A DNA stretch of 64,000 nucleotides, taken from positions 51,966-115,965 of the forward strand of contig JBAZYF010000002.1 in the NCBI GenBank assembly GCA_041659505.1, in the 5' to 3' direction. A model generated the notes under the pieces. That model made no database searches. It had not been told where the DNA came from and worked only from the letters and a program-made list of their open reading frames with translations. The DNA is from Parcubacteria group bacterium (GTDB lineage: Bacteria > Patescibacteriota > Minisyncoccia > Moranbacterales > UBA2206). Positions 1 to 64,000 of the stretch are shown here, piece after piece. The position numbers and the translations under genes were made by a program. How positions within the stretch are numbered: the first letter of the stretch is position 1; every line of letters begins with the position of its first letter.

Positions 1-67
1 TGATTTAGGAATTTTCGCTTGAATGATAGCGACTTTAAGATCTTTTTTCATATAGGTATGTTAATAA

Positions 68-619
68 TTACAAATTTACGCTCAACGGGCAACTCTCAAT
101 CAAGACAAAATTATTTTTCCCTTCACCAAAGTGACTGGCCATAATGTCAACCGACTCGACGCCGACGGCAAAAGAAGCTTTTTCATCTACGCGTGGTTTT
201 GAATCCAGTTCCTCCCATTTTTCTTTCCGGATCTTTCCCAAAGTGATGTGCGGAGAAAAAACTTTTTTGGAAGCGACAAAAATTTCCAATTCCTTTTCGA
301 TGGCTTCGCAAAGATTTTTTAGCTTATCACTGGCCTTTCCAACCACGCGGAACTCTTGAGGTTTTTCAACGCTCGGAGCAAGGACGATTTTTTCAAATTC
401 CAGGTCAAACAGCTCAATATCGCAGACCGCCTCGCATACTTTTTGGCATGCCTGGGCCACCACGTCATTGTCAATATAGCCCAGAAAGAATAATTCAATG
501 TGTAAATTTTCTTCTTTCGTCCATTTTACCGGTAGATTTTGCCATTTTTCACAGCTTTTAATGAGCCGACGCCTGATTCTGTCGGCTAAATTGATACTAA
601 TGAATATCTTTCTTTTCAT
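68..619 (-). CDS. thpR: RNA 2',3'-cyclic phosphodiesterase / 2'-5' RNA ligase family (2H phosphoesterase)
   Basis: 183 aa with two H-x-T/S motifs (HIELFF.. and HITLGK) spaced as in LigT/ThpR. Confidence 0.65.
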   Translation of the reverse strand: MKRKIFISINLADRIRRRLIKSCEKWQNLPVKWTKEENLHIELFFLGYIDNDVVAQACQKVCEAVCDIELFDLEFEKIVLAPSVEKPQEFRVVGKASDKLKNLCEAIEKELEIFVASKKVFSPHITLGKIRKEKWEELDSKPRVDEKASFAVGVESVDIMASHFGEGKNNFVLIESCPLSVNL

Positions 620-739
620 AATGTTTTCGCTAAATTATCCCATTTGCTCCTTCTAGTTTAGCCTTTTTTACGGGATAAATCAAGCCGTTTCCCAACGCTT
701 TATCTTCGAGAAATATCTTGCTAGAATAGAGAAAAGCTT

Positions 740-2767
740 ATGGCAGAAGAAAAGACCCAATTCATCCTCAGCATCACTCCTCTTGTCAGGATTCCCTTGA
801 ATCGTGATCAGTTTTTTTATTACCTGGCGGATGAAAAATTGCCGGCCGGAACACTCGTCAGCATTCCCCTGTTTAAAAAAACTGTTGAAGGTATTGTAAT
901 TGAAAGCAAAAATGATTTTTCCCGCGTCGGCGGAATGACGCTCAAAAAAATTGAAAAAGTTTTGGAGCCAAATTTTCTCACCAAAGAGCAACTGGCTCTC
1001 GCTAGATATATTTCAGAGTATTACGTTATCTCACTAGGAGTGGTTTTGAAAAATTTTGTGCCCAAAAGAGCAAAGTCACGCAATATGAAACCCTCCTTCG
1101 CTTCCCCCTGCGCTAAAGCTACGGCGGGCAAGCAAGAAACAAGTGGGGAGAAAAAAATTACGCTAACTGATGAGCAAGATGAGGCGGTAAAAAAAATTAC
1201 CAAAAAAGGCGCGGATAAATTTTTGCTCTTTGGGCCAGCGGGGTCAGGGAAAACTGAAGTCTATATCCACTCTATTCTGGAACTTAAAAAACAAAATCCA
1301 AAAAATCAATTTTTAATCTTAGTGCCGGAAAAAACCTTGACACCGCAAGCCTTGGAAAGATATGGTGCCTATTTTCCGGAAAATGAAATCGCCCTTCTCA
1401 GTAGCAATTTATCCAAAGGCGCCTTGTTTTCTAATTGGCAGCGCATCAAATCCGGCGAAGCCAAAATTATTATTGGCACCCGGATGGCTGTTTTTGCTCC
1501 ATTTCGAAAACTGGCTCTCATTGTAATTGATGAAGAACAAGACATGTCTTTTAAACAATGGGATATGAATCCGCGCTACGATGCGCGAGCTGTCGCGGAA
1601 AAATTGAGCAATATTTTTTACAGTAAGCTCGTCCGCGGATCAGCCACACCAAGCGTTGAAACATATTTCAAGACTCAAAATAAAAACTATACGCTCCTAA
1701 CTTTGAGCGATTCTTATCATCCCAAAAATTCAATCGCACAAAAAGTCCGCAGTACGATCGAATTGGTCGATATGAAAAAAGAACGTTGGGCGAAAAATTA
1801 TTCTTGCATCAGTAAAAAGTTGCGGAGCGAAATCAGCTACGCTTTGAAAAATAATCTGCAAACAATCCTCTTCATTAATCGCCAAGGGATGAGTAATTTT
1901 TCTGTTTGCAAGAGTTGCAAGACTGTCCTCAAATGCCCTGATTGCGACCGCGCTTTGATCTATGGTTCGCGCGAATACAAATGCCCACATTGCGCCTTTG
2001 TCGCGTCCGCCATTCCGAATTGTTCCAAATGTCATGGCATTGAATTTCGCAATATCGGACTAGGCACGCAAAAAGTAGAGAAAGAAGTCAGAGATTTTTT
2101 TTCCAGTGCCAGAGGTTTGCGCCTCGACTCAGATGGGAGCAAGGAAAAAGATTTCCAAAAAATAGCGTATGAAAAATTTTCCCGCGGAGAGATTGACATT
2201 CTCATCGGCACCCAAATGATCACGAAAGGCTGGGATCTGCCTAAAATGGCGCTGGTTGGCGTCATTGACGCGGACAATATGCTCACGCTACCAGATTTTC
2301 GCGTCGGAGAAAAAGCTTGGCAAGATTTGGTCCAACTATCCGGCCGTGTTTCTAGGCCGGGCGCCAGATTTCCCGGCCGAATCATCATCCAGACCTATCA
2401 TCCAGAAAATAAGATTTTGACGCTGGCCGCGCAAAATAATTATTCCGCGTTCTACGACCAAGAATTGCCTGACCGCGAAATTTTGCACTACCCACCTTTC
2501 GGAAAAATTGCTAAACTAGTCTTTGAGGATTATAATCAAAAAAGGGTTGCAAGCGAGACAGAACGGGTGTATAATCTTTTAGCTTCAGAAAATTGCGCCG
2601 TACAAATCAGTCCGCCGGCGGATGCATATGTATCAAAAATTCGCCGAAGATTTCGCCGTCAGCTAATCCTTAAATTTCCCGAAAAATTACCCCAAGAAAT
2701 TCTCATCATTCTCAACGCACTTCCGACCGGTTGGGTCATTGATATCGACCCAGCTTCAATCATCTAA
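740..2767 (+). CDS. priA: primosomal protein N' (replication restart helicase PriA)
   Basis: 675 aa, Walker A GPAGSGKT, DEEQD box, Cys-rich zinc-binding insert (CKSCK..CPDC..CPHC..CSKCHG). Confidence 0.85.
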   Translation: MAEEKTQFILSITPLVRIPLNRDQFFYYLADEKLPAGTLVSIPLFKKTVEGIVIESKNDFSRVGGMTLKKIEKVLEPNFLTKEQLALARYISEYYVISLGVVLKNFVPKRAKSRNMKPSFASPCAKATAGKQETSGEKKITLTDEQDEAVKKITKKGADKFLLFGPAGSGKTEVYIHSILELKKQNPKNQFLILVPEKTLTPQALERYGAYFPENEIALLSSNLSKGALFSNWQRIKSGEAKIIIGTRMAVFAPFRKLALIVIDEEQDMSFKQWDMNPRYDARAVAEKLSNIFYSKLVRGSATPSVETYFKTQNKNYTLLTLSDSYHPKNSIAQKVRSTIELVDMKKERWAKNYSCISKKLRSEISYALKNNLQTILFINRQGMSNFSVCKSCKTVLKCPDCDRALIYGSREYKCPHCAFVASAIPNCSKCHGIEFRNIGLGTQKVEKEVRDFFSSARGLRLDSDGSKEKDFQKIAYEKFSRGEIDILIGTQMITKGWDLPKMALVGVIDADNMLTLPDFRVGEKAWQDLVQLSGRVSRPGARFPGRIIIQTYHPENKILTLAAQNNYSAFYDQELPDREILHYPPFGKIAKLVFEDYNQKRVASETERVYNLLASENCAVQISPPADAYVSKIRRRFRRQLILKFPEKLPQEILIILNALPTGWVIDIDPASII

Positions 2768-2789
2768 CCTAAAATTTATAGCTAAAAAC

Positions 2790-3230
2790 ATGGCCATTCT
2801 TCCCATCGTAATCTATCCTGATCCGCGCCTCAAAAAAAAGACGCAGGAAATAAAAAACCCCAAAGACCCCCTCATTCAGGAGTTGATTTTCGATATGTTG
2901 GAAACGATGAAGGAAAATAACGGCATGGGTCTGGCCGCCACCCAGGTGGGAAAATCGCTGCGTCTGTGCGTCATCCGTTTTGAAAGAAAGACCCATATCC
3001 TAATCAATCCAAAAATTAAATCCAAATCTTGGGGCAAGGAAATTGCTGAAGAAGGATGTCTGTCTTTTCCTGGACAATTTTTACCCATTAAGCGCTCCAA
3101 AAAAGTCAAAGTAGTTGCCCAGAATAAATCAGGAAAACTTATCACTATCGAAGCAGAGGGACTTCTAGCCAGAGCATTACAGCATGAAATCGACCATCTG
3201 GACGGAATTTTATACATCGAAAGAGTCTAA
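2790..3230 (+). CDS. def: peptide deformylase
   Basis: EGCLSFPG and HEIDHLDG motifs; start moved to internal ATG (MAILPIVIYPDPRL) just after the priA stop. Confidence 0.9.
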   Translation: MAILPIVIYPDPRLKKKTQEIKNPKDPLIQELIFDMLETMKENNGMGLAATQVGKSLRLCVIRFERKTHILINPKIKSKSWGKEIAEEGCLSFPGQFLPIKRSKKVKVVAQNKSGKLITIEAEGLLARALQHEIDHLDGILYIERV

Positions 3231-3256
3231 ATAAAAAAATATAAATCATACAAAAT

Positions 3257-4219
3257 ATGCCAAAAAAATCCATCAAGCTCCGGACTGTCTTTATGGGCAC
3301 GTCTTCTTTTGCCGATACGATTCTTACTGCGCTGATTGCAGAAAAATACAATCTCATCAGCGTCTACACCCAAACAGATAAGAAGGTCGGACGCGACCAA
3401 GCGTTGCAAAAGACCGCTGTCAAAATTACAGCTGAAAAAAACAAGATTCCAGTCTTTTCTCCGGCCAGATTTGGAGAGGAAGAAATCAAAGAATTGGCTG
3501 AGCAAAAACCAGACCTGGTCATCGTTGCAGCTTATGGGAAAATTCTGCCCCAAGCTGTCCTAGAACTGCCCGGCTTTGGCGCCATCAATGTGCACGCATC
3601 ACTTCTCCCTCATTATCGAGGACCATCACCGATCCAAAATGCCATTTTGGACAACGAAAAAGAAACTGGTGTCACTATAATGCTTATGGACACTGGCATT
3701 GATACAGGCGCGATTCTCAACCAGGAAAAAACCAAGATTGACCCGGATGAAACTAGTTCAGAACTTTCGGAAAAATTGGCCAAACTTTCAATTCCGTTGC
3801 TTCAAAAAACAATTGTGCTTTGGGTTGAAAGAGAAATCACGCCAAAACCGCAGGATGATAAACTAGCTACCCTCTGCCAACTAATTGAACGTGGTGATGG
3901 AAAAATAATCTGGATGAATGACTCCACAACAATCTATGACCAATATCGCGCATTTTACTCTTGGCCGGGAGTTTTTACTTATTGGCAACGAGGTGACGCC
4001 AATATGCGGTTAAAGATAAACAAACTTGCTCTGGGAAATACCGCTACGCTTGGCGAGCATTCTTTGGGAGAAGTTTTTGAGTCGGACGGTAAGATCGCGG
4101 TCCAATCTGGAGCCGGAGCGATTATTTTGGAGGAAGTACAACTAGAAGGTAAAAATAATTTAAAGATAAGAGATTTTATCAATGGAAATCCAAAATTCAT
4201 TGGAAGCGTTTTAAAATAA
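3257..4219 (+). CDS. fmt: methionyl-tRNA formyltransferase
   Basis: FMGTSSFA N-terminus, HASLLPHYRGPSPIQ motif; def-fmt synteny. Confidence 0.9.
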   Translation: MPKKSIKLRTVFMGTSSFADTILTALIAEKYNLISVYTQTDKKVGRDQALQKTAVKITAEKNKIPVFSPARFGEEEIKELAEQKPDLVIVAAYGKILPQAVLELPGFGAINVHASLLPHYRGPSPIQNAILDNEKETGVTIMLMDTGIDTGAILNQEKTKIDPDETSSELSEKLAKLSIPLLQKTIVLWVEREITPKPQDDKLATLCQLIERGDGKIIWMNDSTTIYDQYRAFYSWPGVFTYWQRGDANMRLKINKLALGNTATLGEHSLGEVFESDGKIAVQSGAGAIILEEVQLEGKNNLKIRDFINGNPKFIGSVLK

Positions 4220-4223
4220 ACTC

Positions 4224-5069
4224 ATGTTTAACTCTGATCAAGGGAAAGAAGAAAAAAATATCAAAGCAATTGCTATAGGGCTATTTCTAATTGCGCTAAT
4301 TTCGGCCATTACTATCTTTAAGTCAAATTCAGAAAAAAAAACATCTTTTAAAAACAACCAAGAAGCGGCTGTGGTCAAGCCAACAGAGATTGATCCAGCA
4401 AAGATCGGAAAAATTACATCAACTGAACTAGCAAAAAAAATTCAGACAAATCATGAGGAATTGATCCTTGTTGATTTTCGTGATACGAATAGCTACAAAA
4501 ATGAACACATCGTTGATTCGATCAATATGCCTGTTTCTGACATAGCTTCTTTTCCTCAGGTTGTAGCAAAAAACAAGACCTGCATATTGATCCAAAAGTC
4601 AGAAGAAATGATCCTTATTGGCGACATAGCCGATATCCTTTCGGCATTAGGTTACACTAACCTTTTCTATCTTGATGGTGGTTTTGAATCATGGAAAAAC
4701 AATTTCAATCCAACAATTAGCGATGGCGACCAAAACTCTTTCGCTGATCAAGCTAAAGTGAGATATATCACTAGTGATGATTTGAAAAGAATACTTGCTA
4801 CGGAGAAAAATCTAGTCATTATTGACGCACGAAAAAGCGATGAATTTAGTACTGGCCACATAGCCGCAGCAACCAATATTTTTCTAGATGATATAGAAAA
4901 AAGGAGAAAAGAACTCCCCCTGAATAAAACTATTATTATCTACACCGACACCGCCCTAGGAGCCTTCAAGGGCGCAGCAAGGTTGTTCGACTTGGGCTTT
5001 TCAAATACCTTTGCTCTTTCTGATGGATTAGACACTTGGAAAACTAAAGGCTATGAACTGACAAAATAA
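4224..5069 (+). CDS. membrane-anchored tandem rhodanese-domain protein (second domain lacks catalytic Cys)
   Basis: N-terminal TM helix; two rhodanese-like segments; only the first has a Cys at the active-site position. Confidence 0.55.
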   Translation: MFNSDQGKEEKNIKAIAIGLFLIALISAITIFKSNSEKKTSFKNNQEAAVVKPTEIDPAKIGKITSTELAKKIQTNHEELILVDFRDTNSYKNEHIVDSINMPVSDIASFPQVVAKNKTCILIQKSEEMILIGDIADILSALGYTNLFYLDGGFESWKNNFNPTISDGDQNSFADQAKVRYITSDDLKRILATEKNLVIIDARKSDEFSTGHIAAATNIFLDDIEKRRKELPLNKTIIIYTDTALGAFKGAARLFDLGFSNTFALSDGLDTWKTKGYELTK

Positions 5070-5111
5070 TTCCGAATAATTGGAACGGTTCACTTTTTAT
5101 ATCTCTTAGTG

Positions 5112-5411
5112 CTATTCCACTACTGCCAAGATATCTTCTGCCTTAAGAATCAAACAGGCATCTCCACCCACCTTGATTTCTGTTCCGCTATACTTGGCAA
5201 AAATAACTCTTTGCCCTTTTTTAACCGGCATAGCCTCGACTGTGCCTATTGCCAACACCCTCCCTTCCTGGGGTCGCTCCGTATTGGCTATTTCCGGTAA
5301 AAAAATCCCTGACTCGGTCTTTTGATCGGCCTTGAGTAATTTGACCAAAACATTTTCGCCCAATGGTTTGATATTTTCTTTTTGCATATTTTTTTCTTGC
5401 GTCGCTTCCAT
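5112..5411 (-). CDS. groS: co-chaperonin GroES
   Basis: 99 aa, IKPLGENVLVK..ESGIFLP..EGRVLAIG Cpn10 pattern. Confidence 0.85.
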   Translation of the reverse strand: MEATQEKNMQKENIKPLGENVLVKLLKADQKTESGIFLPEIANTERPQEGRVLAIGTVEAMPVKKGQRVIFAKYSGTEIKVGGDACLILKAEDILAVVE

Positions 5412-5483
5412 TCCTCAACTATCTTCAAAACAGAATTTCCGGAATAAACAACGAAACGCATTAGAGTTAAAAAATTAAATTAC

Positions 5484-6206
5484 CTACATTATTTTTTCGC
5501 AATCACATTCCTTATTATCTTCTTTTTTCGACATATAGCTATAAAGAAATATTCCCTGAGAAGCAAAAAGCTTTAAAATTTCCATATTTTTCGGCTTTCC
5601 CTCTTCTTTTTCATCATAACCATCCACTATCAAGTAACTCTTTATATTGTTAATTTTTTGAGGTGAAGAGACAACTAAAAATCCATTATGCTTTTTAACG
5701 TTCACGTCTTCTTTCATTTCTGTAAGCTCCTTGTTTGGTATGGTTGAACTAATACTATCGGAAAGGCCAACTTCCTTTTCAGTCCTATTTGTCTTTAGAT
5801 TAACAAATCGGATCACTGACACATTAGCCTTGAGCAAAAAATTAGTAGCATTAATGATGGATTCATATGCCTCTTTCTCCTTTTTTCTGTTCAAGATAGA
5901 CCGATCAGAAAGACCAAGCGCTACACCCATCATGATGTCCATCTTCCGATTGACCTCCCCGATATAGCTATAAGAGTCAACTAAATCCTTAACTGTCTGA
6001 TCCATTTTTTTTTGCGTCCTTTCTTTCTCTTTTTTTTGCAGTGCAATCCTTCTTTCATTTTGAACAAAAGTTAGAAAAGCAATCGAACCAAGAATAAAAA
6101 TCGCCACTTCTTCCGCCCGTTCCTCAACAAGAAATGAAACATTTCCTCGGATGATATCCGGAATCAAAACAGCAACAGCAAATAAAATAGAAAAAATCCA
6201 ATACAT
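5484..6206 (-). CDS. hypothetical membrane-anchored protein
   Basis: N-terminal TM helices then charged coiled-coil-like region; no recognisable motif. Confidence 0.3.
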   Translation of the reverse strand: MYWIFSILFAVAVLIPDIIRGNVSFLVEERAEEVAIFILGSIAFLTFVQNERRIALQKKEKERTQKKMDQTVKDLVDSYSYIGEVNRKMDIMMGVALGLSDRSILNRKKEKEAYESIINATNFLLKANVSVIRFVNLKTNRTEKEVGLSDSISSTIPNKELTEMKEDVNVKKHNGFLVVSSPQKINNIKSYLIVDGYDEKEEGKPKNMEILKLFASQGIFLYSYMSKKEDNKECDCEKIM

Positions 6207-6226
6207 AGTGGCTCTATTATGGTTGA

Positions 6227-7186
6227 TTATGCAGATAGCATTTCCAATAAATAATTCCTCAGTATGTTCAGCCGATCCTGATCATGGATCGACACAACAA
6301 GCACCTCCGGGTTAATTTTTTGCATCTCTTTTACTTTTTTGGCAATCTGCTTGGCATCGACCAAGTCAGTTTTGGTGAGCAAAATGATTTCTTTTTTTTG
6401 CAAGAGTTCATCGGAATATTTTCCCAATTCTTCTCTAATGATTTTATAGTCTTTTTTGCAATTCTCCGATTCTAAGCTGATGCAATGGACTAAGATTTTT
6501 GTTCGTTGAATGTGACGCAAAAATTTCATCCCCAATCCCCTGCCCTCCGATGCGCCTTCGATCAGTCCGGGAATATCAGCAATGATAACACCCTCCATTA
6601 CGCCTAAATTTGGCTCGAGCGTTGTGAAATCATAATTTCCCACCTTAGCTTTGGACGCGGTCAATTCGTTGAGCAGAGATGATTTTCCGGCACTTGGCAG
6701 TCCGATCAGTCCAATATCCGCGATAAAGCGCAATTCGACGAATAGATTACGCTCTCCACCTTCCTTGCCCAGCTCCCTTTCTTTTGGTGAAGTATTGGTC
6801 GGCCCACGAAAGAAAAAATTTCCCCGTCCGCCGATCCCGCCACTCGCGACCAGGATGCGCTCACCCACTTTGATAATTTCCAACTCTTCCAAGGTATCTA
6901 AATCATGCAACACGCTACCGATCGGCACAGTCAAGATCAAATCTTTTCCGCGGTGTCCTTCGGAATTATCTTTTTTGCCATTCTGTCCATCTTCGGCGTA
7001 ATATTCTTTTTTGTGCTTGTACTTATTCAACGCCGAAAGATTTGACACGCCTTCAAAATAGACGCTGCCTCCGTTGCCACCTTTCCCGCCGGTCGGCCCA
7101 AGGCTCATCTTGACTTTATTGAAAGCCACAACGCCATCGCCGCCACGCCCGGCATATACTTTTAATTTAACTTCATCAGTAAACAA
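6227..7186 (-). CDS. obg: GTPase Obg
   Basis: N-terminal Gly-rich Obg fold (GGDGVVAFNK, GGKGGNGG), G1 GLPSAGKSSLL. Confidence 0.9.
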   Translation of the reverse strand: MFTDEVKLKVYAGRGGDGVVAFNKVKMSLGPTGGKGGNGGSVYFEGVSNLSALNKYKHKKEYYAEDGQNGKKDNSEGHRGKDLILTVPIGSVLHDLDTLEELEIIKVGERILVASGGIGGRGNFFFRGPTNTSPKERELGKEGGERNLFVELRFIADIGLIGLPSAGKSSLLNELTASKAKVGNYDFTTLEPNLGVMEGVIIADIPGLIEGASEGRGLGMKFLRHIQRTKILVHCISLESENCKKDYKIIREELGKYSDELLQKKEIILLTKTDLVDAKQIAKKVKEMQKINPEVLVVSIHDQDRLNILRNYLLEMLSA

Positions 7187-7210
7187 AATATTTTAATCCT
7201 AAAAAATTAA

Positions 7211-7453
7211 TCACTTTTTCTTCGGCACCGGATCATATCCACCTGCATTCCAGGGATGACAACGCACGATTCTTTTCAGTCCCAGAAATCCTCCGCGCCA
7301 AATACCAAACCGTTCGATTGCCTCGTAGGTATATTGACTGCAAGTCGGATGAAAACGACAGATCCGTTCGGAGATGACATAAGAAAGCGGTCCCTGGTCG
7401 AGAGAAAGAGTTTTTTGATAAAGCCTTATAAGCACTAAAATAATCCGTTTCAT
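7211..7453 (-). CDS. yidD: membrane protein insertion efficiency factor YidD
   Basis: 80 aa with [21 protein letters not shown] signature. Confidence 0.85.
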
Positions 7454-7516
7454 CTATTCTTATTTAACTCCTAAAAAGAGCGCCTGTCAAGCTAATTTGC
7501 CTTTTTTAAGCCAAAA

Positions 7517-8224
7517 TCATACTTTGCCTAAAAAATCAAACTCCACTTCTCTTTCTGGATGAAAAACAACCTCTGTCAAACTTCCTGCTGGCAAATTCCG
7601 CAAAAAACTAAGCTCATTGACCCAATCAAAGCTAACCATATAATCAGTAGTATACATGGTTGTTTTTCGCATATCGACCAAACTTTTTTTGCGCAACCAA
7701 TTTAACGCCTTCGCTACCGGACCAGAGCTGTTAAATTCTTTTTTTCCAAAGCGTACAAAGGGAATCTTGTATTTTTCACCCAATTGGATAACTGTCCTTA
7801 AATAAGGAGGAAAATAATGGATATACTCATGTGAACCGATTCCGTCCGGCACTTGACCAAAAATTTCTTCAAATTTTTCAATCTGGATCGCCCATTGCAA
7901 TCCCACTTTTTCTGGGCTAGTTTTTCCCATCAAATATTTTAATATAAACACGATGGCCCTTCTTATTGGACTTTCTTTGAGTTTTCGATCGCCTCGCCAG
8001 TAGCTTGAATTATAGTCAACCAGATGCAAATGGATATCCAACTTGACTCCCGATTTCTTCAATTCCTCCACCTCATCAGCACTTAAATTTTCACTAATCA
8101 TAACTTCGACACGATCTAATTTTCCCGTCCTCAATGATTTTAAGATATTAACATTTGCTAGCTTACTGATCCCAAAATCATCAGCAGAAAAAATGGCTTT
8201 TTTTCGATTTTTTTCATCTAACAT
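7517..8224 (-). CDS. YdjC/ChbG-family carbohydrate deacetylase
   Basis: ADDFG N-terminal motif, DIHLHLV and GSHEYIHYFP metal-site motifs. Confidence 0.7.
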   Translation of the reverse strand: MLDEKNRKKAIFSADDFGISKLANVNILKSLRTGKLDRVEVMISENLSADEVEELKKSGVKLDIHLHLVDYNSSYWRGDRKLKESPIRRAIVFILKYLMGKTSPEKVGLQWAIQIEKFEEIFGQVPDGIGSHEYIHYFPPYLRTVIQLGEKYKIPFVRFGKKEFNSSGPVAKALNWLRKKSLVDMRKTTMYTTDYMVSFDWVNELSFLRNLPAGSLTEVVFHPEREVEFDFLGKV

Positions 8225-8228
8225 AGGC

Positions 8229-9044
8229 TTAAAAAACTTGTTTTTTAATTATCACTTTCTGACCCAAAATTTGAAAAATATTTTTCTGATAATGCTCGAC
8301 GAGATCGGAAAAATAATAAACATCTTGCTGGACCTTTTTTCCCTTACCGGAAAAAATCTTTTTTGTTCCTTGTGCAATCTCTTGAGCTGAGCTGATAATC
8401 TGCACGTCTTTCCCCAAATACCCCTCGATCATTCTTTTAAGCAAGGGATAATGAGTGCAACCGAGCACTAACATATTTAATCGCTTCTTCTTCAAGTCTT
8501 TCAGATATTTTTCCACGACCAGCTTAGTCACTTTTCCGCTCAGCAATCCTTCCTCGACTAAAGGCACAAAAAGCGGGCAAGCCCTGGAATAAACTTTCAT
8601 AACTTTATCCAACGCTTTAATCTTCTTAGCATATACTCCGCTGCCTATCGTGCCTCTCGTACCAATCACACCAATCTTCAATTTTCTTTTTAAAGACCTT
8701 TCTTTTTCAACTCGAGCGACCACAGGATCAATCACGTCATAAAAATTAATCTTGGGGTATTTTTTACGCAAAAAATCAGCGGCAAAGGTTGAGGCGGTAT
8801 TGCAAGCAATCACGATGTCTCTCGCTCCCCTTGAAATCAAAAATTCAGTGATTTCCACCGCATAGCCCCGGATCACATCCGAACTTTTGTCACCCCAAGG
8901 ATAGCGCGCCGAATCGCCAAAATAAACAATAGGACAATTTGGATTGGCCTTTTTGATTTCCTTAGCGACAGTCAGACCGCCAATTCCACTATCGAAAATT
9001 CCGATCATAAATTTGGCTTTATTGCGATTACTCGACGTCCCCAA
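8229..9044 (-). CDS. murI: glutamate racemase
   Basis: IGIFDSGIGGLTV, ACNTAS and LGCTHYP motifs. Confidence 0.9.
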   Translation of the reverse strand: MGTSSNRNKAKFMIGIFDSGIGGLTVAKEIKKANPNCPIVYFGDSARYPWGDKSSDVIRGYAVEITEFLISRGARDIVIACNTASTFAADFLRKKYPKINFYDVIDPVVARVEKERSLKRKLKIGVIGTRGTIGSGVYAKKIKALDKVMKVYSRACPLFVPLVEEGLLSGKVTKLVVEKYLKDLKKKRLNMLVLGCTHYPLLKRMIEGYLGKDVQIISSAQEIAQGTKKIFSGKGKKVQQDVYYFSDLVEHYQKNIFQILGQKVIIKKQVF

Positions 9045-10809
9045 CTTTTTGCAGATTGATTAGCTTCTGATAGAGTCCACCGGAAAGGCGCGAAAGCTCA
9101 GTATGATTTCCCTCTTCCACTACTCGACCTTTCTCTAATACAATAATCTTATCCGCTTTTTTGATTGTACTCAAGCGATGTGCAATCACAATCACCGTCC
9201 GATTTTTACTGATCTTGTCCATCGCATCCTGAATCAACCGCTCTGAATAAGAATCCAGGCTTGATGTCGCTTCATCAAAAATAAGGATCCGCGGATTAGC
9301 CAAAATTGCCCGCGCGATTCCGATCCGCTGACGCTGACCGCCAGAGAGCTTAATCCCCCGTTCGCCCACCGTCGTCGCATAGCCATCCTTCAGTTGCAGG
9401 ATAAATTCTTCCGCATTAGCCGTACGTGCCGCTGCCATAATCTCCTCCCTGCTCGCGCCCGGTTTGGCATAGGCGATATTTTCGTTGATACTTGTGTCAA
9501 AAATTTCCACCTCCTGCGGAACGATGGCCATAAAGTGGCGAAAGGCATACAAATCATACTCACGCAGATCCTTGCCATCCAAAAGCACCTGCCCGGCACT
9601 AGGATCATAATGGCGATAAATCATCCGCACGACTGTTGTTTTTCCGCCACCAGATGGTCCGACCAAGGCAGTCACGCAGCCAGAATCGATGGAAAAATTG
9701 ACCTTTTCTAAAGCACAATTCGCGCTGTCTTTATAGCAAAAAGAAATATCTTTAAATTCTATTTTTCCTTCAATCTTTTTCGGCTTCAATCCTTTGGGAT
9801 TATTTTTAATATCTGATTCTTCTTTGGACAAAACGTAGAGACGTTCCACAGCTTCACTAGATTCCATAATCCGGTCGTAAAGTCGCGAAATGCGGAATAA
9901 TGAAAGTAGAGCTTTTTCGGAAATAGTATAAACAAAGACTATACTACCGATCGTGATTTGACCCTGTATTACCAAATAAACCCCAAAAATTAACACAAAA
10001 GCACGACCGAGATCAATCACCAAATTTCGCGCTACGTTATATTGAATTATTTTTCTATATTCCTTAAGTATACTGCTTTTTACATTTCCAGTCGCTCGGG
10101 AAAATTGGATATGTTCCCTTAGTTCCGCCACAAAAGATTTGACGGTATTAATATTGATTATTGATTGAGTCATGAGGCTGGCTGCTACCTCTTGCTCATC
10201 AAATCTATTTTTACGAAAAGGATAAACTAATTTATTTACTCGGAGCGTGAGCAAGATGAAGGCTGGCACAAAAATCAAAATTATTACCCCAAAATGCCAA
10301 TTAACCACAAACAGCGTAATGGTGGTGAAAATAATTTGAAAAACCGTCGGTGCAACTTCAAATGAAAAATTACTAAATAATGTTTCAATCTTATCAACTC
10401 CTCGTGTCACTTTTATCACCTTGCCACCTGTATTTTCCGCTTCATGATAGCCCAAACTCAAAAACACCATCTTCTTGTGAGCATTGTTTGAAAGATAAGC
10501 AATGATGTCCACGAGAACATCAAATATTCGATTGTCCGCCAAATAATCAAGAAAGGAAATCCCTTGATTGATCAGAAACATCGCCCCGACCAAAAGCAAA
10601 ATATTACTCAATTGAGACGGGTCAAAACTAGTGATTCTGTCAATCACTAGTTTTAGCATATAGGGACCGACAAGGCGAACTACTTCCATTGCCATAATCA
10701 AAACAAGCAAACGTTTAATCTGCTTCTGACTCGGCTCCAAGAGTTTCCAAATTCGCTCCCAGAAGCGTCCCAAGTCCATTTTCGGCTGTTTTTCGGCTGT
10801 TTTTTTCAT
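9028..10809 (-). CDS. ABC exporter, fused permease/ATPase (MsbA-like)
   Basis: 6-TM N-domain; Walker A GPSGGGKTT, signature LSGGQRQRIGIARA, Walker B ILIFDEATS. Confidence 0.8.
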   Translation of the reverse strand: MKKTAEKQPKMDLGRFWERIWKLLEPSQKQIKRLLVLIMAMEVVRLVGPYMLKLVIDRITSFDPSQLSNILLLVGAMFLINQGISFLDYLADNRIFDVLVDIIAYLSNNAHKKMVFLSLGYHEAENTGGKVIKVTRGVDKIETLFSNFSFEVAPTVFQIIFTTITLFVVNWHFGVIILIFVPAFILLTLRVNKLVYPFRKNRFDEQEVAASLMTQSIININTVKSFVAELREHIQFSRATGNVKSSILKEYRKIIQYNVARNLVIDLGRAFVLIFGVYLVIQGQITIGSIVFVYTISEKALLSLFRISRLYDRIMESSEAVERLYVLSKEESDIKNNPKGLKPKKIEGKIEFKDISFCYKDSANCALEKVNFSIDSGCVTALVGPSGGGKTTVVRMIYRHYDPSAGQVLLDGKDLREYDLYAFRHFMAIVPQEVEIFDTSINENIAYAKPGASREEIMAAARTANAEEFILQLKDGYATTVGERGIKLSGGQRQRIGIARAILANPRILIFDEATSSLDSYSERLIQDAMDKISKNRTVIVIAHRLSTIKKADKIIVLEKGRVVEEGNHTELSRLSGGLYQKLINLQKVGDVE

Positions 10810-10817
10810 TGAATCGG

Positions 10818-10850
10818 CAAAAAAATAAAGGGTTGCGACCCTTTATTGAT
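10818..10850 (-). terminator. rho-independent terminator (AAAGGGTCGCAACCCTTT + T-run on minus strand)
   Basis: perfect 7-bp GC-containing stem followed by TTTTTTT immediately after the 78-aa gene. Confidence 0.5.
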
Positions 10851-10882
10851 TATATCCCAAAAGGACCTTTTTAGCAAGTGGT

Positions 10883-20824: not shown

Positions 20825-21478
20825 TTATTGCCTTGAAATTTCCCTAATCAGAAACAACATCTCTTGCCTTATTTGTTTTCCATAGTATCTAACGCTAATA
20901 CATCCCTGATAGTCTTCCCTTATTCTCTTGCCAGCATTCGGCTTATTATAGGGCTTAGTGAATTGCGCTTCTGGTATTCTAGTAACATTCGACCAAAACT
21001 TAATCTGCTTTTCAACGTTGTGATAGCTATGCACATGAACTAGCGCTCTAAATCTCTTTTCATCAACACTGAATGCTTTTCTGAAAGTATCAATAAAGTA
21101 CTTAATAAGCTTCGGATCTGAATTTATAAAAGTCAACTGTGACTTTTCAGTTTTTCCACCTTCGCACCAATAAAGCAACGCACACACAATCTTTAGATCA
21201 TTTTTTAGCAAAACACATCGACCAATGCTATTTTTAACATTTGCCAATATTTTCTTGTCCTCGCTTACTATTCTTTTTCTAACTGATTCATTCCCTTTAT
21301 TTCTCCCAACGACTCCCAGCTTGTTAATTCTTTCTTTTGCAATCTTGGATAATTCAACTTCTCTCAGCCACAAGCTTGCCGTGCTTTTCGCTATTCCAAT
21401 TTTTTCACTTATTTCCCTGAAAGAAAATCCCCGCTGTCTCAGTTCTGTAGCTTTCTTTTTCAAAATATCAACCTTCAT
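20825..21478 (-). CDS. hypothetical HTH-domain protein (possible degenerate LAGLIDADG-like segment)
   Basis: N-terminal HTH (RGFSFREISEKIGIAKSTASLWL); LLYWCEGGKT weakly resembles LAGLIDADG; sits between rpmG and tRNA-Trp. Confidence 0.35.
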   Translation of the reverse strand: MKVDILKKKATELRQRGFSFREISEKIGIAKSTASLWLREVELSKIAKERINKLGVVGRNKGNESVRKRIVSEDKKILANVKNSIGRCVLLKNDLKIVCALLYWCEGGKTEKSQLTFINSDPKLIKYFIDTFRKAFSVDEKRFRALVHVHSYHNVEKQIKFWSNVTRIPEAQFTKPYNKPNAGKRIREDYQGCISVRYYGKQIRQEMLFLIREISRQ

Positions 21479-21552
21479 AAAAAATCAAACTAAGACTATG
21501 AGTTACTTAACATCTAATCTTAGTTTAACAATAATTTGGCCAAATTGTCAAA

Positions 21553-21708
21553 TTACTTCATTTCCTTATGCATCGTATGCTTTTTGCATTTCGGGCAATG
21601 TTTTTTCATTTCCAATTTTTCCTTGATCTTCTTCTTGTTTCTGGTTGTGAAATAGTTGATGTTGGCACATTCCAAGCATTTCATCTTTGCCAAGTTTTCT
21701 CGTGACAT
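21553..21708 (-). CDS. rpmG: 50S ribosomal protein L33
   Basis: [51 protein letters not shown] matches the L33 zinc-ribbon pattern; upstream part of the track ORF overlaps a tRNA. Confidence 0.8.
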
Positions 21709-21765
21709 AATGGTATGATAAATTAATTTAACTTGATTAAACCTTCTCTCTTTCTTATTCTCGTG

Positions 21766-21838
21766 AGCCGTTGTCCGGAATCGGACCGGAGACCTTTTCC
21801 TTACCATGGAAATGCTCTACCGACTGAGCTACAACGGC
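21766..21838 (-). tRNA. tRNA-Thr (anticodon GGT)
   Basis: acceptor GCCGTTG/CAACGGC, D-arm GCTC-AGTCGGT-AGAGC, anticodon loop ATGGTAA, T-arm TCCGG-TCCGATT-CCGGA. Confidence 0.7.
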
Positions 21839-21850
21839 ATAAATTTAATG

Positions 21851-21933
21851 TGGGCCGGGAGGGATTCGAACCCCCGTAGACCGAAATCGGCTGATTTACA
21901 GTCAGCTGCGATTGACCACTCCGCCACCGACCC
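21851..21933 (-). tRNA. tRNA-Tyr (anticodon GTA, long variable arm)
   Basis: acceptor GGGTCGG/CCGGCCC, anticodon stem GCTGA/TCAGC with loop CTGTAAA, long variable arm, T-arm GGGGG-TTCGAAT-CCCTC. Confidence 0.75.
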
Positions 21934-21966
21934 ACTTTTTCCGCTACTCACAATAATTCATTCGTG

Positions 21967-22038
21967 AGCCGAAGATCGGAGTTGAACCGATAACCTACTG
22001 TTTACAAAACAGTTGCTCTGCCATTGAGCTACTTCGGC
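21967..22038 (-). tRNA. tRNA-Thr (anticodon TGT)
   Basis: acceptor GCCGAAG/CTTCGGC, D-arm GCTC-AATGGCA-GAGC, anticodon stem ACTGT/ACAGT with loop TTTGTAA, T-arm ATCGG-TTCAACT-CCGAT. Confidence 0.8.
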
Positions 22039-22063
22039 AATATATAATTTCCCCAAACCTTAA

Positions 22064-22132
22064 TAGCGCTACTATTTACAAAACAGTTGCTCCCTGCCTG
22101 CCGGCAGGCAGGTGCCACTCCGCTACTTCAGC
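22064..22132 (-). pseudogene. truncated duplicate of tRNA-Thr(TGT): 5' half only, 20-bp palindrome inserted in the D-loop
   Basis: GCTGAAGTAGC..GGAGTGGCA[CCTGCCTGCCGGCAGGCAGG]GAGCAACTGTTTTGTAAATAGTAG matches the first ~45 nt of the adjacent tRNA-Thr(TGT); no T-arm or 3' acceptor. Confidence 0.6.
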
Positions 22133-22171
22133 ATATCAAGCGCGAGTTAATTTCACGCTTTTTCTATTCTA

Positions 22172-22957
22172 TCAGCTTCCTAGGATTTTTTCCAGTTTTC
22201 TGATCTTATACCGTGCGTTACGATTTCCCGGGTTTAATCTGAGCACTTGTTTGAAACATTCCTTGGAATGTTCCAAATTTTTCACTTCCAGATAATATTC
22301 TCCCAATCGCTCATAAGCTTCGATATCTTTCGGATTAGCCGCGATTCTTTCGATGAGCAATTCCTCTAGGCGACTCTTGGTTTCTCGTCTTCTTTTCGGT
22401 ACCACGACTCGATCACTGATGATCGGACGAAAATATTTCTCCTCTACTTCTTCCTGGATCGCTCGTTGTTTCAATCCTAATCTTTCACGGATATTTTTTT
22501 TCTCCGGATCATACTTTCCCACCTTATCAATAATTCCATCCAATATTTCACTTTCATTTGCTGCCGGTTTTTCTTCTCTGCGCTCAAGATTCTCTTCCAA
22601 CTGCGGTTCAGGATTCGGCCCGTTTTCGACCACCCTTGAATTTCTTTTTTTTCGGATCCCTTCGCCCAAGTCCTTGAGCTTATTTTCTAATTTCAAAAAA
22701 ACAATCCGCGATTTCTTGACTGACTTTTCCAGCACGACCAGCAAACCTTGTTTTAGTCTTGTCGTCACTTTAGCCATTCCGGTATCCTGCCGGGAATAAT
22801 CACCCACCCCACCATCGACCGCCCGAAACGCTCGTTCATTTTCCAATTTCTCCTCTCGCTCCAGACGATTGATTTCCGGAGCCTTTTTTACCAAAAAAAT
22901 AATTATTCCAATAACACTGAAAATGACTAAAATTGGCGGAATAATTTGGTACAACAT
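22172..22957 (-). CDS. membrane-anchored charged protein with C-terminal TPR-like repeat
   Basis: N-terminal TM, Glu/Arg/Lys-rich linker, C-terminal AYERLGEYYLEVKNLEHSKECFKQVLRLNP TPR-like motif. Confidence 0.4.
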   Translation of the reverse strand: MLYQIIPPILVIFSVIGIIIFLVKKAPEINRLEREEKLENERAFRAVDGGVGDYSRQDTGMAKVTTRLKQGLLVVLEKSVKKSRIVFLKLENKLKDLGEGIRKKRNSRVVENGPNPEPQLEENLERREEKPAANESEILDGIIDKVGKYDPEKKNIRERLGLKQRAIQEEVEEKYFRPIISDRVVVPKRRRETKSRLEELLIERIAANPKDIEAYERLGEYYLEVKNLEHSKECFKQVLRLNPGNRNARYKIRKLEKILGS

Positions 22958-22970
22958 AAATAGGTTAGTT

Positions 22971-23744
22971 TTATTTTAACTCTTCTTTTTTGACTGACAG
23001 ATATTTTCCACTTCGCAATTTCACCTTGACTTCCTGCGTGATTGCGTTCACCTCAATCACTGTGCCATCTCCCTCGACTGTACTAATCGTGCTATACATC
23101 TCCGGCATCCCTTCTAACATTTCCCGATAACTTTGCGCTTCATAAGCCAGGCAACACATCAACCGACCACAAGCGCCAGAAATTCGCTCCGTGCCTCTGT
23201 GTGCGATCTGCTGGACGCGCGCCATATCGGTCGTAATGCTAGGAATATTATTTTTCGTATTAATGCAACACATCGCTCGGCCACACACTCCACAATCACC
23301 CAATTTCCGAGCTTCATCTCGCGAACCGATCTGTTGCATCCGGATAGCTTTCTTGAACTTGAGCGAAAGATTTTTGACCAATTCGCGAAAATCTACCCGG
23401 CCGTCAGATGTAAAAATGAAAATGATCTGTTTACCATCTAAGCTTATCCGCGCATCGATCGCTTTCATCGCTAGTCCAAGTTTTTTGAGTTCGCTCTTGC
23501 AAAAATCCAACGCCGCCACTTTTTCCTTTTCTTTTTCTAGAAAACTTTCCTTGTCCCTTGTTGTCGCTAGGCGCAAAACTTGCTCTTTTTCTCTTGGACA
23601 GTTTTCATGACCATCCGCCTCAACCGTTCCTAATTCATTAAAATGTTCACAGGTAACAACCACGCGGTCACCCGCTTTTACTTTGATTGCGCTTTCGCAC
23701 ATTCGCGGCCCTTCCCAGGAATATATTTTAACAAAAACATCCAT
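22971..23744 (-). CDS. PSP1 C-terminal domain protein (YaaT/RicT-like)
   Basis: Cys-rich GDCGVCGRAMCC..GACGRLMCCLAYE signature of PSP1/YaaT. Confidence 0.7.
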   Translation of the reverse strand: MDVFVKIYSWEGPRMCESAIKVKAGDRVVVTCEHFNELGTVEADGHENCPREKEQVLRLATTRDKESFLEKEKEKVAALDFCKSELKKLGLAMKAIDARISLDGKQIIFIFTSDGRVDFRELVKNLSLKFKKAIRMQQIGSRDEARKLGDCGVCGRAMCCINTKNNIPSITTDMARVQQIAHRGTERISGACGRLMCCLAYEAQSYREMLEGMPEMYSTISTVEGDGTVIEVNAITQEVKVKLRSGKYLSVKKEELK

Positions 23745-23762
23745 CGTATTTCAATCTACTGT

Positions 23763-24347
23763 TTATAGCTCCATCCGAGTAAAACCACCCACGCGGATAT
23801 TTTCTCCAATCTTAGCAATCTTTTCTGTAATCAGTGCTTCAATAGTTTGGTCAGGATTTTTTACGAAAGGCTGAGTAAGCAGTGCCAAGTCTTCCCGAAA
23901 TTTCTTCTCCTTGCCTTCTAGAATTTTTGCCATAATTTCTACCGGCTTATTTTCCGCTTTCAATTGTTCTTGCCAGATATCTTTTTCCTTTTCCAGTGTC
24001 TCAGTTGGGACATCTTCTGGCTTCACATATTGCGGATTCATCGCTGACACGTGCATTGCCAAGTCTTTTGCCAACTCCAAAAATTCAGTGTTCCGTGCCA
24101 CAAAATCACTTTCGCAATACAGTTTTACAATCGCTCCCAATTTATTGTTCGGATGAATGTAGGATACGACCACGCCCTCACCAGCTTCCCGATCAGATTT
24201 CTTGGCTGCTTTCAACTGTCCCTTTTTGCGGATAATCTCAATCGCTTTTTCCTCATCTCCATCAGCCTCATCAAGCGCGTTTTTTGTTTCCACGATTCCC
24301 GATCCAAGCATTTCCCGAATCTTTTTTATTTGCTCTAAGTTTGCCAT
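23763..24347 (-). CDS. tsf: elongation factor Ts (short form)
   Basis: MANLEQIKKIREMLGSGIVETKNAL UBA-like N-terminus; rpsB-tsf synteny. Confidence 0.9.
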   Translation of the reverse strand: MANLEQIKKIREMLGSGIVETKNALDEADGDEEKAIEIIRKKGQLKAAKKSDREAGEGVVVSYIHPNNKLGAIVKLYCESDFVARNTEFLELAKDLAMHVSAMNPQYVKPEDVPTETLEKEKDIWQEQLKAENKPVEIMAKILEGKEKKFREDLALLTQPFVKNPDQTIEALITEKIAKIGENIRVGGFTRMEL

Positions 24348-24360
24348 AATTTTATTTGTC

Positions 24361-24396
24361 CGCCGTAGTCCTGAGTACTCTTAGGACGAAGGAGGA
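24361..24396 (-). promoter_or_regulatory. conserved intergenic hairpin plus anti-SD-like motif upstream of tsf (copy 1 of 2)
   Basis: mRNA-strand GATCCTCCTTCG-GTCCTAAGAGTACTCAGGAC-TACGGCG; near-identical copy upstream of rpmJ. Confidence 0.5.
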
Positions 24397-24413
24397 TCAG
24401 TCCTCTTAACTTT

Positions 24414-25253
24414 TTATTTTTTCACTTCAGCAGCTGCTGCCACTGCAGCCTTCTCAATTGCCACTTTTTCTACTGCCATTTTTTGCTTGGCCGCCAAAAC
24501 AGTTTTAATCACATAGGCCATCAAAATTTTCAAAGATGAAACGGCGTCCTCATTGGCTGGAATGATATAGTCGATATCACGCGGATCGATGTTAGTATCA
24601 GCGAGAGCAATCACGGGAATATTTTTGATTTTGGCTTCCTTGATGGCTAGATTATCCTCCACTACACCAGTCACAAAAATTGCGCCTGGTAAGCGATCCA
24701 TATTCTTGATTCCACCCATCTTCGTTTCCAAGCGCTCCAACTCTTCGGCAAATTTCATCTGTTCAAATTTGGTGTATTTGCCATATTCTCCACGTTCCAA
24801 TTTACCTTGCCCGTCACGCAGATACCTTGTTCGTCCAGAAATTGCCGCATAGTTAGTGAAAGTGCCACCCAACCAACGCTCCGTCACATAGGGCATCTCA
24901 CAACGCTTTGCCGCTGCTTCCACAATTTTCTTGGCTTGCTTTTTTGTTCCCACGAACAAGATCTTCTGCCCGCTCATGATCACTTTTTCCATAAAGGCCA
25001 ACGCCTCTTTCAACATCTGCGCCGTCTTTTGCAAGTCCAAAATGTTGATCCCGTTTTTCACACCAAAGATAAATTCATCCATCTTAGGATTTTTTCGGGA
25101 TTTGTGATGTCCAAAATGCACACCATTTTTGAACATCTCTTCCAGATTGATTTCCAATTTCGCAAAATCGAAATCAGAAAAACTGTCGGCCACCTCTCCT
25201 GCCGCGCTCTCTTTTCCAGTCCCTGTCGGAACTGAAACATTCTTCTCTTCCAT
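24414..25253 (-). CDS. rpsB: 30S ribosomal protein S2
   Basis: FKNGVHFGHHKSRKNPKM and S2 core; Ala-rich C-terminal tail. Confidence 0.9.
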   Translation of the reverse strand: MEEKNVSVPTGTGKESAAGEVADSFSDFDFAKLEINLEEMFKNGVHFGHHKSRKNPKMDEFIFGVKNGINILDLQKTAQMLKEALAFMEKVIMSGQKILFVGTKKQAKKIVEAAAKRCEMPYVTERWLGGTFTNYAAISGRTRYLRDGQGKLERGEYGKYTKFEQMKFAEELERLETKMGGIKNMDRLPGAIFVTGVVEDNLAIKEAKIKNIPVIALADTNIDPRDIDYIIPANEDAVSSLKILMAYVIKTVLAAKQKMAVEKVAIEKAAVAAAAEVKK

Positions 25254-25587
25254 ACTATTATTCCTTTAATAATTATACGCCCCTCAAAAGTGAGTTGCGT
25301 TTCCGCTATTTTCCGTTAATTCTGAAGTTATTGGCTTAGAATCAGCGTCTTAATCCCCTCGTCTTTCGACTCTTGGGGCAGGACAACGCCCGGAAAATAT
25401 GAGTTTTTGTACCTAGCTACTATATCAGCTCCCGCACCACTTGTCAATTTCCCAAAGCTGTGCTAAATTTAGCAAGTTAGTGAATAACTCAATTTAACCC
25501 AAATTTGCCCAGTTTTAAGAGTCCTAAACGATCAGGCCCCAAAAAAGCCTTATTTCCAACTCTCAAGGGCTAAAATCAGTCAATTTT

Positions 25588-25875
25588 ATGAAAAAAGACA
25601 TCCATCCTAAGTATTTTCCCAACGCCAAAATCATCTGCGCCTGTGGCAATGTGATTGAAGCGGGATCCACGATTGAAGAAATGAAGGTTGAAATCTGCGC
25701 CGCTTGCCATCCTTTCTACACTGGCAAGAAAAAATCCATGGACACCGCCGGCCGCGTCGACCGTTTCAAGAAAATCGCCGAAAAGAAAGCCGCGCCAAAA
25801 GTAAAAAAGGAACGCATCCGAAAACCCAAAGCCGAGACCAAGAAAGTAGTTTCGAAAAAGAAGTTGAAGAAATAA
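25588..25875 (+). CDS. rpmE: 50S ribosomal protein L31 (Lys-rich C-terminal extension)
   Basis: [15 protein letters not shown]...[13 protein letters not shown] zinc-ribbon L31 pattern. Confidence 0.85.
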
Positions 25876-25892
25876 TCTTTTCCATATTTTCA

Positions 25893-25928
25893 AAAAAGCC
25901 CAGGCAGAAATGTTTTGGGCTTTTTGTA
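25893..25928 (+). terminator. rho-independent terminator after rpmE
   Basis: AAAGCCCAGGCAGAAATGTTTTGGGCTTTTTG stem-loop with T-run. Confidence 0.5.
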
Positions 25929-25983
25929 TTTTATAAAGTTGTCGGTTTAGTGTCTCCTGACCTGAACCTCCTAATTCTTAGCT

Positions 25984-26028
25984 AGCTGATTAGAAATAAA
26001 AGGTTCAATTCGGGAGAATTGAACCGAC
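25984..26028 (+). repeat. 45-bp repeat with 10-bp-stem hairpin (GGTTCAATTC-GGGAG-AATTGAACC), copy A
   Basis: AGCTGATTAGAAATAAAAGGTTCAATTCGGGAGAATTGAACCGAC; exact inverted copy at 57819-57863. Confidence 0.7.
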
Positions 26029-26132
26029 AAGATATCAATCTTTTTGTAAAAAATACTGGATTAAAAAATCCCTCGCTTAAGTTGCCATTGGGCAAGCTTT
26101 TGAGCGAGGGATTATGCTGAGTAAGGATAAGA

Positions 26133-26930
26133 TTATTCGGTTGTGCCATAAATACGTTCGGCTTCGTTTTGATACCAGCCTCTTATGGCATCTCTGGTTT
26201 TTTCATTTAATGCTTCCAAAGCCGGTATCATTTCAGCCAGCCTTTCCTCGGTCATTTTTTCCGAATCATCGTCGGAAATCAGCTCAAACATAGGACCCAT
26301 CAATAAGTTTTTGACCGCTTCAATACTTATATCCTGCAGGGTTTGGTTGCAAGAATTCAAGAACTCCTTCTTGGTTTGAGTCCTGCGAGTAATCGCATCG
26401 GCGTATTTATCGATATGCTCAATGAGCTCAGTTACTGGAGTATTATACTCGTCAGCGAGGGTTTGAAGCACATCGATCAAACTCCAATAATCCTCATAGA
26501 GATCCTCAATGCTCATGTCATTCGTTAGATGTTTAACACAATCTTTCAAAGACGAATCTAACAGTGCATATTCCTGTTCATCTAGAGCCTGTCCCGTGAA
26601 TTTCTCCATACTGTCGTTAATTGCACCTGTGAGATGCTGAACGTCTTTCGCTGAAAACAGTGGCTTATCCCGCGCATTGCGCTTGAGACGTCGAGCGACT
26701 AAGCCAGCAAGTTTGTCCGTTAATTTGAAGTGGAGCTCCTTAGAAAAACGTGAAAAATACTCATCATCCTCCAAAGGCTCAATTCCGTGATATTCTTTAA
26801 TTGCTGCATTCAGAGACATATTTTGTATACGCGCTATTTGCAAACGAGCCCATACAAAGGATTTAAGCTCTTTCAAACTTAACGCTGACCGTTCTCTATT
26901 TATCATCTCATTGTTCTCCTTTCTTTTCAA
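26133..26930 (-). CDS. hypothetical protein (265 aa), bounded by repeat elements
   Basis: long acidic/helical ORF with good coding periodicity; no recognisable motif. Confidence 0.4.
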   Translation of the reverse strand: MKRKENNEMINRERSALSLKELKSFVWARLQIARIQNMSLNAAIKEYHGIEPLEDDEYFSRFSKELHFKLTDKLAGLVARRLKRNARDKPLFSAKDVQHLTGAINDSMEKFTGQALDEQEYALLDSSLKDCVKHLTNDMSIEDLYEDYWSLIDVLQTLADEYNTPVTELIEHIDKYADAITRRTQTKKEFLNSCNQTLQDISIEAVKNLLMGPMFELISDDDSEKMTEERLAEMIPALEALNEKTRDAIRGWYQNEAERIYGTTE

Positions 26931-27096
26931 TTAACAGCACATTTCCAACCGCCTCCACACAACGTAGAGCTAGTCAGAAAATGACTGTTAATCGGCTAGG
27001 TAGTTTTTTAATGTACGATTTTATAGCATGCACCCATTTGAGGTTTTTGTCAACCCAGAAATCTGGATGGGCTTTAGGTAAAGCAAATCTCTCAAC

Positions 27097-27267
27097 GTGT
27101 CATTCCCGCGAAGGCGGGAATCCAGGTTCCACGAGCTATGAACTCCAGAAAATCGAACTACAAGTCTAACAAATTCTCTATTTTAGCAAGTCTTGAGTTT
27201 TAATAATTCGTTTTTTCTTTATATTAAGTCTGAGGTGCCTGGATCCCCGCCTTCGCGAGGATGACAC
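27097..27267. mobile_element. MITE-like palindromic element copy 1 (~170 bp, 30-bp hairpin terminal inverted repeats)
   Basis: left GTGTCATTCCCGCGAAGGCGGGAATCCAGG, right CCTGGATCCCCGCCTTCGCGAGGATGACAC; internal ~110 bp homologous to copies 2 and 3. Confidence 0.7.
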
Positions 27268-27270
27268 CTA

Positions 27271-27301
27271 ATCAAAAAGAAACGAGCATATAGCTCGTTT
27301 C
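27271..27301 (-). terminator. rho-independent terminator of the ribosomal-protein operon (GAAACGAGC-TATAT-GCTCGTTTC + T-run)
   Basis: perfect 9-bp stem then TTTTTGAT on the minus strand, ~150 nt after the rpsI stop. Confidence 0.6.
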
Positions 27302-27449
27302 TGCAAAAATACAAATATAATATAAACCTTTAGCGTTTCGCCCACTTATGGGTCGCTCCGCTCCTTCAAACCCCTCGGTTTGAATAATTCCGCCAACTGA
27401 AACCTCCCGGTTTCCGACCCTTCCCCACCACATTGTGCAAAAAGATTTA

Positions 27450-27902
27450 CTATCTTTTTGCCCACTGTGGACTTTTTCTCGCTTTCTTGAGTCCCGGTTT
27501 CTTTCTTTCTACCACTCTGGCGTCTCGGGTGAGGAAGCCCTCGGCGCGCAGAACTTTTCTCAGACTCTCGTCAAATTTAATGAGCGCTCGGGAGATTCCC
27601 AAACGGATCGCTTCGGATTGGGCGTTGATTCCCCCGCCAACTACTTTTACAGTCACATTGAATTTCTCGGAAAGTCCCACGGAGGTCAAGGCGGATTTTA
27701 CCGTGTCAGAAAAACGAGCGACAGAAAAATATTCTTCCAATTTTTTGTCATTGACCAAGGTGTCAGTCGGCGTGTCAGTCGGATAGATGCGGACTTGCGC
27801 AATGGCGGTTTTTCTTTTGCCGACGGCATAGAGATATCTCCCAGCCTCGGATTTTTCTACCACTGCGTCCTTTTCAATTTTAGCTTTTTTCTTGTCTATC
27901 AT
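27450..27902 (-). CDS. rpsI: 30S ribosomal protein S9
   Basis: C-terminal GLKKARKSPQWAKR S9 signature; start at internal ATG to avoid rplM overlap. Confidence 0.85.
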   Translation of the reverse strand: MIDKKKAKIEKDAVVEKSEAGRYLYAVGKRKTAIAQVRIYPTDTPTDTLVNDKKLEEYFSVARFSDTVKSALTSVGLSEKFNVTVKVVGGGINAQSEAIRLGISRALIKFDESLRKVLRAEGFLTRDARVVERKKPGLKKARKSPQWAKR

Positions 27903-27912
27903 AGTATAAGTA

Positions 27913-28305
27913 TTAGTTAGTTGTTCCATTGATCGCGTGAGTGTGCTTATCATCGACATAGATTAAAAGTCGTTTCATCATCTTGTCGCGCAGTTTGTTT
28001 TTGCAAAGCATGCCATAGACTGCGTCTTTGATCACTTTTCGAGAATCTTTTTCGATCTGATCATTGAGTGTCGTCGCAGTGATTCCACCTGGATAACCGG
28101 AAAAACGGTAATAAATTTTTTTCTCCCCCTTGCCATAGGCGATTTTAACATTGTCCGAGTTGGTCACAACCACGAAATCGCCTCCATCGACGTGTGGAGC
28201 GAAATCAACCTTGTTCTTCCCTCGCAAAATCCGAGCAATTTCGGTTGCCATTCGGCCAGGGGTCTTATCTGTCGCATCAAAAAGATGATATTTTCTAGTA
28301 ATCAT
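27913..28305 (-). CDS. rplM: 50S ribosomal protein L13
   Basis: MITRKYHLFDATDKTPGRMATEIARILRGKNK L13 N-terminus; start trimmed to avoid rplQ overlap. Confidence 0.85.
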   Translation of the reverse strand: MITRKYHLFDATDKTPGRMATEIARILRGKNKVDFAPHVDGGDFVVVTNSDNVKIAYGKGEKKIYYRFSGYPGGITATTLNDQIEKDSRKVIKDAVYGMLCKNKLRDKMMKRLLIYVDDKHTHAINGTTN

Positions 28306-28309
28306 AGGT

Positions 28310-28675
28310 TTAGTAGACGAATTCGATAACGGCAATTCTTGCAGAATCGCTTTTTCTTGGCGCTAATTTAATTATTCTGGTATACCCACTGCTTCTTTTC
28401 TCAAATTTATCCAAAAATTCTCCGGTCAGCTTTTTCATCGCCATCGCGGGAATATATTTTTTAAGATCACGAACCACAGCCAATTTTCGCACCGGATCCT
28501 TGGCTTTTTTGGCCTTATTGATCAGTCGATCGATCTTACCTTTCAGTTCCTTGGCTTTCGCTTCAGTCGTCTCGATCTTTTCGCGCATGATCAAACTGCC
28601 GAGCATCGTACGGAACAATGCTTTTCTTTGATTCATCTCTCGTCCCAATTCCCTTCCCTTATTTTGATGTCGCAT
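28310..28675 (-). CDS. rplQ: 50S ribosomal protein L17
   Basis: MRHQNKGRELGR...ALFRTMLGSLI L17 pattern; follows rpoA. Confidence 0.85.
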   Translation of the reverse strand: MRHQNKGRELGREMNQRKALFRTMLGSLIMREKIETTEAKAKELKGKIDRLINKAKKAKDPVRKLAVVRDLKKYIPAMAMKKLTGEFLDKFEKRSSGYTRIIKLAPRKSDSARIAVIEFVY

Positions 28676-28697
28676 AAAATTTTAACTTAGTCTTCTC

Positions 28698-29666
28698 TTA
28701 GTCTTCTTTCTTGAGATTAATTCCAAAGTCTCCGATCGCTTTTTTAATTTCCTTGATACCTTTCGCTCCCATTCCTTCCAATTCTCCCACTTGCACTTCG
28801 GTCAATTTAACAATATCAGCAACAGTAGCGATATTAGCTTTTTCCAATACATTCAATGTTCTAGTAGAAAGATTCTTGAGTGCGGTCACTTCCGTTTTGG
28901 TCACATCTTCAGTGACAACTTCAGCCACTTCCGCCTCAATTGGAGCTTCGACGACTTCTTCTTCGATAACCTCCTCCACTTCTTTGATTGAAGTTAGAAC
29001 TGAGAATTGATCACCAAGAATCTTCACGGCTTGAGCGAAAGCGTCTTTGGGTGAGATACTCCCATCAGTCGCCACTTCAAGGATAATCTTTTCAAAATCA
29101 GTCCGCTTCCCGACGCGCATATTTTCAATCGTATAGTTCACGCGGCGGATCGGAGTATAGATTGCATCCAATGCAATCATGCCAACTTCTTTTTTATCTC
29201 TTTGTTGTTGGTCAACTGGTACATAGCCGATACCATTTTCTACTTCCATTTCCATATCAAATTCACCCTTAGCATTGGTGATCGTCGCAATTGGAGCGTC
29301 TTTTGTAATCACTTCCACATCCGTCGGACATTTGATCATTCCGGCAGTGATCACCTTTTCCCCTTTCACACTCAGCGTTACAGTTACCGGCTCATCTTTG
29401 TGTGATTTCAGGCGGACTTGTTTCAAATTAAGCACGATCTGGATCACATCTTCCAACACATTAGGGATCGTAGAAAATTCATGTTTCACGCCCTTGATCT
29501 TGACAGAAGTGATGGCAGAACCTGGCAATGAAGAAAGAAGCACGCGGCGCAGAGCATTACCTACGGTTGTTCCATAGCCCGGATAACAACCATCAATTTC
29601 AAACCTGCCAGTCTTTTCATCGACAGGAATATATTTAGGTTTTTGCGGTAACGTTATTGCTTGCAT
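28698..29666 (-). CDS. rpoA: DNA-directed RNA polymerase subunit alpha
   Basis: GNALRRVLLSSLPGSAIT N-terminal domain, acidic linker, C-terminal helix-hairpin-helix domain. Confidence 0.9.
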   Translation of the reverse strand: MQAITLPQKPKYIPVDEKTGRFEIDGCYPGYGTTVGNALRRVLLSSLPGSAITSVKIKGVKHEFSTIPNVLEDVIQIVLNLKQVRLKSHKDEPVTVTLSVKGEKVITAGMIKCPTDVEVITKDAPIATITNAKGEFDMEMEVENGIGYVPVDQQQRDKKEVGMIALDAIYTPIRRVNYTIENMRVGKRTDFEKIILEVATDGSISPKDAFAQAVKILGDQFSVLTSIKEVEEVIEEEVVEAPIEAEVAEVVTEDVTKTEVTALKNLSTRTLNVLEKANIATVADIVKLTEVQVGELEGMGAKGIKEIKKAIGDFGINLKKED

Positions 29667-29739
29667 TTGTTTGTAAAATTTAATAATTAGGGAAGATTTA
29701 ACGTTAGTTTCTTAGACTTAACGCTCTTCCAAATTTTAA

Positions 29740-30375
29740 TTATCGAGAGTAATATTCCACCACCACTTGAGCATCGACGCCTATTCCAATTTCTTCACGA
29801 GTTGGAAGGCTGATCACTTTTCCTTCAAGTTTAGCTGAGTCAAATGAGATCCAACTTGGAAAATCTTGTTTATTCTTAAGTGCTTGATCGATATTTTTGA
29901 AATAATTCTTCTGTTCCTTGCCAGCTTTGATACTGATCACCTGTCCGACTTTCACTTCATAGGAAGGGATAGAAACCTTGCGACCATTGATAGCGATCAG
30001 TCCATGATTGACCAATTGTCGCGATTGTGCGCGGGAAGCGCCAAAGCCCATCCGATAAACCACATTATCCAGCCGGGTTTCCAAGCGGATAAGCAGCAGG
30101 TCGCCTGTTACGCCTTTTTTGCCCTTAACATCACTGAAGTGTTTACGAAATTGTTTTTCCAAAACACCATAGATGCGCTTGATTTTTTGTTTGGCTGCGA
30201 GCTGGATACCGTATTCACTGCGGTTTCCCCGCGACATTTTTTTGCCGTGGACTCCAGGAATATAGGCGCGTTTAACCATTCCACATTTTGGACCGTTGCA
30301 ACGGTCACCTTTGAGGAATAATTTTTCCATCGCTCTGCGACATTTTCGACATTGTGCTTCAGTATCTCTAGCCAT
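29740..30375 (-). CDS. rpsD: 30S ribosomal protein S4
   Basis: MARDTEAQCRKCRR..GDRCNGPKC zinc-finger N-terminus and S4 domain. Confidence 0.9.
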   Translation of the reverse strand: MARDTEAQCRKCRRAMEKLFLKGDRCNGPKCGMVKRAYIPGVHGKKMSRGNRSEYGIQLAAKQKIKRIYGVLEKQFRKHFSDVKGKKGVTGDLLLIRLETRLDNVVYRMGFGASRAQSRQLVNHGLIAINGRKVSIPSYEVKVGQVISIKAGKEQKNYFKNIDQALKNKQDFPSWISFDSAKLEGKVISLPTREEIGIGVDAQVVVEYYSR

Positions 30376-30466
30376 ATGCTCTTTCTAAATAAATAATTTA
30401 ACGTATCTCTTTAATCTTTATTATAAATCTTGTCCGCCGTATCCGCCGGCTGGCGGAGCAGGAGGA

Positions 30467-30967
30467 TTAAACTCGACGCGGTTTCTTAGCGCGACAACCA
30501 TTGTGTGGAATTGGAGTCGTATCTTTGATCATTGTGATTTCAAAACCGTTGTTTGCGAGAGCGCGGATCGAAGCTTCTCGTCCAGAACCAACTCCCCGGA
30601 CAAAAACTTCCAATTCCTTCACTCCATATTTACGCACTTTTTCTGTCACATTCGCAACAACCTGAGTCGCAGCATATGGAGTGGCTTTTTTAGCACCCTT
30701 GAAACCCAAAAGTCCGGATGAGCACCAGCCCAAAACTCCGCCCGTACTGTCAGAAATATTGACCAGCGTATTGTTGTAGGAACATTTGACGGTTGCACGG
30801 CCTTTCTGCACTTGCCTTTTGGCCTTTTTAACTTTTTTGGCTTCCGGCTTAACTTCTTCGCCAGCTAGAGTGGAAAGAATCGCCTCATCAGAAATTTTCG
30901 CAACTGGAGCAGTCGCGTCTTTGGCCTTTTTTTGTTCTGTATCGTTCGTCATAATAATATAAATCAC
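30467..30967 (-). CDS. rpsK: 30S ribosomal protein S11 (N-terminal extension)
   Basis: GVLGWCSSGLLGFKGAKKATPYAA...GVGSGREASIRALANNGFEI S11 core. Confidence 0.9.
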   Translation of the reverse strand: MIYIIMTNDTEQKKAKDATAPVAKISDEAILSTLAGEEVKPEAKKVKKAKRQVQKGRATVKCSYNNTLVNISDSTGGVLGWCSSGLLGFKGAKKATPYAATQVVANVTEKVRKYGVKELEVFVRGVGSGREASIRALANNGFEITMIKDTTPIPHNGCRAKKPRRV

Positions 30968-31033
30968 TTTAGTTATACCCGCCTTCGTAATTTACCTACC
31001 CACAGAGATTGGATTTACATCTCTTAGTTTGTC

Positions 31034-31066
31034 CACTGGATTCCCGCCTTCGCGGGAATGACAACT
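31034..31066. repeat. solo copy of the MITE terminal hairpin (CTGGATTCCCGCCTTCGCGGGAATGACAAC) in the rpsM-rpsK intergenic region
   Basis: matches the 30-bp TIR of the MITE family; a degenerate partial (TACCCGCCTTCGTAATT) lies ~45 bp upstream. Confidence 0.6.
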
Positions 31067-31074
31067 TTTTATTT

Positions 31075-31461
31075 CTACGTCTTTTCGGTCTTAACACGGC
31101 CAGATCCCATCGTGCGTCGCACATTGCCACGGACGGTTCGGTTATTGGTTTTGGTTCTTTGTCCGCGGACAGGCAAACCTCTTTGGTGCCGCACGCCACG
31201 GTAGCATCCCACTTCTTTCAAGCGTTTTACGTTTTCGCGTACTTCCAATTTCAAATCACCTTCAATCTTGATCTTTTTCTCGACATAGCTTCGGATACTG
31301 TTCTGCTCTTCTTCAGTCAAATCTTTTGTGCGCTTGTTCTTGTCGATTTTAAGCTCAGCCAAAACATCTCCGGCAGTATTCTTACCAACTCCGTAGATAT
31401 AGGTGAGGGAAATCTCGATTCTTTTATTGTCAGGCACGTTTACTCCAGCGATTCTTAACAT
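31075..31461 (-). CDS. rpsM: 30S ribosomal protein S13
   Basis: [27 protein letters not shown]13 N-terminus. Confidence 0.9.
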
Positions 31462-31494
31462 ATGATGATTTATGAGAATTGATTAAAAGTTTGC

Positions 31495-31608
31495 TTAACC
31501 CTGGCGTTGTTTATGCTTGGGATTAGAACAAATCACAAAAAGCACGCCTTTTCTTTTGACGGTCTTGCACTTATCACAAATTTTTCTCACAGATGCTTTG
31601 ACTTTCAT
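31495..31608 (-). CDS. rpmJ: 50S ribosomal protein L36 (not in ORF track; found by hand translation)
   Basis: minus strand translates to [37 protein letters not shown], a zinc-ribbon L36; infA-rpmJ-rpsM synteny. Confidence 0.85.
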
Positions 31609-31690
31609 AGTTTGTATTATTAATCCTAAAATAAACTCTTACTCTCTTTAGCTAGTAAAACCTTTAAAATTTTCACCAGCGAGCTCGTCA

Positions 31691-31726
31691 CGCCGTAGTT
31701 CTGAGTACCCTCAGAACGAAGGAGGA
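31691..31726 (-). promoter_or_regulatory. conserved intergenic hairpin plus anti-SD-like motif between infA and rpmJ (copy 2 of 2)
   Basis: mRNA-strand CTCCTCCTTCG-GTTCTGAGGGTACTCAGAAC-TACGGCG; 31/36 identical to the copy at 24361-24396. Confidence 0.5.
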
Positions 31727-31740
31727 GTATTTTCAAATTT

Positions 31741-31962
31741 TTATTTAAGCCGTTGAACGACTCGACCTTTAGTCAGATCATAGGGACTCATTTCGACTAG
31801 CACGCGATCGCCTGGGATAAGTCGGATATAGTTCACGCGCATCTTGCCTGAGATATAGGCCAGAATTTCATGATTATTAGGCAGCTTAACTTTGAAAGTC
31901 GCGCTGGGCAAAAGCTCAACGACCACACCTTCTAATTTTACTACTTCTTTGTCTTGTGCCAT
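31741..31962 (-). CDS. infA: translation initiation factor IF-1
   Basis: 73 aa S1-like OB fold, [27 protein letters not shown]. Confidence 0.9.
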
Positions 31963-32141
31963 AAGATATTGTTGGACATAAAACTAAGCATAAAAAAATA
32001 GACGGAATTTCTCAAAGCGTCAAAACCAAAAGCATTTTAGCTTTTAGTGATTACCCTTCGAGAAAAAGAGATGGTCCAAGTTCTTGCAGTCTAGATTTCC
32101 CTCTATTTGGACTAATATTTAGTTTTGTAATGTCTTTAACT

Positions 32142-32170
32142 ATATTAGCGACTTTTCATTTGCTTGTCAA
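32142..32170 (-). promoter_or_regulatory. sigma70-type promoter (TTGACA-17 nt-TAATAT) for infA-rpmJ-rpsM-rpsK-rpsD-rpoA-rplQ
   Basis: minus strand TTGACAagcaaatgaaaagtcgcTAATAT, consensus -35 with a 17-nt spacer, ~180 nt upstream of infA. Confidence 0.55.
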
Positions 32171-32443
32171 TAGCCAAGCATATTTGACGATTTTACCGTA
32201 AAGCATTATACTAAAGACACAAAAATCCGATGAAGCGTTGACGTGGACTCACCAACCACCGAGTTTCTGCCAAAAGCTGGCAAAACAGCTTAACTAAAGT
32301 GTCCCGCCTTGGGCGGGGAAATTGAGTGGAACCGCGGAGATTACTTTTAGAAATAAAAGCAACCCGTCTCAAGCATCTGTTTTTAAGTTTAGAAAGGCCA
32401 TGATAGGCTTTTCTGAAAACAGACTTTGAGACGGGTTTTTTGT

Positions 32444-32680
32444 TTAACAATGGAGATAGGGCGCGGGTGGTAAGTTATCCTCACCACACTTTATGCAAAC
32501 ACCCTTCAGGACGATCCGAATTGGTTCCCCAGAATCACCCATCTGAACCACGTGGAAAGTTTCATAGGCACCTCCGCGAGACTCTACTTCACCACAACGC
32601 GGACACATCCATTCAACGCCAGAGGGTAATTCCATTTCTCCCCCTTTAAAAAGAATCCCAACTGGAATTATCGTCGCCAT
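32444..32680 (-). CDS. hypothetical zinc-ribbon protein (2 x CxxC)
   Basis: 78 aa with CPRCGE and CIKCGE pairs; followed by an ~85-nt two-tier hairpin. Confidence 0.4.
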   Translation of the reverse strand: MATIIPVGILFKGGEMELPSGVEWMCPRCGEVESRGGAYETFHVVQMGDSGEPIRIVLKGVCIKCGEDNLPPAPYLHC

Positions 32681-32774
32681 ACTAACACCTCCCTCTTTTA
32701 TTGATAAACAGATTATTTTTTCAAAAAAACTAAGTCAGTACAAGAATAATTATTAATAACACTAAACAAATCAT

Positions 32775-34520
32775 ATGTCAACCGAACAAAAGAACGAAAA
32801 AATAGAAATATTGCGCCACTCGACTTCCCATGTCTTGGCGGCGGCGGTTTTGGAAATGTTTCCTGAGGCAAAATTTGCCATCGGTCCAGCCATCGAAAAT
32901 GGATTTTACTATGATTTCGATCTGCCAAGAACTCTTATTCCCGAAGATTTAGAAATTCTAGAAGAAAAGATGCGCGCCATCATCAAGGCCAATCATCCAT
33001 TTGAGCGAGCAGAAATTTCGATTGCGGAGGCAAGAGCGGATTTTGAAAAATTGGGGCAATTCTATAAAGTCGAATTGATCAATGACTTAGCCAAAGCGGG
33101 CAATGAAAATGTTTCGGTCTATAAGTCCGGCCCTTTCGTTGATCTTTGCTCGGGACCACACTTAGATTCCACCGGCGAAATTCCGGCCGACGGATTTAAA
33201 CTAACAAAAATTTCCGGCGCCTATTGGCGCGGGGATGAGAAAAATAAACAACTGCAACGGATATATGGCGTCGCCTTTTCCAATAAATCTGAATTGAAAG
33301 ATTATCTGCATATGATTGAAGAAGCGGAAAAAAGAAATCACGTCAAGCTCGGCAAAGAGTTAAGACTGTTTTCCACACATCCAGAAGGACCAGGTTTTCC
33401 ATTTATCCATCCCAAGGGCATGTTGATTTGGAATGAATTGATCGGATATTGGAAGGAAGAGCACACAAAAGAAGGTTACCAGGAGATAAGCACTCCAATC
33501 ATCTTGAACAAGGCTCTGTGGGAAAAAAGCGGACATTGGGATCACTACAAAGATAATATGTATTTTACCAAAATTGATGATGCTGATTATGCAGTAAAAC
33601 CGATGAACTGCCCGGGAGGAATTTTGGTCTATAAATCCGACCTGCACAGCTACAAAGAATTTCCCCTCAAACTGGCAGAAATCGGGCTGGTCCATCGCCA
33701 TGAACTTTCCGGAACTTTGAACGGCCTTTTCCGTGTGAGAATGTTTCGTCAGGATGACGCGCACATCTATTGTATGGAAAATCAGATCAAGGACGAGATT
33801 AAAAAGTTGATCGGCCTCATCGATAGGATCTATGGAACCTTTGGCCTTTCTTATCACATGGAACTCTCCACCCGTCCGGAAAACTCGACTGGCACCGATG
33901 AGATGTGGAAAACAGCGGAAAATTCCCTGAAAGAAGCGCTGGCGGAGATAAAAGCAGATTATAAATTAAATCCTGGCGATGGTGCTTTCTATGGACCAAA
34001 AATTGATTTTCACATCAAAGATGCCATCGGTCGCACCTGGCAATGCGGAACGATCCAGCTGGATTTTTCCATGCCGGAAAGATTCGAACTGACCTACATC
34101 GGAGAAGATGGAAAAGAACACCGTCCAGTCATGCTTCATCGAGTCATCTATGGCGCAGTCGAACGTTTTATGGGCATCCTCATCGAACACTATGCCGGCG
34201 CGTTCCCAACTTGGCTCTCTCCCGTCCAAGTTATGATCATCCCGATCTCTGAAAAATTCAATGACTATGCTAAATCTATCGGGACGCAATTCATTGCATC
34301 TAATGTCCGCGCCTCCATCGACGATTCTAACGAATCCCTCGGCAAACGCATCCGCCTGGCGGAAAAACAAAAAATCCCCTACATCTTGGTTGTAGGAGAA
34401 AAAGAAATGACCGACGGATCGGTTGCAGTTCGCAAACGTGGAGAAGAAAAGAAGCAGGAGATTTTGAAGGTTGACGAGTTTTTGGAGAATGTGAAAAAGG
34501 AAATTGAAGAAAAGAAATAA
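32775..34520 (+). CDS. thrS: threonine--tRNA ligase (lacks N-terminal TGS domain)
   Basis: second-site editing domain His motif (HSTSH), class II motifs (HRHELSGTLNGLFRVRMFRQDDAHIY), C-terminal anticodon-binding domain. Confidence 0.9.
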   Translation: MSTEQKNEKIEILRHSTSHVLAAAVLEMFPEAKFAIGPAIENGFYYDFDLPRTLIPEDLEILEEKMRAIIKANHPFERAEISIAEARADFEKLGQFYKVELINDLAKAGNENVSVYKSGPFVDLCSGPHLDSTGEIPADGFKLTKISGAYWRGDEKNKQLQRIYGVAFSNKSELKDYLHMIEEAEKRNHVKLGKELRLFSTHPEGPGFPFIHPKGMLIWNELIGYWKEEHTKEGYQEISTPIILNKALWEKSGHWDHYKDNMYFTKIDDADYAVKPMNCPGGILVYKSDLHSYKEFPLKLAEIGLVHRHELSGTLNGLFRVRMFRQDDAHIYCMENQIKDEIKKLIGLIDRIYGTFGLSYHMELSTRPENSTGTDEMWKTAENSLKEALAEIKADYKLNPGDGAFYGPKIDFHIKDAIGRTWQCGTIQLDFSMPERFELTYIGEDGKEHRPVMLHRVIYGAVERFMGILIEHYAGAFPTWLSPVQVMIIPISEKFNDYAKSIGTQFIASNVRASIDDSNESLGKRIRLAEKQKIPYILVVGEKEMTDGSVAVRKRGEEKKQEILKVDEFLENVKKEIEEKK

Positions 34521-35986
34521 TGCCACCAAAAACCTATTTTATCAAAACCTTCGGCTGTCAAATGAACATCTCGGATTCTGAAAGAATCGCCGGCCTCTTG
34601 GAAAGACCTCACCCCAACCCTCTCCTTAGTAAGGAGAGGGGGCTTAAATTAGCAAAAAATATTAACGAGGCAGATTTAGTTATTTTCAACACCTGCGGAA
34701 TCCGCCAAGCCGCGGAAAATAGAGCCTACAGCATTATTCATACCTTACGAAAATCACGACCAAAAATAAAAATTATTCTCACTGGCTGTCTCGCCAATCG
34801 CAAGGATGTTCAGGAAAGATTAAAAGATAAGGTTGATTTGTTTTGTGAAATTAAAGATTTTATAAAATTGGAAAATTGGATCATTAGAAATTGTTTAGAA
34901 ACCTTGCCTACCGGCAGGCAGGTTAGAAATTCGAAATTAGAAATTTTAGCACAAAAAGATGCTCTTCAGCGCGATAAAAATATAAACTATCTTTCCACTC
35001 TACCCAAGCATACCAACAAGCACCAAGCGCTTGTGCCGGTAATGACCGGCTGTAACAATTTCTGCTCCTATTGCGTCGTGCCATATGCTCGAGGACGAGA
35101 AGTTTCAAGGCCAGCTGAAGAAATAATCAACGAGATAAAAACTCTCATCAAAAACGGTTGCAGAGAAATAACGCTTTTGGGGCAGAATGTTAACTCATAC
35201 AATTACTCATCGCGCTCTAAATCCGAAGCCCTAGAAGCTAATGTGGTTTCTACACTAGATTCCCGCCTGCGCAGGAATGACAATAATACAATAACCTTTC
35301 CTAAACTGCTTCGAAAAATCGAAAAAATCCCCGGGCATTTTTGGATCCGGTTTATGTCGTCGCATCCGAAAGATTTTTCTGATGAACTCATTGAGACGAT
35401 TGCTAAATCAAAAAAGGTTTGCGAACACATTCATCTGCCGATCCAAGCTGGATCAGATAAGATTCTTGCTGCCATGAACCGCAAATATACCGCCCAACAC
35501 TATTTAGGTTTAATCAAAAAAATTCGCACTGCTTTCAAAAAGTTCAAACCCGATGCGCCCTATTCCATCACGTCAGATATTATTGTCGGTTTTCCTGGCG
35601 AAACCAAAAAAGATTTTCTCGAAACGGCAAGGATTATGGAAAAGGTAAAATACGACTTGGTCTATTTCGGCCAATTCTCTCCCCGCCCCGGCACAGTCGC
35701 TTGGAAATTGAAAGATAGTGTTTCAAAACAAGAAAAATCCCGCCGTGAAAAATATTTGAATGAAATTTTGGCTCGTACGACTTTTGCCAAGAATAAAAAA
35801 TATGTCGGTAAAATTTTGGAAGTTTTGGTAGACTCAGAAAAAAATGGATTTTATTTCGGACGCACTCGTTCAGGAAAAGATGTCAAAATAATCACCGACC
35901 AAAAAAACCTAACTGAGAAATTTGTAAAAGTTAAGATCACTAAGGCTAATATATGGAATCTAGAAGCTCGTTTGCTGGAAAAGTAG
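34520..35986 (+). CDS. miaB: tRNA methylthiotransferase MiaB with three in-frame palindromic-repeat insertions
   Basis: MTTase N-domain FGCQMN..DSE..NTCGIR, radical-SAM CNNFCSYC, C-terminal TRAM; inserts at 34618-34640, 34903-34922, 35256-35285. Confidence 0.8.
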   Translation: MPPKTYFIKTFGCQMNISDSERIAGLLERPHPNPLLSKERGLKLAKNINEADLVIFNTCGIRQAAENRAYSIIHTLRKSRPKIKIILTGCLANRKDVQERLKDKVDLFCEIKDFIKLENWIIRNCLETLPTGRQVRNSKLEILAQKDALQRDKNINYLSTLPKHTNKHQALVPVMTGCNNFCSYCVVPYARGREVSRPAEEIINEIKTLIKNGCREITLLGQNVNSYNYSSRSKSEALEANVVSTLDSRLRRNDNNTITFPKLLRKIEKIPGHFWIRFMSSHPKDFSDELIETIAKSKKVCEHIHLPIQAGSDKILAAMNRKYTAQHYLGLIKKIRTAFKKFKPDAPYSITSDIIVGFPGETKKDFLETARIMEKVKYDLVYFGQFSPRPGTVAWKLKDSVSKQEKSRREKYLNEILARTTFAKNKKYVGKILEVLVDSEKNGFYFGRTRSGKDVKIITDQKNLTEKFVKVKITKANIWNLEARLLEK

Positions 35987-37008
35987 GAAATAATAAAATA
36001 ATTGTCATTCTTGGCCCCACCTCCTCCGGAAAATCTTCCGTTGCGATTAAACTCGCCCAGAAATTTAATGGGGAAATCATTTCGGTAGACAGCCGACAGA
36101 TTTATCGTGGGATGGATATTGGAACGGGAAAAGTCACAAAAGCGGAGCAAGCACTCGCCAAGCATCATATGCTCGACGTTGTTGGTCCAAAAACTAATTT
36201 CAGCGCAGCGCAGTTCAAAAAATATGCAGAAAAAATAATTGCCGATATTTTGAAACGCGGAAAAGTTCCCATCCTCTGTGGCGGCACCGGTTTTTGGATC
36301 AAAGCTTTGGTCGATGATGTGATTTATCCTGAAGTAAAACCGGACTGGAAACTGCGAGAAGAATTAGGTAAAAAATCTGCAGAGCAACTTTTTGTGATGC
36401 TCAAAAAACTCGATCCGGTTCGCGCGAGAAATATTGATGCTAAAAATCCTGTCCGCCTAATCCGAGCGATTGAAATCTGCAAGACATTAGGCAAGGTACC
36501 ATTACCGATACGAAACAACGAAACAAATGCGAATCTGCGAACTAATTCACAAATTCGCAATTTCGTAGATTCGGATAAATTCGCCTGCCTGCCGGTAGGC
36601 AAGGCAGATTCGCATCGGTTTCATGATTTCCTGCAAATCGGAATTTCCTTGCCCAAGAAAAAACTGCACAAAAACATTGAAAAAAGACTGAAGCAAAGAT
36701 TCGGGGAAGGGATGATTGAAGAAGTGGAAAGATTGCACAGTGAGCAAAAAATCAGCTGGAAAAAAATGGAAAGTTTCGGCCTGGGTTATCTTTGGATTGC
36801 CAAATTCTTACAAAAACAACTCCCGAAAGAGGAGCTGTTTTCCAAAGTCTATTTTTCTGAAAAAGATTATGCTAAGCGCCAGATGACGTGGTTCGGGAAA
36901 GATGAGAGAATTATTTGGCTTGAGAAGTATAGTGAGATTGAAAAAAAAGTAGAAAAGTTTATACGTGTCATTCCCGCAAAGGCGGGAATCCAGGCACCTC
37001 AGGCTTAA
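35953..37008 (+). CDS. miaA: tRNA dimethylallyltransferase MiaA; in-frame palindrome insert; MITE-encoded C-terminus and stop
   Basis: P-loop GPTSSGKSS, ISVDSRQIYRGMDIGTGK; last 14 codons (RVIPAKAGIQAPQA) and stop lie inside the MITE left TIR. Confidence 0.8.
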   Translation: MESRSSFAGKVGNNKIIVILGPTSSGKSSVAIKLAQKFNGEIISVDSRQIYRGMDIGTGKVTKAEQALAKHHMLDVVGPKTNFSAAQFKKYAEKIIADILKRGKVPILCGGTGFWIKALVDDVIYPEVKPDWKLREELGKKSAEQLFVMLKKLDPVRARNIDAKNPVRLIRAIEICKTLGKVPLPIRNNETNANLRTNSQIRNFVDSDKFACLPVGKADSHRFHDFLQIGISLPKKKLHKNIEKRLKQRFGEGMIEEVERLHSEQKISWKKMESFGLGYLWIAKFLQKQLPKEELFSKVYFSEKDYAKRQMTWFGKDERIIWLEKYSEIEKKVEKFIRVIPAKAGIQAPQA

Positions 37009-37134
37009 TATAGGGAAAAACCAACTATTAAAATTCGAGACTTACTAAAATATAGAATTGATTGCACTTGTAATTCGAATTTCTAGATTCTATTACTGAA
37101 GGAACCTGGATTCCCGCCTTCGCGGGAATGACAC
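36965..37134. mobile_element. MITE-like palindromic element copy 2 (inverted relative to copy 1)
   Basis: TIRs GTGTCATTCCCGCAAAGGCGGGAATCCAGG / CCTGGATTCCCGCCTTCGCGGGAATGACAC; internal region ~80% identical to the reverse complement of copy 1. Confidence 0.7.
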
Positions 37135-37162
37135 AGCGACAAAACAACATCAAATTTCTCGC

Positions 37163-38629
37163 TCACAACTTCTTCCGCAACAGCTCTTCCGCCACTTGCG
37201 GATTAGCTTTGCCTTTAGACACCGCCATCACTTGCCCAACTAAAAATTTCAGTGCGTTTTCTTTTCCCGCTTTGAAGTCTGCGACAGATTTTTCATTTTT
37301 TGCAAGGACTGCGTCGACGATATTTTCCAGCTCGCCTGCATCGCTCATTTGGATCAAATTTTTCGCCTCAATTATTTGCGATGGATCACCGCCAGTTGCA
37401 TACATTTCCGCCAGGACTGTTTGCGCTCCGGAAGAACTGATCTTGCCTTCGCCGATAATAGCAATCAGTTCGGCATAATTTTCCGGCGTAATTTTCAAAT
37501 TTTCTATTCCTTCGCCGTTAGTCATCAGATGCTTTCGCAACTCTCCGACAATATAGTTAGCGGAAAGTGCCAAGCATTTTTCGAGCGTAACGGAAAATTC
37601 TTTGCAATCAATTTTCTCCTTAATTTCACTAACGACATTTTCAAAATAATCTGCGAGAGCCGGATCAGTCGTAAGGACTAAAATTGCATCATCGGCGAGA
37701 GCATATTCCTCCTTGAAACGCTTCACTTTCTGATCAGGCAATTCCGACAATTTTCTTTTCAGCTCCTTTGCGTATCCTGCATCAAATTGAAATGGCGGGA
37801 TATCCGGTTCAGGAAAATAGCGATAGTCATGCGCCGATTCTTTCTTGCGTTGAGAAATTGTCATATTACGATTAGAATCCCAACCGCGGGTTTCCTGGAC
37901 AATCTTCTCGCCTTTTTCCAACGCTTCCGTCTGTCGCTGGATCTCATAAGCAATCGCTTTTTCCACAAATTTGAACGAGTTGATGTTTTTCACTTCCACT
38001 TTCGTCCCGGACAGTTTTTCTTCACCTGCTTTGTATAAAGATAAATTAACTTCGCAACGCATATGCCCCTTTTCCATATCCGCGTCCGAAATCTTGAGAT
38101 ACCGACAGATCTGTTGCAACTTCTGGCAAAACACGCGCGCCTCTTCGGCAGTTTCGATGTCCGGTTCCGTCACAAGCTCCATAAGTGGCACACCCGCGCG
38201 ATTAAAATCAACCAAAGAATAATTCACGCCTTTGGGATGAACCAATTTTCCCGTGTCTTCTTCCAAATGAATTCGTGTCACTCCGATTTTCTTCCCCAAG
38301 ACATCCAGATGCCCTGCTTCGCAAAATGGCTGGTCATATTGAGAAATTTGATAGCCCTTGGGAATATCGGGATAGAAATAGTTCTTACGGTCAAATTTAG
38401 AGTCTAATCGCAACTGACAATTCAAAGCCAACCCAGCCAATTGCACAAACTCAATCGCTTGGCGATTCGGCACAGGAAGCGTCCCGGGTTGCGCCGTGCA
38501 AACTGGACAAATGTTGATATTTGGCTCGGTTTCCAATCCGAGTCCGTTTTTGCACGTACAAAACATCTTAGATTTAGTTTTCAGTTCCACATGGATTTCC
38601 ATGCCGATGACGGGGGTGTATTTACTCAT
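37163..38629 (-). CDS. gatB: Asp/Glu-tRNA amidotransferase subunit B
   Basis: MSKYTPVIGMEIHVEL...FCTC N-terminus; GatB/YqeY C-terminal domain. Confidence 0.9.
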   Translation of the reverse strand: MSKYTPVIGMEIHVELKTKSKMFCTCKNGLGLETEPNINICPVCTAQPGTLPVPNRQAIEFVQLAGLALNCQLRLDSKFDRKNYFYPDIPKGYQISQYDQPFCEAGHLDVLGKKIGVTRIHLEEDTGKLVHPKGVNYSLVDFNRAGVPLMELVTEPDIETAEEARVFCQKLQQICRYLKISDADMEKGHMRCEVNLSLYKAGEEKLSGTKVEVKNINSFKFVEKAIAYEIQRQTEALEKGEKIVQETRGWDSNRNMTISQRKKESAHDYRYFPEPDIPPFQFDAGYAKELKRKLSELPDQKVKRFKEEYALADDAILVLTTDPALADYFENVVSEIKEKIDCKEFSVTLEKCLALSANYIVGELRKHLMTNGEGIENLKITPENYAELIAIIGEGKISSSGAQTVLAEMYATGGDPSQIIEAKNLIQMSDAGELENIVDAVLAKNEKSVADFKAGKENALKFLVGQVMAVSKGKANPQVAEELLRKKL

Positions 38630-38711
38630 ATAATCAAAATTTATTACTGATCAACTTTTTTCATACTAACTGAAAACTACGGATAAATCAATTCTGGCCA
38701 AAAAGTTTCTT

Positions 38712-39212
38712 TTAATATAAAACGCTGTATTTCAAGACCACGGAGTTAGTATTGATCTTCTCAATGCTATTTAGCTTCAACTCTGCATCAAAATCACCCT
38801 TAAACAGCGAGAGTCCATCGCCAAATATTTTTGGCTCAATTGTAATCCAGATTTCATCGATTAATTTACGCTCCAAGAAAAGCCCGTTGATAAAAGCGCC
38901 ACCGCCAAGAATCGCCGACTCATATCCCAAGCCTTCCAACTCTCCAATAACCGCTTCTGGCTCGCCCTTGACCCACTTCACGCCTTCAATTGTTTTTGGG
39001 TTTTCTTCCAAAGTGAAAACCACATTCAAACGCTCTTTCAGCGGAGAAGGAAAAGTGAAAAAAGTCTTATCCCCCATGATTACAACACCGGCTTCTTTGG
39101 AAGCTTTTTGAAATAATTTTTTATCCTCTCTGCTTGTCCAATCAGGAAAATGATCGCTGGACTTGGCAATTTTGCCATCCAATGTCATCGCCATCATCAT
39201 TATTACTTTCAT
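38712..39212 (-). CDS. dihydrofolate reductase family protein (DHFR / RibD C-terminal-like)
   Basis: 166 aa, MAMTLDGKIA...VIMGDKTF; sits beside thyA. Confidence 0.55.
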   Translation of the reverse strand: MKVIMMMAMTLDGKIAKSSDHFPDWTSREDKKLFQKASKEAGVVIMGDKTFFTFPSPLKERLNVVFTLEENPKTIEGVKWVKGEPEAVIGELEGLGYESAILGGGAFINGLFLERKLIDEIWITIEPKIFGDGLSLFKGDFDAELKLNSIEKINTNSVVLKYSVLY

Positions 39213-39236
39213 AAATAAAATTCTACTTTAAATTTG

Positions 39237-39827
39237 TTATTTATTCCAATCACTTGATCGATATCTATTCTGCTTCGAATTTGCATGCCAACTATTTACA
39301 TCACTAAGATAAATTTCCTTAAAGATTTTTTTAGCAGTATTTGTAAACAATTTCGGAGGAATCACTTTCTTTCGCCCCCCTACTTTTGATTGAAAGATTT
39401 TTTCATTAGCATCTTTTTGCTCCATCAGCTCCAAATCTATGTCTAGATTATCTGCGTCTTTGACAATTTTTGCTTCAATCGTTTCTCTTTTTTCCATTTC
39501 TTTGAACAGTTCCATGAATTCTTTTTCAAAAGTAGTCCCAGCGAGCGTGTCCTGGACTGCTTGTTCTTCATTTCTTTTGACATATTGTCGCGACATATAG
39601 TCCACATCCATCGACCGGCTTTCGGAAATATCATGGGAAAGTGCCAGTTTCATTATCCGTTCATGGTTACCCCTTTTTTCTTTCTTGGCGATGAGAAGGG
39701 CCAGCCACATTACCCGAAAGGTATGCTCCGTGTCGTTAGCTACTTTGGTCAAAAAAAACCGCTGCCAAGCCCTTTGCATAAATCTCATCCGTCCCACTTC
39801 AAACAAAAAATCGATATCCCTTTGCAT
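39237..39827 (-). CDS. HD-domain phosphohydrolase (YfbR-like 5'-deoxynucleotidase)
   Basis: EHTFRVMWLALLIA..LALSHDISES..KDADNLD HD motifs; start trimmed to internal ATG because the longest ORF overlaps divergent thyA. Confidence 0.6.
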   Translation of the reverse strand: MQRDIDFLFEVGRMRFMQRAWQRFFLTKVANDTEHTFRVMWLALLIAKKEKRGNHERIMKLALSHDISESRSMDVDYMSRQYVKRNEEQAVQDTLAGTTFEKEFMELFKEMEKRETIEAKIVKDADNLDIDLELMEQKDANEKIFQSKVGGRKKVIPPKLFTNTAKKIFKEIYLSDVNSWHANSKQNRYRSSDWNK

Positions 39828-39913
39828 TGCATTCAACTTAAAGATTATGTATAATCCATATACTAGCACATTTGGACTAGCCAGTAAACTTGTTAAATAT
39901 TTAACTTCAATAT

Positions 39914-40849
39914 ATGCCAACATTTAGTGACATTGTGCCCATGAAGCCCTTCGCGGAAAGAACGCCAGATGAGCAATATAAAAATATGCTCCGGGATGTT
40001 TTGGAAAACGGTGTAGAAGCAATTTCTCAGCAAGGCACTAACGCCCTAACCAGAATTGGCTCAATTCCGATGCGCTTTAAGCTAGAAAATGGCTTCCCAG
40101 TGATAACCGAACGCAATATGAACCCAACAATGGCCACACTCCCGGTCACAATCTGGCAACAAGCGATTGGCGAGATTTGTGGTTTCATTAACGGCGCTCG
40201 GACTGTCGAAGAATTGGAAAAATATGGTTGTTACTGGTGGGATATGTGGTGTACAGAAAAAAAATGCTCCAAGCGCGGTCTCCCCACGGGAGATTTAGGA
40301 CCAGGCTCATATGGCGCCGCATTTCATGATTTTCCTACGAGCGAAGGAACGCCTTTCAATCAATTTCAACATATCGTTGAACAAATTAAAGAAGAACCAC
40401 AACTGCGAACGCATTTTATCTCTCCCTGGATCCCGCAATACACAGGACGAGGAAAAGGCAAGACCCAAAAAGTAGTCGTTTGCCCATGCCATGGCTGGAT
40501 CAATATCCGCATTGTTAATAATAAGCTCACCCTGCACATGATGCAACGCTCAGGAGACACGCCAATTGGTGTGCCGTCTAATATGGTGCAATATGCCGCC
40601 CTCACAATGATGCTGGCTCACGTCACGGGCACTGAGGCCTATGAATATGTCCACACCATCTCTGACGCCCATATCTTTGTTGATCAAATTTTTGCGGTAG
40701 AAAAAATGCTTGAGCGCGAATCACGACCACTCCCGACAATGAAAATCAATACAGAAAAAACAAATTTATTCGATTTTCGCCGAGAAGATTTCGAACTTTC
40801 TGATTATAACCCACATCCGGGCATCAAAGGCATTCCTGTCGCGATATAA
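39914..40849 (+). CDS. thyA: thymidylate synthase (ThyA family, divergent; Asn at base-specificity position)
   Basis: catalytic CPCH motif, LHMMQRSGDTPIGVPSNMVQYAALTMMLA aligns with ThyA [20 protein letters not shown]. Confidence 0.75.
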   Translation: MPTFSDIVPMKPFAERTPDEQYKNMLRDVLENGVEAISQQGTNALTRIGSIPMRFKLENGFPVITERNMNPTMATLPVTIWQQAIGEICGFINGARTVEELEKYGCYWWDMWCTEKKCSKRGLPTGDLGPGSYGAAFHDFPTSEGTPFNQFQHIVEQIKEEPQLRTHFISPWIPQYTGRGKGKTQKVVVCPCHGWINIRIVNNKLTLHMMQRSGDTPIGVPSNMVQYAALTMMLAHVTGTEAYEYVHTISDAHIFVDQIFAVEKMLERESRPLPTMKINTEKTNLFDFRREDFELSDYNPHPGIKGIPVAI

Positions 40850-40867
40850 AATATTTAAGAAAAATAT

Positions 40868-41359
40868 ATGGCCAGCAAAAAATATACGGAAAAAGAAAAA
40901 AAGGGTTACCTGGATTTCAATCATGCCAGAACCCCAGAACAGATTGAGCTGATGAAAAAAATTGTGGAAGATGGCGTTTGTCCATTTTGCCCAGAATATC
41001 TGCTTAAATATCATCCCAAGCCAATTCTCAAGGAAGGCAAGTGGTGGTATGTTTCAGAGAATATGAGCCCCTATGAAGGCACAAGAGTGCACCTCATGTT
41101 TTTCTATAAAAAACACACTAACCTCACCTCCGAAATTGACCCGGAAGCGGCCAAGGAACTTTTTGAGCTGATTGGTTGGGCAGAGAAGGAATATGAAATG
41201 GAGGGGGGCTCATTTTTCGTGCGCTTTGGCAAAAGCGAATACACTGGCGGAAGTGTCGATCACTATCATGTCCAACTGCTCGTCGGCAATGCCAAGGGAA
41301 CTGACGCAGAATATGACAAATTGAAAGTAAAATTAGGCTACAAAAAGCTCCTAAAGTAA
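40868..41359 (+). CDS. HIT-superfamily protein, GalT/Ap4A-phosphorylase branch (HxHxQ)
   Basis: CPFCP N-terminal motif; GGSVDHYHVQLLVG matches the H-x-H-x-Q form. Confidence 0.5.
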   Translation: MASKKYTEKEKKGYLDFNHARTPEQIELMKKIVEDGVCPFCPEYLLKYHPKPILKEGKWWYVSENMSPYEGTRVHLMFFYKKHTNLTSEIDPEAAKELFELIGWAEKEYEMEGGSFFVRFGKSEYTGGSVDHYHVQLLVGNAKGTDAEYDKLKVKLGYKKLLK

Positions 41360-41374
41360 ACTCGATTTTTCAAA

Positions 41375-41400
41375 GCACCCTGCCATGCAGGGTGTTTTTG
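41375..41400 (+). terminator. rho-independent terminator (CACCCTG-CCATG-CAGGGTG + TTTTT)
   Basis: perfect 7-bp GC stem and T-run 15 nt after the HIT-like gene stop. Confidence 0.6.
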
Positions 41401-41590
41401 GTTGACAAAAGGATGAATATCCGCTATCCTACAGCATAAAGTTCATTAAGAAATATACGCTCAATTCGTCAATAGATTCATGTTGATTGAAGAGTTTATC
41501 ATATTTTTAGTTTGTCGGTTTTTAACCCGAGAAGGATTCAAATGTGAATCCGATTATATTGGTCAAAAACATCTACGAAGGAGACACGAC

Positions 41591-42082
41591 ATGAAGAAAG
41601 AAAATGTGCCCAAAGGAGTTGATTTATCAACGATCCGCTCAAAAAAACAACTCGCAGCAACCCTGTCGGCAGAATGCCCCTGGTGCAAGTCCGATCATGA
41701 CCAGGAAAGTCCCTTGATCATAAATCTGGGACTCGTAAAGATCAGGTACAACGTTTTTGAAAAACCCTCCAGGGATATGTTCATCATTCACACCGTCAAA
41801 CACGTTTCCAGGAGAGAATTAACAAAAGAAGAGGCCTTCCAATTGATTCAGGCAGAAATCTGGCTGCTTGACAACTGGCATTGGGAGATTCAAGGATGCA
41901 GTATTATCCATCGCGTTAATGGTCTCAACTGCAACGCAAGTTCCGTTCCGGACAAGCATTATTTTAAGATGCTCGTGGCACCAGATGGAACCGGCAGCCC
42001 TGTCTACGAAACCTTGTTCAAGGATAACTCACTGGAAGCCGTGGCTCGCCGAAAGGAAAGAGCCGAAAATTTTTTTAAATAA
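41591..42082 (+). CDS. degenerate HIT-like paralog (CPWC motif, histidine triad not conserved)
   Basis: CPWCKSDH and IIHTVKHV resemble the neighbouring HIT gene; triad replaced by DKHYFKM; start placed at MKKEN. Confidence 0.4.
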   Translation: MKKENVPKGVDLSTIRSKKQLAATLSAECPWCKSDHDQESPLIINLGLVKIRYNVFEKPSRDMFIIHTVKHVSRRELTKEEAFQLIQAEIWLLDNWHWEIQGCSIIHRVNGLNCNASSVPDKHYFKMLVAPDGTGSPVYETLFKDNSLEAVARRKERAENFFK

Positions 42083-42112
42083 AAAACACTTACAAAAAAG
42101 CGAGGATGATCC

Positions 42113-42562
42113 ATGAAACGTGCATTTGAGATGGCAACACCGTTGGCCCTGCTGACGCGTGATGAACTCGGGTATTATCTCGGATTAAACCCCCAAAAAC
42201 TCACCGCCCTGAAACTTCTAGGCGAGGACACCGCCGAAAACATTGGTACTTTTTTTGAGGCCTTCGTCAAAGGAAACGCCGTGATAATCCAGATGCCAGG
42301 TAAAGAGGAAAGGGAGTTGTTGTCCGATTTACAATTCCACCCCGCAAGCGATCATCGCCTGGAAAGAAAAGATTTGGCGTTTTTCGATGTCATGCCCGAA
42401 GGAATTTTTTTGACCAAACAAAGCTCAGCGGTTTTCACTTTGATCTGTGAGGCAGGACGAATGTTCTGGAAGCGTGTAGACGGTGGAGAAGACAACGTAG
42501 AAGAAATAACGGAAAGTGTTGTCTTTCTATGCAAACCGGCAAAATCGGCATCAGTCCAATAA
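42113..42562 (+). CDS. hypothetical protein (149 aa)
   Basis: good-length ORF with RBS-like GAGGA upstream; no motif recognised. Confidence 0.4.
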   Translation: MKRAFEMATPLALLTRDELGYYLGLNPQKLTALKLLGEDTAENIGTFFEAFVKGNAVIIQMPGKEERELLSDLQFHPASDHRLERKDLAFFDVMPEGIFLTKQSSAVFTLICEAGRMFWKRVDGGEDNVEEITESVVFLCKPAKSASVQ

Positions 42563-42629
42563 GCTTAACGCTATATCAATAGCAACCACCACCCCCAAGG
42601 ATACTTGGGGGCCATTTTTTTAGAAGGTT

Positions 42630-43529
42630 CTATTTTTCATACGCCACATTCCCCAAATCTTTTTCTTGTGGCAATTCCATATCAACCAAGATTATTTCCA
42701 CCCCTTTTTCTTTCAAGATGCTTTCTCCATCGAGAACTCCATAGCCGATGTTGTAATAAAGTTTTTTGATTCCGCTGTAGGCGATTGACTTGGCGCACGG
42801 CGGGCAAGGAAAGTGGGTCACATAGATGCTTGCCCCCTCAAGACTAATCCCCTGTCTGGCCGCTTCTGCAATAACTGCCGCTTCAGCGTGAATGGCCGTT
42901 GAAAGATCGAGATGCATGCCCTTATGAAAGCCACTGCGCGGATCTCCGTTCACAAATGGCATATGTTCTGACGGAACATGATGATTACAAGCAGAAAGAA
43001 TTATTTCTCCGTCTTTCACAACGACGCTACCAACTCTGCGCCACCAGTCCGAACTCTCTTTCGACGCATCATTAGCCAAAAGCATCAGTTGCTTGTCAAA
43101 CTTAGCTTGTGAAATTTTTATGTCAGGATTGACGGGAAATTCCCGCACAGTATTGTGTTTATCCCAACGTAAAAAAATTGCATCAAAAATCACTTTTTTA
43201 TCGGAAAAATATTCCTTAGCAAGGGTGCGCATAATATCCTCGTTAGGCATGATAATTTCCACTTCTTCCTTCTGGAACTGCTCTAGCTTTTTTTCGTCCA
43301 AAACTCGCACTTCGTCAAAAACCCCTAGAGACTCAACCGCTTTTTGCATCTTTTTTGGATCAAGAGCGCGAATTTCTTTGTAAAGGTAATCAAATTTTGA
43401 AATCAACTCTGACCCAAAAATATAGAGCTGGGCATCTTTATATTTTTCAAAAAAACGCAAATAACCCGCGTGAAGCACTGGGACGTAGGCGATGATTATT
43501 TTCTTTAATTTTTTATTTTCCGTGTCCAT
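42630..43529 (-). CDS. dCMP (cytidine/deoxycytidylate) deaminase with a ~150-aa N-terminal domain of unknown function
   Basis: C-terminal HAEAAVIAEAAR...THFPCPPCAKSI zinc-binding CDA motifs; N-terminal half has no match. Confidence 0.7.
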   Translation of the reverse strand: MDTENKKLKKIIIAYVPVLHAGYLRFFEKYKDAQLYIFGSELISKFDYLYKEIRALDPKKMQKAVESLGVFDEVRVLDEKKLEQFQKEEVEIIMPNEDIMRTLAKEYFSDKKVIFDAIFLRWDKHNTVREFPVNPDIKISQAKFDKQLMLLANDASKESSDWWRRVGSVVVKDGEIILSACNHHVPSEHMPFVNGDPRSGFHKGMHLDLSTAIHAEAAVIAEAARQGISLEGASIYVTHFPCPPCAKSIAYSGIKKLYYNIGYGVLDGESILKEKGVEIILVDMELPQEKDLGNVAYEK

Positions 43530-43541
43530 ATTTTTAGTTTA

Positions 43542-44189
43542 TTACTCTTTTGTAGGATCCTTTTTCTTTTTCTCTTCCTTGATTTCACTTAAGGACCGTT
43601 CAATTGCTTCAAGAATCCGTGGCGTCAATTTTTCCTCTAATTTCTTGGCAGTTGAAATTTGCAAGCGGCGAATTTTGGCGCTAGTGGAAGTAGTTGCTTG
43701 TGGCTCAAGCACGACTATTTTTCCACAAAATTCATTTAATTCTTCCAATTGTTTTTTATTATAAGTTTCTTGGGTGGCGATAAGAACATCCGGCTTCACC
43801 ATTTTTGTCATTTGCCACTTTGGAGCGTTATGTGGTTTCAGAACAACCAAATCGACATAGCGCAAATGCGCCACCATTTCCATTCTTTCATTTTGCGGTA
43901 CAATTGGGCGATCTGGTCCCTTTCTGATCCTAATTTTCTTATCATCATCCACTCCGACCACTAAAATATCCCCGTGCTTTTTCGCTTCCATAAAATATCT
44001 AGCGTGTCCGATATGCACCATATCCCAAGATCCCATCGTGAGAACGATTTTCATTCCTAGTCCCTTGCAATGGCTAATAGCCGCTTCCAATTCCTCGGGA
44101 TCCAAGATGCACTTACCGCCGAATAGTCCCTTGGGTTGAACGATTTTTTCCTTTTCAGTTCCCTTTTCTTTCTTTTTCATTTTACGCAT
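43542..44189 (-). CDS. cytidylyltransferase-like nucleotidyltransferase (TagD/RfaE domain II type)
   Basis: TMGSWDMVHIGHARYF (HxGH) and RYVDLVVL motifs of the CTP-transferase family. Confidence 0.65.
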   Translation of the reverse strand: MRKMKKKEKGTEKEKIVQPKGLFGGKCILDPEELEAAISHCKGLGMKIVLTMGSWDMVHIGHARYFMEAKKHGDILVVGVDDDKKIRIRKGPDRPIVPQNERMEMVAHLRYVDLVVLKPHNAPKWQMTKMVKPDVLIATQETYNKKQLEELNEFCGKIVVLEPQATTSTSAKIRRLQISTAKKLEEKLTPRILEAIERSLSEIKEEKKKKDPTKE

Positions 44190-44229
44190 AGTCTCTTTGA
44201 TTAGCCGATTAATCCAGTCCCCCAGAAAA

Positions 44230-44790
44230 TTATTTCTTTAAATCTTCGATAATTTTATCCACTTGATGATATAACTCCAAAAATGTGCTTTCATTATTAA
44301 CCACGAAATCGGCATAATTTTTCAAATCTTTAATCTGTGATTCAGCTTCTTTTTCATTGTCAGCGACAAACTCCGCATAGGTTTTTTGGGCGTCATCACT
44401 GTTTTCTCTCCGCTTAGTAATGCGATGATAACGAGTGTCCAAGTCCGCTTCGATATAGACCAGCTTAAAACCCGGGAGGCTTTTGAGATATTTGATGTCT
44501 GCCATCCGGCGCACGCCATCAATCACGATCACTTGATGCACATCCGCTTCCACATCATGACAAACTACGCGAGACAAAATGTCACCGTCAAAATTATCCC
44601 GAAAAAGTGTGGAAATTTTTTGCAAATTTTCCCGACTTTCTTCCAGATGCATCCGACGCGCCACATCTCGCAACGATGTTGAAAAGCGATGCGCACTGCC
44701 GTTATGCGTCTCTGTGATATGTTTGGCTATCGTGCCTTTGCCACTGGCAATTTCTCCCGCAATACCTAAGATGATTTTCATGAGTTTCAT
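44230..44790 (-). CDS. P-loop nucleoside/nucleotide kinase-like protein
   Basis: Walker A GIAGEIASGKGT, lid-like DGVRRMADIKYL; small-kinase size. Confidence 0.5.
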   Translation of the reverse strand: MKLMKIILGIAGEIASGKGTIAKHITETHNGSAHRFSTSLRDVARRMHLEESRENLQKISTLFRDNFDGDILSRVVCHDVEADVHQVIVIDGVRRMADIKYLKSLPGFKLVYIEADLDTRYHRITKRRENSDDAQKTYAEFVADNEKEAESQIKDLKNYADFVVNNESTFLELYHQVDKIIEDLKK

Positions 44791-44798
44791 TTTTTACC

Positions 44799-44978
44799 GT
44801 GTCATTCCCGCGAAGGCGGGAATCCAGGCTCCACTAGTTATAAATTACGAACAATCAAATTATGAATCCTCTAACTTCCCTTTACTAACCAGTAAATTCT
44901 GTTTTTCTTTTGCTTGAAACCTGAGGTGTCTGGATCCCTGCCTTCGCGAGCCTGCCTGCCGGTAGGCAGGGATGACAC
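44799..44978. mobile_element. MITE-like palindromic element copy 3, with the 20-bp palindrome nested in its right TIR
   Basis: left TIR GTGTCATTCCCGCGAAGGCGGGAATCCAGG; right TIR CCTTCGCGAG[CCTGCCTGCCGGTAGGCAGG]GATGACAC split by the insert at 44951-44970. Confidence 0.7.
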
Positions 44979-45094
44979 AAGAAAGAAAACAAGTATGTAA
45001 CTCTTCTATTTTACCCCTCTTTCCCGCTCTCGTCAAAAAAGAAAAGGCCACCGAGAACGTCCCCGATGACCCCTTTTTCAAACTTGTCAAATAC

Positions 45095-46003
45095 CTAAAT
45101 TTTCAAATATTTTCGAATCGCAAACCAGCTACTGAGCGTTCCCAAAAATGCTCCGACTAAAACTTGCATGCCAAAAATTAGGGCGAAATTAGAATAATAG
45201 AGGGAAAGCATACTGACACTAGGAATGAGATGATTTGTAAAGCCTTGCGCGGATTTGAGCACGACAAAAAGCAAAAGCATCGAAATGACTGAAGCAACAA
45301 AACCATAGATGATACCTTCGAAAATGAACGGCAGGCGGATATAGGTATTGGAAGCACCGACCAAGCGCATCACTTCCACTTCTTTGCGATGAGTGTAAAT
45401 TGTAATCCGCACTGTGTTAGAAATGATCAGGAGCGAGATTAGTGAAAAAAGTCCCGCCACGCCCAGACCAATTTTGCGCACCTCTGCTACAATGGAATTC
45501 AAGCGATCAATTACCTCTTTGTTTTTGCCATAATTGATCCGACTGATATCATCCTTAAAGGAAGCATTTTGCAGATATTGACCAACTAGTTCATATTGAT
45601 TAGGATCATTGGCTTGGATGACTAGATACGAAAGCAAAGGATTGTCCCCAATCTCATCCAAGGACTGCAAAATTGTCGGCTCGTTGGCACTATTTTTCTT
45701 GAAATTTTCCAACGCTTGCTCTTTCGTCACATATTCCACTGATTTAATCTCACTAAAATTTCCCAGATCTTGTTTAGCCTTCAAGATGGAATCTTCCGAA
45801 ACACTAGCCTTAAAAAAAACGCTGACGTTAACCTTCTCCTGCATATTTTCAAGAACATTGTTCGCCGTGAGGACAATAATGAAAAGCGAGCTGACCGTGA
45901 AAAGTGAAAGAAGCATCACACTAACCGCCGCCACACTCAAATAACCATTACGCAAAAAATTGACCCACCCACTTTTGATTGTTCTCCCTAAAGTTAAAAG
46001 CAT
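45095..46003 (-). CDS. ftsX: cell-division ABC transporter permease FtsX
   Basis: N-terminus LGRTIKSGWVNFLRNGYLS then TM1, large extracytoplasmic loop, three C-terminal TMs; start at internal ATG. Confidence 0.8.
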   Translation of the reverse strand: MLLTLGRTIKSGWVNFLRNGYLSVAAVSVMLLSLFTVSSLFIIVLTANNVLENMQEKVNVSVFFKASVSEDSILKAKQDLGNFSEIKSVEYVTKEQALENFKKNSANEPTILQSLDEIGDNPLLSYLVIQANDPNQYELVGQYLQNASFKDDISRINYGKNKEVIDRLNSIVAEVRKIGLGVAGLFSLISLLIISNTVRITIYTHRKEVEVMRLVGASNTYIRLPFIFEGIIYGFVASVISMLLLFVVLKSAQGFTNHLIPSVSMLSLYYSNFALIFGMQVLVGAFLGTLSSWFAIRKYLKI

Positions 46004-46049
46004 AATATTTTTATTATTAATTCTGAATGCGCCAAATACGCAAGCCTTT

Positions 46050-46733
46050 CTAACAAATTTTGTATTTTCCTTTGACATCATCACAAAGAATCTTTCCTCT
46101 TTCCAAGACAATCACTCTCCTGGCCGCTTTATTCACAATATCCCGGTCATGACTGGCTAAAATCACAGTTGTGCCGAGCTTATTAATCTTCAAAAGTAGT
46201 TGCATAATTTCCAAAGAAGACACGGGATCGAGGTTCCCTGTCGGCTCATCAGCGATAATCACAAGCGGCTTGTGTATCAGAGCTCGCGCCATTGCCACCC
46301 GCTGTTGTTCACCGCCGGAAAGCTCATGGGGAAATTTATGTTGGCGATCACCCAAGCCGACAATTTCTAAAATTTGCGGAACATCCTCCAAAATTTCTTC
46401 CTTGGGGATGCCACAAACCTCCAAGGCATAGGCCACGTTTTCAAAAGCAGTTTTTTTGGGCAATAATTTAAAATCTTGAAAAACCGTTCCAATGCTCCGT
46501 CTGTGTGCAGAAATATGCCGCCGGCTGATGCTGTCGAGCGGTTTTTCATTGAAAAAAATTTGCCCGTCCGTCGGAGCCTCTTCGGCATAGATCATCTTCA
46601 AAATGGTTGATTTTCCCGCACCGCTCTGACCAACGATGGAAACAAATTCACCGGGGATAATCTCCAGATTTATGTTATCCAGGGCGATATAGTCATCCTT
46701 ATATATTTTTGAAACCTTATCAAACTTGATCAT
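46050..46733 (-). CDS. ftsE: cell-division ABC transporter ATPase FtsE
   Basis: Walker [10 protein letters not shown], signature [14 protein letters not shown], Walker [12 protein letters not shown]. Confidence 0.9.
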
Positions 46734-46770
46734 GTTTATTTTTTATTAACTATCTCCAAAACCTCTTTTA

Positions 46771-47863
46771 TTATACACCACCTTTCAAATATTTCAAATA
46801 GCTTTCCATGAACTCTTTCAAATCGCCTGCCAGAACTTCTTCGACTTGCGCCGTTTCCCATTTTGTCCGATGATCTTTGACTAATTTGTAAGGATGGATG
46901 ACGTAGGAACGGATCTGGCTGCCCCACTCGGCACTGGATTGTTCGCCGCGCAATTTTCTTTTTTCCGCCTCGCGCTCTTCTAGATATTTTTTATGCAATT
47001 TGGCTTTCAAAATTCGCATCGCCTGTTCTTTGTTTTGCAATTGACTCCGTTCATTTTGGCAAGATGCCACAGTTCCCGTCGGCAGATGCGTGATGCGCAC
47101 CGCACTGTCGGTTGTGTTCACGCTTTGCCCGCCCGCCCCACTTGAACGATAAACATCCACCCGCAAATCTTCCAGATTAATTTTCACTTCTTTGATTTCT
47201 CCGATAATCGGCAATACTTCCACCACCGAAAAAGAAGTTTGGCGCAGATTGTCAGAATTAAACGGCGAGAGTCGCACCAAACGATGTGTGCCCATCTCGC
47301 TTTTGAGGTAACCGTAGGCATACGCGCCCGTCACTTCCAAGGTTGCACTTTTGATTCCCGCTTCCTGCCCGCGCGTCTCATCAACCAGCTTCATCTTGAA
47401 CTTATTTTTCTCCCCCCATTTGAGGTACATCCGCAAAAGCATCTCCGACCAATCCTGCGCGTCCACTCCGCCTGCACCGGAATAGATGTTGAGAATCGCA
47501 TCATTATGGTCATATTCACCAGAAAGCAGCGTCTTAAACTCAAGCTCATCTATTTTCTTTTCCATTTCAGTTATTTTTTGCTCCAATTCCTTTTCGTCCT
47601 CGGCAGTTTCCGTCATTCCGGAAAATTCCACCAGCTCATCCAACTCTTTTTCCAAAGTTTCAAAATTTTCCACTTCCAGTTTTAATTCTTCTAGCTCTCG
47701 CATCACAACTGATGCCTGCTGATTATCACTCCAAAAATCAACGGCGCGCGTCTGATCCTCCAATTCTAAAATTCTTTGCTTTTTTTGCGCTAAGTCAAAG
47801 ACAGTCCCGAAGGTTCGGGAGTTTAATTTTTAGTTCAGTAATTTTTTTTACTTCGTTTTCCAT
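46771..47863 (-). CDS. prfB: peptide chain release factor 2 with programmed +1 frameshift (join 47863..47798, 47796..46771)
   Basis: GGQ and SPF motifs; ORF0 MENEVKKITELKIKLPNLRDCL ends at CTT-TGA-C, and the +1 frame joins the 342-codon body. Confidence 0.85.
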
Positions 47864-47867
47864 AATG

Positions 47868-48611
47868 TTATTCTGCTAACAGTATTGCTAACATTAGCCC
47901 GATTCCGACCAAAAAAGCAAGGACTTGCAGAATGCCTTTTTTCGCTTCATTGTGTTTGTGAAGTTCGGGAATCAGATCGGTTCCGGCGATATAAATAAAT
48001 CCACCTGCGGCAAACGGAACTAAAAAACCTTCTAATCCATCAATCTTCAAATCAAAACTCAGGATCAAGAGCGCGCCTGCCACTGCAGTCAATGCGCTTA
48101 GAAAATTCAAAAATAGGGCTTTTTTACGGGTAAAACCGCCATAAATCAATGACGCAAAATCACCAATTTCCTGCGGAATTTCATGAAAAATAACTGCCAC
48201 GGTTGTCGCGATTCCTACGGGAATACTGACTAAATAGCTCGCGCCGATGACCATTCCATCAACAAAATTATGCAGCGAATCACCCACAAGGATGATGTAG
48301 GAAAAAGGGTGTGGATGATCCGCGCAAGGTTCTTCATGGCAATGACGCCAATGAATCACCTTTTCCATGACAAAAAAAACCAAAATACCAAAAAGAATAA
48401 AGAGCGAAACTAGAACACTATTTTCAGAACCTTCATAAGCTTCAGGAATAAGATGAATAAACGCGTCACCCATTAAGGTCCCGGCCGAAAGGCTGACGAG
48501 ATAAATCAGATATTTATATAATTTTTTATGATCGATTGACAGCGTGAAAACGCCGATGAGTGAAATCAGACTGACGATAAAAACTGAAATTAAAGTATAA
48601 ATCCAAACCAT
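47868..48611 (-). CDS. ZIP-family metal transporter (ZupT-like)
   Basis: HNFVDGMVIGASY and HEIPQEIGDFASL motifs, 8 TM. Confidence 0.8.
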   Translation of the reverse strand: MVWIYTLISVFIVSLISLIGVFTLSIDHKKLYKYLIYLVSLSAGTLMGDAFIHLIPEAYEGSENSVLVSLFILFGILVFFVMEKVIHWRHCHEEPCADHPHPFSYIILVGDSLHNFVDGMVIGASYLVSIPVGIATTVAVIFHEIPQEIGDFASLIYGGFTRKKALFLNFLSALTAVAGALLILSFDLKIDGLEGFLVPFAAGGFIYIAGTDLIPELHKHNEAKKGILQVLAFLVGIGLMLAILLAE

Positions 48612-48743
48612 AACAAAATCAAAATTTAAAAATCAAAAATCAAAATGACAATTCAAAATACAAAATTAAATAATTTTATTCATTTTAAATTTTTATCTGT
48701 CATTTTTCATTTTGAGATTTGCATTTTTCATTATTCTATTTTT

Positions 48744-49262
48744 TTAAACAAAATTCTTAATCAATTCTATATGTCCCATCTCCGCCTGCATGATTGCTCC
48801 AAAAAATTTCCTAATATTAACCTCCTGAGCTTCTCCGGCAAATTTTTTATATAGCTCAACAGCGTGATCTTCCAACTCAATTGTTTTTTTAAAATTCTCG
48901 ACGTCTTCGCTGGAACATTCTTCCGGTTTAATTTCCGGCATCGCCATTTTCAAAAGTTTGGTCACGATAATCGCGTGTTCCAATTCCACTTTCGCCAAGC
49001 GTTTATACATCTTGATGATCGGATAATCTTTGGCTTGACCGGCCATGCACAGATAGATTGCATTGGCCCGCGTTTCCAGCGCCAATGTTTCCAAAAGATT
49101 CTTTTTGGAAAGCTCACTGATTTCCGCTTGCACTTCAGCCACAGGCTCGGCCTCATTGCCCGATTTAATAAAATGCCCCTTCGCCCCACAAAACGGACAA
49201 TCACTCGGCTTTTCAACACCGATATAAGCATCCCCGCAAATTTCACAGATGTATAATTTCAT
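48744..49262 (-). CDS. reverse rubrerythrin (N-terminal rubredoxin-like domain plus di-iron ferritin-like domain)
   Basis: N-terminal CEICG..CPFCG Cys4 site; ferritin-like ELEHAIIV and EMGHIELI EX2H motifs. Confidence 0.7.
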   Translation of the reverse strand: MKLYICEICGDAYIGVEKPSDCPFCGAKGHFIKSGNEAEPVAEVQAEISELSKKNLLETLALETRANAIYLCMAGQAKDYPIIKMYKRLAKVELEHAIIVTKLLKMAMPEIKPEECSSEDVENFKKTIELEDHAVELYKKFAGEAQEVNIRKFFGAIMQAEMGHIELIKNFV

Positions 49263-49279
49263 ATGGTTTTTAAAAAAAA

Positions 49280-50950
49280 TTAATTATTCCAACTCCAATT
49301 ATAGCTAGGAACTTCGTCTGTAGATGGAAAATATTTATCGACCAAATTTTGTGCGATGGAAACAAACCGCCGTTGAGTTTTATCTTTATTTTTTATTCCC
49401 TTAGCAACTTCATTTTCGGCAAAGCCCATATTTGATTTTTCGCTTCTTTTTGAAATTTTATTTTTCAGCTTCCAGTCAACTAATGCTTTTGTTGGATCTC
49501 CACCCGCATAATACACAATATGTTTTGGCTTAGATTCTGGATGTTGTTGAAAATAATTTTCCCAATATTCAGAAGAAGGTATAGTGTTTTCTGCGAGTCG
49601 ATAGGGATTCAATTCATTTTCTTGAAAGTGTTTCGTTAAAATTTTTTCATATTCTTTCTTTTCATTTTTTGCACCCCATATATTAACCAATTTTTTGCGC
49701 AATTCTTTATCCGCCAAACATTTAGCCGAATCTGTGTTTTTAATTCCATAATCCCTAAACACTTCCTTAATTTTTTCAATTTGTTCCGCTGAATCAAGGC
49801 CATCTGCCTCTTCCGCTTTTCTAACTAAATCTTGAACAAAACCTGGTTTTTCACCAAATCTTGCCAATAATATTTCTTTGATTCCTTCTGACAGCTGAAT
49901 TTCTTTGTTTTGATCTAAATAATACTTTGATCCACTTTCTGCGTCAACCTTTGCATCTTGAGGAATAAACGCGAAACCCGCGTCAAGCGGTAATCCCTTT
50001 TCAATATCCGGCCAAATAAATTGGTCATTATTGCTACTGGTTGATGATAAATTTCCAGAAAATTCATACTGAGAAGCAATCATAGCCGAAGGAAAAGCAA
50101 AAAAAATCTCATTTCCGCTTTCAGAGCCATAAAAACTATCCGCCACTTCTTCGGTAGCAAGATGAATTGCACTTGAATCGGCAAAAGCATGTGGATCTCC
50201 TGTCACTGCCGCGTCAAGATGAACATGTATTCTACCTAATGCAGCATTACGATTCGGACAATCATCAAATTTCAAAAAATTAGCAATAGCCTGCTCCTTA
50301 GTGTTTTCTTGAAGAGCAATGCCAACCGCCGATCTAAGTTCTTTTTTTGCCAATACCACATTCAGCGTGTCACTATGTTCTCCAAGACCTTTTTGATGAT
50401 TACCAAGATTCGCATGATCTCTTACTCCGTGTCTAGTCACATGCGTCAACATCTCACCAGGAAACCGCTGAAGAAGTGTCACATAATCCTCCATTGAAAG
50501 TGAAGACAAATGATCTTCTGTAAAATTTTGAGCAATATCTTCCCTGGAATATGGCATTTCCGCCCATTTCTTTTTTTCTTTAGCATAAAAATCAGCAACC
50601 ATCAGTCTCGTTTCTTCAAGATCCTGCCTACCAGGCATCACTTCTGCGAGCTCATCTTCGATTTGGGATTGTTTGCCAAGTTGCGCATTCAATTCTCCTT
50701 TAATTTTTTTGATTGCAAAAAAATCTTTTATTTTTATAAAAAACGACGCACTATTATGATCTTCAACTTGATCGCGTAAGACTTCCAATTGTTTAACGAT
50801 TTCGCTTTTTTCTTGCTCTTTCTTTTCAACAGCATCCTTATCTTCAAAGTGCTTTTTTCTTTTTTCGCGAATTTCTTGAGCAAGTTGACTTCGTTCTTCC
50901 GGAGATTCCTTTTTCGAAAAATCTCTGATAAATCTTGGTTGTTCATTCAT
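49280..50950 (-). CDS. hypothetical protein (556 aa)
   Basis: long ORF with Lys/Glu-rich coiled-coil N-terminus; no motif recognised. Confidence 0.4.
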   Translation of the reverse strand: MNEQPRFIRDFSKKESPEERSQLAQEIREKRKKHFEDKDAVEKKEQEKSEIVKQLEVLRDQVEDHNSASFFIKIKDFFAIKKIKGELNAQLGKQSQIEDELAEVMPGRQDLEETRLMVADFYAKEKKKWAEMPYSREDIAQNFTEDHLSSLSMEDYVTLLQRFPGEMLTHVTRHGVRDHANLGNHQKGLGEHSDTLNVVLAKKELRSAVGIALQENTKEQAIANFLKFDDCPNRNAALGRIHVHLDAAVTGDPHAFADSSAIHLATEEVADSFYGSESGNEIFFAFPSAMIASQYEFSGNLSSTSSNNDQFIWPDIEKGLPLDAGFAFIPQDAKVDAESGSKYYLDQNKEIQLSEGIKEILLARFGEKPGFVQDLVRKAEEADGLDSAEQIEKIKEVFRDYGIKNTDSAKCLADKELRKKLVNIWGAKNEKKEYEKILTKHFQENELNPYRLAENTIPSSEYWENYFQQHPESKPKHIVYYAGGDPTKALVDWKLKNKISKRSEKSNMGFAENEVAKGIKNKDKTQRRFVSIAQNLVDKYFPSTDEVPSYNWSWNN

Positions 50951-51015
50951 ATTTTTTTCGTATCAGTTGAATTATTTCCAATTTTATTCTACTATATATT
51001 AGTACTGCCAAAAAA

Positions 51016-51091
51016 GCCATCTTAGCTCAGTTGGTAGAGCGACGGTATCGTAAACCGTAGGTCATCAGTTCGATCCTGATAGATGGCTCCA
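51016..51091 (+). tRNA. tRNA-Thr (anticodon CGT), CCA encoded
   Basis: acceptor GCCATCT/AGATGGC, D-arm GCTC-AGTTGGTA-GAGC, anticodon stem ACGGT/ACCGT with loop ATCGTAA, T-arm ATCAG-TTCGATC-CTGAT, 3' TCCA. Confidence 0.8.
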
Positions 51092-51101
51092 AATAAACCT
51101 T

Positions 51102-53243
51102 TTATTCCGGCATCGTCGCGTTAAGCACAACATCCACCCGCTTTTCATTGAGCGGTATTTTGTTCACAAAAACCGGTGGCCAATATTCCACTTCGGCTTT
51201 TTCAATATTGGAATAAGTTTTCAGATAGTCGGCCAGTTCCTCGCTATTTTTTCCCAAAAGACCTTTTTTTAGATTTGCCAGATCAAGATTCGGTTGCATC
51301 ACGTTTGAAGCATGCATCTTAATCTCAATAGTTTCCGCCTTAAAATCGGGAACCGCTTTCCCATAATCAATAATCACCGACCCAGCATCGATATTAATCT
51401 TTCCATTGCCCGATTTAGAGATTGCAGAATTAGCAATTTTTTTAGCATCACTTTCAAAAAAAACCAACGCACGTACGTGTGCAGAGACCTTAATCTCAAA
51501 ACTATTAGTCGTCTCCCCTTCTGAATTAGACAAGCGATACACTGGCTCCTCGATCGCGATTGCATCATCCAAAATTATCGTACCAGAATCAGCAGAATCC
51601 TTCACTTTTTGCTTGACCGTGCTATTTATTTCCAAAGAAAGCTTATCTTTAGCATCACTGATATCCTTTGCTGTTACGACAGTAACTTCTTCATTTCCAT
51701 CCCCGCCACCTGACATAGCAACGGAAGATTTAGCATAAATCTTGGCGTACTTATCATTTTCGCTGTTTTTAAACCCGGGGATGGAAAAAGTTGTTGCGCC
51801 AATATTATATCCACTCCCCGCCTCGTCGGCTACAACTTCCGCCTCAACTACGCCCGGCTTAACTTCTCCGCTGACGCTGGTTGTTCCGGGAATGGTCACG
51901 CCTTGCACCAAGCGAAACACTTTTTGGTCATCCGTCATAAAGCGAGTCGTAGCCACCAATGGCTGAGGTGAAGAACTGAATTCATTATAAATCGTAATTT
52001 TTCCTTTGGCTTTTTGATTAGAGGCGTTTTTCTTGCCGGTCGCATTGAACGTTTTTGCCACTTCCTCATCGAACTCCAAAAGCTTTGCCGGAATCTCTGA
52101 TTTTTCATAATCAATGCCTTCGCTATTCACATTTCCCAAAAGCTCCATATCAACCGATTTGACTTCTTTTTTGGCTGAAATGGTAATGGTCGCCTTAGGA
52201 ACATACAAATAGGCCACATAAAGCAACCCAGCAGAAAAAGCGATCGCGCCCAAAATTGCCAGCACTCTAAGAAATTTACTGCCTCCACTACCTTTTTGCC
52301 CGCCGGCTTTTTCTGAATAATCCGTTTTATTTTTATCGGAAAAACTATTGGCATAAAAAAACTTTTCCAACTGCTGGTCTCGCGGATCGGTCTTTTTTCC
52401 CGGCGTGGAATTGTCCGGTTCATCTTGAAGATAATTCGGTCTGGTTTTGCTATAGGGAATTGGAAAATCATCCGTTGCTTCCGGTGGAGGCGTCGAAACA
52501 GTCTTTCTCGACATAGGGCGAATTGCACTATTTTGCACACCAAAAGCACCCAGTTCGCCAGCGACCGCCACACGAGTATTTGTCCGCAATGCCACTCTTT
52601 TGGGCACAGCAACAGGACGCGTAGCAACCGAAACGTCCATAGAAGAAATTCTTCCTTTATTGGGAAATCCATCTTCTTGACTATCCGATGCTCGATCAAA
52701 CTCATTTTTTTTATTACTAATTGAATCGCTTGTCAGCACAGGCCTTTCTCCTTTTATTTCTTCCAGCTCCTTCCAGTCATTTTCGCGACTAGTAAAGTTA
52801 TCTGTCTCATTATTGGATACGAAAAAATCCGCCGAACCGATTTTTTCCAATCTTCTTTTATTATACTCATCGGGATTTTCCAATTCAGCTGTTTCAATTT
52901 CTTTTTTCAACTCTCCTTTTTTTGGTTGAAATTTCCGGTTATCCATAGAATCAACAGCCACTTCTTCATAATCATCTTCTACTTTTTGTTGGATAGAAAT
53001 CCCCGCCTTTTGGATCAAAAGCTTTCCAAGTTTATCTTGAGTGACGATGCTTACCTTCAAACCAAGATTATCCGCCTCCTTACGCAAGAGTTTCAAGTTA
53101 ACGATGCTTTGGATCAGCAAGGCTCTTTTTGGTACGACAAGTACCGCTTCCGGCGCCTCGGCCTTTCTGAGCTTTTCCACGATCGAAGTTATTTCTTCAT
53201 CGATGTCGATATAAAATGTCTGATGCATATATGTCTGAACCAC
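51102..53243 (-). CDS. hypothetical bitopic membrane protein (cytoplasmic N-domain, low-complexity linker, TM, large extracytoplasmic domain)
   Basis: 713 aa; single TM (FLRVLAILGAIAFSAGLLYVAYLYV) mid-protein; co-oriented behind the FtsA-like gene. Confidence 0.45.
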   Translation of the reverse strand: MVQTYMHQTFYIDIDEEITSIVEKLRKAEAPEAVLVVPKRALLIQSIVNLKLLRKEADNLGLKVSIVTQDKLGKLLIQKAGISIQQKVEDDYEEVAVDSMDNRKFQPKKGELKKEIETAELENPDEYNKRRLEKIGSADFFVSNNETDNFTSRENDWKELEEIKGERPVLTSDSISNKKNEFDRASDSQEDGFPNKGRISSMDVSVATRPVAVPKRVALRTNTRVAVAGELGAFGVQNSAIRPMSRKTVSTPPPEATDDFPIPYSKTRPNYLQDEPDNSTPGKKTDPRDQQLEKFFYANSFSDKNKTDYSEKAGGQKGSGGSKFLRVLAILGAIAFSAGLLYVAYLYVPKATITISAKKEVKSVDMELLGNVNSEGIDYEKSEIPAKLLEFDEEVAKTFNATGKKNASNQKAKGKITIYNEFSSSPQPLVATTRFMTDDQKVFRLVQGVTIPGTTSVSGEVKPGVVEAEVVADEAGSGYNIGATTFSIPGFKNSENDKYAKIYAKSSVAMSGGGDGNEEVTVVTAKDISDAKDKLSLEINSTVKQKVKDSADSGTIILDDAIAIEEPVYRLSNSEGETTNSFEIKVSAHVRALVFFESDAKKIANSAISKSGNGKINIDAGSVIIDYGKAVPDFKAETIEIKMHASNVMQPNLDLANLKKGLLGKNSEELADYLKTYSNIEKAEVEYWPPVFVNKIPLNEKRVDVVLNATMPE

Positions 53244-53323
53244 TGATTAGCACATGAACGCACTGATTTCACAGATTAAATCATGTGTAATCAGAGTAAT
53301 CAGTGTTAATCTGTGGTTCTGAA

Positions 53324-54592
53324 TTATTTTTGAATCATTTTCACTGCTCTTCTTAATATCCCTGCCAGCACTTTTTCCTCCCCGACGATTTCCAAAACGA
53401 GATTGGCCAACCCCATTGGGGTAATGTCTTGCGGATCGCGAAGCATCCTGGTTTCATCGAAAATATTCACCACATCTTTGGGTTGCAAAAAACTGATCGT
53501 TGGCTCTTTGGCAAAAGGCAAAGTCTTGGTCCAGCGAGAAGTCAGAAGCGCTTTTTTGATTCCCGGCAATCCCGAACCACCACCGCAAAGGAATACCCGA
53601 TTTGGTAACATATCATTATCAGAAAATTCAGAGAGTGACAATTCCACTCCAGACAGCCAAACATTGCAATCATCAACAAACATCTTTTCAATTTTTTCAG
53701 AAACATCATCCCCCAACTTTCCTTCCGCATAACGAATTTTGAACGCTTCCGCCTCTTCAAACCCGACGCCCAGTTCCACCGCCAATCTTTTGGTAAAAGC
53801 CCGTCCACCCAAAGCAAACATTTTCGTGCCTTCCAGTCCACCATTGCGCACCAGCGCGATATCGGTCGTTCCTCCCCCAATATCAACAAAAATCGCACTG
53901 AAATCAACCACATCATCCACGCCCATCGATTTGGCTACGGCATATGGCTCGGCAGCGATAGAAAGCAGATCAAGCTTTAGAGCATCCGCAATCGACTGCA
54001 ATGCGCCCAAATGTACCATTGGCGCGTATGCATTAAAAACAGAGATGGAAACATCCTTGCCTTGAAAGCCCAAAGGATTGGTGATTTTATAGCCATCAAT
54101 CCGCACATCGACAATCGCCGCATTGATCAATTTTACTTCAATTTCACTGTGACCGGTTTCCCAAGCCAACTGCTGACGGATACGATCAAAAGCTTTCCAC
54201 TGGACTTTTTGAATGATATTTTTCAGTTCCGGAAAATCGATTCGCATTTCCGGCTTAATTCGCTCATAGTGCACGGTCGTTGTCGTTCCTTTCACTAGTT
54301 CTCCGGCAATCCCCACGATCGCTTTTTCCACTTTTTTGATCCCGGCCATTTTCACCGCCAAATCAATCGCGCGCTGACAATTCTCAATCACGCCGGAAAT
54401 ATCCGAGACAGCGCCACTATGCATATCCTTCAGTCCTTGTCGCGCCCGCCCAACGCCTTTCACGATTCCTGTGCTATTCTCAGAGTCCACTTTGAACACA
54501 AGCGCCTTGACCACTTCGGTACCAATATCAAGCGAAAGATAATAATCTGATGAAGATTTTCCAGTACTAAAAATTTTAGAAAAGATTCCCAT
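53324..54592 (-). CDS. ftsA: actin-like ATPase, FtsA-like (PilM not excluded)
   Basis: LDIGTEVVKALV phosphate-1, IVGIAGE, VDIGGGTTDIALV phosphate-2, insert resembling FtsA subdomain 1C. Confidence 0.6.
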   Translation of the reverse strand: MGIFSKIFSTGKSSSDYYLSLDIGTEVVKALVFKVDSENSTGIVKGVGRARQGLKDMHSGAVSDISGVIENCQRAIDLAVKMAGIKKVEKAIVGIAGELVKGTTTTVHYERIKPEMRIDFPELKNIIQKVQWKAFDRIRQQLAWETGHSEIEVKLINAAIVDVRIDGYKITNPLGFQGKDVSISVFNAYAPMVHLGALQSIADALKLDLLSIAAEPYAVAKSMGVDDVVDFSAIFVDIGGGTTDIALVRNGGLEGTKMFALGGRAFTKRLAVELGVGFEEAEAFKIRYAEGKLGDDVSEKIEKMFVDDCNVWLSGVELSLSEFSDNDMLPNRVFLCGGGSGLPGIKKALLTSRWTKTLPFAKEPTISFLQPKDVVNIFDETRMLRDPQDITPMGLANLVLEIVGEEKVLAGILRRAVKMIQK

Positions 54593-54669
54593 TGAAAAAA
54601 ATATTTTTACTTTAACTCCAATGGTTTAATTATAAAACAAAAGCTGATTTATTACAAATACGGAATTTA

Positions 54670-56831
54670 TTATTTAAAGATTTTTGCATCAGTCAAAAGT
54701 GCCGAAGCATAAATAGAAAAGACATCAAAAAATTCCAAGTCTTGGTTGGAAAAATCTGGCTTACTCTTGAAACCCAAAAAGATAAATGCTTTTGGTTTGC
54801 TTTTCAAGTACAGTGGTAGCAACATGCAATATTTCAACTTTTTATTTGCGCTGAGTTTTCCCAGTGGCAGATCCTTACAATATCCACGCGCGCAAGATCG
54901 AGCTTGAGCTAAAACTTTCAAAAGTTCTCGGCTCTGCGCTGAGAGACTTCTGATTTCTGCCGGAGTATAATTTTTTGCATCCGTGGCAGATAGCAACCTG
55001 AGCGCGCGCCCATTAACATCTTCGTATTTAAACAATGCCCCAAACCCAGCTGAGGAAAAATTAACCAAAGGACTAAGCATCCGCTCCAGGATTATTTTTT
55101 TTCGGTTTTTATAGCGCACAATCAACTGACTAAGTTCAGAAAGAAAGGAGATTCTCCGATTTATCGTACCGGCGTGCTGGTAGGATTCCAGCAGTTGTTC
55201 TTCTTTCAATTTCCGATCTGTCACATCATTGCCGACTGACAAAATTCCTTCCAGCTTACCCTGCTTGTCATAGAGCGCGCAATTGCGCCAGACGAGCCAG
55301 ACCCGCTCGCCGGTTTTTTTAATATTTTCATTTTCATTTTTCGTATAGTGCCCGGGATTTTTGATGATATCTTTCATCATCAGCGCCAAGTCCCGTCCGG
55401 ATGATTCCGTCTTGGGAATGATAGTGCCTACGGAATTGCGTCCGATAATTTCTTCTTTGCGATAACCAAAAAATTTCTCTGCAAATTCATTAAAAAAGGT
55501 GATGTGACCCCGCGTATCCAATCGTAAGATGACACTATTGACATTCTCGACCAATTCCCGATATTTTCTTTCGCTACCAATCAATTTATCCGTCGCATTA
55601 AATTTTTCCGCTCCTTCTCCGACTAGCGGAGTCAATGATTCAATCCGCCCTATTAGCTCCTGCGAAAACGCATCTTTCTTGTCATCTGCGAGATGTATTG
55701 CTCCAATAATATCCTTTTTACCATAAATCGGAATAAAAGCGACTGAGCAGTAATCCCCCCCCGAAAACATTTGATGCAATATCTATTCTGCTCTTTTCTC
55801 TTGCGCCCTGAGATATAGCCCAAACAGTCACCGGTATAAAAAGATTTTCCCTCCGTCTTACTGGAAATAGCTTGGATGCAGACACATCTTTTTCCATCTG
55901 CACCAACCACTGGCAAGTTTTGATCAGAACTATGATTAGGATTGGCATAAGAATCATACGGCAAATAACCATTCTGATCAAAAATTTTTATGCAGATATG
56001 TCTGCTTCGGGTAAGTTTTTTTACATACTCTAAAACAGCGTCAAAGTAGCTTGATCTAGAATCGGCCCTATTTGATAATCGTAGCAGCTTATTAGTTGTT
56101 AAGAGGTATCTTCTCGCCCGATCGTGACTTTGGCGTAATCGCAGACTCGAAACTCCAAAGGCGAGATCATCCGCTAATTCTTTCAAAAGAGCCGTTTCTT
56201 TATTGCTAAACGCATCTTGATCCTGGGCATAGATTGTCAGCGCTCCGAAAACATCCCCACTAGCGCCTTTATCCTCGAGTGGCAGTGCAATCGAAGAGGC
56301 AAAACCCCTTTTTAGTGCTTCTTTCCTCCAAGGAGCAAGTGCCAAGTCATCCGAAAGATATTGACCGTACTGAATCTTTCGCTCACGAATGGCGCGTCCG
56401 GTCGGACCTTGTCCGCGCAATGTTTTTTCCGACCAGCTAATATTGGCTTTCTCCAAATAACCTTCTTCGAAGCCGGTCTGCGCCACAGGAAGAACGTTTT
56501 TTTCCAAATCTTGCTCGGCACTACCCACCCAAGCCATCCGGTAACCACCAATTTTCACGATGATCCGACAAATATCCTTGAGCAGTTTTTTTTCTTGTTG
56601 AGCATGCACCAGCGCAACATTGCAAGCACTGAGCATTGATATATCTCGATTATGTTTTGCGAGTTCCGCCGTGCGTTCACTTACCCGCTTTTCTAATTCC
56701 TCATTAAGTTTTTTCAAATTCCGCTCCGCTTCAATGTGTTTTGTTTTATTATCAGCAACAAACTTATTTTTTTGTTCTCTTTTCATAGCGTTATTCCTAC
56801 CCCCCGCTAATTTATGCCTTCGAGATAACAC
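54670..56831 (-). pseudogene. GAF-GAF-PAS-GAF sensor protein split by a frameshift at a G8 tract (track ORFs 55653..56831 and 54670..55779)
   Basis: the two ORFs overlap by 127 nt; frames meet at CCCCCCCC (55755-55762); one extra G gives continuous ..YCIKCFRGGDYCSVAFIPIYGKKDIIGAIHLADD.. GAF sequence. Confidence 0.6.
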
Positions 56832-56856
56832 AAGATCCGCTCAATGGTAAAAAAAA

Positions 56857-57801
56857 TCATTTCTGTCCAATGTTTTTTCTGGCTTTTAGGTACATCGGAA
56901 AAGCAACAAAACTTAAAAGCATCTGGAGAAAACGTCCCAGGATTGCTGCGATGATGATGAGTGAACTGGGCACGCCGAAATAACCGAAAAAAGTGACGTA
57001 GGCCCATTCCTTGAGACCGATGTTGTTGACCGTGATCGGAATGGATGAAACGATTGTGATCAGAAAAATGACCGACAGATAATTAAGCACTCCGATCTGC
57101 ACGCCCAAAGCCTTGAGTAGCACAAAGTTAGCCATGGCCATTCCAATCATCGCGAACAGCCCACCCCAAACGATTGAACGCCCCAGAATGCCATGATCAT
57201 GCGTGTAGCCTTGCAGTTCGCGAAAGAAATGCCGGATTTTTTCCGGCAGAAAGCGCGCGGATAATTTTTGTAAATATGCTAAATCTCTAATTTTAATAAT
57301 CAACACATCAACTGCCAAAAAACCGATGATCGCCAGATTGAAAAGCAAAAGAACTCGATTACCCAAAACAAATCGCCAATTCAACAAACTGAAAAACAAA
57401 GCTAGAATTGTAGCCGCAACCAGACCAGTCAACCGATCAATTACCACCGTTGACGCCGCCTCGGGATATTTTTTTTCAAGTCGCCCAATCTGATAGGCGC
57501 GATAAGTATCCCCGCCGATAAAAGACGGCATAAAATTATTCACAAACGTACCGGTCAGATAAAACTTAAAAAAGTCTCCGAAGGGAGCACGAATTTTTTT
57601 GTGATTAGCGAGAATTTTCCATTTGTACGACGAGATCATTATCCCCAAGAGTATCAACGCTAGATAGAGCGCGATCTGCCAGATTTGCACGCGCTGCAAG
57701 TTGACCCAGGCTTCTCGCCAGTCAACTTTAAGAATGACCCAGGTCAAAAGCCCCAGACTGACGGCAAGTTTCAAGATAAATTTAGCGAGTTTTTTTGTCA
57801 T
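56857..57801 (-). CDS. flippase-like membrane protein (lysylphosphatidylglycerol-synthase TM-region / UPF0104 family)
   Basis: 314 aa, ~8 TM, FIGGDTYRAYQIG motif; sits beside glycosyltransferases. Confidence 0.6.
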   Translation of the reverse strand: MTKKLAKFILKLAVSLGLLTWVILKVDWREAWVNLQRVQIWQIALYLALILLGIMISSYKWKILANHKKIRAPFGDFFKFYLTGTFVNNFMPSFIGGDTYRAYQIGRLEKKYPEAASTVVIDRLTGLVAATILALFFSLLNWRFVLGNRVLLLFNLAIIGFLAVDVLIIKIRDLAYLQKLSARFLPEKIRHFFRELQGYTHDHGILGRSIVWGGLFAMIGMAMANFVLLKALGVQIGVLNYLSVIFLITIVSSIPITVNNIGLKEWAYVTFFGYFGVPSSLIIIAAILGRFLQMLLSFVAFPMYLKARKNIGQK

Positions 57802-57818
57802 TCTTTATTTCTCAAGTA

Positions 57819-57863
57819 GTCGGTTCAATTCTCCCGAATTGAACCTTTTATTTCTAATCAGCT
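57819..57863 (-). repeat. 45-bp hairpin repeat, copy B (inverted relative to copy A)
   Basis: minus strand reads AGCTGATTAGAAATAAAAGGTTCAATTCGGGAGAATTGAACCGAC, identical to 25984-26028. Confidence 0.7.
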
Positions 57864-57883
57864 AAATTAAACTGGATATTTTC

Positions 57884-59062
57884 TTATTTCTTATTTTTAC
57901 TAACTTGCTCATACACCGCAAAATACTGCTCCGCCACACTTTTCCAGCTCATTTTTTCAGCGATTTTACGGCTTTCCATCCCCATGCTTTTTGTCAGTTC
58001 TGGATTATTGATCAATTTCTCCAGTTTTTCCGCGATATCATTACCATCCTTAAATTTCACAATATAGCCATTCGCTCCCTCAACAATCAATTCATCCGCT
58101 CCACCGGTTGGCGTCATAATGATCGGCATTCCGCTCGCCATCGCTTCAAGCATATTATTACTCATCCCCTCATTGTCAGACGGCAGAACAAACACATCTG
58201 ATGCCTGATGGTGATGCACATATTCCGTATTAGGATCAACTAGTCCAGTAAAAGAAACTTTATCTTCAATACCGAAATCTTTAACTTGTTGTCTCAACTC
58301 TCCCTCAGCGTTGCCTTCTCCGCCGGCAATAGTGAGGCGCAGATTGGGATATTTTTTGTAAATCTTCGCAAAAGCATCAATAGCATAGTTAAAACCTTTT
58401 CTTCTAGAAAGCCGAGACGCGCAAAGAATAGTAAAATTCTCATGGGGCACGGGAGATTCTTCAGGCTTAAAAACATCCGTATACACCCCGTTATAAATAA
58501 CTCCAATTTCTTGGCGCTGATTGCTTTTAAGCGCAAGCTTTTTAATCACCAAGCTATTAGCAATTACCGCAGCGGCCATTTTCCAAATGAACACGATCGG
58601 CCACTTGAGGATAAAATAAATCCGCATAAATCGCTCGCTGTAATACGGAACATCTGAACCACGAAGCGATACGACATAGGGCAAGCCAAATTCAAATCTT
58701 AAAAGCATCGAAATAAACCCGCACGGCACGGTAAAAAACGAATGAGTCAAATCATAGGGGGTTTTTTCACGTTTCGCTTTTTTAATCAATTTTCTGGCAA
58801 AAAAGAAAGCTTTCCACGAATAAACGATTAATTGTTTTTGCGATTGATACATCGCATTTTCTTTATTTTTACCGATTGGCAAACGATGGACATGAATATT
58901 TTCGCTCAGGTTGTCTAAATGATATTCACTATCAAAGGAAGAAGTAATTAGATCGACTTCTAAATCAGAATATTTAACATATTCTTTCAATATGTTTTCG
59001 GTAGCATGAGCCGCTCCCCCGCCGAGTGGCGGATATTCATAGTTGAAAAATAATACTTTCAT
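57884..59062 (-). CDS. glycosyltransferase family 4 (GT-B, retaining)
   Basis: EGMSNNMLEAMASGMPII E-x7-E motif; GGADELIVEGANGYIV. Confidence 0.75.
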   Translation of the reverse strand: MKVLFFNYEYPPLGGGAAHATENILKEYVKYSDLEVDLITSSFDSEYHLDNLSENIHVHRLPIGKNKENAMYQSQKQLIVYSWKAFFFARKLIKKAKREKTPYDLTHSFFTVPCGFISMLLRFEFGLPYVVSLRGSDVPYYSERFMRIYFILKWPIVFIWKMAAAVIANSLVIKKLALKSNQRQEIGVIYNGVYTDVFKPEESPVPHENFTILCASRLSRRKGFNYAIDAFAKIYKKYPNLRLTIAGGEGNAEGELRQQVKDFGIEDKVSFTGLVDPNTEYVHHHQASDVFVLPSDNEGMSNNMLEAMASGMPIIMTPTGGADELIVEGANGYIVKFKDGNDIAEKLEKLINNPELTKSMGMESRKIAEKMSWKSVAEQYFAVYEQVSKNKK

Positions 59063-59071
59063 AAATTCAAA

Positions 59072-60406
59072 CTATAAAGAAGCACGGCCGATTGAATGAT
59101 AATCAAAGCCGAGTTCCTTCATCTTTTTTGGATCATAAAGTAACCGTCCATCAAAAACTACCGCCTGTTTCAAGCGCTTTTTAACCTCATCAAAATCAAC
59201 ACTGCGAAACTCTTTCCATTCGGTGATGATAAGCAATCCGTCAGTTCCGTCAAGTGCATCGTACTTACTTTCAAAATAAGTAATATTTTCATTGTCGCCA
59301 AAATATTGCGGAGTTTTTGCCATCTTCATCGCTTCGGGATCATGCGCCTGGATCTTCGCTCCGCGAGAAAGTAAATCATTAATAATAGTGATGGCCGCCG
59401 ATTCGCGCATATCATCCGTTCCCGCCTTGAAAGCCAGTCCCCAGACGGAAAATGTCTTGCCTTTCAAATCTTCGCCATTTTTTTTCACCACCATATCACT
59501 CAAGACATGTTTTTGTTTTTCATTAGTAGCTAGTGTTTGCTTGAACATCTCAGCTTCATAACCGCAATCTTTGGCAATTTTTACAATCGCTCTAACATCT
59601 TTGGGAAAACAGCTACCGCCGAAACCGACGGAAGCATAAATAAAAGCCTCGCCTATTCTAGGATCAGCGCCAATGGCTTTTCTAATATGATCAAAATCCG
59701 CTCCGACGCACGCGCAAATATTGGCCAAGTCATTGCTCAGTGAAACCTTAGCCGCCAAAAAACTATTCGCAGCGTATTTGACAGTTTCCGCCGTTTTCGG
59801 ATCCATGGCATAGAAACGGCTTTCTCGACGCATGAATGGCGCATAGAGTTCTCGCATTGTTTCAATTACAGCCGGATCATCTGCACCGATCACCACCCGA
59901 CTTGGTTCCATAAAATCTTCCACGGCGGTTCCTTGCGCCAAAAATTCTGGATTGCTTACCACGAAAAAAGGAATGTTGGATCCGCGCTTTTCCTGCTCTT
60001 CCGCAATCGTTTTTTTGACCAACTCGGCCGTACCGACTGGTACAGTCGATTTATCCACCACAATCAAAGGATGGTCGATAATCTGTCCCACTGAACGCGC
60101 CACATCCAACACATGACTAAGGTCTGCACTGCCATCTTCGTTGGGCGGAGTGCCGACAGCGATAAACAAGATATTGCTCGCTTTCAAGGCTTCTTCGAAA
60201 TTAGTCGTATAGCGCAAAGTTTTCGCTTTGAGATTTTTTTCCACCAATTCGTCTAGGCCATCTTCGTGGAGTGGCACTTTGCCCGCACTAAACTGATCAA
60301 TCTTCTTTTGATCTTTGTCAACACAAATAACTGTATTGCCCATCTCGGCAAAACACGCACCGGTAACTGAACCGACATAGCCTGTTCCAATAATTGCTAC
60401 TTTCAT
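59072..60406 (-). CDS. ugd: UDP-glucose 6-dehydrogenase family (nucleotide-sugar dehydrogenase)
   Basis: Rossmann MKVAIIGTGYVGSV, catalytic GGSCFPKD signature, 444 aa. Confidence 0.85.
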   Translation of the reverse strand: MKVAIIGTGYVGSVTGACFAEMGNTVICVDKDQKKIDQFSAGKVPLHEDGLDELVEKNLKAKTLRYTTNFEEALKASNILFIAVGTPPNEDGSADLSHVLDVARSVGQIIDHPLIVVDKSTVPVGTAELVKKTIAEEQEKRGSNIPFFVVSNPEFLAQGTAVEDFMEPSRVVIGADDPAVIETMRELYAPFMRRESRFYAMDPKTAETVKYAANSFLAAKVSLSNDLANICACVGADFDHIRKAIGADPRIGEAFIYASVGFGGSCFPKDVRAIVKIAKDCGYEAEMFKQTLATNEKQKHVLSDMVVKKNGEDLKGKTFSVWGLAFKAGTDDMRESAAITIINDLLSRGAKIQAHDPEAMKMAKTPQYFGDNENITYFESKYDALDGTDGLLIITEWKEFRSVDFDEVKKRLKQAVVFDGRLLYDPKKMKELGFDYHSIGRASL

Positions 60407-60428
60407 ATATTTTTTCTGAGATTAATTA

Positions 60429-61367
60429 TTAACTTTCAATAATTTCTTTGATCGAATAGTTCATATGTCCTTGACTTTTGTAATAATTCTTGATAAGAAT
60501 GTCAGCAAGAAGTCCAAAGATAAATAGCTGGATACCGATGAGCACCAAAAATATGCCCATGAGTGGCCAAATTTTGTCGGAGAGCGAAGTGTGAAAAAAT
60601 ATTTTCATTACCGCCATCCAGATCAAAATCAAAAATCCCGCAAATGACAAAACCATACCGCTCCCACCAAAAAGATGGAGTGGTCGGTTAGCATATTTAC
60701 GCCAAAACCAGATCGAAACCATATCCACAAAACCCTTGATTCCTCTTTTCCAGTTATAGAAAGTTACGCCGTGAATTCTGGGATGATGAGATACTTTCAC
60801 CTCTCCGACTCGATAGCCCTGCATTTCCAAAATAGCTGGAATAAACCTATGCATCTCGCCAAAAAGATCAATGTCTTTGAAACACTCTCTTTTGTAGGCT
60901 TTGAGACTGCAACCTGAATCATGAATCTTGTCCTGAATAAGCACTTTACGCAAAAGGTTAGCTCCCCTGGAAAAAAACTTTTTAGAAAAACTATCCTTGC
61001 GTTTATGGCGCCAGCCAGCCACAATATCATAACCTTTTTCCATTTCTTCCAAAAGCAAGTGAATATCCGCCGGGTCATTTTGCAAATCTCCATCTGTAGT
61101 AATTATGATCTCTCCCTTGGAATTTTTTATTCCAGCATCAAATCCGGCCGTCTGACCAAACCATTTTCGAAAATTAATCAATTTGAGTGGAGAGAGTCCT
61201 TTGCAATTTTCAAGCGTCTTGTCCGTTGATCCATCGTTGATAAAAATAATTTCATAACTTTTCCCCATTTTTTGACAGGCCTCGACAATCCGCCGGTGCA
61301 TTTCTTTTACATTATCCTCCTCATTGTTTAGCGGTACGATGATTGACAGTTCAATTTTTTCATCCAT
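60429..61367 (-). CDS. GT2 polyprenyl-phosphate glycosyltransferase (ArnC/GtrB/CsbB-like), C-terminal TM helices
   Basis: LSIIVPLNNEE, NDGSTD, TDGDLQ (DXD) motifs; two C-terminal TM helices. Confidence 0.8.
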   Translation of the reverse strand: MDEKIELSIIVPLNNEEDNVKEMHRRIVEACQKMGKSYEIIFINDGSTDKTLENCKGLSPLKLINFRKWFGQTAGFDAGIKNSKGEIIITTDGDLQNDPADIHLLLEEMEKGYDIVAGWRHKRKDSFSKKFFSRGANLLRKVLIQDKIHDSGCSLKAYKRECFKDIDLFGEMHRFIPAILEMQGYRVGEVKVSHHPRIHGVTFYNWKRGIKGFVDMVSIWFWRKYANRPLHLFGGSGMVLSFAGFLILIWMAVMKIFFHTSLSDKIWPLMGIFLVLIGIQLFIFGLLADILIKNYYKSQGHMNYSIKEIIES

Positions 61368-61389
61368 AAATCGATGAGTTAATAGTTAA

Positions 61390-61731
61390 TTAATTCTTAT
61401 TGATTATAACACCATCCTTCTCTTCGTGCAATTCAAAAAAGGCCATCGTAGCCGTGAAAATCATCAAGTAATATGCCCAGATTGCGCTGGTTTCCGCCCA
61501 ATCCTCCTTTTTCGCTACAAGCAAAGCGGCGGTTGCAACGAGCAAAATGATCGCCCCACCGGCCGGAAAGCGACTAGAAATCGGGTGTAGAAGAAATAGT
61601 ACAAATAAAATGAAAAAAATCGCGTTGGCAATTTCCCATTGGAAATAAAATGCCATCCCGACGGTGAACAAAACCAGTACCGCTTCCAGAAAGATTTTGA
61701 GAGAAATTTTGGGAAAAATATTTTTTGACAT
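61390..61731 (-). CDS. small 4-TM membrane protein (DUF2304/GtrA-like position)
   Basis: 113 aa polytopic; the position normally held by GtrA-like/DUF2304 proteins. Confidence 0.4.
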   Translation of the reverse strand: MSKNIFPKISLKIFLEAVLVLFTVGMAFYFQWEIANAIFFILFVLFLLHPISSRFPAGGAIILLVATAALLVAKKEDWAETSAIWAYYLMIFTATMAFFELHEEKDGVIINKN

Positions 61732-61739
61732 AGTGATGA

Positions 61740-63392
61740 TTATTTTAATTTCAATTCAGCCGTTATTTTCAAATTCTTAAGCGCAAAAGACTTGCCCTTG
61801 CTCGTGTCGCTCGGATCATAGGTAATTTTGAAATAAACCGTGCGCGCCTCTTTTGTGGGAACAATATCCGCATCAAACACTTGTACTGATTCTTCCGTTA
61901 CAACTGGAACTGTATTATCAGCGACAGCTAAAGAATCTTGCGCTTCTGAAGTATCACTGCTGGAACCATCAACGCTTTCGCCGTTATCAGCTTCAATAGC
62001 AGTCGTCGCCAACTCAGAACCAGCCGAAAAGGGCAAATCGACCCAGTCATTTTGATCAAAAGAATAACTCACCTTGACCTTTTTCCAGCCGGCTTTCACT
62101 TGCGAAGCGGAAAAATTCAATTTACTGATCGGGTAAAGCATATTTACGGCGTAGCTAAAACTAGCATTATCTTTGGCGGGAGCATAAATAATTTTGTCGC
62201 TTTCGCTAAATTCCGTCCCGGCGGACGCCCCAGACAAATCGAACAAATCAACAAATTTCCCTTCGGTCGCATAAGAATACCGGCCGCTGCCCTTGCCCAA
62301 ATCTTCAATCTTGGCGCCATTGAAAATTTTCATTCCGCCTTCCTGCAACAACTGCGCGCCATAAATTTTGAAATATAAATCACCATCGATCGGGTACATC
62401 TCCTTTCCCTTTTTCACTACAGCGATTCCCGCAGAATATTTATCCTCCTTGCTTCCCTTGAGTTCCAAATAATTCTGTTTGCTGACATCGACTTTCGAAT
62501 TGTCCAGACTGATGAGATAATATTGGTTTTTTTCCAGCATCCCGAACAAGGGAAAAAGAAAAGTGCCGTCAGCTTGGCGATATTTCTCGATGCTACTAAA
62601 AGAAAAGGCCGTATCGACAATAACAGCCCCGTCATAGGAAACACTTTCACCGTCATAGTTCACTTTGCGCAAACTCAATGTGTATTGCCGGCTGCCCGAA
62701 TTGAGATTTTTGTTTATATCAATCTTAAGACTCACGGCGGAAATCACCGAGTCTTTCGCCTGAAAAACTTGCCCTAAAATTGTTTTGCTATCTTTCAGCC
62801 AAGGAAAAGCATAATCAGAATCCGTCTGGCTGGCGGTAACTGCCTCCAAATTCGTTTCGCCCACCAGCGTCTTTTTCATCGCTACCAATTCTGCCTGGCT
62901 GGTCGCATTGAGCTTGGTGATGCCGACGGCTTTGATGAAAATATTTCCCGCTGAATTGGGGTCCTTTTTTTGAAACAATAGACTGTCAAAGCCATCCGAC
63001 AAATAGAAAAATACTTCTTGCGGTTGGAATTTGTCAGAAGGAACGAGATTCAGCTCGGCAATCTGACTTTCCTTCTCGGTATAAGTATTTAGATCCATCA
63101 GCACCGGCATCGCTGAATCGCTTTTTTCCAAAAAAGTCACGCGATAATAGCCAGAGGGCTGATCTTTAAATATATCATCGACATAATAGTAACCGTTATC
63201 CTTTGTCAGTTGCGGTTTTTCCGCCACGGTGCTCAAACATTTCCCCGAAGCGCAAGCTTCAGTCGTTTTTTTATGATTAGCATAAAGCGCCTGATTAATC
63301 ACAAACACCAACCCCAAAAAAGCCACCACCAAAAAAATGCGCTTATTTATCTTAAGAATATTAATTAATTTTTTCCCAAAATTATTTTGCAT
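61740..63392 (-). CDS. hypothetical secreted/anchored protein (N-terminal signal anchor, Ser/Thr/Lys-rich)
   Basis: start at MQNNFGKK..; hydrophobic LVVAFLGLVFVINQALYA; no motif recognised. Confidence 0.45.
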   Translation of the reverse strand: MQNNFGKKLINILKINKRIFLVVAFLGLVFVINQALYANHKKTTEACASGKCLSTVAEKPQLTKDNGYYYVDDIFKDQPSGYYRVTFLEKSDSAMPVLMDLNTYTEKESQIAELNLVPSDKFQPQEVFFYLSDGFDSLLFQKKDPNSAGNIFIKAVGITKLNATSQAELVAMKKTLVGETNLEAVTASQTDSDYAFPWLKDSKTILGQVFQAKDSVISAVSLKIDINKNLNSGSRQYTLSLRKVNYDGESVSYDGAVIVDTAFSFSSIEKYRQADGTFLFPLFGMLEKNQYYLISLDNSKVDVSKQNYLELKGSKEDKYSAGIAVVKKGKEMYPIDGDLYFKIYGAQLLQEGGMKIFNGAKIEDLGKGSGRYSYATEGKFVDLFDLSGASAGTEFSESDKIIYAPAKDNASFSYAVNMLYPISKLNFSASQVKAGWKKVKVSYSFDQNDWVDLPFSAGSELATTAIEADNGESVDGSSSDTSEAQDSLAVADNTVPVVTEESVQVFDADIVPTKEARTVYFKITYDPSDTSKGKSFALKNLKITAELKLK

Positions 63393-64000
63393 TTTCTTTT
63401 TTTTGAACAATATTACTATTATGCCTCTTTTCTTTCCAAAAAACAAGCGTCAGTAGCGAAAAAAAGATTGCCCCAAGCGAGATGATTCCGCCCAAGTATA
63501 GATAACTTTGCGGGCGATAATATAGGCTCAGTGCTGTACGACCATCATTATCCTTAGCGCAAGCATCAGCTATCTCGCGCGGGTAAATGAGGAATGCATT
63601 TAGCCCGGCATCAGTCATCTTGTGATTTTCCACCGGCAAGATCGCTTTTTTTCCCAGCAGCGCATACCAAGGAGTATTGCCACAAACTACCTGCCAATCC
63701 GGGTGATATTTTTCCGCAAAATTGACCCGGACCGGACCGTCAAAATTTTTGAGCCTAAAATCCCAGTGCGCCGAATTTTCCAGGGAATAGTCCACCGGCG
63801 CAAAAGTAATCTCGCGATGGATCGTCTCTGGCTCGTCTGTCAGATAAATCCGCGGACGCGCCGTCTCGTTTTCAAAAATCGTTTTTTCTCCAAGCCCCAA
63901 GTCCAGCTTTTTCCATTCAGGATTAGCGACAAGATTTTTCACCATATAAAAATTTGCTTGATCACTCACGAGATAGCGCACCGCGGACTGTGAAAGCAAG
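63382..64000 (-). CDS. C-terminal part of a large membrane protein, YfhO-like (partial; runs off the window)
   Basis: extracytoplasmic region ending in a C-terminal TM (YLYLGGIISLGAIFFSLLTLVFW); pairing with the GT2 recalls the CsbB-YfhO system. Confidence 0.45.
   Translation of the reverse strand, partial: LLSQSAVRYLVSDQANFYMVKNLVANPEWKKLDLGLGEKTIFENETARPRIYLTDEPETIHREITFAPVDYSLENSAHWDFRLKNFDGPVRVNFAEKYHPDWQVVCGNTPWYALLGKKAILPVENHKMTDAGLNAFLIYPREIADACAKDNDGRTALSLYYRPQSYLYLGGIISLGAIFFSLLTLVFWKEKRHNSNIVQKKENAK

What the first reader, a model, noticed from the sequence alone, without database searches (positions are those of the whole stretch)
54670..56831. GAF/PAS sensor gene interrupted at a G8 homopolymer; one extra G restores a ~750-aa reading frame
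Track ORFs 55653..56831 and 54670..55779 overlap by ~127 nt and are both GAF/PAS-like. They switch frame exactly at the run of eight C (eight G on the coding strand) at 55755-55762. With nine G the sequence reads ..NRYCIKCFRGGDYCSVAFIPIYGKKDIIGAIHLADDKK.., a continuous GAF domain. This could be a homopolymer sequencing error, a genuine pseudogene, or a slipped-strand phase-variable switch of a signalling protein. The protein has no recognisable output domain. It sits directly upstream of an FtsA-like gene and a large membrane protein.
Basis: partly seen in the sequence, partly recalled or inferred. Interest (0 to 1): 0.55.

Follow-up and report, generated by a model that had tools for sequence, protein, structure and literature searches.

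The report
Sensor gene broken at G8 run
A multi-domain GAF/PAS sensor gene of an uncultured groundwater Parcubacteria (Moranbacteria-like) bacterium carries a real one-base frameshift at a run of eight G, most likely a young inactivating slippage mutation rather than a sequencing error or a proven genetic switch.

Summary
Two minus-strand ORFs (55653-56831 and 54670-55779) are the two halves of one sensor gene. They change frame exactly at the only G/C run of 7 or more in the window, G8 at 55755-55762. G9 restores one 705-aa protein and G6 restores a 704-aa one. The domain order is coiled coil, GAF, GAF, PAS, GAF, with no output domain.

It is very unlikely to be an assembly error. The exact frameshifted product occurs in NCBI, JGI, ENA and two Logan assemblies. 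Three contigs I could read are 100% identical and all carry G8. One source sample was Illumina HiSeq. Twenty-five other long homopolymers sit inside intact genes.

Intact 806-aa orthologues read CGT TGC GGC with no G run, and one occurs in the same groundwater sample. The window gene has also lost an N-terminal PAS-like domain and one cysteine of a conserved four-cysteine motif, and its second GAF domain has diverged fast. The domains after the break show no extra divergence, so the break is young.

Best reading: a recent slippage frameshift (G9 to G8) silencing a decaying sensor. I found no support for programmed frameshifting. Phase variation remains untested because no reads were available. 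This is an ordinary finding of low interest.

The parts
54670..56786 (-). Whole sensor gene as it would read with G9 (705 aa) or G6 (704 aa): coiled coil, GAF1, GAF2, PAS, GAF3.
   Evidence: In-silico restoration. It aligns collinearly over 99% of its length with intact 806-aa orthologues P0001-P0004. Pfam finds GAF_2 at 8.6e-28 and PAS at 6.6e-13. AF2 model, pLDDT 75.9.
55755..55762 (-). G8 homopolymer (C8 on the + strand) where the frame changes. In frame 0 it reads CG G_GGG_GGG ATT.
   Evidence: It is the only G/C run of 7 or more in the 64 kb. The two tblastn HSPs meet here. The orthologues read CGT TGC GGC (Arg-Cys-Gly) at this site.
55653..56786 (-). Upstream ORF as it stands, 377 aa: coiled coil, GAF1 and GAF2 lacking its last two strands, followed by a 34-residue out-of-frame tail. 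NCBI annotates it as MFA5961749.1.
   Evidence: In the model the last two GAF2 strands (E348-355, E360-368) lie after the break.
54670..55770 (-). Downstream ORF as it stands. NCBI calls it as 366 aa from ATG 55770 (MFA5961748.1); JGI and Logan call it as 321 aa from TTG 55635. It holds the end of GAF2, the PAS domain and GAF3.
56154..56597 (-). GAF1 (residues 64-211).
   Evidence: Pfam GAF_2. It is 75% identical to the orthologues, and its count of unique changes equals theirs, 11 vs 11.
55672..56057 (-). GAF2 (residues ~244-372), which contains the frameshift. It is the fast-diverged domain. The conserved CxC...CxxC motif has lost its fourth cysteine, which is now a Gly codon inside the G run.
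   Evidence: Pfam GAF_2 at 1.1e-6 on the isolated segment. Identity to the orthologues is 33-42% before the break, against 64% among the orthologues themselves. Cysteine columns are shown.
55216..55566 (-). PAS domain (residues 408-524), downstream of the break and strongly conserved.
   Evidence: Pfam PAS at 6.6e-13. It is 89% identical to P0001. dN is 0.048 against a saturated dS. Unique changes are 2 vs 4.
54688..55101 (-). GAF3 (residues 563-700), the C-terminal domain. There is no catalytic or DNA-binding output domain.
   Evidence: GAF_2 at 1.3e-4, below the gathering score, on the isolated segment. The AF2 model shows GAF topology. Foldseek matches are only tandem GAF/PAS arrays.
56763..56768 (-). 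Junction of an in-frame deletion of ~101 codons. It removed the N-terminal PAS-like domain (SFPxLNPNPVIELD...) that all the orthologues carry.
   Evidence: Alignment A1. tblastn finds no remnant of orthologue residues 1-103.
56800..56805 (-). Second G run (G6) in the 5' leader, 14-19 nt upstream of the ATG in an SD-like stretch GGGGGGTAGGA.
   Evidence: Two of the window's six G/C runs of 6 or more lie in this one gene (binomial P = 0.016).

Best explanation
The gene encodes a cytoplasmic, probably dimeric, multi-sensor protein: coiled coil, GAF, GAF, PAS, GAF joined by long helices. It has no enzymatic or DNA-binding output, so it would act through protein-protein contacts. In this strain it carries a genuine DNA-level frameshift produced by replication slippage in a G homopolymer. 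The most economical path is as follows. The conserved Arg-Cys-Gly (CGN TGC GGN) of the second GAF domain mutated to Arg-Gly-Gly (CGG GGG GGG). That destroyed one cysteine of a four-cysteine motif and created a G9 run. The run then lost one G to give G8. Translation now ends 34 codons after the tract. The resulting 377-aa product lacks the last two core strands of GAF2 and has no PAS or GAF3, so the sensor is off. The event is evolutionarily young. It is the latest lesion in a gene that had already lost its N-terminal PAS-like domain and had a fast-diverging GAF2. Shown here: the tract, the frame switch, its reproducibility, the absence of the tract in orthologues, the other lesions, and the lack of extra divergence downstream. 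Inferred: the direction of the change (G9 to G8 rather than G6 to G8), loss of function, and the mode of signalling.
For: G8 and the frame switch are. The exact 377-aa frameshifted product is present in NCBI, JGI, ENA and Logan, on contigs of 247,503, 245,533, 245,541, 6,814, 6,451 and 4,260 bp. L001-L003 are 100% identical to the window and all carry G8. The G9 and G6 full-length proteins are absent from the 15-billion-protein collection. JGI sample 3300014208 was sequenced on Illumina HiSeq 2x150. Twenty-five of 37 long homopolymers lie deep inside intact ORFs, and none of the others breaks a gene. The orthologues read CGT TGC GGC TTT with no tract. GAF2 shows accelerated change, 35 vs 13 unique changes, chi2 = 10. 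Downstream domains are not accelerated (PAS 2 vs 4, GAF3 15 vs 16), and PAS dN is 0.048 against a saturated dS. The break falls before the last two strands of GAF2.
Against: All the assemblies represent a single strain, probably from one site, so reproducibility does not show that the allele is stable over evolutionary time. The downstream 363 codons are free of stops and perfectly conserved. That fits a very recent break, but it fits equally well a gene still expressed through reversion or recoding. No read-level data were available, so minority G9 alleles cannot be excluded.
Confidence: 0.6

Rival explanations
1. The tract is an evolved slipped-strand phase-variable switch (a contingency locus). 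It toggles between G9 (or G6) ON and G8 OFF at high frequency, giving the population a mix of cells with and without the sensor. The sampled populations happen to be mostly OFF.
For: A G run of 8 inside a coding region is within the length range of known phase-variable tracts, and even C6/C7 switches the sensor kinase gene bvgS (PMC1891110). A single-base change restores the frame. The downstream frame is undecayed. A second G6 run sits in the same gene's leader.
Against: No length polymorphism was found: every assembly has G8 and no G9 or G6 protein is in the collection. The tract is absent from all orthologues, including the one 93% identical to P0001 in the same sample. A G/C run of 8 or more is expected by chance in 19% of such windows. 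The gene carries other signs of decay. No paper links phase variation, homopolymers and CPR bacteria.
Confidence: 0.15
2. The frameshift is compensated during expression. Either ribosomes slip -1 on G_GGG_GGG, or RNA polymerase adds a G, so some full-length 705-aa sensor is made from G8 DNA.
For: In frame 0 the tract forms a formal X_XXY_YYZ heptamer (CG G_GGG_GGG), and a -1 shift gives exactly the G9 product. Low-level compensatory frameshifting on a G run is documented for herpesvirus thymidine kinase (PMC5009743). The downstream frame is intact.
Against: There is no stimulatory RNA structure downstream (z = +0.5 and +0.95, weaker than shuffles). There is no SD-like element upstream. The frameshift is not conserved in any orthologue. 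From general knowledge, GGG in the A site is not a canonical slippery codon, and productive bacterial transcriptional slippage is known for A/T runs.
Confidence: 0.08
3. It is a sequencing or assembly artefact: the true genome has G9 and the gene is intact.
For: Homopolymers are the classic site of indel errors, and G9 would give a clean ORF.
Against: G8 appears in at least two separate SRA runs plus JGI, NCBI and ENA assemblies made with different assemblers. One source sample was sequenced on Illumina HiSeq. Twenty-five other runs of 8-9 bases lie in intact genes.
Confidence: 0.05
4. It is a functional gene split. The two halves are expressed as separate proteins, a 377-aa GAF protein and a 321-366-aa PAS-GAF protein, which work apart or reassemble.
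For: Gene callers annotate both halves as proteins. Relatives have GAF-only and PAS-GAF proteins of about 500-680 aa (P0007-P0011).
Against: The break lies inside GAF2, before its last two core strands, not in a linker. No orthologue is split there. There is no convincing ribosome-binding site before either candidate internal start. The 34-residue out-of-frame tail has no homologue.
Confidence: 0.05

Closest known systems
Bordetella pertussis bvgS homopolymer frameshift (C6 ON / C7 OFF)
   Same: A one-base length change in a G/C homopolymer inside the coding region of a signal-sensing protein truncates it (PMC1891110).
   Different: For bvgS both alleles are observed, they switch reversibly in culture, and there is a phenotype. 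Here only the OFF length (G8) has been seen. The protein is not a histidine kinase, and the organism is an uncultured Parcubacteria/Moranbacteria-like bacterium.
Herpes simplex virus thymidine kinase G7-to-G8 'savior' indel with low-level compensatory frameshifting
   Same: A frameshift lies in a run of G, and the downstream frame could be reached by rare slippage on the run itself (PMC5009743).
   Different: That case involves a eukaryotic ribosome, a virus and a drug-selected mutation, and the residual activity was shown by experiment. Nothing here indicates compensation.
Ordinary young pseudogenes created by homopolymer slippage in reduced bacterial genomes
   Same: There is a single frameshift at a homopolymer, an otherwise intact ORF, and intact orthologues in relatives. 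The search listing includes endosymbiont examples such as PMC3017870, which I did not read in detail.
   Different: The endosymbiont cases mostly involve poly(A) tracts, and some are rescued by transcriptional slippage. This one is a G tract in a free-living or episymbiotic groundwater CPR bacterium.
Output-less tandem GAF/PAS sensor arrays (bacteriophytochromes XccBphP and RpBphP1, the PDE2A and CyaB2 tandem GAF modules)
   Same: The fold is the same: GAF and PAS domains strung on long signalling helices (Foldseek E of 1e-10 to 1e-15). XccBphP and RpBphP1 also lack a catalytic output.
   Different: Sequence identity is only 10-12%. No bilin-binding features were tested. The orthologues instead carry a four-cysteine motif in GAF2. 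That hints at a metal or Fe-S site as in the chloroplast sensor kinase GAF domain (PMC6949291, abstract only), which I did not test.

Membership tests
Orthologous group of 806-aa PAS-GAF-GAF-PAS-GAF 'PAS domain S-box' proteins of Moranbacteria-like CPR (P0001-P0004, L016) | Collinear full-length homology | tested here: met
   57-65% identity over 99% of the restored protein. There are two tblastn HSPs only, and they meet at the tract.
Orthologous group of 806-aa PAS-GAF-GAF-PAS-GAF 'PAS domain S-box' proteins of Moranbacteria-like CPR (P0001-P0004, L016) | Conserved gene neighbourhood (GT2, UDP-glucose dehydrogenase, GT4, LPG_synthase_TM, sensor) | tested here: met
   The upstream order is the same in L004, L005 and L016, apart from an extra alginate-lyase gene there.
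Orthologous group of 806-aa PAS-GAF-GAF-PAS-GAF 'PAS domain S-box' proteins of Moranbacteria-like CPR (P0001-P0004, L016) | N-terminal PAS-like domain (SFPxLNPNPVIELD...) | tested here: not met
   About 101 residues are missing through an in-frame deletion, with no remnant.
Orthologous group of 806-aa PAS-GAF-GAF-PAS-GAF 'PAS domain S-box' proteins of Moranbacteria-like CPR (P0001-P0004, L016) | Four conserved cysteines in GAF2 (CxC ... CxxC) | tested here: not met
   Three are kept (C301, C303, C340). The fourth is replaced by a Gly codon inside the G run, and a non-homologous Cys lies a few residues later in DYC.
Orthologous group of 806-aa PAS-GAF-GAF-PAS-GAF 'PAS domain S-box' proteins of Moranbacteria-like CPR (P0001-P0004, L016) | Uninterrupted reading frame | tested here: not met
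   There is a frameshift at G8.
Slipped-strand phase-variable (contingency) locus | Long homopolymer inside or just upstream of the coding region | tested here: met
   G8 at 55755-55762, plus G6 in the leader.
Slipped-strand phase-variable (contingency) locus | Tract-length polymorphism among cells, isolates or samples | tested here: not met
   All three readable contigs have G8. The exact frameshifted product occurs in every source, and the G9 and G6 proteins are absent. Read-level heterogeneity cannot be tested with these tools.
Slipped-strand phase-variable (contingency) locus | Tract longer or more frequent than composition predicts | tested here: not met
   0.21 runs are expected per 64 kb, and 19% of Markov simulations contain at least one.
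Slipped-strand phase-variable (contingency) locus | Tract maintained in orthologues of related strains or species | tested here: not met
   L004, L005, L006, L016 and L017 read CG[TCA] TG[CT] GG[CAT], with no run.
Programmed -1 ribosomal frameshift site | Slippery heptamer X_XXY_YYZ in the zero frame | tested here: inconclusive
   G_GGG_GGG fits the formal pattern and the required direction. From general knowledge, Y = G is not a canonical slippery A-site codon.
Programmed -1 ribosomal frameshift site | Downstream stimulatory hairpin or pseudoknot, or an upstream SD-like element | tested here: not met
   The 100 nt downstream fold no better than shuffles (z = +0.51; z = +0.95 for the span across the tract). 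No AGGAGG-like element lies upstream.
Programmed -1 ribosomal frameshift site | Frameshift conserved among homologues | tested here: not met
   All homologues found are single ORFs.
Pseudogene (decaying gene) | Disrupted reading frame relative to intact orthologues | tested here: met
Pseudogene (decaying gene) | Further lesions or relaxed constraint | tested here: inconclusive
   There is a domain deletion, a lost cysteine and accelerated change in GAF2. However, GAF1, PAS and GAF3 evolve at the same rate as in the intact orthologues, and there are no in-frame stops.
Pseudogene (decaying gene) | Function covered by an intact copy in the same genome | not testable with these tools
   There is no paralogue in the window. 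Intact homologues L016 (806 aa) and L017 (978 aa) occur in the same sample on other contigs. L016 repeats the whole syntenic region, so it belongs to another genome. The genome of L017 is unknown.

The most novel reading that the evidence does not exclude
The G8/G9 tract is a working ON/OFF switch, by DNA slippage or by leaky recoding on the run, for a cytoplasmic redox or metal-type GAF/PAS sensor in a Candidate Phyla Radiation bacterium. It would be the first contingency locus described in this ultra-small, uncultured group, acting on a signalling protein rather than a surface structure.
Probability: 0.15. Interest if true: 0.55.

Novelty: new member of a known kind. Interest (0 to 1): 0.2.

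Why it matters
As it stands, the result is mainly useful for annotation. The two NCBI/JGI proteins (MFA5961749.1 and MFA5961748.1) are halves of one frameshifted gene and should be flagged as such. It also gives a clean snapshot of gene decay in a CPR genome: domain deletion, then loss of a ligand cysteine that created a mutable G run, then slippage. If read data showed mixed tract lengths, it would become the first evidence for slipped-strand phase variation in CPR bacteria. That would be of moderate interest for how tiny-genome organisms generate phenotypic heterogeneity.

Tried and rejected
1. Exact-pattern DNA scans of genome contigs and metagenome contigs for the tract flanks with a variable gap (N5-14) found nothing, not even the G8 allele. 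Those collections evidently do not hold this contig, so they could not reveal tract variants.

2. I looked for closer relatives through the at least 90% identical FtsA-like cluster (P0126, P0127). Those genomes keep the pair of FtsA-like gene and large membrane protein, but have other genes upstream and no sensor within reach, so they gave no closer orthologue of the tract.

3. P0123 looked like a second strain with the same split. It is the same sequence with the TTG start translated as L.

4. Other overlapping same-strand ORF pairs in the window were suspected of being frameshifts. They are separate genes: PriA/Def, S9/L13/L17 and FtsE/FtsX.

5. I tested the idea of a frameshift-stimulating RNA structure and rejected it.

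6. Rfam and tRNA scans of the window found nothing relevant to the locus.

7. Foldseek against the PDB returned only generic GAF/PAS arrays and no hidden output domain.

8. dN/dS by segment was attempted, but dS is saturated, so it supports only the qualitative statement of long-term constraint.

9. Literature searches for phase variation with homopolymers in CPR bacteria returned no paper. The SRA run accessions were not found in any paper, so I could not confirm that SRR18595301 comes from a different sampling date.
Full report
**1. The observation**

On the minus strand the sequence reads AAA TGT TTT CGG GGG GGG ATT ACT GCT, with eight G at 55755-55762. ORF 55653..56831 ends 34 codons after the tract, in frame 0. 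ORF 54670..55779 is open in the -1 frame from just before the tract, and the two overlap by 127 nt.

Inserting one G (G9) gives one ORF of 705 aa from the ATG at 56786. Removing two G (G6) gives 704 aa. Even from the furthest GTG the ORF is only 720 aa.

The tract is the only G/C run of 7 or more in the window. It is not improbable in itself: a second-order Markov model expects 0.21 such runs of 8 or more per 64 kb, and 19% of simulated windows have one. What is not chance is the position of the frame change. Intact orthologues hit the region by tblastn as exactly two HSPs in two frames, and these meet within one codon of the tract.

**2. What the gene is**

Pfam finds GAF_2 (8.6e-28, three stretches) and PAS (6.6e-13). 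On the isolated segments, the second GAF scores 1.1e-6 and the C-terminal 180 residues score 1.3e-4, below the gathering score.

An AlphaFold2 model of the G9 protein (mean pLDDT 75.9) shows this layout:
- a long N-terminal helix (2-60)
- GAF1
- helix (195-240)
- GAF2 (244-372)
- helix (376-416)
- PAS (419-521)
- helix (523-558)
- GAF3 (563-700)

Foldseek against the PDB returns only tandem GAF/PAS arrays such as phytochromes, PDE2A and CyaB2, at 10-12% identity. There is no kinase, cyclase, phosphodiesterase or DNA-binding domain. That last point is an inference.

**3. Orthologues**

The restored protein matches 806-aa proteins P0001-P0004 (57-64% identity, 99% coverage) and the 978-aa P0005. 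The loci of P0001 and P0002 share the upstream gene order GT2, UDP-glucose dehydrogenase, GT4, LPG_synthase_TM and then the sensor, with an extra alginate-lyase gene. They are true orthologues.

A further intact 806-aa copy, 93% identical to P0001 and with the same synteny, lies on contig Ga0172379_10000947. The P0005 sequence lies on Ga0172379_10000691. Both contigs come from the same groundwater metagenome that yielded one of the G8 contigs.

None of these has a G run. They read CG[TCA] TG[CT] GG[CAT] TTT, which is Arg-Cys-Gly-Phe.

The FtsA-like gene and the large membrane protein downstream form a conserved pair in relatives, but those relatives have different upstream genes. The sensor's adjacency to that pair therefore carries no functional message.

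**4. Is G8 real?**

- The exact 377-aa upstream product, including its out-of-frame tail, is on record in NCBI (MFA5961749.1, 'Parcubacteria group bacterium' MAG), JGI 3300014208, ENA, and Logan assemblies of SRR6484325 and SRR18595301. The contigs are 247,503, 245,533, 245,541, 6,814, 6,451 and 4,260 bp long.
- The three contigs I could read are 100% identical to the window over 4.3-6.8 kb, and each has G8.
- Neither the G9 nor the G6 full-length protein exists in the 15-billion-sequence collection.
- JGI 3300014208 is groundwater well GW1 next to a Southern Ontario municipal landfill, sampled in July 2016 and sequenced on Illumina HiSeq 2x150 (PMC9723747, PMC10076291).
- Within the window, 25 of 37 homopolymers (A/T runs of 8 or more, G/C runs of 7 or more) lie at least 50 codons inside intact long ORFs. 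The remainder sit at gene ends or between genes. All other overlapping ORF pairs are distinct genes.

An assembly artefact is therefore unlikely, and I give it about 5%. All these assemblies represent one strain, so they show reproducibility, not evolutionary stability.

**5. Other lesions in the same gene**

- The window gene lacks the ~101-residue N-terminal PAS-like domain (SFPxLNPNPVIELD...) that every orthologue has. The deletion is in frame, keeps the first seven codons and leaves no remnant.
- The orthologues share four cysteines in GAF2: CxC, then the CxxC of KCVRCG. In the window the last Cys codon has become GGG, which is the middle of the G run. The mutation that removed the cysteine is thus the one that created the slippery tract.
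- By segment, GAF1 is 75% identical to the orthologues and PAS is 75-89%, as conserved as the intact orthologues are to each other. GAF2 is only 33-42% identical before the break and 52-57% after it, against 64-73% among the orthologues.
- A Tajima-type relative-rate count with P0004 as outgroup gives window vs P0001 unique changes of 11/11 (GAF1), 2/4 (PAS), 15/16 (GAF3) and 9/6 (GAF2 after the break).
- For GAF2 before the break the count is 35/24 against P0001, and 35/13 against P0002 (chi2 = 10).
- Synonymous sites are saturated, while PAS has dN = 0.048.

The parts downstream of the break have therefore evolved under the same constraint as intact genes for essentially all of their history. 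The break is either young or compensated.

**6. Consequence of the break**

In the model, the break at residues 343/344 falls in a low-confidence loop. It lies just before the last two core strands of GAF2 (348-355 and 360-368) and the connecting helix. The 377-aa product cannot complete GAF2 and lacks PAS and GAF3. The break is not in a linker, which argues against a functional split. No orthologue is split there.

**7. Recoding**

Frame 0 presents CG G_GGG_GGG, a formal X_XXY_YYZ heptamer, and a -1 slip would give the G9 protein. However, the 100 nt downstream fold no better than shuffles (z = +0.51; z = +0.95 for a span across the tract). There is no SD-like element upstream, and no homologue carries the shift.

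Low-level compensatory frameshifting on a G run is known for herpesvirus thymidine kinase (PMC5009743). A trickle of full-length protein therefore cannot be excluded, but nothing suggests a programmed site.

**8. Phase variation**

The closest precedent is bvgS of Bordetella pertussis, where C6/C7 in the coding region of a sensor kinase switches virulence phases (PMC1891110). A G8/G9 tract would be at least as mutable.

A second G6 run sits in the same gene's leader. That places two of the window's six G/C runs of 6 or more in one 2.2-kb gene (P = 0.016).

Against phase variation: only one length has been seen, the tract is lineage-specific, it is not over-represented, and the gene shows independent decay. 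I found no paper on homopolymer phase variation in CPR bacteria. Read pile-ups are the decisive test, and these tools cannot run it.

**9. Verdict**

This is a real, reproducible, lineage-specific G8 frameshift in a sensor with the domain order coiled coil, GAF, GAF, PAS, GAF. Most probably (about 0.6) it is a recent -1 slippage from G9 that silences a gene already losing parts.

The rivals are:
- an evolved phase switch (0.15)
- expression-level compensation (0.08)
- an artefact (0.05)
- a functional split (0.05)

It is a new example of a well-known kind of event, and its interest is low unless reads reveal mixed tract lengths.

Noticed in passing
window 56800-56805 (minus strand, 14-19 nt upstream of ATG 56786): There is a second G run (G6) inside the SD-like leader GGGGGGTAGGA of the same sensor gene. 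Two of the window's six G/C runs of 6 or more fall in this 2.2-kb gene (binomial P = 0.016).
   Followed up: partly
window 51102-54592 (minus strand); L008-L015: The 422-aa FtsA/PilM-like protein is followed by a 656-738-aa protein with no Pfam match. This pair is conserved in several Moranbacteria-like genomes, with FtsA-like identity of at least 90%, while the upstream genes differ (MurJ, UDP-glucose dehydrogenase, the sensor). It looks like a two-gene module of unknown function.
   Followed up: partly
window 56857-61731 vs L004 and L005: Identity to the L004 genome is strongly mosaic across the adjacent glycosylation genes: GT2 94%, UDP-glucose dehydrogenase 87%, GT4 55%, LPG_synthase_TM 71%, sensor PAS domain 89%, sensor GAF2 33%. 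This suggests recombination among co-occurring strains.
   Followed up: partly
L004 6662-7921, L005 6202-7887, L016 962-2611: The orthologous loci carry an Alginate_lyase2-domain gene between LPG_synthase_TM and the sensor. That gene is absent from the window, where the two are separated by only about 70 nt.
   Followed up: no
Orthologues P0001-P0005, GAF2 (window residues 301, 303, 340 and the lost 343): The second GAF domain of the intact orthologues carries a conserved CxC...CxxC four-cysteine motif. This suggests a metal or Fe-S site and a redox or metal-sensing role for the family. It has not been tested.
   Followed up: partly
L016 (Ga0172379_10000947) and L017 (Ga0172379_10000691): The same groundwater metagenome (GW1) contains at least three lineages of this sensor: an intact 806-aa form, an intact 978-aa form with an extra PAS domain, and the frameshifted, N-terminally deleted form in the window.
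   Followed up: partly
window 49280-50950 and 61740-63446 (minus strand): Two large ORFs of 556 and 568 aa have no Pfam match. The second has a 583-aa counterpart at the same position in L005.
   Followed up: no
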